From NCBI GenBank assembly GCA_038203565.1, contig JBBRDV010000006.1:1-42583 (forward strand): 42,583 bases of DNA. Reading direction: 5' to 3'. Both the position numbers and the translations under genes were made by a program. Below the pieces are notes generated by a model. It ran no database searches and was not told the origin of the DNA. It saw only the letters and a program-made list of their open reading frames with translations. Source of the DNA: Atribacterota bacterium. GTDB taxonomy: Bacteria; Atribacterota; Phoenicimicrobiia; Phoenicimicrobiales; Phoenicimicrobiaceae. Shown here piece by piece: positions 1 through 42,583 of the stretch. How positions within the stretch are numbered: position 1 is the stretch's first letter; each line of letters opens with the position of its first letter.

Positions 1-377
1 TACCCACTGACTCTTGTCCAGAAATATTAACAGTAACTTTTGTAAAAGGTTCAGAACCTACATCCTATTGTACGATTCATCAAAAATATTTTGAAACACC
101 AAAAACAGAAGAATATCCGGAAATTAAGAATCCCTATTATGAAGGAATTGAAATACCAAAAACAGAAGAATATCCGGAAATTCAAAAACCTTATTATGAA
201 GGAATTGAAATGCCAAAAACAGAAGAATATCCGGAAATTCAAAAACCTTATGATGAAGAAATTGAAACATTAAAGAAAAAATATGAAGAAGAACCCACAG
301 AAACTGAAGAAAAGGAAGAAACTTTTCAATCTTTAATAGAAAGGCTTAGAAAAAAATATATAGAACAAGATAAATGA
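1..377 (+). CDS. 3' end of a probable class A penicillin-binding protein (PBP1A-like), 5'-truncated by the window edge
   Basis: Frame 3 is open from the window edge to TGA at 375-377 and reads PTDSCPEILTVTFVKGSEPTSYCTIH, resembling the C..F.KG.EP...C..H tail of PBP1A proteins, then an acidic repeat tail. Missing from the ORF track because no start is in the window. Confidence 0.65.
   Translation, partial: PTDSCPEILTVTFVKGSEPTSYCTIHQKYFETPKTEEYPEIKNPYYEGIEIPKTEEYPEIQKPYYEGIEMPKTEEYPEIQKPYDEEIETLKKKYEEEPTETEEKEETFQSLIERLRKKYIEQDK
93..263 (+). repeat. 3 x 57-bp in-frame tandem repeat (19 aa: E[T/I/M]PKTEEYPEI[K/Q][N/K]PY[Y/D]E[G/E]I)
   Basis: Units start at 93, 150 and 207, exactly 57 bp apart, with few substitutions. 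Confidence 0.95.
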
Positions 378-544
378 TTACTTTTGTATTCAATAGTCAG
401 GAGCCAGTAGCCTAATACGTATCTCATATCTCGTGAATCGTATCTCGCGCGATAGAGTATAGCGATTGGATTTAGTTAGATGGTTAGTTGGTTATCTGGT
501 TTGCTGATTGGGGGAATTCGTTTCTATCTATTTTCTGCCCTTAT

Positions 545-2935
545 TTATTTCTCCAGATAGGCAACTGTAACTCCCATCCCTCCTTCTTTTGTATCTCCAG
601 TCCTAAATGATTTGATATAAGGAATCTTATCTAACATTTTTTTTACTTCATCTCTCAAGATACCTTTGCCTTTTCCATGAATTATGTACACCGGTGAAAC
701 TCCCAATAGATAAGCGTCATCTAAATATTTTTCTAACACAGGCAGTGCTTCTTCAATAGTTAATTGTCGAATAGAAATCTCATTTCTAAAAGTTTTTATT
801 TTAGACAAAGAAAAGCTATCCCTTCCGCTTAAACCTCTATTAAAACCATTTCCAATATGTCTATATTTTTCCGGTGCCTTATCAAGTTTATCTACTTCTT
901 CTATATCGAAGATCGAGACCAGCATTTTCACATTATCAATTTGAATCTTGCATTTTTCACTTTTGGCAGAAATAGAAAGTATTATCCCTTTCTTATTCAA
1001 ACTCTTAACTAATACATAATCTCCTATTTCAATATTTTGTTTTTTAATTAACCCTTTCTCCGGCTTTATCTTTACTATCTCATCTTGTATTTCTTTACTA
1101 ATTGCTTGCATTTGTTCTAACAAAGGACCTTTGGATTCTTCAATTAAAACCTTTTTTTTATTCAATCTCTCTATCATTTTTTCAGCCTTATTCTGGGTTT
1201 CCTTTAATATCTTTTCTGCTTCCAGATAAGTTTTTAGAATTATTTCCTTTTTATTCTCCTCAATTTTGTTTAATTCTTTTTCTAATTTATCTCTCATTTC
1301 GATACTCTCTTCTTTAACTACTTCTATCAGATTTTTTTCCTTCTCAATTAGTTTTCTGTCTTCTTCAATCTTTTCCATCAAATTATCTGCTTTAATTTTT
1401 TCCTGGGATAAAAAGCTCTGAGCCTGAGTAACAACTTCCGGAGCTAAACCTAATTTTTGGGCAATTATAAAAGCACAACTCTTGCCGGGTAATCCGACAG
1501 AAATCTCAAATGTCGGTTTTAAGGTTTCTTCATCAAATTCAACACGGGCATTACATACTCCTTTGGTTAAATATGCATAGGTCTTTAAAGAATCATGATG
1601 AGTGGTTGCTATTACCCTGCATCTCTCTTTACTTAAGAAATCTAAAACTGCCATACCTAAAGCTGCTCCCTCTGTAGGATCTGTGCCTGCACCTAATTCA
1701 TCAAGTAATACAAGAGATTCAGAATCAGCTTCCCTTAAAATTTGAACTATATTCTTCATATGAGAAGAAAAGGTGCTTAAATTTTGTTCTATACTCTGTT
1801 CGTCTCCTATATCGCAGAATATCTTTTTGAAAATAGAAACCTCGCTCCCCTCCGCAGCGGGAATGTGTAATCCACATTGAGCCATAAGAGTAAGAATACC
1901 CATGGTTTTCAAAGTAACTGTCTTACCTCCTGTATTGGGACCAGTAATGACTAAAATATTAAAAGTTTTTCCCAAATTTATATTAATGGGAACGACAGGA
2001 CCTTGTAATAAGGGATGTCTTGCTTGGATAAGAATAATCAAACCATCTTGGTTTAATATTGGTTCTACTGCCTTCATTTTATCGGCCAGTACTGCTCTGG
2101 CATAAATAAAATCAATTTCACCCAGACTCAAAACACTATCATTGATCTCTTGTGCTCTTTCTCCAATAAGGGAAGTTATTCTTTGTAGAATTTTTAATAT
2201 CTCTTGTTCTTCATCCTTGATTAATTGACGGAGTAAATTATTTAACTCTACCACTACAAAAGGCTCAATAAATAAAGTAGCTCCGCTATCAGATTTATCG
2301 TGAACTATTCCGGGAAATTTTGCTTTTTTTTCTTGCTTTACAGGTATAACGTACCTATTTTGTCTTACAGTTATTAAAGGTTCTTGAATAATAGCGGCAA
2401 AACGGGAAGATCTGATAATGGTTTCCAATTTATTTTTCAGGGTTTGTTCTTTTCTTATTATATCTCTTCTGATCTTTCTTAACTCTGGGCTCGCTTGGTC
2501 CAAAACTACTCCATCTTCATCGATACATTGAATTATTTCTTTCTCTAATTCGGAAAAAGTTCGTATTTTTTCTGCTCTCTCTCTAATCAAAGGATATTTT
2601 TCTTTGGTTTTCAATAGAAAGTTTTTAATCAAGCGAGAAGTTTTTAAAACTTTTAATATTTTTACAACCTTTTTTGCATCAAGGATGGATCCCATCATTG
2701 CAGATCTTTTTAATTCACTACCAATGTCTTCTAATCTGGAAAAAGGAGGGGTTCCGTCGTAAGAAATAATTTCTCGCATTTCAGTAGTTTCTCTTTGAGT
2801 ATTAATAATTTGCTGCAAATCAATTTTGGGAGTGATATTTTCTACGATTAATTCACCAGTAGCAGTGGATATTTTTTCCTTTAATTGATTTTTAATTTTT
2901 GAAAATTCTAAAACCGATAATGTATGTTCGTCCAA
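545..2935 (-). CDS. mutS2: Endonuclease MutS2
   Basis: Walker A GPNTGGKT, LSTFSSHM, DELGAGTDP, C-terminal Smr IIHGKGKG. Probable TTG start at 2935 after AGGTGA. Confidence 0.97.
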   Translation of the reverse strand: MDEHTLSVLEFSKIKNQLKEKISTATGELIVENITPKIDLQQIINTQRETTEMREIISYDGTPPFSRLEDIGSELKRSAMMGSILDAKKVVKILKVLKTSRLIKNFLLKTKEKYPLIRERAEKIRTFSELEKEIIQCIDEDGVVLDQASPELRKIRRDIIRKEQTLKNKLETIIRSSRFAAIIQEPLITVRQNRYVIPVKQEKKAKFPGIVHDKSDSGATLFIEPFVVVELNNLLRQLIKDEEQEILKILQRITSLIGERAQEINDSVLSLGEIDFIYARAVLADKMKAVEPILNQDGLIILIQARHPLLQGPVVPININLGKTFNILVITGPNTGGKTVTLKTMGILTLMAQCGLHIPAAEGSEVSIFKKIFCDIGDEQSIEQNLSTFSSHMKNIVQILREADSESLVLLDELGAGTDPTEGAALGMAVLDFLSKERCRVIATTHHDSLKTYAYLTKGVCNARVEFDEETLKPTFEISVGLPGKSCAFIIAQKLGLAPEVVTQAQSFLSQEKIKADNLMEKIEEDRKLIEKEKNLIEVVKEESIEMRDKLEKELNKIEENKKEIILKTYLEAEKILKETQNKAEKMIERLNKKKVLIEESKGPLLEQMQAISKEIQDEIVKIKPEKGLIKKQNIEIGDYVLVKSLNKKGIILSISAKSEKCKIQIDNVKMLVSIFDIEEVDKLDKAPEKYRHIGNGFNRGLSGRDSFSLSKIKTFRNEISIRQLTIEEALPVLEKYLDDAYLLGVSPVYIIHGKGKGILRDEVKKMLDKIPYIKSFRTGDTKEGGMGVTVAYLEK

Positions 2936-2951
2936 GATATATCTCACCTTT

Positions 2952-3533
2952 TTAAATACTAAAAAAATATTTCGCAGTATCTTTTATAACAATTAAATTA
3001 AGATGGAATTTTTTAAGAAATTCTTCTGTATTAAACTGAATGCTTAAAGGCAGCCAATCCTTTAAATAATCGTAGACGATGGTGGTCATAACCGCAAATC
3101 TATTGGCTAAAAACGAGCTTTCTAATTGTTCTTTCAAAAAAACTGGTAAAGGAATAAAGGTAATAATAACCAATAAAATTCCTACTATTAAAAAACCTTT
3201 GGCTAAACCAAACAAAGCTCCTCCTAAACCATCGATCCAGGAAACAAACAATAAGGAAAATATTTTTTTTAAAAACATTTCAGTAATTCTCGCGATTAAA
3301 TATATTCCTAAAAATATTAGAGCAAAGCCTAATATGTTTGCTATTTCCCGGCTTATTTGGCTATGTGCACTTATATACTCTCCAACTTCTTTAAACCAAA
3401 AAATTGCCAGAAAAATAGCAGTAATAACTCCTATTAAATTTATTATTCCTCTGATAATACCGCGACGTATCCCAATAAGCATATTTAATAAGATTATTAT
3501 CATTATTGATACATCTATCCAATTTATCGGCAT
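2952..3533 (-). CDS. cvpA: CvpA family membrane protein
   Basis: NWID..GIRRG N-terminus, DGLGGALFG, ESSFLA; usual position between pheT and mutS2. Confidence 0.9.
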   Translation of the reverse strand: MPINWIDVSIMIIILLNMLIGIRRGIIRGIINLIGVITAIFLAIFWFKEVGEYISAHSQISREIANILGFALIFLGIYLIARITEMFLKKIFSLLFVSWIDGLGGALFGLAKGFLIVGILLVIITFIPLPVFLKEQLESSFLANRFAVMTTIVYDYLKDWLPLSIQFNTEEFLKKFHLNLIVIKDTAKYFFSI

Positions 3534-3575
3534 ATAATATTCCCCTGCTTACTCTCCACAAACTAAAAACTTCTC

Positions 3576-6005
3576 TCACTCTCTGATTTTGGCATTAAAT
3601 TTTACCATTATTTTTTCTCTTATATTCGCATATACGTCTTCAACTTCTTGATCAGTTAAAGTACGGTCTTCGGCTTGAAAAACCACAGAGTAAGCTAAAC
3701 TCTTATAACTATCACCAATTTGCTTTCCTTTAAATATATCAAACAAAGTTACTTTTTTAATCAACTTTTCATCAATAGATTTTATCGTTTTAATAATATC
3801 AGCAGAAAGTATTTCTTCTTTTATAATCATGGCCAAATCTCTCTGAACTGAAGGATATTTTGGTAAAACACAATATTTGATATCTGAGGGAAGGTTAGGT
3901 AACAAATTTTCAAAATCAATCTCAAACCAATTCACTTTCCCCGGGATACGATAATTGTTTATTACTTCCGGATGTATCTCGCCAAAAATACCTACTTCTT
4001 CTCCTCCCATAATAATCTTACCATTCCGTAGAGGATGAAAAGCAGGATGATTTCCGGGGACTACTTCCCAATTTTCCATTTTTAGGCCCTGAAAAACTGT
4101 CTCGATTATACCTTTAATATCAAAAATATCTAAAGAAAGTGATTTTTCCCAAATATCTCCCCGACCGATCTTATTTATTGCTCCGGCTATTATTAATTTC
4201 TCTTGAGGCAAGGAATTTGGTTTATCAGGGCAAGGTAAGTATATTTTACCTACTTCAAATATTTTAACCAACTCTGCTTGCCGATTAGTATTCCATTTAA
4301 TAACTTCTAACAAACTTGAAATTAAAGAGGTCCGCATTAAAGAAAGGTCTCTGGTCATAGGGTTTTTAATTTTTATGGCATTCCTTAATGTATGCCCTTC
4401 GGGTATTCTTATTCTATCAAATATGTCAGGAGAAATAAAACTATAAGTTATCACTTCATTTAAACCACAACCGATTAATGTTTCCCTTGCCTGATCGATT
4501 ACCCTAAATCGGAAATTTTTTCCCTCTTGGGCAATGGTATTGTTAAAGAGAGTAGGTTTTATCTTATCGTAACCATAAATACGAGCAATTTCTTCAATTA
4601 TATCTATTTCTCTTTCCACATCTCCTCTAAAAGAAGGAGGAATTACTTCGATATATTCTCCCTTATCTTCTACTACTTTAAATTCTAATTTATCTAAAAT
4701 ATTAATAATTTTATTCTTTGTTTTAGATTCATCTTTATCTAGAAGCTGTCCCAATATTCTATTTACTCTTTTTATCCTTAAATTTATCTTGCAAGGTTGA
4801 TATAATTTTTCATTTGTGTCGATTTTCCCCGAGCTTATTTTCCCCATAGTAATCTTATTTATCAAATCAGCAGCCCGATCCAGGGCGTATATTTGCACTT
4901 CTTTATCTATCCCCTTTTCAAACCTGTTTGAAGCCTCAGTTCTTAAGCCAAATTTCGCAGTACTTCTTCGATTATTTACTGAATTAAAATAGGCTGATTC
5001 TAAAAATACATTTTTAGTATTTTGATCAATTTCAGAATGCTTTCCTCCCATTATTCCGGCAAGGGCTATAGGTTCTTCTGTATCAGCGATAACCAAACTC
5101 TTGGAGGGCAACTGTCTTTCAACATCATCTAAAGTACAGATAGTTTCCCCCGTTCTGCTTCTTCGAACTATAATAGTCTTCCCTTTAATCAAATCAAGAT
5201 TAAAAGCATGAAGCGGCTGTCCTGTCTCCATCATTACAAAATTAGTAATGTCTACTATATTATTTATTGGTCTCGCCCCTAATAATCTTAACTTCCATTT
5301 TAACCATAAAGGCGATTCTTTCACTGTAATATTTTTTATTACTCTTCCGGTATAACGAGGACATAAATCTTCTGCTTCAATTTTCACAGTAATATCTTTT
5401 TCAATTCTTTCATCTTCTTCTTTTATCTTTATTTCGGGAGTTTTAAGCTTATTATCGGTAATTGCTGCTACTTCTCTGGCTATTCCTATTATGCTCATTA
5501 AATCAGGACGATTAGAATGTATTTCAAAATCAAATATAGTGTCGTCAAATTTTATTATTTTCCTTATATCTGCCCCCAAAATAGCATCTTCTTCTAAAAT
5601 TAATATTCCGGGTGATTCCCCCGGTTCAATACCCAGTTCAGAAGCTGAGCAGAGCATCCCTGAAGATAAAACATTTTTAAATTTCTTACTTTTGATAATT
5701 CCTATCTGGGGTAATTTTGCTCCTTCTAAAGCAATTACCACTTTATCAGAAACCCCCATATTTTTTGCCCCGCAAATTATTTGAAGTATTTTCTCTTTTA
5801 TGTCTACCTGACAAACAGATAATTTTTTATTTTCAGGATATTGATCTATAGCAGTTATCCTGCCCACTACTACTTTTTCTATCTCAGTAGATATGTTTTC
5901 CATCCTCTCTAAAATTATGCCATTTATAGTCAATCTTTTAGCAAGTTCTTCAGCCGATATATCTATATCAATATATTCTTTTAATAAATTATAAGAAACC
6001 TGCAT
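3576..6005 (-). CDS. pheT: Phenylalanine--tRNA ligase beta subunit
   Basis: 809 aa; ICGAKN, SGMLCSASELG, NRPD, GQPLHAF, C-terminal RDLA/RTLTD. Confidence 0.98.
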   Translation of the reverse strand: MQVSYNLLKEYIDIDISAEELAKRLTINGIILERMENISTEIEKVVVGRITAIDQYPENKKLSVCQVDIKEKILQIICGAKNMGVSDKVVIALEGAKLPQIGIIKSKKFKNVLSSGMLCSASELGIEPGESPGILILEEDAILGADIRKIIKFDDTIFDFEIHSNRPDLMSIIGIAREVAAITDNKLKTPEIKIKEEDERIEKDITVKIEAEDLCPRYTGRVIKNITVKESPLWLKWKLRLLGARPINNIVDITNFVMMETGQPLHAFNLDLIKGKTIIVRRSRTGETICTLDDVERQLPSKSLVIADTEEPIALAGIMGGKHSEIDQNTKNVFLESAYFNSVNNRRSTAKFGLRTEASNRFEKGIDKEVQIYALDRAADLINKITMGKISSGKIDTNEKLYQPCKINLRIKRVNRILGQLLDKDESKTKNKIINILDKLEFKVVEDKGEYIEVIPPSFRGDVEREIDIIEEIARIYGYDKIKPTLFNNTIAQEGKNFRFRVIDQARETLIGCGLNEVITYSFISPDIFDRIRIPEGHTLRNAIKIKNPMTRDLSLMRTSLISSLLEVIKWNTNRQAELVKIFEVGKIYLPCPDKPNSLPQEKLIIAGAINKIGRGDIWEKSLSLDIFDIKGIIETVFQGLKMENWEVVPGNHPAFHPLRNGKIIMGGEEVGIFGEIHPEVINNYRIPGKVNWFEIDFENLLPNLPSDIKYCVLPKYPSVQRDLAMIIKEEILSADIIKTIKSIDEKLIKKVTLFDIFKGKQIGDSYKSLAYSVVFQAEDRTLTDQEVEDVYANIREKIMVKFNAKIRE

Positions 6006-6024
6006 TTTTCTCTTCCTCCCTGTC

Positions 6025-6106
6025 TCGTATATCGTATATCGTATATCGTATATCGTATATCGTATATCGTATATCGTATATCGTATATCGTATATCGTAT
6101 ATCGTA
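6025..6106. repeat. Perfect heptamer microsatellite (TCGTATA)x11 plus TCGTA
   Basis: Counted directly; lies immediately upstream of the pheT ribosome-binding site (6014-6020). Confidence 0.98.
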
Positions 6107-6151
6107 AAGATTATAAGAGCGTAAAGTATTGAGCGTCTACAACACTAAAAC

Positions 6152-6204
6152 TAAAAATTCAAAGCGAAAAGCGAAAATCCATAGTTCAAAATTCAAAACT
6201 TTTT
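6152..6204. repeat. 53-bp dispersed intergenic repeat, copy 1
   Basis: 48/53 identical to 24138-24190 by manual alignment. Confidence 0.9.
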
Positions 6205-6300
6205 TCGTATTGCTTTTTTTCTTTCTTCTGGCTACTGGATTCTGACTCCTTACTTCAATTTTCTTCACGATATACTATATGCGAAATACCATATACTAAT

Positions 6301-7320
6301 TTAGAATTGTTTTAAAAATCTTAAATCATTTTCAAAAAATAACCGGATATCATTTATGCCATATTTCAGCATAGCAATTCTTTCTGCACCCATTCCAAAG
6401 GCAAAGCCTGAATATTCTTCCGGATCATAACCAACCATCTCTAAAACTCTTGGATGTACTGCTCCTGCTCCCATAATCTCTAACCAGCCAACATAACCAC
6501 AAGATTTACATCCTTTACCTCCACATAATAAACAAGATACATCCACTTCAGCCCCAGGTTCAACGAATGGAAAATATCCCGGCCTAAATCTTACTTTCCT
6601 ATCCTTACCAAACATTCTATGTACAAAAACCGTTAATATTCCTTTTAAATCACCAAAGGTGATGTCTTTATCCACTGCCAACCCCTCTATCTGGTGAAAC
6701 ATGGGGGAATGAGTACTATCAGTGGCATCGCGTCTATAACATTTTCCTGCAGCAATAATTCTAACCGGTGGTTTCTGATTTTCCATGGTACGGATTTGTA
6801 CAGGAGAAGTCTGGGGACGGAGGAGAATATCTTTGGTAATGTAAAAAGAATCCTGATCATCTCTGGCAGGATGGTCTTTAGGAATATTAAGTGCCTCAAA
6901 GTTATAATAATCTAACTCTACTTCCGGACCCTCTTCTATCTTAAATCCTAAACTCAAAAAAATTTCCTCAATCTCTTTTAGTACTAAATTAATGGGATGA
7001 GCAGTTCCTCTATCTATTTTTCTCCCCGGAATAGTAATATCAATACCTTCTCCCTGTAATCTTTTTTCTTTCTCCAGTTTTTCTATTTCTACTTCTTTTG
7101 TCTTGAGTAAATCTTCAATCTCTCTTTTTGTTAGGTTTAATAACTGCCCAGCTTTTGGCCTTTCCTCGGGAGAAAGCATTCCTAATTTTCTCAATAGAAG
7201 AGTTACCACCCCTTTTCTGCCTAAGTATTCTACTCTTAATTTTTCAATATCTTTTAAATCCTTAACCCTATTTAATTCAGAAACAATTTCCTTTTTGATC
7301 TCTTTTATTTTATTTTCCAA
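6301..7320 (-). CDS. pheS: Phenylalanine--tRNA ligase alpha subunit
   Basis: HPAR, QTSPVQ, THSPMFHQIEG, GFAFGMGAER. Confidence 0.98.
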   Translation of the reverse strand: MENKIKEIKKEIVSELNRVKDLKDIEKLRVEYLGRKGVVTLLLRKLGMLSPEERPKAGQLLNLTKREIEDLLKTKEVEIEKLEKEKRLQGEGIDITIPGRKIDRGTAHPINLVLKEIEEIFLSLGFKIEEGPEVELDYYNFEALNIPKDHPARDDQDSFYITKDILLRPQTSPVQIRTMENQKPPVRIIAAGKCYRRDATDSTHSPMFHQIEGLAVDKDITFGDLKGILTVFVHRMFGKDRKVRFRPGYFPFVEPGAEVDVSCLLCGGKGCKSCGYVGWLEIMGAGAVHPRVLEMVGYDPEEYSGFAFGMGAERIAMLKYGINDIRLFFENDLRFLKQF

Positions 7321-7354
7321 TAGTATCCCTCCCCATCATTAATATCCCTTGATA

Positions 7355-7592
7355 AAATAAAAAAAGGTTTATAATTTTCTTCGCCTTGTAAAGGGACGAA
7401 AATTATTAACCTTTTCCGCGGTACCACCCTTTTTAACCTGCTTTTTATTAAGCAAATCCGTACTTTCCTCCTTATAACAGTGGAGTGCTGGCAAAACTTA
7501 CTTTTTAAAATTTCAGCCTGCAGTTCTAAAGTGAATTTCGGTTATTGCTTATCCCGGTTAAATATTAAGTTATTTATAACCTACTTATCTTT
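7355..7592 (-). ncRNA. T-box riboswitch (Phe specifier UUC) upstream of pheS
   Basis: T-box AAGGGTGGTACCGCG (7417-7431), antiterminator partner TCGTCCCTTT, U-rich terminator. Stem I has AGTA/GAA loop-E and TTC at 7533-7535. Stem II, IIA/B (CTGTTA) and III are recognisable. Confidence 0.92.
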
Positions 7593-7645
7593 ATTATAAC
7601 TTTTAACAAAATATTGTACAGATATTAATATGCATAAAAATAAAC

Positions 7646-8002
7646 TTAATTTACGCTTTCTTTAGCTACTTTCACCACGCTAACAAATGCTTCATGATTT
7701 CTTACTGCTAATTCAGCTAACATTTTCCGGTTGATTTCTACTCCTGCAACCTTTAAACCTCTTATAAATTTATTATAAGATATTCCTTCGTTTCTGGCAG
7801 CAATACCAATTCTGGTTATCCACAAACCTCTAAAATCTCTTTTTCTCGCTCTTCTATCTCTATAGGCATAAGAAAGCGCCTTCATCATAGATTCATGAGC
7901 AGTACGATAAAGTTTGCTTTTTGCTCCCCAATATCCTTTTGTTAATTTTAATACTTTATTTCTTCTTCTTCTTGAGGCAACACTATTTGTCGCTCTTGGC
8001 AT
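7646..8002 (-). CDS. rplT: 50S ribosomal protein L20
   Basis: MPRA..., AYRDRRARKRDFR.LWITRI; ATG at 8002 follows AAGGAG. Confidence 0.98.
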   Translation of the reverse strand: MPRATNSVASRRRRNKVLKLTKGYWGAKSKLYRTAHESMMKALSYAYRDRRARKRDFRGLWITRIGIAARNEGISYNKFIRGLKVAGVEINRKMLAELAVRNHEAFVSVVKVAKESVN

Positions 8003-8049
8003 GCCATTCACTCCTTATCTTTTTATATCCGAATTATTTTTCTATATGT

Positions 8050-8100
8050 TTTTCCCACACCCACTTTCATGAGTGTAAACTGCAGCGGGATTCTATTCTT
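8050..8100 (-). promoter_or_regulatory. Possible L20 autoregulatory leader between rpmI and rplT
   Basis: AGAAU-CCCGCU...AGUGGGUG helix resembles the core of the Firmicutes L20 leader, as recalled from memory. Confidence 0.35.
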
Positions 8101-8121
8101 CTTTTATCTTCTGGTTCCTTT

Positions 8122-8145
8122 GGATGCGATGCATCGTGCTCCTAC
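8122..8145. repeat. GTAG-type REP-like element (partial)
   Basis: CGATGCATCGTGCTCCTAC (8127-8145) is identical to 12031-12049. Confidence 0.8.
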
Positions 8146-8205
8146 TTATGAATTCCGTATTAAGTGTAAAATGGGAAAAACGATGTTTTAATATTTTAGA
8201 AAATA

Positions 8206-8403
8206 TTAAGAATAAGGTAACAATACTTTAACTTTTTTTATATCAGCACTACTAACCGTAGTAACCTTCCTTAGATTTCTCTTGCGTTTTGCAGTCTTTT
8301 TAGTCATAATATGACTTTTATAAGCCTTTGACCTCATTATTATACCTGAACTGTGTACTTTAAATCTTTTTGCTGAACTCTTATGTGTCTTCATTTTGGG
8401 CAT
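8206..8403 (-). CDS. rpmI: 50S ribosomal protein L35
   Basis: [15 protein letters not shown]; position between infC and rplT. Confidence 0.98.
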
Positions 8404-8433
8404 ATATCTTTCTTCCCCCTTAGCAATATTTAA

Positions 8434-8946
8434 TTATTTTGGTATTAAAACTAAAGTCATATTTCGCCCTTCTAATTTTGGTTCCTTTAAAACTTTAGCT
8501 ATTTCGTTAGTGTCTTCAATTATACGTTCTAATAATTTTCTTCCTAAATCTACATAATTCATCTCTCGCCCTTTAAACATTATAGTAATTTTTACTTGAT
8601 TACCTTCTTCTAAAAATTTGCATAAATTTTTTACCTTAAAATTGTAATCATGTTCTCCAATATTAGGGCGCATCTTTATTTCTTTCATTCCGCCGCTTTT
8701 CTGTTTCTTCTTCCCGGTCTTATTTTTTTTGTCCAGTAAGTACTTATATTTTCCGTAATCAATAATCTTACAAACCGGAGGTTTAGCTTCTGGTGAAATT
8801 TCAACTAAGTCAAGATTACTCTTTTCGGCAAGTTCAAGACCCTCCTTTTTACTTACTACCCCTACCTGTTTACCTTCAAAATCTATAAGCCTAATCTTCT
8901 CTGCTCTAATTTCTTCATTTATTCTTAACTTTGGTGTTGACTTAAT
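8434..8946 (-). CDS. infC: Translation initiation factor IF-3 (ATT start)
   Basis: The frame continues upstream of the listed ORF through RINEEIRA...PPVCKIIDYGKY. In-frame ATT at 8944-8946 lies 9 nt after GGAGG. Confidence 0.95.
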   Translation of the reverse strand: MKSTPKLRINEEIRAEKIRLIDFEGKQVGVVSKKEGLELAEKSNLDLVEISPEAKPPVCKIIDYGKYKYLLDKKNKTGKKKQKSGGMKEIKMRPNIGEHDYNFKVKNLCKFLEEGNQVKITIMFKGREMNYVDLGRKLLERIIEDTNEIAKVLKEPKLEGRNMTLVLIPK

Positions 8947-9118
8947 TCTTATTTTCCTCCTTTACACCGCTTAAAGATGAGCAATATGTCAATTTCTATA
9001 CATTTTAAATTAGTTTTTAGCTCAACTTTAAAATATCATTTTACTAATTTTAATAGATAAAAAAAATTAACTATTAAATTTCCCTAAAATATATACAAAC
9101 CTTCATTATTTTTAAAAG

Positions 9119-9147
9119 ACTATAACATATTCTTTATTTATAGTCAA
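9119..9147 (-). promoter_or_regulatory. Sigma70/SigA-type promoter for infC-rpmI-rplT
   Basis: TTGACT-17 bp-TATAGT with extended -10 TG. Confidence 0.6.
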
Positions 9148-9271
9148 TATATTAACATATATTAATTATTATCGAGTATACAGTATCGCGTAAAGAAAGA
9201 AAAAGAAAGGTACCGAACTTCCTATCTAACTAATTATATTCACTTATTCGAATTATATTTACTAACTAATC

Positions 9272-11185
9272 TTAAGATAAGCTTTTTTCTTCGGCCTCTT
9301 TTAAAATATCTTCGATAAACTTGGTTAATTTTATCTTCCCTAAGTCTCCTTTTCCCCTCTTTCTTACCGAAGCAAGATCCTCTTCTACTTCCTTATCTCC
9401 GAATATCAGCATGTAGGGGATCTTTTCCATCTCAGCTTTTCTTATCTTAGCTCCAATTTTATCATTAATCTCGTCTAATTCTCCCCTTATACTATATTTA
9501 CTTAATTCATTCATTATCTTTTTGCCATACTCAATATGCCTATCAGCAATGGGCAATAATTTTACCTGAACAGGGGCTAACCACAAAGGAAATGCTCCGG
9601 CATAATTTTCAATAAGAATTCCGATAAATCTCTCCATGCTTCCCAGAACAGTTCGGTGCAGCATAACCGGTCTTTCCTTATTCCCTTCTTTATTGATATA
9701 GTAAAGATCAAATTTTTCCGGCATAATAAAATCTAACTGGAAAGTGCCGCACTGCCAGCTTCTACCTATGCAATCCTGTAAATGAAAATCTATTTTGGGA
9801 CCGTAAAATGCCCCATCACCTTCATTCACAACATAATCTATCTTTTTGTCTTTTAAGGCTTCTTCCAAACTGCTGGTAGCCTTTTCCCATATTTCATCAG
9901 AACCCATGGCATTTTCCGGTTTAGTGCTTAATTCCACACGATAGGAAAAACCAAAGGTCTTATATATCCTATCAGCCAAATCAATTACTCCTCTTATCTC
10001 ATCTTTAATCTGCTCCTGTGTCATAAATATATGAGCATCATCCTGGGTAAAAGACCTTACCCTGAAGAGTCCGTGAAGTACCCCGGATAACTCATGTCTA
10101 TGCACTAACCCTAATTCTCCCATTCTAAGCGGCAAATCTCTATAACTGTGAAGGGTAGTTTTGTAAATTAAAATTCCTCCGGGACAATTCATCGGTTTAA
10201 TAGCATAATCTTCCTCATCTATCCTGGTAAAATACATATTTTCCTTATAATGATCCCAATGTCCGGATTTCACCCATAATGATTTATTTAAGATAATCGG
10301 AGTTTTGACTTCTGTATAACCACTCTTACAATGTTCTTCTCTCCAGTAATCCTCCAGGATATTTCTTAACACCATCCCTTTCGGATGAAAGAAAGGGAAA
10401 CCAACTCCCTCATCATGAAAGCTGAATAAATCTAAATCTTTTCCCAATTTTCGATGGTCTCTCTTTTTTGCTTCTTCAATTAATTTCAAATAATTATCCA
10501 GTTCGGATTTTTTATCGAACGAGGTTCCGTAAATACGCTGCAGCATCTTATTTTTTTCATTTCCCCTCCAGTATGCTCCGGCAATACTTAAAAGTTTAAA
10601 AGCTTTTAACTTCCCGGTAGAAGGAATGTGCGGGCCTCTACATAAATCAACAAAATCCCCCTGCTGATACAAGGTAACCATATCATCTTCTATATCCTTA
10701 AGGAGTTCTGTTTTATAATCTTCTTCTTGTTCTTTAAATAATTTTTTAGCATCTTTTTTACTTATCTCTGTCCTTATTAAAGGAAGATTTCTACCTACTA
10801 TCTCTTTCATCTTTTTCTCAATAAGTACTATATCCTCCGGAGTAAAGGAACGGTTTAAATCAAAATCATAATAGAAGCCATCCTTAATGGCTGGTCCAAT
10901 GGCCAGTTTTACCTGGGGGAATAATTCCTTTACCGCCTGAGCCATAATATGTGAACTGCTATGATGATAAATTTCTCCGCCTTCAGGTGAGGCAAAAGTT
11001 ATAATCTCAATCCGGTCATTATCCTTAAGAGCATAATTCAAATCCTTTTCCACTCCGTTTACTACACCGGCAATTGCCTCTTTGCCTAATTTTTGGCTTA
11101 TTTTGACAGCAGCATCGTATAAAGTAGCTCCTTTATTCAATTTTATTTCCGAACCATCTAATAAAACAACTTTAATATTTGACAT
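9272..11185 (-). CDS. thrS: Threonine--tRNA ligase
   Basis: TGS domain, DLCRGPH, KPMNCP, GAFYGPKID. Probable start is the ATG at 11185 after AAGGAGGT. Confidence 0.98.
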   Translation of the reverse strand: MSNIKVVLLDGSEIKLNKGATLYDAAVKISQKLGKEAIAGVVNGVEKDLNYALKDNDRIEIITFASPEGGEIYHHSSSHIMAQAVKELFPQVKLAIGPAIKDGFYYDFDLNRSFTPEDIVLIEKKMKEIVGRNLPLIRTEISKKDAKKLFKEQEEDYKTELLKDIEDDMVTLYQQGDFVDLCRGPHIPSTGKLKAFKLLSIAGAYWRGNEKNKMLQRIYGTSFDKKSELDNYLKLIEEAKKRDHRKLGKDLDLFSFHDEGVGFPFFHPKGMVLRNILEDYWREEHCKSGYTEVKTPIILNKSLWVKSGHWDHYKENMYFTRIDEEDYAIKPMNCPGGILIYKTTLHSYRDLPLRMGELGLVHRHELSGVLHGLFRVRSFTQDDAHIFMTQEQIKDEIRGVIDLADRIYKTFGFSYRVELSTKPENAMGSDEIWEKATSSLEEALKDKKIDYVVNEGDGAFYGPKIDFHLQDCIGRSWQCGTFQLDFIMPEKFDLYYINKEGNKERPVMLHRTVLGSMERFIGILIENYAGAFPLWLAPVQVKLLPIADRHIEYGKKIMNELSKYSIRGELDEINDKIGAKIRKAEMEKIPYMLIFGDKEVEEDLASVRKRGKGDLGKIKLTKFIEDILKEAEEKSLS

Positions 11186-11206
11186 AATACCTACCTCCTT
11201 ATAATT

Positions 11207-11280
11207 AAACAAAAAACTTCTTGTCCTGTATCAGAAAAGGACGAGAAGTTTAATTTAATAATCTCGCGGTTCCACCTACT
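11207..11280 (-). ncRNA. T-box antiterminator/terminator module upstream of thrS (no Stem I found)
   Basis: AGG-TGGAACC-GCGAGA...TCTCGT-CCT antiterminator. Overlapping terminator AAACTTCTCGTCCT/AGGACAAGAAGTTT plus U tract. Confidence 0.85.
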
Positions 11281-11319
11281 GTTTTCCACGCAATCTTATT
11301 TTATCTTTTGATTTTGAAA

Positions 11320-11394
11320 TGGTGGGCGGTACTGGATTCGAACCAGTGACTTCTTGCGCGTCGAGCAAGCATTCTACCGCTGAATTAACCGCCC
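11320..11394 (-). tRNA. tRNA-Val(GAC)
   Basis: Cloverleaf with encoded CCA; anticodon arm CTTGC-TCGACGC-GCAAG. Confidence 0.93.
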
Positions 11395-11431
11395 ATTCTC
11401 TTTAGACTTTTAATCGTCACTCAAAATTAAA

Positions 11432-11505
11432 TGGAGGCGGCACTCGGATTCGAACCGAGGATGAAGGATTTGCAGTCCTCTGCCTTACCACTTGGCGATG
11501 CCGCC
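11432..11505 (-). tRNA. tRNA-Cys(GCA)
   Basis: GGCGGCATCGCCAAGTGG...CTGCAAA...TCCA. Confidence 0.97.
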
Positions 11506-11525
11506 ATATTTAATTTTTATATAAA

Positions 11526-11600
11526 TGGAGCGGAAAACGGGATTTGAACCCGCGACCCTCGCCTTGGCAAGGCGATGCTCTACCACTGAGCTATTTCCGC
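11526..11600 (-). tRNA. tRNA-Gly(GCC)
   Basis: GCGGAAATAGCTCAGTGG...TTGCCAA...TCCA. Confidence 0.97.
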
Positions 11601-11608
11601 AATAAACC

Positions 11609-11684
11609 TGGTGCCGAGACCCAGAATTGAACTGGGGACACGTGGATTTTCAGTCCACTGCTCTACCGACTGAGCTATCTCGGC
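11609..11684 (-). tRNA. tRNA-Phe(GAA)
   Basis: GCCGAGATAGCTCAG...CTGAAAA...ACCA. Confidence 0.97.
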
Positions 11685-11728
11685 ATTTATATTTATAATC
11701 GCCTTACATAATAATATTATTAAAAAAA

Positions 11729-11807
11729 TGGCGGGGCCGACGAGATTTGAACTCGCGATCTCCTGCGTGACAGGCAGGCGTGTTAAACCAAGCTGCACTA
11801 CGGCCCC
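11729..11807 (-). tRNA. tRNA-Asp(GTC)
   Basis: GGGGCCGTAGTGCAG...CTGTCAC...GCCA. Confidence 0.97.
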
Positions 11808-11828
11808 TTTATGTTTTTATTAAAAAAT

Positions 11829-11904
11829 TGGTAGGCGGAACAGGGCTTGAACCTGTGACCCCTGGCTTGTAAAACCAGTGCTCTCCCAACTGAGCTACCC
11901 GCCC
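11829..11904 (-). tRNA. tRNA-Val(TAC)
   Basis: GGGCGGGTAGCTCAG...TTTACAA...ACCA. Confidence 0.97.
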
Positions 11905-11933
11905 ACTTATTTCTTTTTTTCTATGCAAGTGAT

Positions 11934-11962
11934 ATTATAACATCTCTCTTTTTCTTTGTCTA
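11934..11962 (-). promoter_or_regulatory. Sigma70/SigA-type promoter of the tRNA-thrS transcript
   Basis: TAGACA-17 bp-TATAAT with extended -10 TG, about 30 bp upstream of the first tRNA. Confidence 0.75.
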
Positions 11963-12020
11963 TAATAATATTAGCATAATATTTAGTAATTTTGCAAATT
12001 TTAGTTTAACTAAAAAGTAG

Positions 12021-12050
12021 TGTAGGAGCACGATGCATCGTGCTCCTACA
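12021..12050. repeat. Perfect 30-bp palindrome, GTAG-type REP-like
   Basis: TGTAGGAGCACGATG|CATCGTGCTCCTACA. Confidence 0.9.
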
Positions 12051-12134
12051 AGTTAATTATTATTGTGGATAGACAACAAAGTTTACCCCTACTAATTTAA
12101 CTACTATATTTATTCTTCTTCACTATATACTAAT

Positions 12135-12581
12135 TTAAAATGGAATATCGTCTTCTGATATTGAGGTATCTTCATTTAATGGTTCATCAGAAACATTTTC
12201 TTCGCTCTTTGCGGGACCTTCTTTTGCAGCACCTGCATCTTTCACTAAATCTAAAAATTGTACAGTTCTGGCGTTAATTTCAAAAGAAGTTCTCTTGTTT
12301 CCTTCTTTATCCTGCCAATCATTAGACCTTAATTCACCACTTATAGCCACCCTTCTGCCTTTTTTTAAAAACTGTGAAACATTTTCTGCCTGCTTACCCC
12401 AGGTTGTTACATTTATAAAGAGAACTTCTTCAATGTTATTTCCTTCCTGATTTCGATACGTTCTGTTTATGGCAATGCCAAACTTACATACCCCTGTCCC
12501 GCCTGGTGTATACCTTAGTTCCGGGTCTCTGGTTAATCTGCCGATACCGATAAAACTATTTAAATCGCCAAAAGTAGCCAT
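12135..12581 (-). CDS. ssb: Single-stranded DNA-binding protein
   Basis: GRLTRDPELRYTP and C-terminal DDIPF; ATG at 12581 after AAGGAGG. Confidence 0.97.
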   Translation of the reverse strand: MATFGDLNSFIGIGRLTRDPELRYTPGGTGVCKFGIAINRTYRNQEGNNIEEVLFINVTTWGKQAENVSQFLKKGRRVAISGELRSNDWQDKEGNKRTSFEINARTVQFLDLVKDAGAAKEGPAKSEENVSDEPLNEDTSISEDDIPF

Positions 12582-12624
12582 AAAAATATTTCCTCCTTTT
12601 ATTGTTTTTTGATAATTTTTATAA

Positions 12625-12649
12625 CGGGGTTGATGAATCAAACCCCTAC
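12625..12649. repeat. GTAG-type REP-like hairpin
   Basis: Reads GTAGGGGTTTGATTCATCAACCCCG on the minus strand; a 14-nt core recurs at 39321-39334. Confidence 0.7.
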
Positions 12650-12660
12650 CTTTATTTTAT

Positions 12661-15162
12661 TTATTTTACCACAATATTTACCAGTTTCCCAGAAACAACA
12701 ATAACTTTTATAATCTTTTTGCCTTTAATTTTTTCTTGCATTTTTGGCAGAGAAAGTGCTTCCTCTTTTATTTTCTCATCATCGTAAAATGCAGGAACTG
12801 TCAATTTCCCTCTTAGTTTTCCATTTATCTGGACTATAATTAGCTTTTCCTCTTCTTCTAACATCTTCTTATCATACTTAGGCCAGGGCTGCATATAAAT
12901 GCTTTCTTTGTTCCCCATCTCCTGCCATAGCTCTTCTGAAAAATGAGGAGCGATAGGACCTAAAAGCCTGACTATCATTTCCAAAGCCTCTTTTAAAATA
13001 AATACATCTCCTTCTTTCCCCTGTTTTTCTTCTGTTTCTAACTGAAATTTGTATACTTCATTGACTAATTCCATAATGGCACTAATGGCGGTATTAAAGT
13101 GAAATCTTTCTTCGATATTTTCGGTAACTTTTTTAATGGTTTGGTGGGTCTTCTGCCTTATTTTTTTAGCTTCCACACTTATATCTTCCGGGGAAACTTC
13201 TTCTTTATTTTTCGGCTTTTTAAAATAACCAATATTATTGTAGATTAACCGCCAAACTCGATTCAAGAATCGAGATGCTCCATCCATCCCTTTATCCGTC
13301 CATTCCATATCTACTTCCGGAGGACCGGCAAACAGCATCATTACCCTGGTAGCATCGATACCGAATTTTAAAAATATTTTTCCCGGATTAACTATGTTAC
13401 CTTTTGATTTAGACATCGCTGCCCCATCTTTGCAGACCATCCCCTGAGTAAAGAGCCTTTTGAAGGGTTCTTTAAAATTGACATATTTCAAATCATATAG
13501 AACTTTCGTAAAAAACCGAGAATATAGTAAATGCAGTATGGCGTGCTCTACTCCACCGATATACTGGTCTACCGGCATCCAATATCTTAATTCCTCAGCA
13601 TCAAATGGCGCCGTAACAGTTTTAGGAGAACAAAATCTAAGGTAGTACCAGGAAGAACAAACAAAAGTATCCATAGTATCTGTTTCTCTTTTAGCTTCTT
13701 TACCGCATTTTGGACAAATTGTATTGACAAAGTCTTTGCTACTTGCCAGTGGTGACATACCTTTAGGCCTGAAATCAACATCTTCCGGCAGCAAAACCGG
13801 TAAATCACTTTCAGGTACGGGAACCATACCACAGTCGGAACAGTAAATCATAGGAATAGGTGCACCCCAATAACGCTGACGCGAAATAAGCCAATCTCTT
13901 AATCTAAAATTGACCTCTTTCTCCCCAGAGCCTTTTTCAATCAAATAATCAATTATAACATCCAATGACTTACTGCTTGGTAATCCGTCAAATCGGCCGG
14001 AATTAACCATAATGCCTTCTCCGTCAAAAGCAGCCTCCATTGTATCAGAGGTAAATTTTTTATCCTTTGGCTGAATAACTATTCTTATAGGTAAATCATA
14101 TTTTTTAGCAAACTCGAAATCCCTTTGGTCATGAGCCGGAACTGCCATTACCGCACCTGTTCCATAATCCATTAACACATAATTTGCTAACCAGATGGGG
14201 ATTTCCTCGTTATTAATAGGATTTATCGCATATTTACCGGTAAAGCATCCCATTTTTTCCATTACCCCTGATAGCCTATCTATAGTACTCTCTTTGCTTA
14301 CTTCTTCTTGGAAACTCTTAATTTTATCTTTATAAGGGGAATCTTTTATTATCTCTTCTACTAAAGGGTGTTCGGGAGATAATAGAAAATAAGTTGCTCC
14401 ATAGAGAGTGTCGGGTCGGGTAGTAAAAACCGGAATAGTTTTATCACTCCCTTTTATGGGAAATTCAATCCTTGCTCCCTCGCTCCTGCCTATCCAATTT
14501 CTCTGCATAGTTAATACTTTTTCTGGCCATTCCTCTAAGCATTCTATATCATCGAGTAACCTCTGGGCATATTCGGTAATCTTGAAAAACCATTGGGACA
14601 ACTCTTTTTTAACAACTTCAGTATCACACCTCCAACATTTTCCGTCTATTACTTGTTCATTAGCTAATACTACATTACAGGAAGGACACCAGTTAACTAC
14701 TGCTTTTTTCTTGTAAGCTAATCCTTTTTTGTATAACTGTAAAAACATCCACTGAGTCCACTTGTAGTAATCCGGATCACAGGTGGCTATTTCTCTATCC
14801 CAATCATAACTGATACTCATATTGGTTAGGGTATTTTTCATCTTTTGAATATTGGTTTTAGTCCAGATTGAAGGATGAATTTTATTTTTTATAGCAGCAT
14901 TCTCCGCAGGTAAACCAAAGGCATCCCAACCCATGGGGTGCAGGATATTATATCCTTGAGAATGTTTGTATCTGGCCACTACATCACCGATAACGTAGTT
15001 TTTCACATGTCCCATGTGGGGTTCACCCGAAGGATAGGGGAACATTTCCAAAACATAATATTTCGGTTTTTTATAATCGACATAAGATTTAAAAAAATTA
15101 TTTTTTACCCAATATTCTCGCCTTTTTTTTTCGACTTCACTAAAATTATATCTATCTTCCAT
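12661..15162 (-). CDS. leuS: Leucine--tRNA ligase
   Basis: MFPYPSG, HMGH, TTRPDT editing domain, [12 protein letters not shown]. Confidence 0.98.
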
Positions 15163-15180
15163 TGTTGGATATTCCTCCTT

Positions 15181-15532
15181 AAAAATAAAAATCCCGCCTC
15201 AAGTAATTAATTAAATTATTACCAGGGACGAGATTCTTCTCGTGGTACCACCCTTGTTCAGTAGATTTTATACATTATAATTTGGTGGAGCTGGCGGGAA
15301 TCGAACCCGCGACCTCCTCCACGCCAAGGAGGCGCGCTCCCGACTGCGCTACAGCCCCACATTATCTACTCTTATTAAACAATTAACGCTTGTCAACGTT
15401 GTAAATTTTATTTAAATCAATATTTTTGATTTAATTTTTCGCTTACAAAACTTGAAGGTGAGTTTAAAGGTTTTTATCAGCTTTCACCAGATGCCGATTC
15501 TCTTTTTACGAATATACCTTTCAATCCTTCGC
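15181..15532 (-). ncRNA. T-box riboswitch (Leu specifier CUC) upstream of leuS, containing a tRNA in Stem III
   Basis: Stem I helices GAAGG/CCTTC and AAAGGT/ACCTTT, AGAGA bulge (15499-15503), GGTGAAAG apical loop (15481-15488), CTC at 15460-15462. T-box AAGGGTGGTACCACG (15241-15255), then terminator and U tract. Confidence 0.92.
15283..15358 (-). tRNA. tRNA-Ala(GGC)
   Basis: Complete 76-nt cloverleaf with G3:U70 Ala identity pair, loop TTGGCGT and encoded ACCA. Confidence 0.97.
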
Positions 15533-15561
15533 TCGGTCTTTTTCTTTCTCAGTTCGTTTTT

Positions 15562-15590
15562 AGTATAATTGAAAAAAAAATAAATGTCAA
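15562..15590 (-). promoter_or_regulatory. Sigma70/SigA-type promoter of the leuS leader
   Basis: TTGACA-17 bp-TATACT. Confidence 0.85.
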
Positions 15591-15714
15591 TTAGTTAGTG
15601 AAATCACCTCAACATCATTGATTCATAAGTAATAACAAAAAAAATAAGGAAAAGAAAAATTAATAAAATAGATCTTTTTTTGTTTTGCAGCTTCAAATTA
15701 ATCATCCTTTTAAT

Positions 15715-15757
15715 AAAGATAAATAAAGTGCAGGACCATTTGCTTAGCCCTGCACTT
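15715..15757 (-). terminator. Rho-independent terminator after the small ORF
   Basis: AAGTGCAGG...CCTGCACTT followed by TATTTATCTTT. Confidence 0.75.
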
Positions 15758-15820
15758 ACAGAAACGTTTCTTTCAATTTTTGGTAATTGAATATTAATTC
15801 ATTTTTCAATTCTATACTGC

Positions 15821-15889
15821 TTATGCTCCGTAATAGAAGAAGAAATACACTACTGCCGCAACAATTGCTGCCCACCAATACCATGCCAT
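15821..15889 (-). CDS. 22-aa hydrophobic small protein MAWYWWAAIVAAVVYFFFYYGA
   Basis: ATG preceded by AAGGAGGTGA; a single hydrophobic segment; own promoter-like and terminator elements. Confidence 0.7.
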   Translation of the reverse strand: MAWYWWAAIVAAVVYFFFYYGA

Positions 15890-15958
15890 ATTATTTCACC
15901 TCCTTTTTTTATAATGATTTTTAGTGTTGATTAATAGATAGCTTTATCTTTATATAAT

Positions 15959-15987
15959 ATATTCTATATCTAATTTAAAAATCCTTC
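15959..15987 (-). promoter_or_regulatory. SigH-like promoter
   Basis: GAAGGATTT-11 bp-ATAGAATAT matches the Bacillus SigH consensus RNAGGAWWW-N11/12-RNNGAATWW. Confidence 0.55.
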
Positions 15988-16021
15988 TTTTTTTAAAAAA
16001 ATATTTTAAATTTTTTAAAAA

Positions 16022-18121
16022 TTACTTTTTTTCTTCCTCTTCTTCTTTGTTTTTAGCAATTATTTCCTGTACAATATTTGCAGGCACCTCTTCAAAATGG
16101 GAAAATTTCAAACCAAAAGTTCCTCTACCTTGAGTAATTGACCTTAAATCGATAGCATATTTAAAAATTTCTGCTTGAGGTATTTTAGCTTTAATAGCCT
16201 GTTTTCCGCTTGAAGATTCTTCCATACCCATTATTTTCCCTCTTTTGCTATTCAAATCTCCGATTATATCTCCCATATATTCTTTTGGCACTATTACTTC
16301 TATATCCATAATAGGCTCTAATAAGACCGGGTTAGCTTCTGCTGCTCCTTTTTTAAAAGCCATCGAACCGGCTACTTTGAAAGCCATTTCTGAAGAATCT
16401 ACCGGGTGATAACTGCCGTCATAAACACTAGCCTTTATATCTACGGTGGGATATCCTGCCAATACTCCTTTTTGCATTGCTCCAACCACCCCTTTTTCCA
16501 CTGCAGGACGATACTGACGCGGAATTACTCCCCCAACTATTTTATCTACAAATTCAAAGCCCTCTCCCCTGCCTTTGGGTTCAAGCTCTAACCAACAATG
16601 TCCATACTGTCCTCTTCCACCAGACTGCTTCTTGTATTTCCCTTCTACTTGAACTTTTTTTCGAATAGTTTCTTTATATCCTACTTTAGGAGTACTCTTT
16701 TCAACCTCTACTCCAAATTTACTTTCCATGGTATCAATAATTACTTCCAGGTGGGATTCTCCCATGCCAGCTAATATACTCTCTCCGGTATCTTCATCGC
16801 GATAAATTTTAACCGTAGGGTCTTCATCAATTATCTTACTTAGAGCAGTACTTAATTTATCCTCATCTCCCTTGGTTTTGGGAGAGATAGCCAGCAACAT
16901 TATTGGTTCGGGATATTCTATTTTTTTAAATAAAACAGGATTATCTTTATCGCAGAAAGTATCACCGGTAACAGTATTCTTAAGTTTGGCTACAGCAGCT
17001 ATATCTCCCGCATAAACCTCAGGAATAGAGTGTTGATTCTTACCCTGCATTTTATAGATCTTTCCTACTCTGTTATCTACATTTTTTGAAGAATTATAAA
17101 TATTTGAATCTTCGGGCAATTTCCCTGAATACACCCTAAAATAGGTTAAATTTCCCACGTAGGGGTCTGCTACAGTTTTGAAAACAAAAGCAGAAAAGGA
17201 GGAATCAACAGTATTTTCTATTAATTCTTCAGAAGAAGTTTTTACATTTTTCGCTGCAATGGGAGGCATTTCAGATGGAGAAGGAAGGTATTCGCCAATA
17301 AAATCAAGAAGAAGTTCTATTCCTAAATTCATGGTGGCTGAGCCGCAAAGTATGGGAACAATCTTGCCTTCCTTTATTCCTTGTTTTAACAAAGAAGTAA
17401 TCTCTTGGTTAGTCAAAGTTTCACCGTCCAAATACTTCATTAAAATTTCATCATCAAATTCAGCTACTGCTTCTACTAATTCTTTCCTGTAGGATTCTGC
17501 CTCTTCTTTCATATCCTGGGGAATTTCTTGTTCTTCAAAAACCGGTTTACCCTCTCCTGATTTTTTATAAATCACGGCTTTCATCTCTATTAAATCGACT
17601 ATACCTTGGAAATTTTCTTCCTTACCAATGGGTAACTGTATTGAAATTGCGAATGAACCAAAAATTTCATTAATCATATCTTTTACCCGGTAAAAATCAG
17701 CTCTTTCCCGATCCATTTTATTTATAAAAATAGCACGGGGTAGTTTATATTCATCAGCAAAATTCCATACTTTTTCTGTCTGCACTTCTACTCCTGATAC
17801 CGCACATACAACTATTATGGCACTATCAACTACTTTAAGGCTTAATTTGGTATCAGTGATAAAATCAAGGTAGCCCGGGGTATCGAGAATATTTACCATC
17901 AAATCCTTCCAATTTAAATAAGCTAAAGAAGGATTGATAGTTATTTCTTTCTTTATTTCTCTGGGGTCATAATCGGTAGTGGTATTACCTTGTTTGATAT
18001 CTCCCAATCTAGTAATCATTCCTGCATCATAAAGCAAAGCCTCGGTAAGCGAGGTTTTTCCAGAATCACCATGGCCTACCAAGGCAATATTTTTTACTTT
18101 ATTAATATCATATTTGGTCAT
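16022..18121 (-). CDS. fusA: Elongation factor G paralog (EF-G2 type)
   Basis: GHGDSGKT, DTPG, NKMD, KQSGGRGQYG. The G2 motif diverges (KEITI rather than RGITI) and the gene is outside the str operon. Confidence 0.92.
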   Translation of the reverse strand: MTKYDINKVKNIALVGHGDSGKTSLTEALLYDAGMITRLGDIKQGNTTTDYDPREIKKEITINPSLAYLNWKDLMVNILDTPGYLDFITDTKLSLKVVDSAIIVVCAVSGVEVQTEKVWNFADEYKLPRAIFINKMDRERADFYRVKDMINEIFGSFAISIQLPIGKEENFQGIVDLIEMKAVIYKKSGEGKPVFEEQEIPQDMKEEAESYRKELVEAVAEFDDEILMKYLDGETLTNQEITSLLKQGIKEGKIVPILCGSATMNLGIELLLDFIGEYLPSPSEMPPIAAKNVKTSSEELIENTVDSSFSAFVFKTVADPYVGNLTYFRVYSGKLPEDSNIYNSSKNVDNRVGKIYKMQGKNQHSIPEVYAGDIAAVAKLKNTVTGDTFCDKDNPVLFKKIEYPEPIMLLAISPKTKGDEDKLSTALSKIIDEDPTVKIYRDEDTGESILAGMGESHLEVIIDTMESKFGVEVEKSTPKVGYKETIRKKVQVEGKYKKQSGGRGQYGHCWLELEPKGRGEGFEFVDKIVGGVIPRQYRPAVEKGVVGAMQKGVLAGYPTVDIKASVYDGSYHPVDSSEMAFKVAGSMAFKKGAAEANPVLLEPIMDIEVIVPKEYMGDIIGDLNSKRGKIMGMEESSSGKQAIKAKIPQAEIFKYAIDLRSITQGRGTFGLKFSHFEEVPANIVQEIIAKNKEEEEEKK

Positions 18122-18229
18122 ACAAGCCTATCCTCCTGATTTTTGATCAATTAATTTTATTATATTTGATTTATTGACTTTAATTCTATCAGATATATTT
18201 AAATATATCAAAGAAATTAACTCACAAAT

Positions 18230-19099
18230 TTAAAATTGAATTATATTTTGTAATATTTCACCAGCATGATAGGAACTGCGCACCAAAGGCGCTGACGCTA
18301 CATATTTGAAGCCTAAAGACATCCCTATATTTTGATATTCTTCAAATTTATCAGGATGAATATATTCGTTGACTTTTAAATGGTGAGGAGATGGTTTTAA
18401 ATATTGACCTATAGTTAAAATATCACAATCCACTTCCCGTAAATCTTTCATCGCTTTGATAACTTCTTCCTTTTCCTCTCCTAAGCCTACCATAATCCCC
18501 GATTTGGAAATAATATTTTTACCCCGAATCTTAACCTGCCTTAACAGCTCCAGGGAACGCTTATAAAACGCTTTTGGCCTTACTAACTTATATAAGCGCG
18601 CAACCGTTTCGATATTATGATTTATAACTTCCGGATGAGCATCTATTACTATTTGGAGTGCTTCCCAGGAACCCTCAAAATCAGGGACTAATACCTCTAT
18701 AGTGCTTTCAGGAAGTATTTTTTTAACCTCTATAATGGTCTGAGCAAAGTGTTTTGCTCCGCCATCCGAAAGGTCGTCTCTGGTTACCGAAGTAACCACT
18801 ATATGTTTAAGATTTAAATGTTTGGCAGCTTGCGCAATATGACGGGGTTCCTCCGGGTCTAAGGGGAGTGGTTCCCCTTTTTCTACAGCACAAAACTTAC
18901 AGTTTCGCGTACAGATATTCCCCAATATCATAAATGTAGCCGTTCTTTTTTTAAAACATTCACCGCGATTAGGACATAAAGCACTATCGCAAACTGTATG
19001 TAAATTCAGTTCTTTTAATAATGAATCCATCCGCTCTAAAACTTTTTGGTCGGGCAATTTTCTTCGCAACCAGTAAAGATGTCCTTTTTTATCAGTCAT
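18230..19099 (-). CDS. lipA: Lipoyl synthase
   Basis: CX4CX5C ([12 protein letters not shown]), radical [15 protein letters not shown]. Confidence 0.97.
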
Positions 19100-19919
19100 T
19101 TTTTTCTTCCTTAAATAAATTTAGATACAATTCTTTAATCGTTCGGAGCATTTCTTCATTATTTGTTTTCTTTCTTAATTCAAACATAAATACCCCCTGA
19201 TAATTAATTTCTTTTAAGCTCTTTATAAATCTTTCCCAATCTATATTGCCTTCAAAAGGAAGATAATGGTCATCACTCTTTCCGGAATTATCATGAATAT
19301 GTAAATGAAATAAATAATCTTTTATTTCCGGCAAACACTCCGCAACTCCGCTATGATTATAAAGGGAAGAAGTTATGTTGCAATGTCCGGTATCCAGACA
19401 AATTCCTAAATTTTTAGAATCAAATTTTTTTACTATCTCCAGGATCTCAGGTATGCTGTCACCGGTTTTTCCGGGTAAAGTATTCTCTAAAGCAATCTTA
19501 ATTCCCCACTGTTCACAAAATTTTAATATTTCCTCTAAGCTTTGCTCACTCTTTTCTCGACACGCTTTCCTCATTTTCTCATCTTCAATTTCACTTCCCG
19601 GATGAACTACTAAAATCCCTCCTCCTAATCTCAGCAAAGCAAGGGCTGTTTTTTCTACTTCCCGGACAGACCATACCCGATCATATTCCTCAATTAGGGA
19701 AATATCTACACCATTAGTAGGCATATGCATTGATATTACTTCTATCTCATTTTTTTTAAATTCTTTAGACATCTCATCTAAATATTTGGGGTCATGATAA
19801 TCGAAATGTCCTTCTTTTGGTTTTACTTCAATATATCTTATTCCTGCCTCTTTAAGTAGAGGCAATTTTGATTTTAATTGATAATCCTCAAACGGCATAG
19901 TTGATATTCCAAAATTCAT
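19092..19919 (-). CDS. Sugar phosphate isomerase/epimerase (xylose isomerase-like TIM barrel)
   Basis: IALEN, CLDTGH, HLHIHDN..DDH, EGNIDW. Confidence 0.88.
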
Positions 19920-19937
19920 TTTTTATCCTCTCTTCTT

Positions 19938-20930
19938 CTATTTATAGGAAACCCCTTTTAATTCTTCAATATATTTTTGGGCGGTGAAGGCAGCGGTAGC
20001 TCCTTCTCCACAAGCAGTAACTACCTGTCTTAAGATTTTTTTTCTAACATCTCCACAGGCATAGATACCTTCTTGTGAGGTCATCATATTATCATCAGTC
20101 AAAATATAACCCCTTTGGTCTAATTTCACTAACTCTTTTATAAATTTTGAATTGGGAATATTCCCCACAAAAACAAAAACACCCTGAGAGAAGATTTCCT
20201 TTTCTTCGCCTGTTTTTTTGTTTTGAATAAAAACGCTTTCTACTTTTTCCTTGCCTAATATTTTTATTACTACTGAATCCCAGGCAAAATTTATTTTCTT
20301 ATTAGCAACCACTCTTTCCTGTAATATCTTAGTTGCTCTTAATCTATCACGACGGTGAATAATAGTTACTTCTCGAACAAACTTAGTTAAATATAAAGCT
20401 TCTTCAATTGCCGTATCCCCTCCTCCAATCACTACTACCTTTTGGTCCTTAAAAAATGGGGCATCACAGGTGGCACAATAAGAGACTCCTCTCCCCCTTA
20501 ATTCTTCTTCTCCGGGGATACCCAATTTACTCGCTTCTGCTCCAGAAGCTAAAATAATAGTGAGGGCTTTATATTCTTGATTGTTGATTCTCACTATTTT
20601 TATCCTATCTTCTTTTATTCTAACTTCTGCTGCTTCTCCATATTCTATTTTAAGGCCAAATCGTGCAGCCTGTTCCTCCATTTTTTGCATTAATTCAGGT
20701 CCAGCAATGCCCTGGGGAAAGCCAGGATAATTTTCAATAATCTCAGTAAGAATTGCCTGTCCGCCAGGAAGGGCTTTTTCAATTAATAGAGTGTTCATTC
20801 TAGCTCGACTAAGATAGATGCCTGCGGTCAATCCGGCAGGCCCACCTCCGATTATTATGGCATCATAGATTATTTCTTCTTTTGTCTCTTTTTTGCTAAT
20901 TGTCTTTGGTTTAATCGATACTACTGACAT
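19938..20930 (-). CDS. trxB: Thioredoxin-disulfide reductase
   Basis: GGGPAG, SYCATCD, GGGDTA, GIYACGD. Confidence 0.96.
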   Translation of the reverse strand: MSVVSIKPKTISKKETKEEIIYDAIIIGGGPAGLTAGIYLSRARMNTLLIEKALPGGQAILTEIIENYPGFPQGIAGPELMQKMEEQAARFGLKIEYGEAAEVRIKEDRIKIVRINNQEYKALTIILASGAEASKLGIPGEEELRGRGVSYCATCDAPFFKDQKVVVIGGGDTAIEEALYLTKFVREVTIIHRRDRLRATKILQERVVANKKINFAWDSVVIKILGKEKVESVFIQNKKTGEEKEIFSQGVFVFVGNIPNSKFIKELVKLDQRGYILTDDNMMTSQEGIYACGDVRKKILRQVVTACGEGATAAFTAQKYIEELKGVSYK

Positions 20931-20964
20931 ATATGAGTTGCCTCCATGAAAATCATAATTTAAA

Positions 20965-21010
20965 AATCTACCAATCTACCAATCTACCCATTTACCGATC
21001 TGCCAATCTG
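20965..21010. repeat. Degenerate octamer tandem (ACCAATCT)n
   Basis: accaatct accaatct acccattt accgatct gccaatct. Confidence 0.8.
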
Positions 21011-21162
21011 ATAATTAAATTGTTTGTTAGTAAATAGTTGTTGGCATTAATACGAGTTTTTAGCTAGCTAACTAATTCCATATGCTACCCGCTATTTTCT
21101 TTACTATATACTAATGGGGGCATATGAGCTAATAGGTAAATACTCGGTACTATATCCTATTT

Positions 21163-21891
21163 TTATTTTTGTTTTATCTTTATCTCAATATCCCCTTTGA
21201 TAAAGCCCTTTAATGAAGACAAAAGCCCGGTAATAGTATTTTTTATAATTTTCGCTATAAAGGGATTCATCGGAACTATTTTCCCATCTACTTTCACCAA
21301 AGTTGAAGGCTCTAAAGAAGGACAATCACCGGGAGTTTTATTTCCTTTAACAATCTCCTGAGATAAGCCGTAACAATCTTGATATCCACATCCCCCGCAA
21401 TTCAGGTTAGGTAATTTAAATGATTTATTAATAGCTATCTCTGCTATCTTTTTTATATCCTCATCATTTAAAATATTAAAGTCGCAAAGCTTCGGGTTTA
21501 ACTCCTTAGAAACAAAACCGGCTGTACAAAGCTGTAATCCATCAAATAGTTCAGCCTTTTCACTTTCCTCTCTTAAGCACACAATTTTGGGAAAAGTTTT
21601 TTCCTTTTTAAAACCTTCTATTAAGATAATATCGGCTTCAAAATATTTTATGATCTCTTCTAAATTCTTTTTATTTTTTAGAAAAATTATAGATTCTTTG
21701 GAGGTAATCGCTGCTACCTGGGTTAGGCTTTCTTTGTATTTTGAAGTATCCGAATTGACTAGATCAAGGTCTTCGTTAGTATGTTTTACTACTGCTACTT
21801 TATAGCCTCTTTTAATTAATTCATTGGATAGTTTTAGTGTCAAAGTAGTTTTTCCACTTTTCTTATATCCTGTTATACCAATAACCTTCAT
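21163..21891 (-). CDS. mobB: Molybdopterin-guanine dinucleotide biosynthesis protein B with C-terminal Fe-S domain
   Basis: GYKKSGKTT, VVKH, LIEGFK, then LPNLNCGGCGYQDC...C. Confidence 0.9.
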   Translation of the reverse strand: MKVIGITGYKKSGKTTLTLKLSNELIKRGYKVAVVKHTNEDLDLVNSDTSKYKESLTQVAAITSKESIIFLKNKKNLEEIIKYFEADIILIEGFKKEKTFPKIVCLREESEKAELFDGLQLCTAGFVSKELNPKLCDFNILNDEDIKKIAEIAINKSFKLPNLNCGGCGYQDCYGLSQEIVKGNKTPGDCPSLEPSTLVKVDGKIVPMNPFIAKIIKNTITGLLSSLKGFIKGDIEIKIKQK

Positions 21892-22412
21892 TAACTATCA
21901 CCTCATTTAATTAATTAATTAATTATTTTACCACATTCATCATCATCCAGGCAGAGATTAGAAAAAGAAAATAGATATCCGAGAACCGGCTTAAGACCCG
22001 GAAAAAACCACTAAAGCCAGAATTAAAGCCATTATTTTAAAAAGGGTACTATGCACATTAATATATCAAAGAGAAGTTAAAATATCAAGAATTAAAGTGC
22101 TTTGTAATTTATTCCCTCATATTGATCATCTACTAATATTCCACCCATCATAGGAGCAAAGTTTTCTACTACGAGATAAAGGTTCTGAATAAGTTTTTCT
22201 TCTGAAGAATATCCGGCTATCAGCCCCACTTTGGGGAAAATCACGGAAATATCAAAAAGCCCTAAACTAGATCGTTTTGTCGTAATAACATAAAGGAAAT
22301 AGATTCCTGTTGCCTGCTTTCGTAAGAATGCGAAACAAGCGGAAGAAAAATCTTGACAAAAATATAAACTGATATAAAATATACAATTAGAAACTAAAAA
22401 GGGGAACCTATT

Positions 22413-22721
22413 ATGCCAACTTATGAGTATAAATGCAAAAAATGTGGGAATACTTTTGAAAAATTCCAATCCATTACAGCAGACCCCATTAAAAATTGCA
22501 AAAAATGTAATGGAGAGGTCTATAGATTAATAAGCAAAAATGCGAACTTTATATTAAAGGGCAATGGATATTATAGTACAGATAATCGAAATAGTAGTTA
22601 TCAATCGGAAAAGAAAGGATTAGCCGCTTCCTCAATAGAAGGGCAAGAAAAGAAAGAAATTTCCAAAAAGCCAGACTCCAAGATCGAAGAAAAGAAAGAT
22701 AAAGAAACTTCAGTAAAATAA
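22413..22721 (+). CDS. FmdB family zinc-ribbon protein
   Basis: [12 protein letters not shown]...CKKCNG...[10 protein letters not shown]. Confidence 0.92.
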
Positions 22722-23630
22722 TCTTTCCCACCAGTTTGGTTTTACTTTCTTCAATTTTTTCTTTAATTCTAAAATATTATTTTGAGCAGCTATTTCACCT
22801 TCTCGAACACATTGTTCAGCTTTAGAAAAATCAGACCAATGAAAACGTCCTACTTTAGGGGTAATTACTACATCTGCAAAAGATAATTGTAATTTTCTTA
22901 ATTCGGAAGATGTAATAGAATCAGACCGAAAAATAATTTCTACTGCATTATTAAATTCATCCCTCTTTTTAATAGTTTGGCTCACACTAACCGCGATAAC
23001 AAAATTAGCTCCTAACGATTGAGCTGCTTCTATCGGCACTACCTCGACTATCCCCCCATCAACTAAAATTTTCTTATCCAATATTAGCGGAGGGAACATT
23101 CCCGGAATAGAAGCACTGGCTAAAAGCGCATCAAACAATTTTCCTCTTCTTATAATTATTTTTTCTCCCTTTACTAAATCCGCAGCCGTTACAGCAAAGG
23201 GGATCTGGGTGTCTTCGAAGGTTTTATTATTCACTAATTCCTCAATAATCTTTCTGAGTCCTTCCCCATCATTTATATATTTTTTTGTGAGTTCAAGATT
23301 GAGCATATAACCTTTTTTCAAGAAATCAGACATTTTTTTCAAAAAGAAAGGCTTATCTTTTCTTTCTTTTTCGCTAAAAGATAAGTCTATATTAAATTCA
23401 CTAATTTTAGAATATTTCTCGGTAATTTTTTCTATAGCAGAAATATCTTTTGTTAGGGCATAAACTGCTCCTATAATAGCCCCCATTGAGGTACCAGTAA
23501 TGAGATCAATAGGAATATTTTCCTTTTTTAAAACTTTTAATACTCCTATGTGGGCGAGGCCTCGGGCTCCACCCCCTCCCAAAGCTAATCCTACTTTTAA
23601 TTTTTCTTTTGCCACTACTTTAAACTCCAA
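22710..23630 (-). CDS. Patatin-like phospholipase (RssA/NTE family)
   Basis: [18 protein letters not shown]. Confidence 0.93.
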
Positions 23631-23651
23631 TCCATATCTACAAAGAAATAT

Positions 23652-24029
23652 CTAAATCGGTCTGAAAAAATCCGCTGTATCATCTTTCGATGGTTTTAAT
23701 TCTTCGATTATATTTGCTCCCTCAGTCCCGGAAAGGCAGCGTGGAGGGAAAATATCGAGCATATCAATTAAGGTCGCATCGGCAGTAACCGTCATACCCA
23801 GAGGAGTAGCAGCTAAATGAGTAATCGATATTTTAGTAGCAACTGAAATATAACCCTCCGGAAGATTTTTTTTCACCGCATTTATGGCAGCTAAATCCAT
23901 TAAGGAAACTAACATGGGAGTGGCAAAGGCAGGTGGCATAGGTTTAGCAAATCTCTCTGCTGAATTTTCCTCATTTACCGTCATTTGAGCTATTCCTTTT
24001 AAACCTTCTTCGAGATTAAATTCTATCAT
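23652..24029 (-). pseudogene. Truncated FlK-like hotdog thioesterase fused to an isochorismatase-like fragment
   Basis: FATPML...HLAATPLG thioesterase motifs stop after about 90 aa. The tail FPPRCLSGTEGANIIEELKP resembles a cysteine-hydrolase motif. Confidence 0.65.
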
Positions 24030-24137
24030 TTTTTCTTCCCCCTTCTAAATATATTATTTGTATACGAATTTCCTTTTTCTGTAAGCCCTAATTAGTCGTT
24101 AGTTTTAAATACAAGTTTTTAGTTACCATTATACAGT

Positions 24138-24190
24138 TAAAAACTTAAAGCAAAAAGCGAAAAACCATAATTCAAAATTCAAAACTTTTT
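24138..24190. repeat. 53-bp dispersed intergenic repeat, copy 2
   Basis: 48/53 identical to 6152-6204. Confidence 0.9.
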
Positions 24191-24290
24191 CTCCCAATAT
24201 TGGATTTTAAGTTCTGTTTTTGCTTCTTTGCTAATTAATGATCTAACAAACTATTATATTATAAAAAATTTAAATTAAGTTTATTTAATA

Positions 24291-25316
24291 TTACTTGTCC
24301 GGCTGAAGAACTATTTTAATAGAACTTTTTTTCTTTGCTCGCCTGAAACCTTCTTTCCAATTACTTAAGGGAAGTACATCACTAACCAATTCTTTTAAAT
24401 TTACCTTCCCTTCGTTTACCAGATTTATTGCCTTATCCCAGGAAGAAGGTTTCTGAGTACGAGAACCAATAATACTCAGCTCTTTGTCAAATAAGATTTG
24501 ATCAAATCTAAGTTGAATCGGTTGGTGAATAATTCCTTCCTGAATATATCTACCCCCTTTTCTTATAAAATTTAATCCATACTCCACTGCTTCAACAGAA
24601 CCGGAACATTCAAAAACCACATCTACGCCATACCCACCTGTTAATTTCGACAAATAGTTCTTAATATCCTTCTTTTTTATATTAAAAATTTGATTAATTC
24701 CAATTTTTTCTGCTGTAGATAATCTTTTTTCATCACCTTCAATTCCACAAATAATTACTTCTGCTCCTAAAGACTTGGCAATTTGAGCAGTTAACAACCC
24801 CAGAGGTCCCGGTCCTAATACCAGAACTGTTTCATGGGGTAATAAATTAGCTTGTTCCATTACTGCATGGGCAGCGCAAGATAAAGGTTCAAAAAGAGAA
24901 GCGGAATTAAAATCAATATGAGGAGGAATTTGGTGAATGCTCTCTTTTCTTATCACAAAATATTCAGCAAAAGCCCCGTTAACAGCGGACCCCAATCCTT
25001 TACGATAAATGCATAAATTATAATCTTTGCTCTGGCAAAATTTACATTGTCCACAGATATAGGCAGTAGTTTCAGTAGTCACTCTGTCCCCTGCCTTTAT
25101 ATCCTTTACTTCTTCCCCTACCTCTACCACAAGCCCGGCAGTTTCATGTCCTAATACCACCGGAGGTTTTAGGGCTGAATAACCATAAAGATCAGTTCCA
25201 CAGATTCCCGTAGCCTCCACTTTAACTTTTACTTCATTCGCTTGAGGAACAGGTTCGGGAATTTCTCTTAATTCTATATCATTTTCACCTTTTCCGTATT
25301 TAACTAAAGCTTTCAT
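24291..25316 (-). CDS. Zinc-dependent alcohol dehydrogenase (MDR family, sorbitol/threonine DH-like)
   Basis: CGTD, GHE, CGQCKFC...C, GPGPLG. Confidence 0.92.
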   Translation of the reverse strand: MKALVKYGKGENDIELREIPEPVPQANEVKVKVEATGICGTDLYGYSALKPPVVLGHETAGLVVEVGEEVKDIKAGDRVTTETTAYICGQCKFCQSKDYNLCIYRKGLGSAVNGAFAEYFVIRKESIHQIPPHIDFNSASLFEPLSCAAHAVMEQANLLPHETVLVLGPGPLGLLTAQIAKSLGAEVIICGIEGDEKRLSTAEKIGINQIFNIKKKDIKNYLSKLTGGYGVDVVFECSGSVEAVEYGLNFIRKGGRYIQEGIIHQPIQLRFDQILFDKELSIIGSRTQKPSSWDKAINLVNEGKVNLKELVSDVLPLSNWKEGFRRAKKKSSIKIVLQPDK

Positions 25317-25390
25317 CTCTTCTTTTTACTCCATTTGCAAAATCGCCAATCCTGCTTATTTTTTATGTGAAATGCGATACGATATACGAA

Positions 25391-26416
25391 TCAAGGAATC
25401 ACCGCTATTTTAATGCCTTTATGGGCCAACATCATCTCTATTATGGTAGATATTTCGCCAAGGGGAAACTCGTCAGTAATTAGCGAATCGATATCAATCG
25501 CCTTATTACAAATTAAATTTAAAGCTCTTTTAACATGTCCGGGCGTATGGTGAAAAACTCCCTTTATGTTTATTTGGGAATAGTGAATTAAACTGGTATC
25601 AATAGAAACTTTCGTTCCTCTTTCACACCCCCCAAAAAGATTCACCGTTCCTCCCTTTCTTACCATCGATATAGTCTGTTCCCAAACCTCTGGTAACCCG
25701 ACAGCTTCAATGGCTACATCTGCTCCTCTCTTATCTTCAGTAAATTTTTTCACTTCTTCAACGGGGTTCTGCACTTTAGCAACATTTATCGCCTTATAAG
25801 CCCCCAATTTTACAGCTAATTTTAATCTCTCCTCGAGTGTATCGGTTATAATAACTCTTGCTCCTTTTAATTTAACTACTTGCAAGAACATTAAACCTAT
25901 CGGACCTGCTCCGTTTATAACCACTGTGTTACCTAATTTAATTTCCGATTCTTCAACTCCATGAACCACACAAGAAAGGGGTTCTAAGAGTGCTGCTTCT
26001 TTATAGCTTACTGTCTCGGGAAATACCAATAAATTTTGAGAAACAATTATTCCGGGAATTTTTATATACTCTGCAAAAGCACCGCTTAATTGAATAAATA
26101 AACTATCACACAAACTATGTTCACCATTTTTGCAGTAAAAACAGGAATTACATGGGGCAGAATTAGCGCCTACTACTCTCATTCCCGGTTTAAATTTTTT
26201 TACCTTACTGCCTACTTCTACTATATCACCGGAAAACTCATGTCCAAAAACAAAAGGCGGATTAAATAAATGATGCCCTCTCAAGTAGGTTTTACGATCT
26301 GTTCCGCAGGTAAGTGCGACTCTCACTTTTACTAAAACTTCGTCAGGACCGATATCGGGAATATTAATTTCTTCTAATCTTACCTGGCCAGGTGCATAAA
26401 ATACAGCAGCTTTCAT
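25391..26416 (-). CDS. Zinc-dependent alcohol dehydrogenase (MDR family)
   Basis: CGTD, GHE, CNSCFYC...C, GAGPIG. Confidence 0.92.
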   Translation of the reverse strand: MKAAVFYAPGQVRLEEINIPDIGPDEVLVKVRVALTCGTDRKTYLRGHHLFNPPFVFGHEFSGDIVEVGSKVKKFKPGMRVVGANSAPCNSCFYCKNGEHSLCDSLFIQLSGAFAEYIKIPGIIVSQNLLVFPETVSYKEAALLEPLSCVVHGVEESEIKLGNTVVINGAGPIGLMFLQVVKLKGARVIITDTLEERLKLAVKLGAYKAINVAKVQNPVEEVKKFTEDKRGADVAIEAVGLPEVWEQTISMVRKGGTVNLFGGCERGTKVSIDTSLIHYSQINIKGVFHHTPGHVKRALNLICNKAIDIDSLITDEFPLGEISTIIEMMLAHKGIKIAVIP

Positions 26417-26531
26417 AGTTTTGTTTTTTAAATTTTTATTTTTATTGTTTATATTTTTTGAAATTATAAGTCTCCTCTCGTTCTTCTTTAACTATAAGGG
26501 CTAAAGATAATATTGATTAAATTAGTAAATC

Positions 26532-27062
26532 CTAAATCTTATGTGATTTGGTAATCAAAATATTCCTCTTTAAAATTATATTTATGGTATAGGTATAGAT
26601 AAATATTTGAATGGGCTCTGCCACTATTCGAGGGGGTATTAATACTTTCCAAGAAAGCCCGAATAAAATATTTAAAAAATACGGTATTAAAATAATAGAA
26701 GTTATCACCTGCCCTACGGTAATAGCTATTCCTAAATTAAAAACATTAGGTTCATTTTTTTTCATTAAAATCAAGATAGCCGCAGGTATTATTCCGGTCA
26801 AAGCAGAAGTTAGAGTAAAGTGAGGCATATAGGCACCTATAGGATTGATGAAATATCCTAATAGATCGGAAAAGGCTCCAATCAACCCTCCGGCTAATGG
26901 ACCAAATATAATACCTCCTAAGATTATGGGTAATCTCCCCAGACCGATCCTGATTCCCTCTACTCCTCCGATAGCAATACGTAAACTGGCTACCCGAGTT
27001 AAAATTATACTTAAAGCAATCAGAAGACCCATGGTAGTAATCTTATGGGACGATATTTTCAT
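26532..27062 (-). CDS. folT: Folate ECF transporter S component
   Basis: ALSIILTR, FGP..G...G..SD.LG, YMPHFTL; THF riboswitch upstream. Confidence 0.9.
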   Translation of the reverse strand: MKISSHKITTMGLLIALSIILTRVASLRIAIGGVEGIRIGLGRLPIILGGIIFGPLAGGLIGAFSDLLGYFINPIGAYMPHFTLTSALTGIIPAAILILMKKNEPNVFNLGIAITVGQVITSIILIPYFLNILFGLSWKVLIPPRIVAEPIQIFIYTYTINIILKRNILITKSHKI

Positions 27063-27157
27063 TTTTCTCTTTCCCTCCTTAATATAGCATTATAATAATA
27101 GATATAGCTTTATATCTGCTACATCAAGAAGAGTTTTTGTAAAAGGTAATTTCGATG

Positions 27158-27278
27158 TAGCAGCGGACGCGATGACCTGCCGCAGGACTAAAGAATTTCC
27201 CAATAGAAAACCTTAATCCTTTCGTTTAGAGACAACGTCCCATTCTCTAACACTTAACGCAAGTCACCTACTCTTGCC
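27158..27278 (-). ncRNA. THF riboswitch
   Basis: AGAGTAGG...GCGTTAAGTG...GGGACGTTG...ACGAAAG...TGCGG...CGCGTCCGCTG upstream of folT. Confidence 0.9.
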
Positions 27279-27412
27279 AAATATTCTATATGTCTTGTAT
27301 TCGGCTCACCTCCATTTGCCTGCTGCAATTATTATTTATTAAATTAATTATTTTTTGCATCTATATCTTTAATGTATCTTCTTAAGTAAATAACATATAT
27401 CAAAGTTTTTAA

Positions 27413-28180
27413 TCACTCTTTTTCTAAAAATACTTTGTTCTTTAAAATGCCAATCCCCTCAATCTCTACCTCTACTATATCCCCCGCCTCTAATTGTCCA
27501 ACTCCAGAAGGAGTTCCGGTAGCAATTATATCCCCGGGAAATAGGGTCATTATTTTAGAAATAAAACTGACTATCTTATCAACTTTAAAAATCATATTAC
27601 TGGTGGAAGAATTCTGCATTGGTTGACCATTCTTATAAAGTTTTATTTGAAGATTATCAGGATTTAACTCAGTAGAAATAAAAGGTCCGATGGGCGCAAA
27701 GGTATCAAACGATTTAGCTCTGGTCCATTGTTCATCTTTCTTTTGTAAATCTCGAGCAGTTACGTCATTAAAACAAGTATATCCCAGAATATTTTTAAAG
27801 ACATTTTCGGGTTCAATATTTTTAATTCTATTTTTAATAATCACTGCTAATTCTGCTTCATAATCTAATTGCTTGCTCATCTTAGGATAAATAATATTAT
27901 CGTTATGAGCAATAAGTGCACTCGGGGGTTTCATAAATATCAATGGTTCGTCGGGAATTTTCATCTGAATTTCATTTGCATGGTCAAAATAATTTAATCC
28001 CACAGCTATTATTTTAGTTGGTATACAGGGAGGTAAAAATGTTATTTCTGATAAAGAATATTCCTTTTCTATAGTTTTATAATTATTAAAAATATCACCA
28101 ACTACTTCTCTAATTATAGTTCCTTTCTCAAGTAATCCGTATCTTATATTTCCATTTTGATAAAATCTTAAATATTTCAT
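27413..28180 (-). CDS. Fumarylacetoacetate hydrolase family protein
   Basis: GLNY.DH, DYEAEL, NDVTARDLQ, KSFDTF, TGTPSGVG. Confidence 0.95.
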   Translation of the reverse strand: MKYLRFYQNGNIRYGLLEKGTIIREVVGDIFNNYKTIEKEYSLSEITFLPPCIPTKIIAVGLNYFDHANEIQMKIPDEPLIFMKPPSALIAHNDNIIYPKMSKQLDYEAELAVIIKNRIKNIEPENVFKNILGYTCFNDVTARDLQKKDEQWTRAKSFDTFAPIGPFISTELNPDNLQIKLYKNGQPMQNSSTSNMIFKVDKIVSFISKIMTLFPGDIIATGTPSGVGQLEAGDIVEVEIEGIGILKNKVFLEKE

Positions 28181-28189
28181 AAATACTCC

Positions 28190-28532
28190 TTTTACTTTGC
28201 TAAATTCGGTTAAACCACTGCCAGTTTGGGATTCACCAATTCCGTCCGCAATTTGATTTCTTTGATTCCAGGTGAGATTTAAGAACCTGACTCCTAACTC
28301 CTAATCTATGCAGTACTCTCAATACTCCTAAATCATCTTCTAAAGCCTCTCCTCCTCCTTCTTTCATTCTGGGGATGTCCAGGTGACCGGTAGTTGATTT
28401 TTTTTCTAAGTTTCTTTTATGGTTCATAATCTCTAAAATAGTATCGCAATGCCCATCAAATACTATCGCCTTCTGGTGTATCTGTTTTGCTTTAATTAAA
28501 TGCGTATTAGCCTCCGCCAAATTTACTTTCAC
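28190..28532 (-). pseudogene. Membrane dipeptidase (M19) pseudogene
   Basis: DGHCDT and GHLDIPRMKEGG are joined directly to GEALEDDL. A frameshift from a 7-bp duplication precedes LTWNQRNQIADG, and the C-terminal half is absent. Confidence 0.85.
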
Positions 28533-28572
28533 CTACTTTCATGATATATCAATTAAATATTACTGGGTCAAT

Positions 28573-29109
28573 TTATTTTTTCAGTAAAAACCATAAAATA
28601 ATCAAACCTGCTAAAATGAATATAAAGATAATAATATTGTTTTTAGTTTTTGTTTTCATCCTGATTCTCTTGATTTCTGATATGGGGGCTTTCCTATCAA
28701 TTTCAGTAACTCTTTTAAAATGTTTTACCGCTTCGTTAGTTCTTTTTGTTCTTTTGTAGGCTAAACCCAAATTACTATGAGCAGCGGCATAATCAGGATT
28801 TAACTCTAAGGCTTTTTTATATAACTCAATTGACTTTTCATATTCTTTTTCTTCTAAGCAAATATTTCCTAAATTATTATAAGGTTCAGGATATTTTAGA
28901 TTTAATGCTAAGGCTTTTTCAAGATACGATTTTGCTTTAATAAAATCTCTTAAGCTGGCATAACACACTCCTAATTTGTTATAACATCTGGGATCATCCG
29001 GCCATTTTTCTGAAACCGTTTTAAATTCTCTGATGGCTTGATTGAAATTACCTTTTTTTAGATAACCTTCAGCTTTCTCAAAATTAATTTTATATTCTTC
29101 CTTTTCCAT
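28573..29109 (-). CDS. TPR-repeat protein with C-terminal membrane anchor
   Basis: Repeated Y/H.NLG...A...KAL.L(N)P units; hydrophobic C-terminus IIIFIFILAGLIILWFLLKK. Start could be the TTG at 29124. Confidence 0.88.
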   Translation of the reverse strand: MEKEEYKINFEKAEGYLKKGNFNQAIREFKTVSEKWPDDPRCYNKLGVCYASLRDFIKAKSYLEKALALNLKYPEPYNNLGNICLEEKEYEKSIELYKKALELNPDYAAAHSNLGLAYKRTKRTNEAVKHFKRVTEIDRKAPISEIKRIRMKTKTKNNIIIFIFILAGLIILWFLLKK

Positions 29110-29145
29110 AAATCCATTCTCCAAAGTAAAGTAACTATACTACTC

Positions 29146-30651
<1,506 letters not shown>

Positions 30652-30763
30652 TTAGTTTATTGGTTAATTAGTTGAAAACAATCGAAGAGATAGAGAACCA
30701 ACTAACTAAATAATTAAATAATTAAGTAACTAATTACGCCACCCGTTCTATGCTATTTTTATA

Positions 30764-30792
30764 ATATTACCCCTCTTCAATATCCTTGTCAA
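30764..30792 (-). promoter_or_regulatory. Sigma70/SigA-type promoter for guaB
   Basis: TTGACA-17 bp-TAATAT. Confidence 0.7.
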
Positions 30793-31081
30793 TTAATGTA
30801 TCCTTATCTTCCTCTAGCTACCCCACTAAAGTTTACACTAACATCCTTATCTGTATTCGTATAATTCTTCCTTGAGCCTTTACTTTTTCTTTACTCAATA
30901 CTCGGTACACTATACTCGATACTTTTTTTTCTCCCCCTTACTTTTTTATAAAATATACTACAATAAAAAAGATTTTATATCTAATTTTTTTTTGTGGTAT
31001 AATAAAAAACACCCTTGAATAAAATAATAAATTACCAAATAGTTTATTAAAAAATTTATATTGTATTAATTAGGAGTAAAA

Positions 31082-32014
31082 ATGAATAATACAACTGATA
31101 ACCCCCCGAAAAAAAATTTAGTTAAAGAGATATTGGCTTGGAAGAAAAAGAGAGAAGCCGTAATTTTAGCTCATGTTTATCAACCTGGCGAAATTCAAGA
31201 TATTGCTGATTTTACAGGTGATTCGCTCTTTCTCAGCCAGCAAGCAGCTAAGACTCAAGCAAAAGTTATCGTATTTTGCGGAGTTCAGTTTATGGCTGAA
31301 ACTGCATCTATTCTCTCTCCAGAAAAAATTGTTCTGCTTCCTGAAATTAAAGCCGGATGCCCTCTGGCTGATATGGCACCAGCCGAGAAAGTAAAAAGTA
31401 AAATAAAAGAACTACCCAAAGCAGTAGTAATTTCATATGTAAATTCATCGGCAGTTGTAAAATCTTTAAGTGACTACTGTTGCACTTCTGCTAATGCTGT
31501 CCAAATTGCTCAGTCAATTCCTGCTGAAAAAGAAATTTTATTTCTTCCCGATATGAATTTAGCTGACTTTACTGCAAAGAAAGCAAAACGAAAAATCATC
31601 CCCTGGCCAGGTTTCTGCCCTACTCATCATCTCTTAACTAGAGAAGATGTAATTAAAGCTAAAATACTTCATCCTCAAGCTTTACTTTTAGTACATCCTG
31701 AATGCCGCCCTGAAGTATGTGATTTGGCTGATTATATTGGCAGTACCAGAGGAATTATTGAGTTTGCCAGCAATAATCAAGCTAAAGAATATATCATTGG
31801 TACAGAACTGGGAATATTCCACCCTTTAAAAAAGAATAACCCAAATAAAAAATTTTTCCCAGCCTCTGAAAATATGATCTGTCGGAATATGAAACTTATC
31901 ACTTTAGAAAAAGTTCTCTATTCTCTACAAAACTTAGAACCTCGAATTACAGTACCAAAGGAGATAAGCAAAAAATCTCTAAAAGCACTAAATAGAATGT
32001 TAAAAACTATCTAA
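31082..32014 (+). CDS. nadA: Quinolinate synthase
   Basis: LAHVYQ, GDS, FMAETA, AGCPLA, HPEC, ICRNMK. Confidence 0.97.
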   Translation: MNNTTDNPPKKNLVKEILAWKKKREAVILAHVYQPGEIQDIADFTGDSLFLSQQAAKTQAKVIVFCGVQFMAETASILSPEKIVLLPEIKAGCPLADMAPAEKVKSKIKELPKAVVISYVNSSAVVKSLSDYCCTSANAVQIAQSIPAEKEILFLPDMNLADFTAKKAKRKIIPWPGFCPTHHLLTREDVIKAKILHPQALLLVHPECRPEVCDLADYIGSTRGIIEFASNNQAKEYIIGTELGIFHPLKKNNPNKKFFPASENMICRNMKLITLEKVLYSLQNLEPRITVPKEISKKSLKALNRMLKTI

Positions 32015-32037
32015 ACTTCTGGAAAGGATTAGAATAA

Positions 32038-33624
32038 ATGTTGCCACATTATTTAATTAATTTTGATCTTTGTAAACTTAAAAAAATTTATACTGATTTT
32101 TTAATAGTAGGTACTGGAATTGCTGGTCTATATACCTCACTTAAAATTTACGATAAAGGAGAAGTTGTTCTACTTACTAAAAGCAAAATAAAAGAAAGTA
32201 ATACAGAATATGCTCAAGGAGGTATAGCTGTAGCTTTAGGTGACGAAGATTCTCCTCGTTTACATCTGGAAGACACTATAAAAGCCGGAGCGAATTTTTG
32301 TGATCTAGAAGCCGTAAAGGTATTAGTGACTGAAGGTCCAAAATGTGTGGAGGAACTAATAGAATGGGGTACTAAATTTGATAAAATCAAGGGTAAATAC
32401 GATACTACTTTAGAGGCAGCTCATCAAAGACCCCGAATCTTACACGCCCAGGGTGATGCCACCGGAGCAGAAATTGAGGAGTCTCTTTCTCAAAAAGTAA
32501 TTAAAGAAAATAGAATAAAAATTAAAGAAAATATTTTAGTGTTAGATATATTAGTTGATCATTACATATGCTATGGTTTATTAACTTTGAATACTATTAC
32601 TAAAGAGATTATTGCCTATTTAGCAAAATCAACCATTTTAGCCAGTGGTGGAGCAGGACAACTTTTTAGTAATACTACTAATCCTGATGTTGCCACAGGA
32701 GATGGAATTTCTATAGCTTATAGAGGAGGAGCAAAAGTTACCGATTTAGAATTTATTCAGTTTCATCCTACTGCTCTCTATCACCAGGGAAGTCCTAAAT
32801 TTCTAATCTCTGAAGCAGTTCGGGGCGAAGGAGCAGTATTAAAAAATATCAAAGGTGAACTCTTTATGCACTCTTATCATCCTCTGGCTGAATTAGCTCC
32901 CAGAGATATAGTTGCCCGGGCAATTACTGACCAGATGAAAAAGACTAAAAGTAACTATGTTTTTTTAGATGCTACTAAGATAAAAGATAAATTTTCCCAA
33001 CGCTTCCCCACTATTTATAAGAACTGTTTTTCGCTGGGTATTAATCCTGAAAAAGAATTTATTCCAGTAGCTCCAGCAGCTCATTATACTATGGGAGGCA
33101 TAAAAACCGATACCTGGGGACAAACTAATTTAGCTAATCTTTATGCCTGTGGAGAGTGTGCTTCTACAGGAGTACATGGTGCAAATCGATTAGCCAGTAA
33201 TTCACTTTTGGAAGGATTAGTCTTTGGTAATAGAATCGCTCAGAAAATTAAAGAAAACAAATCGCTTTTTTCTCAAAAAATAGACGGAGAAATAAATATT
33301 TCTTATAATATTCCACGAAAAAAAATTCGAGAATTCGACCCGAAACAAATAAAAAAAGAATTACAAAAACTTATGTGGGATAAAGTGGGAATTATTAGAA
33401 CCGCTTCAAGCTTAACCAAAGCACAACAAAAAATTAACCAGTGGAAATATTTATTGGAATTGGAATTAAAAACTGCTGAAGAATTTGAATTGGTAAATCT
33501 TATCATCTTAGCTAACTTAGTTATCTTATCAGCTTTAAATCGGGAAGAAAGCCGAGGAGCACATTTCCGCAAAGATTTTCCCGATAGAGATGATATAAAC
33601 TGGAAGAAACATATTGTATATTGA
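32038..33624 (+). CDS. nadB: L-aspartate oxidase
   Basis: AQGGIA, QFHPT, LISEAVRGEG, HGANRLASNSLLE. Confidence 0.97.
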   Translation: MLPHYLINFDLCKLKKIYTDFLIVGTGIAGLYTSLKIYDKGEVVLLTKSKIKESNTEYAQGGIAVALGDEDSPRLHLEDTIKAGANFCDLEAVKVLVTEGPKCVEELIEWGTKFDKIKGKYDTTLEAAHQRPRILHAQGDATGAEIEESLSQKVIKENRIKIKENILVLDILVDHYICYGLLTLNTITKEIIAYLAKSTILASGGAGQLFSNTTNPDVATGDGISIAYRGGAKVTDLEFIQFHPTALYHQGSPKFLISEAVRGEGAVLKNIKGELFMHSYHPLAELAPRDIVARAITDQMKKTKSNYVFLDATKIKDKFSQRFPTIYKNCFSLGINPEKEFIPVAPAAHYTMGGIKTDTWGQTNLANLYACGECASTGVHGANRLASNSLLEGLVFGNRIAQKIKENKSLFSQKIDGEINISYNIPRKKIREFDPKQIKKELQKLMWDKVGIIRTASSLTKAQQKINQWKYLLELELKTAEEFELVNLIILANLVILSALNREESRGAHFRKDFPDRDDINWKKHIVY

Positions 33625-33665
33625 CTTGGCTAGCTAGTTAACTAAAACAAAGAGGTGTGTAAAAG

Positions 33666-34511
33666 ATGGACTTTTCAATAAAAGAAAATATCCTGATAGA
33701 TAAAATAATAGAACAGGCTTTATTAGAAGATATTGGAACCGGAGATATTACCACCGAATATATTATTCCTTCCAATTTAAAAGCCAAAGGAATAATTAAA
33801 ACCTCTGAGGAAGGTGTAGTTGCCGGTTTAAATATTATCTGCCTGGTATTTAAAAAATTAGATTCTAAAATTTGCTTCCAATCTAAAATAAAAGATGGTA
33901 ACAAAATTTTATCGGGTGAAATTTTGGCAGAAATTACTGGTTCTGCCCGGATTATTCTAAAAGGAGAAAGGGTTGCCTTAAATTTCCTTCAGCGAATGTC
34001 CGGTATAGCCACCTTTACCTCTAAATTCTGTCAAGAAGTAAAAGATTTTCCGGTTCGAATAGTTGATACACGTAAAACTACTCCTGGATTACGAATATTA
34101 GAAAAATATGCTGTCCGCATGGGGGGAGGATATAATCACCGCTTCGGATTATATGATGCTGTATTAATTAAGGATAATCATATAGCATTAGCAGGAGGAA
34201 TCAAATCAGCAGTAAATTCTGTCCGAAAACAAATCTCCCATACAGTAAAGATTGAAGTCGAAGTAGAAAACTTATCTCAACTTCAAGATGCTTTAAAGGT
34301 GCAAGTTGATATAATTATGTTAGATAACATGGATTTAGAAACTATGAAAGAAGCCGTAAAAATGGTTAAAGGTAAAGCCTTAATTGAGGCATCAGGAGGA
34401 ATTACTTTGGAAAAAGTGCGGAAAATTGCTCAAACTGGAGTAGATTTAATCTCCATTGGTTCCCTCACTCATTCAGTAAAATCATTGGATATTAGTATGG
34501 AAATTACATAG
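33666..34511 (+). CDS. nadC: Nicotinate-nucleotide diphosphorylase (carboxylating)
   Basis: GDITT, DTRKTTPG, LIKDNH, EASGG. Confidence 0.97.
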   Translation: MDFSIKENILIDKIIEQALLEDIGTGDITTEYIIPSNLKAKGIIKTSEEGVVAGLNIICLVFKKLDSKICFQSKIKDGNKILSGEILAEITGSARIILKGERVALNFLQRMSGIATFTSKFCQEVKDFPVRIVDTRKTTPGLRILEKYAVRMGGGYNHRFGLYDAVLIKDNHIALAGGIKSAVNSVRKQISHTVKIEVEVENLSQLQDALKVQVDIIMLDNMDLETMKEAVKMVKGKALIEASGGITLEKVRKIAQTGVDLISIGSLTHSVKSLDISMEIT

Positions 34512-34526
34512 TCGTTAGTGAATAGT

Positions 34527-35294
34527 TTATTTATTCATCTCATATATCATACGCAATCCTTGTAAGGTTAAAAAGGGATTGATTTTATCGATTAGCTTAC
34601 TTTCGTTTCCTATTAATTCCGCCTGGCCGCCGGTAGCTACTACTACAGAATCTTCCCCTAACTCTCTCTTAAACCGTCTAATTAATTCATTAGTTAACCC
34701 CAAATAGCCAAAGAACATTCCTGATTGCATTGCGGTAATAGTATTGCTACCTATAGAATGTTTGGGTTTTATTAATTCTATTTTGGGCAGCTTGGCCGTC
34801 TTTTCAAACAGAGCTTCTGCTGAAATTTCTATTCCGGGAGTAATCGCCCCACCCAGATAAGCCCCCTCCTTATTAACTGCACAAAATGTAGTGGCCGTTC
34901 CAAAATCTACAATTATTACCGGCCCTCCGTATAATTTATAAGCAGCAATGGCATTGACAATTCTATCTGCCCCCACTTCCTTGGGATTATCTATCTTAAT
35001 ATAAATTTCAGTCTTTATTCCCGGTCCTACAATAATTGGAGATACTTTAAAATAATCCACGGACATCTTTTTTAATATCCAGGTTACCGGAGGGATAACA
35101 CAGGAAATAACTACTGATTTAATATCTGAAAAGGTTAAATTAGCATCGAAAAGCAAACTCTTAACTAACATTCCATACTCATCCTCTGTCTTATTCAGAT
35201 CAGTAGAAATTCTCCAATGGCCTAATAATTTCTCTTCTTTATATACCCCTATTACCGAATGGGTATTACCTACATCAATGACTAAAATCATCAT
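34527..35294 (-). CDS. coaX: Type III pantothenate kinase
   Basis: IDVGNT, GADR, VDFGTATT, GGAITPG. Confidence 0.96.
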   Translation of the reverse strand: MMILVIDVGNTHSVIGVYKEEKLLGHWRISTDLNKTEDEYGMLVKSLLFDANLTFSDIKSVVISCVIPPVTWILKKMSVDYFKVSPIIVGPGIKTEIYIKIDNPKEVGADRIVNAIAAYKLYGGPVIIVDFGTATTFCAVNKEGAYLGGAITPGIEISAEALFEKTAKLPKIELIKPKHSIGSNTITAMQSGMFFGYLGLTNELIRRFKRELGEDSVVVATGGQAELIGNESKLIDKINPFLTLQGLRMIYEMNK

Positions 35295-35371
35295 ATCCCC
35301 TCCTTTTTGAATTATATACCTCTTTGTCCTTCCCGCCTGATTCCGCTTAAAATTTTGTAAGCTTAAACAAT

Positions 35372-35411
35372 AAAAATAGAGTAGAGGAATACGGAAGCTC
35401 CCCTACTCTAT
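35372..35411 (-). terminator. Rho-independent terminator after panT
   Basis: ATAGAGTAGGGGA...TCCTCTACTCTAT followed by TTTT. Confidence 0.8.
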
Positions 35412-35418
35412 AACTTTC

Positions 35419-35946
35419 CTAATAACCAGCTCTTTTTAAAGCTTTAACTAATATAAATACCAATAATATTGCTACTACCACTTCCGGAGTACCATGAATT
35501 ACTGCAATGCTGGCACTTACTTTTACCGGAAGATATCCTCTTAAGGTAGCTAATCCCAAAACTCCGATGGTGTTAGTAAGAGTTCCCAAAGCCGCCGCAA
35601 TAGCACTGTTCTTCCATAAATATTTATAAGAATAATAAGCCGCTACTCCGATAAATATTCTAGGTAAAATAGCGATTAGAGGGTCAGCAAACATGGGGTT
35701 AGTGGCATTTAAAAAACTGTAAACTCCGAAGATTAATCCTACTAATGCACCTACTATTGGACCTTCGAGTATCCCACCTAAAATGGCTGGAATATGCATA
35801 ATGGTAGCATGACCGGCCGGGGTAGGAACAGGGATAAACCCCAACCTAGTGACTCCTAAGATGATAGCAATTGCCCCTAGCATGCCGGAGATAGCCAATT
35901 GTCGGGTAGTAAGTTTAAATCCTGATAAAGCAGAATCTCTATTCAT
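35419..35946 (-). CDS. panT: Pantothenate ECF transporter S component
   Basis: LGFIPVP, TIMHIP, LEGP..G, ILPRI, TNT.GVL; adjacent to coaX. ATG at 35946 after GGAGGTG. Confidence 0.88.
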   Translation of the reverse strand: MNRDSALSGFKLTTRQLAISGMLGAIAIILGVTRLGFIPVPTPAGHATIMHIPAILGGILEGPIVGALVGLIFGVYSFLNATNPMFADPLIAILPRIFIGVAAYYSYKYLWKNSAIAAALGTLTNTIGVLGLATLRGYLPVKVSASIAVIHGTPEVVVAILLVFILVKALKRAGY

Positions 35947-35954
35947 TTTTTTCA

Positions 35955-36044
35955 CCTCCGTTCTAGTTCCCTCATAAGATACTAGACGAAATACTATTAA
36001 TTTTATTTACTCTTGGTCTTGTTCTCATGCAAGATACAAGCTCT
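35955..36044 (-). ncRNA. pan RNA motif (two bulged hairpins) in the panT leader
   Basis: CTTGTATC...GAACAAG and CGTCTAGTATC...GAACTAGAACG; the second hairpin abuts or overlaps the SD. Confidence 0.7.
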
Positions 36045-36072
36045 CGGGTAAAGGCGTATCCTTTACACCCAT

Positions 36073-36101
36073 AGTGTAAGATACTTTAATAATTATGTCA
36101 A
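36073..36101 (-). promoter_or_regulatory. Sigma70/SigA-type promoter for panT
   Basis: TTGACA-17 bp-TACACT. Confidence 0.7.
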
Positions 36102-36152
36102 GTCAAAAAGTTAACCAAAGGTGCCAGGCACCTTTGGTTAACTTTTTGACTT
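36100..36152. repeat. Perfect inverted repeat (26-bp arms, 1-nt spacer)
   Basis: AAGTCAAAAAGTTAACCAAAGGTGCC-A-GGCACCTTTGGTTAACTTTTTGACTT. Confidence 0.95.
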
Positions 36153-37479
36153 ACAAATTTATTTGGTATTCTTTGATTTTATTCTGCAGGCTTCTTCGGC
36201 TTATTCCTAAAATCTCTGCTGTTTTAGTGCGATTTGCATTATTCTGAATCAAATATTTAATAATTAATTCTTTTTCTACATCTTTTAAAGTCCCTTTTTT
36301 TTCAATGTCTGTTTCTTTGTTTATAAAATTAAAATATTTTTCATCGATTATTTCGTCTTTTGCCATAATCATACTTCGCTCAATAATATTTTCTAACTCT
36401 CTTATATTTCCGAGGTAATTATAATCCAGCAGTAATTCCATAGCTTTTGCAGAAACTTTTTCAACTTTTTTATTTAATATTTTATTATATTTAGCGATAA
36501 GATGCTCCACAATTAAAGGTATGTCCTCTTTCCTTTCCCTTAAAGGAGGAACATCCACACTAAAAACATTTAGTCGATAAAATAAATCCTCTCTAAACCT
36601 TCTTTCTTCTACTTCTTTTTTTAAATCTTTATTGGTAGCAGATAATATTCTTACATCAACTTTAATGCTCCTTGAACTTCCTACCCTTTCAAACTCCCTT
36701 TCCTGTAAAACTCTAAGTAATTTTGTTTGTATAGAGGGGTCTACCTCTCCTATTTCGTCTAAAAAAATAGTTCCTCCATTTGCCATTTCGAAACGACCTA
36801 TCCTCTTGGCAATAGCTCCGGTAAAAGAACCTTTTTCATGTCCAAAGAGTTCGCTCTCTAAAAGGTTTAAAGAGAAAGCTGCGCAATTTACCACTACAAA
36901 TGGGCCATTTTTACGCAGACTGTTTTTGTGTATTGCTCGGGCTATCAATTCTTTTCCGGTACCACTTTCTCCGGTAATGAGCACAGTAGCAGTAGTGGGA
37001 GATACGTTCTTCACCATTTCTAAAACTTTATTTATAGGATTACTCTTTCCTATTATTTCATCAAAATTGAATCTCTTCTCTTCTTCCTCTCGATAGTAGA
37101 TGTTTTCCACTTCTAATTCATATTGCTTAATTGCTCTATTAATTATAATTTTTAGTTCTTCAATATCGAAAGGTTTTATTAAATAATCCAAAGCCCCTAA
37201 TTTCATTGCTTCCACAGCTTCGAAAATACTCCCATAAGCAGACATCATAATAACCGGTAGACTTAAATCATTTTCCCTTATCTTCTTTAATATTTCTATA
37301 CCATTTAAACCGGGTATTTTAAGATCTAATAATACTAAACTATAATTTTCTTCCTGTAATCTCTTTAGAGCCTCTAAGCCATTGTCAGCTTCTTTCACTA
37401 TAAATCCCTCCGGAGATAATACCCGGGTTAACATTTTTCTTATATTTTGCTCATCATCGATTACTAATATTTTCCGCAA
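36151..37479 (-). CDS. Sigma54-dependent response regulator (NtrC/ZraR/AtoC family)
   Basis: Receiver domain, GESGTGKE, ESELFGHEKGSFTGA, Fis-type HTH. Confidence 0.95.
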   Translation of the reverse strand: MRKILVIDDEQNIRKMLTRVLSPEGFIVKEADNGLEALKRLQEENYSLVLLDLKIPGLNGIEILKKIRENDLSLPVIMMSAYGSIFEAVEAMKLGALDYLIKPFDIEELKIIINRAIKQYELEVENIYYREEEEKRFNFDEIIGKSNPINKVLEMVKNVSPTTATVLITGESGTGKELIARAIHKNSLRKNGPFVVVNCAAFSLNLLESELFGHEKGSFTGAIAKRIGRFEMANGGTIFLDEIGEVDPSIQTKLLRVLQEREFERVGSSRSIKVDVRILSATNKDLKKEVEERRFREDLFYRLNVFSVDVPPLRERKEDIPLIVEHLIAKYNKILNKKVEKVSAKAMELLLDYNYLGNIRELENIIERSMIMAKDEIIDEKYFNFINKETDIEKKGTLKDVEKELIIKYLIQNNANRTKTAEILGISRRSLQNKIKEYQINL

Positions 37480-37481
37480 AA

Positions 37482-39185
37482 TTACTTCCCTCCTTTTTGA
37501 GGTAGAAAAATAACAAACTTTGTTCCTTCCCCTTCTTTGGATTCAACTTTAATTTCTCCCTGATGAGCCTCTACCAGCTTATACACTATAGAAAGACCCA
37601 ATCCGGAACCCTCATCTTTGGTGCTAAAGAAGGGGTCAAATATTTGAGTAAAATCTTTTTCAGGAATACCAATTCCGCTATCTTCAATAATTAATTTTAT
37701 AGCTGGTTTTCCCTTTAAAAGGGTTTTTTCAGTTTTAATTTTGATTTCCCCTTTTTTGGGGATAGCCTGAATAGCATTAATAATTACATTCATTAAAATC
37801 TGCTTTACCTGATCTTCATCAGCTTGAATTTTAGAAATATCCGGGGAAAGTTCCGGACTAAATTTAATCTGCTTATCTTTTGTCTCTAATTTAAACAATT
37901 CAGTAATCTTTCCTATTAAATCATTTAAAGAAAAATGGGTTAAGTTTGGTTTTTGCAATTTGGCAAAATCTAAAACCTGAACCACTAATTTATTTAATCT
38001 ATCTACTTCCTGAATAATGGCATTTAAGTCTTCTTTTCTTTCATCGGTCTTAGAGAATGAATTATAAACAAACTGTGCTAACCCTCTGATTGAACTTAAA
38101 GGATTCCTGATTTCATGGGCAATCCCGGCAGATAATTTACCCAGAGCAGCTAATCTTTTATGACGTGCCACCTCTTCATTGAGGTCCTTGATCTCGGTTA
38201 CGTCTCTTATCACCGCTACCACACCGGTTATTTCTCCGGATTCATCTGCTAAAAATGAGGTGTTCAGGTCTAATATTTTTTTCTTTAATCCCTTTTCTTC
38301 TAAAATTATTTCCTGAGAAATATTCTTCTTCTCTAAAAGACACTTTTTAAAGATAGATTCCCCTAAAATATTTAAATTCAAAACTTCCTGACAATCTTTG
38401 TTTAATACTTCTTCCTTCTTTTTATCAAAAATTTCTTCACTCTTACGGTTAAAAGTTTTAACGTTACCTTTATTATCTACCGAAATTACCGCATTATCCA
38501 TAGTCTCTAATAATTTTGAAGTATATACTTTCATTTCATTCAAGGTCTTTTTTACGATATAGTTCTCTTGTAATTTAAAAATTACATAAATCCCAAATAA
38601 CACAAGGGCCATTATAATGCTATAATTTAAAATTATTCTTTTTCTGGTCTGGCCCAAGCGGCTGTAATATCCTTCTAAGTTTATCCCAATCACTAAATAA
38701 CTATTTCTAATAGGTAATATTTTCCAAATATCTAACTGTTGATTAATACCAAGATTGAATGGTTTTATTACTTGAAGTATTCTACTACCTTTTTTGTCTT
38801 CAGTATTTATAAAATTGATTTTGCCTGGTGTAGGGATTTTTATGACATTTTGCCCTTTTTCTTCTTCAGTACTGATTAAAATTTCCCCTTTATCGTTACA
38901 AATATCGATATAGCTTACCCCGTCTTTTTTTAAAAGTACTAAAATATCTTTTAAAGTATTTTCATTTAAGATAAACCGGGGGCCAAGAGTTTGGATAGAA
39001 AAGGCAATATTTAATCCTTCCGAACGGGCTAATTCCCATAAATAATATCTTTCTCTTTGTACTTCTTTATAGGTCATAAAACCCAGCAATAGGGTAAGAA
39101 GCAAGATAATAATTAAAGCTAATATAATATTTTTTTCCCGAAAAGGTAATGATTTAGATAATTTTTGATTTTTCTCTTTTTTCAA
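37482..39185 (-). CDS. Membrane sensor histidine kinase with PAS domain (ZraS-like)
   Basis: Two TM segments, PAS, AHEIRNPL, DSGIGI, GSGLGL. Confidence 0.95.
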   Translation of the reverse strand: MKKEKNQKLSKSLPFREKNIILALIIILLLTLLLGFMTYKEVQRERYYLWELARSEGLNIAFSIQTLGPRFILNENTLKDILVLLKKDGVSYIDICNDKGEILISTEEEKGQNVIKIPTPGKINFINTEDKKGSRILQVIKPFNLGINQQLDIWKILPIRNSYLVIGINLEGYYSRLGQTRKRIILNYSIIMALVLFGIYVIFKLQENYIVKKTLNEMKVYTSKLLETMDNAVISVDNKGNVKTFNRKSEEIFDKKKEEVLNKDCQEVLNLNILGESIFKKCLLEKKNISQEIILEEKGLKKKILDLNTSFLADESGEITGVVAVIRDVTEIKDLNEEVARHKRLAALGKLSAGIAHEIRNPLSSIRGLAQFVYNSFSKTDERKEDLNAIIQEVDRLNKLVVQVLDFAKLQKPNLTHFSLNDLIGKITELFKLETKDKQIKFSPELSPDISKIQADEDQVKQILMNVIINAIQAIPKKGEIKIKTEKTLLKGKPAIKLIIEDSGIGIPEKDFTQIFDPFFSTKDEGSGLGLSIVYKLVEAHQGEIKVESKEGEGTKFVIFLPQKGGK

Positions 39186-39320
39186 TTTTATAGACCGTCT
39201 TATTCTTTAAATATTTCTAATATTTTACCATATTTTAAAATTAATTTTGAAAAAGCTGAAAAACAGTATCGAGCATCGAGTATATAGTATCAAGTTAAGA
39301 AAGAGAAAGAAAAGATAGAA

Positions 39321-39479
39321 GATGAATCAAACCCATATATTATACATTGACAGGCAGGACTATTCCTTGTTTTCACAAGGATAGACTCTGTGAAAACGGG
39401 AAATATATGTCCTACGACCAGTAGGTTTGATGAATTAAATATTTACAAATTTACGGGCAGACACAAGGTCTGCCCCTAC
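39321..39479. repeat. Cluster of REP-like hairpins
   Basis: GTAGGGGCAGACCTTGTGTCTGCCCG (minus strand, 39454-39479), a GTAGG-headed hairpin at 39421-39446, a nested GTTTTCACA...TGTGAAAAC stem, and a partial copy of the 12625 element. Confidence 0.7.
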
Positions 39480-39571
39480 GCTTGATTTTGTTCTCTTTTT
39501 TTCCTAAGTCTTTATCATTATGCTATATCCCTAACTCGATACGCGATACTCGATACGGAATTGCTAATTGC

Positions 39572-41026
39572 TCAGTCAATCTTCTCCACTTTTATCGGCA
39601 CATAATAAGTATGTTGATTACGAAAAACCAATAACAATAATGTATCTCCTGGTTCTAATTTGTTGATTATTTTTTCCCATTCCCCGATAGAAGATACTTC
39701 TGTTCGGTTTGCCTCTAATACTATGTCCTTTGGCTGTAAACCCTTATCATCCGCCGAACTTCCCGGGACCACTTCAGTAACTACCAACCCTTTTACCCAG
39801 GGCAATCCCAATTCTTTGGCAATTTCCGTAGTAACTGACTCTACTTTTAATCCAGTTTGTACTGAAAATACCTTTTCTTTAGTAGAAGCACTTCCTTCTA
39901 CTTCCACAGTAGGCATCTCACCTATTTTTACTATAAAGGAAATTGCTTCACCGTTTCGCATAATTTCGATATTTGCTTCTTTACCAATCTCTATATTTCC
40001 TATTTTATCTTGAAGTTCACCGGGGGAATTTACCTCTTCATTATTCACTTTCTTAATAATATCTCCTGTTTTTATCCCGACTTCTTCTGCTGGGCTGTTT
40101 TTCACTACGTCTCCCACTAATACACCTTTGGCTTCTGTTTGGTTAAATTGTTTGGCAATTTCTGGAGTCACTTCTTGAATATATACACCTAACCATGATC
40201 TTAATACCTTGCCAAAATTAATTAAATCATCTATATTTTTCTTGGCAATATTAATAGGAATAGCAAATCCAATACCCTGAGCAAAAGGAATAATTGCGGT
40301 ATTTATTCCCACAACTTCTCCTTTGCTATTGAGTAAGGGACCACCACTATTCCCAGGATTTATAGCCGCATCCGTTTGAATAAAATCTTTATATACATGT
40401 CCTTCTGTACCTGCAGGAATAGAACGGCCTTTAGCACTAACTACACCCATGGTTACAGTTTGTTGAAGTCCATAAGGATTACCAATGGCAACTACAATTT
40501 CTCCTACTCTTAATGTATCTGAATCACCTAAAGCTACCATAGGCAAATGATCTGCTTGTATCTTTACAATAGCCATATCCGAAGTTACATCTGATCCAAT
40601 GACTTCTCCAGTAAATTCTCTCCCATCAGATAGAGTAACTTTTATCTTATCAGCATTGTGGACTACATGTTCATTGGTAATGATATATCCTTCCTGGTTA
40701 ATAATAAACCCGGAGCCAGTGCCTTTTTGAGGAATTGTTCTGGTATACTCATTAAATTGGTCTCCAAAAAAACGTCCAAATATGGGATCATTTGAAAAAG
40801 GATTTTGAGTTTCTACCATTCTTACTGTATCTATATTCACTACTGCCGGACCGTTCTTTTCTGCTATATCTGCAATACCATTACTAAAAGATTCTAGTGC
40901 CAAATAAGAATTAGCTTGTTCGGCTTCTGCACTTACACTACCTGCCCAGCTTACACAAAGAAGAAAGACTAAGGCTGTGACAAGAATCATATTTCTATTT
41001 ATTTTTATTAATTTTATTTTTATCAT
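39572..41026 (-). CDS. degP: DegP/DegQ (HtrA) serine protease with two PDZ domains
   Basis: GSGFII, TNEHV, INPGNSGGPL, signal peptide. Probable ATG at 41026 after GAGGTG. Confidence 0.93.
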   Translation of the reverse strand: MIKIKLIKINRNMILVTALVFLLCVSWAGSVSAEAEQANSYLALESFSNGIADIAEKNGPAVVNIDTVRMVETQNPFSNDPIFGRFFGDQFNEYTRTIPQKGTGSGFIINQEGYIITNEHVVHNADKIKVTLSDGREFTGEVIGSDVTSDMAIVKIQADHLPMVALGDSDTLRVGEIVVAIGNPYGLQQTVTMGVVSAKGRSIPAGTEGHVYKDFIQTDAAINPGNSGGPLLNSKGEVVGINTAIIPFAQGIGFAIPINIAKKNIDDLINFGKVLRSWLGVYIQEVTPEIAKQFNQTEAKGVLVGDVVKNSPAEEVGIKTGDIIKKVNNEEVNSPGELQDKIGNIEIGKEANIEIMRNGEAISFIVKIGEMPTVEVEGSASTKEKVFSVQTGLKVESVTTEIAKELGLPWVKGLVVTEVVPGSSADDKGLQPKDIVLEANRTEVSSIGEWEKIINKLEPGDTLLLLVFRNQHTYYVPIKVEKID

Positions 41027-41116
41027 TTTATATTTACACCTCGTTATAAAATTATTAGAGGGGAGAAAAGCATTTATTCTCCCCACTGTTTATATTTATT
41101 ATTCATTTCTTTTTAT

Positions 41117-41665
41117 TTACCAACAATAATTCTTCATCATTTTATCCCTACCCATGCCCATTTTTTGGTAAGAAAATATTTGGGAAGGAACACCTAATGG
41201 TAATTTAGCTTGTTGTTCAGGAGTTAACAATCCTTTAATCTCTAAATACCTTTCAATTGTTTTAACCCTGATTTCAACCTGCAACCCAGCAATTTCTTCA
41301 TATTTTGCTTTAATTTTTGTCATCTCAGTAAGCGGCTGTAACAATAATACTTTAACTTCCAGCTCTTTTATCTGAAGACTATTCCTAAGCTCAAGAGTAT
41401 TTTTTTGAAAATCTAACAGAGTTTTATTAATTTCAGCTATTTGTTCTTCGGTTAGATTTAAAGATTTGATAAACTCTTCCATCTTCATATCAGGGTTAGC
41501 TTTTATTCTTTTATCCATCATTTCTCTAAATTCACCACTTTTATACGGTAGCATCTTCTGTTTCATACAGGGTTTATTTTCTTGAGCATAAATAGATTGA
41601 GTAAGACCCAAAAACACCACGGTTATTGCTATAATCAGGGTTAGGATAACCAGTTTCTTTTTCAT
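41117..41665 (-). CDS. Spy/CpxP/ZraP family periplasmic protein
   Basis: Signal peptide; LNLTEEQ and LTPEQ (LTXXQ) motifs. Confidence 0.85.
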   Translation of the reverse strand: MKKKLVILTLIIAITVVFLGLTQSIYAQENKPCMKQKMLPYKSGEFREMMDKRIKANPDMKMEEFIKSLNLTEEQIAEINKTLLDFQKNTLELRNSLQIKELEVKVLLLQPLTEMTKIKAKYEEIAGLQVEIRVKTIERYLEIKGLLTPEQQAKLPLGVPSQIFSYQKMGMGRDKMMKNYCW

Positions 41666-41708
41666 CTATATTCACCTCCTTTTAATTTTATTTCCTACCC
41701 TTTTATAG

Positions 41709-41726
41709 AAGCAATTACTGTGCCAA
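41709..41726 (-). promoter_or_regulatory. Sigma54 (-24/-12) promoter
   Basis: TTGGCACAGTAATTGCTT matches TGGCAC-N5-TTGC. Confidence 0.88.
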
Positions 41727-41971
41727 TTTTTGAGAATTGCCTTTTAAATTTTTAATATTTAAAAAATAATTTCTGAAATATGAAGTAAATAAACTGTTCT
41801 AGAAACTTTGCTTAAATATTACGGGGCAAATCTTTTTAAGATCTTTCTTGCTTTCAGTAGTCGTCTTTATCAAAAAGAGCTAACTTTTCTCACTTTTTCA
41901 TAAAAATACTGTGCAATTTTTTCTCAAAAAAATATCTTTTGCCTTTTTAATACATCCTGAGTTAATCAGAC

Positions 41972-42517
41972 TTATCGGTCAAAGTAAATACTTTTACCAG
42001 TTACTGATAAGGGGATACCCATTACAAAATCCGCATCTATTAAACCTATTTTTTTGGCAACTACTCCGGCCCGATACATTATTCGATTGTCTACATTCAT
42101 TATTCCGGCAGTTTTAACCGCTGACCCAATGGCAATTCCCATATCCAAAATCCTAAAAGCACATTGAGGTCCATCAAATTCAATACCCTTATGGGAATTT
42201 CGGTCAGCACACTGGTCATACCCGCAGGCACCACAATTCACGCCTAATGAAGCAGCATCTTTTATTCCTATCAATAAAACAGATAGGGAATTTTTAACAT
42301 TGGCACCATCACGGTCAAAATTTTTCTTACCCATCTCTTCACCATAACTGACCATTTCTTTGGCTAACTTGATTACATCTTCTCCGTAAATTGCTTTAAC
42401 CACTACAAAGTCTTTACCTGCAGATTTTGGTGCTGTACGGGCAGCAATCCCCATTAAATTTGTTACATCCTTTATTGCTTCCTGGATATCAAATTCAGAC
42501 AAATTTTGATTAGACAT
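41972..42517 (-). CDS. DUF2148 ferredoxin-domain protein
   Basis: AARTAPK, NCGACGY..C, GPQC, DNRIMY, GKSIYFDR; ATG at 42517 after AAGGAGG. Confidence 0.88.
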   Translation of the reverse strand: MSNQNLSEFDIQEAIKDVTNLMGIAARTAPKSAGKDFVVVKAIYGEDVIKLAKEMVSYGEEMGKKNFDRDGANVKNSLSVLLIGIKDAASLGVNCGACGYDQCADRNSHKGIEFDGPQCAFRILDMGIAIGSAVKTAGIMNVDNRIMYRAGVVAKKIGLIDADFVMGIPLSVTGKSIYFDR

Positions 42518-42583
42518 TTTCTCAATTCCTCCTTGAATTAATTTTTTAATTCTCCAATTGACCAATAAAATTAGTTAGCTAGT

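Follow-up and report, generated by a model that had tools for sequence, protein, structure and literature searches.

A thrS leader in an Atribacterota genome that appears to be a deletion derivative of an ordinary threonine T-box

How an essential threonine-tRNA ligase gene is expressed from behind a T-box antiterminator and terminator that have no anticodon-reading half is the question raised by the thrS locus of an Atribacterota genome (GenBank assembly GCA_038203565.1), which lies in a 42,583-nt stretch of contig JBBRDV010000006.1 that was analysed as a whole (hereafter, the window). All of the elements of the leader (promoter, tRNAs, antiterminator, terminator, Shine-Dalgarno, and thrS) are located on the minus strand of the window. 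A predicted sigma-70-type promoter for the tRNA operon (11934..11962; TAGACA-17-TATAAT, with an extended -10, TG-N-TATAAT) matched the consensus at 11 of 12 positions, was the top-scoring site in a consensus scan of positions 9500-14500, and has the same motif in 35/35 loci with a tRNA-Val(TAC) upstream of thrS (33 genomes, including the window's own). Six tRNA calls follow, tRNA-Val(TAC) (11829..11904), tRNA-Asp(GTC) (11729..11807), tRNA-Phe(GAA) (11609..11684), tRNA-Gly(GCC) (11526..11600; 3' end UCCA), tRNA-Cys(GCA) (11432..11505; 3' end UCCA), and tRNA-Val(GAC) (11320..11394) as the final gene of the operon, with spacers of 21, 44, 8, 20, and 37 nt between them (11904-11320). The relic antiterminator (11238..11277; helix A1, the 7-nt bulge UGGAACC at 11274-11268, and helix A2), recognized by Rfam and folding, has its bulge beginning 45 nt past the last tRNA, and is overlapped by an intrinsic terminator (11207..11251; one C-A mismatch, a 10-nt loop, and a 6-U tract) that is probably also the end of the tRNA-operon transcript. 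Only ~7-10 nt separate the U-tract from the Shine-Dalgarno of thrS (11193..11200), and thrS itself (9272..11185, ATG at 11185; TIGR00418, 756 bits against a cut-off of 384) is present as a single full-length copy, with no second thrS found in a search of the assembly (99%-complete genome, 218 contigs). The order of elements and the 8-44 nt tRNA spacers given by an earlier sequence-only reading of this DNA agree with these coordinates.

The final tRNA of the operon, tRNA-Val(GAC) (11320-11394, minus strand), carries C33 in place of the near-universal U33 (loop UCGACGC). It is the sole C33 tRNA in the genome's tRNA listing as read; C33 also occurs at this position in a related genome, G001 (discussed below), while two loci of a second family (f2) for which the loop was printed have U33.

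The sensor half of the T-box is absent. At thrS, the Rfam T-box model (RF00230) matched over model positions 188-215 only (14.9 bits, E 9.2), while full-length matches were found at leuS and pheS within the same window, and neither Rfam nor alignment placed a Stem I with a specifier codon in the thrS leader. The earlier report that thrS has no Stem I was borne out by Rfam, folding, and alignment alike: no cryptic Stem I, with or without a Thr specifier, was detected by Rfam in the tRNA spacers or before the first tRNA, or by folding of the leader after the last tRNA, and no RF00230 match occurred between ssb and the antiterminator. A displaced sensor was not found elsewhere in the assembly: an nhmmer profile built from the 24 intact segments had no match better than E 4.9, and blastn against the assembly returned only two short AT-rich matches (27 and 49 nt). 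Likewise, the 45 nt before the bulge contain no small codon-displaying hairpin, and no relative has the same leader.

What has been lost, and from where, becomes clear when the window is aligned to its congeners. Relative to 15 congeners, 193-197 nt are absent, corresponding to the rest of Stem I with its specifier ACC, Stem II, Stem IIA/B, and Stem III; the alignment runs through the AGUAG motif and then resumes at the bulge, such that the 5' strand of Stem I directly abuts the bulge. This remnant of the Stem I base, its 5' strand together with the AGUAG motif (11275..11291, minus strand), was overlooked by the sequence-only reading. It aligns base for base to the congener leaders, with one A-to-G difference from most of them, and in those congeners its counterpart forms 6-10 bp with the strand that follows the specifier. 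The breakpoint itself (11274..11277) is a microhomology of 3-4 nt, AGG(T). Also lost in the window and kept in the congeners are Stem III and its flanking purine string, and the residual 42 nt before the antiterminator fold at -1.4 kcal/mol, whereas five intact leaders have -9 to -13 kcal/mol over their Stem III region.

Comparison of thrS leaders across the class (52 genomes) identified the intact form of this leader within the window's family (f1). Of the 30 f1 genomes, 26 have the whole leader in view, three have no match to the 5' end of thrS, and one (G009) has a leader visible for 133 nt only, which includes part of Stem III. The tRNA operon, as far as contigs reach, and a complete Thr T-box occur together in 24/26 of these leaders (15 congeners and 9 loci from other genera). 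Full-length RF00230 matches were obtained for all 14 congener loci scanned (58-84 bits, E<=6e-10, under the gathering score of 93) and for all nine loci from the six other genera (68-87 bits), while the fifteenth congener, excluded from the Rfam scan by size, aligns throughout with the other intact leaders. All 24 intact leaders have a Thr codon (ACC, n = 23; ACU, n = 1) immediately ahead of the 3' strand of the Stem I base; the count was not blind, as the script sought ACN, though the column is plain in the alignment, and the base of Stem I shows compensatory changes across genera. Four loci recovered from JGI metagenomes by a flank motif were all intact and all from other species (88-95% identical), in a scan that may omit the window's own species. 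The intact f1 T-boxes too lie at the end of the tRNA operon, and no promoter of their own was found. One f1 genome, G005 (L016), has an operon that lacks tRNA-Asp and a T-box that is intact.

Because relatives possess the same operon together with a full T-box, the thrS leader of the window is taken to descend from an ordinary threonine T-box by deletion, and its colinear flanks and clean junction against intact orthologues identify it, at the level of alignment, as a degenerate relic of the f1 Thr T-box. The decapitation of the riboswitch is recent. In the sequence-only reading, a tRNA operon was held to have replaced the sensor half; in relatives the operon and full T-box stand side by side, and the operon therefore predates the loss of the sensor and replaced nothing. 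The same evidence bears on the proposals that a co-transcribed tRNA serves as a surrogate Stem I or that the operon was inserted in place of the sensor. The last tRNA does end just 45 nt before the bulge, and a tRNA is truly nested in the nearby leuS T-box, but the operon precedes a complete T-box in 24/26 f1 leaders and, across the phylum, also precedes leaders that have no T-box, none of the anticodon loops of the six tRNAs holds a Thr codon, and at leuS the T-box has retained a Stem I of its own, with CUC as specifier. Both forms of the proposal, of which the surrogate was put forward in the earlier reading, are thus left with next to no probability.

A deletion at a short repeat could also be produced by a chimeric read or a mis-join, and the sequence-only reading had flagged positions 11280-11320 for a possible misassembly. 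The junction is no misassembly. Logan contigs from 4/4 sequencing runs (X1-X4, from two studies) span the junction at 11274-11277 without gaps: X1 with a contig of 882 nt (0 differences, depth 13.7), X2 with 513 nt (1 difference, depth 76.6), X3 with 138 nt (0 differences, depth 6), and X4 with 966 nt (4 differences, depth 12.8). This evidence consists of assembled contigs and not raw reads, with X1 possibly the source sample and X2-X4 belonging to one study. Less similar contigs in X2-X4 cease to match at 11277, 11277, and 11269, which is what contigs of an intact congener would do. The deleted allele is common to slightly different strains; a rare intact allele may be present in these samples, as the contig matches listed omit 137 loose ends and 303 pieces. 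An assembly artefact would be in keeping with an assembly of 218 contigs and with the microhomology at the junction, but the repeat of 3-4 nt is far shorter than assembler word sizes, and separately assembled contigs from four runs and two studies, some with other single-base differences, cross the junction gap-free while the less similar contigs stop at or near it. Loss of the sensor through misassembly is therefore extremely improbable.

In a second f1 genome, G001, the thrS leader (C7, before 27477; L113 / L059) matches that of the window in one piece, but here some 180 nt have been lost by another deletion, with a 9-nt microhomology. This deletion takes the specifier, the whole bulge, and the 5' arm of the antiterminator, spares a longer 5' portion of Stem I, and leaves the terminator in place with one G-C pair changed to G-U. 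The deletions in the window and G001 are non-nested, each leader having kept bases that are missing from the other, and neither deletion derives from the other; their independence rests on this non-nesting and not on a tree. In a leuS tree, G001 is sister to the window's genome (97.8% identical, 95% support), while a shorter alignment (ssb, the tRNA operon, and 5' thrS) that yields a poorly resolved tree groups G001 with the intact G002 (99%). Judged by these sequences, G001 is probably a sister species of the window's genome; its deletion is known from the assembly alone, and its thrS is truncated by the contig end. Two losses in probable sister species may reflect relaxed or reversed selection in their ancestor.

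In the window, the antiterminator that survives the deletion has A1, A2, and the 7-nt bulge UGGAACC expected of a T-box, and it is mutually exclusive with the terminator through the CUCGUCC strand (-11.6 to -13.4 kcal/mol for the terminator against -8.1 kcal/mol for the antiterminator). The terminator is unchanged relative to congeners, in which the antiterminator folds at -9.3 kcal/mol; stabilization of the ON state by the deletion was considered and not seen, and on these predictions the deletion brings no gain in readthrough. The junction does offer a possible 3-bp extension of the antiterminator (11281-11279 with 11234-11232), and helix A2 is predicted to form in a paused transcript without tRNA (p 0.95). 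Among the nine T-box terminators in the genome, that of thrS is predicted to be the weakest (-13.4 against -14.6 to -22.3 kcal/mol), and its margin over the antiterminator is 5.3, compared to 9-14 for seven others and 4.7 for leuS, margins that are rough, as some automatic antiterminator folds are incomplete and folding energies predict termination only roughly.

Could this remaining unit sense tRNA without a specifier? In such a scheme, the orphan antiterminator would capture uncharged U73 tRNAs in general (Thr, Gly, or Cys) by their UCCA ends, those of its own transcript included. The bulge and both helices are unaltered and still fold, with the possible 3-bp extension at the junction, tRNAs of all three specificities end in UCCA, and the deleted allele is common to slightly different strains. 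A related conjecture, itself a long shot, is that the deletion created a broad starvation sensor in one step, with the junction-extended antiterminator aided by a locally high level of tRNAs released from its own transcript. The sequence-only reading had pointed to the UCCA ends of the co-transcribed tRNA-Gly and tRNA-Cys, and these are indeed present, yet both tRNA-Thr of the genome end in the same way. Because both do so, the UGGA bulge is the cognate threonine bulge and needs no new partner. Nor does its conservation indicate a new role. Based on fourfold-site divergence to the nearest relatives, the chance of 12 nt remaining unchanged under neutrality is 0.2-0.7 or higher, and because the test lacks power in this range, an unchanged bulge is no sign of selection; the bulge would seem to be conserved through recent inheritance. 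Sensing of this kind is further opposed by the loss of Stem III and the purine string, with a residual 42 nt that fold at only -1.4 kcal/mol, by the absence of any bulge in G001, and by a review, in which an antiterminator without Stem III has no appreciable tRNA binding (PMC7583486). The same review considers Stem I obligate (PMC7583486), and a second paper calls both of the tRNA-T-box pairings necessary (PMC4695836). Specifier-independent sensing is therefore very unlikely.

The best-supported of the three options raised by the sequence-only reading is simple leakage. The leader is read as a relic T-box whose remaining terminator likely lets a fixed share of transcripts leak into thrS irrespective of tRNA, a reading with a probability of roughly 75%. 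That thrS depends on readthrough would follow, as the earlier reading had it, from the lack of a Stem I and of a promoter after the terminator: the ~7-10 nt between the U-tract and the Shine-Dalgarno leave no room for one and hold no consensus site. In the proposed mechanism, polymerase would start at the tRNA-operon promoter, transcribe the six tRNAs, and mostly stop at the terminator, which would double as the end of the tRNA operon. Some transcripts would read through, aided by the weak hairpin and by the antiterminator folding first, since an early A2 would delay the terminator. tRNA operons are transcribed far above the need of a synthetase mRNA, and because of this the fraction reading through would suffice for thrS. 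Expression of thrS would then track the tRNA promoter without a response to uncharged tRNA-Thr, and its output could, according to this model, be lower than in an induced relative. A tRNA-independent readthrough also occurs in in vitro T-box assays, where it is subtracted (PMC4695836). As infC-rpmI-rplT downstream of thrS has a promoter-like site of its own, only thrS would depend on the leak. This site, TTGACT-17-TATAGT, is located past thrS at about 9118-9146 (minus strand). An infC-like frame at 8435-8960 is absent from the ORFs of >=90 aa with an ATG, GTG, or TTG near a Shine-Dalgarno, which suggests a non-standard start codon.

Rather than by leakage, thrS could be supplied by a non-consensus promoter in the last tRNA or the leader, or by protein-assisted antitermination of the stable-RNA transcript. 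The outgroup sample comprised 11 loci from 26 outgroup genomes with a match, of which nine have Asp-Phe-Gly-Cys-Val(GAC), then a plain G+C-rich terminator, and then thrS (in the other two the tRNA cluster was not seen), with no Rfam T-box in any of the 11. Six of the nine have only ~20-35 nt between the U-run and the start codon, too little for a promoter, while the remaining three leaders, at 120-150 nt, could hold one. Leaders from the other class of the phylum (L125-L127 and L130-L132) carry a strong G+C-rich terminator ~20-35 nt before the thrS start. In several outgroups the terminator is strong (about -18 to -25 kcal/mol, computed for the whole short leader), and pure leakage is hard to square with such terminators because they sit only 20-35 nt before the thrS start. 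To our knowledge, the promoters and elongation factors of the Atribacterota have been little studied, which also counts in favour of an alternative supply. Against it, within the window, a consensus scan found no sigma-70-like minus-strand site between 11934 and thrS, the gap from the U-tract to the Shine-Dalgarno is a mere ~7-10 nt, and no boxA-like motif occurs in the operon or leader; matches to the boxA-like consensus numbered 3 against 1.6 expected, a chance level, and all were inside thrS. A supply of thrS by such means is rather unlikely, and leakage is retained as the preferred reading.

A further set of T-box-free leaders occurs in family f2, where the bulge is missing from 16/16 thrS leaders (counting genomes whose contigs reach the 5' end of thrS) and no Rfam T-box was present at thrS where scanned; these genomes have 8-15 T-box matches elsewhere. 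Directly before the Shine-Dalgarno, the f2 leaders share a short hairpin (-7 to -11 kcal/mol), conserved among them, and a U-rich run. The stem sequence is strongly conserved, CUCAUG...CGUGAG with a U-G pair, in 16/16 genomes (L025-L032, L103-L110, L112). By eye, several f2 leaders have an upstream AUGAG able to pair with the 5' arm of the hairpin, and many of the hairpin loops hold a Thr-anticodon-like NGU. This hairpin could be an undescribed attenuator or ThrRS operator, and both f2 and outgroup leaders may be under other controls. A leader peptide with Thr codons was also considered for f2 and set aside, since inspection by eye showed neither a consistent start nor a consistent frame.

By parsimony, we infer that the operon-terminator-thrS arrangement is old, that f1 gained a T-box, and that two species separately lost its function. 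The thrS leader is in this sense a natural gain-and-loss experiment on a riboswitch at an essential gene, and not a new sensor, with a series that runs from a plain terminator (outgroups) through a full Thr T-box (f1) to two separate deletions, one with the bulge and one without. The series suggests that, where a T-box closes a strongly transcribed tRNA operon, leakage can supply thrS well enough for the T-box to be dispensable, and it provides natural templates for measuring the share of an isolated antiterminator in basal readthrough. It also carries a caution that an 'intact but headless' T-box needs comparison with congeners before a new mechanism is proposed.

Several other elements were observed in the window. 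The leuS T-box (15221-15543, minus strand; specifier CUC) holds a complete tRNA-Ala(GGC) at 15283-15358 in its Stem III loop, and the same arrangement occurs in 11/11 relative loci that reach the leuS leader, from both families. The pheS T-box (7389-7606) has a shortened Stem I apex, a THF riboswitch is located at 27159-27278, and a pan motif at 35955-36043 (minus strand). A perfect 13-bp palindrome occurs after ssb (12021-12050), with a partial copy between rpmI and rplT (~8125-8145); the palindrome-bearing stretch after ssb is highly variable among congeners and looks REP-like.

Among known systems, the closest is the class I transcriptional thrS T-box (RF00230; the Bacillus subtilis thrS/tyrS type), which has the same antiterminator and overlapping terminator before thrS. 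It is intact in 24 members of the family; the UGGA of the window fits the U73 of its genome's tRNA-Thr, and the alignment shows direct descent. The window differs in the absence of the specifier, most of Stem I, and Stems II, IIA/B, and III, so that the anticodon cannot be read; with two defining features of a T-box missing, the leader is not classed as a functional class I T-box. In the literature searched, with most subscription papers and supplements outside its scope, no paper on Atribacterota T-boxes was found, nor, in the parts of sources available, a description of a natural sensor-deleted thrS T-box.

T-boxes in which a single Stem I is accompanied by an additional antiterminator-terminator unit are reportedly known as partially duplicated or 'single-specifier tandem' T-boxes (Vitreschak 2008; Gutierrez-Preciado 2009). 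In those systems the extra unit, which likewise lacks its own Stem I, lies behind a complete T-box, whereas upstream of the thrS unit there is no Stem I at all. Elsewhere in the genome, extra antiterminator modules without their own Stem I occur ~100-140 nt downstream of full T-boxes (G000:C8:19188 and G000:C144:2811, both minus strand), and these candidates resemble the partially duplicated T-boxes. T-boxes with a compact or ultrashort Stem I (actinobacterial ileS; PMC7583486) likewise lack a full RF00230 match and have little sequence before the antiterminator; they keep a codon-bearing hairpin across many species, while the window has no such hairpin and its state is private to one species. 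The parallel that the sequence-only reading drew with the tRNA-containing leuS T-box did not hold: leuS has a complete Stem I of its own upstream, with the arms of Stem III flanking a nested tRNA, whereas at thrS only a promoter precedes the first tRNA and no tRNA is nested. The remaining comparison is with the plain tRNA operon-terminator-thrS arrangement of f2 and the other class, in which this tRNA cluster is followed by a terminator-like hairpin and, shortly after it, thrS, with no T-box. The hairpins there differ in sequence and have no bulge, and the window reached such a state secondarily, by deletion, but it is most likely like this plain arrangement that its leader works.
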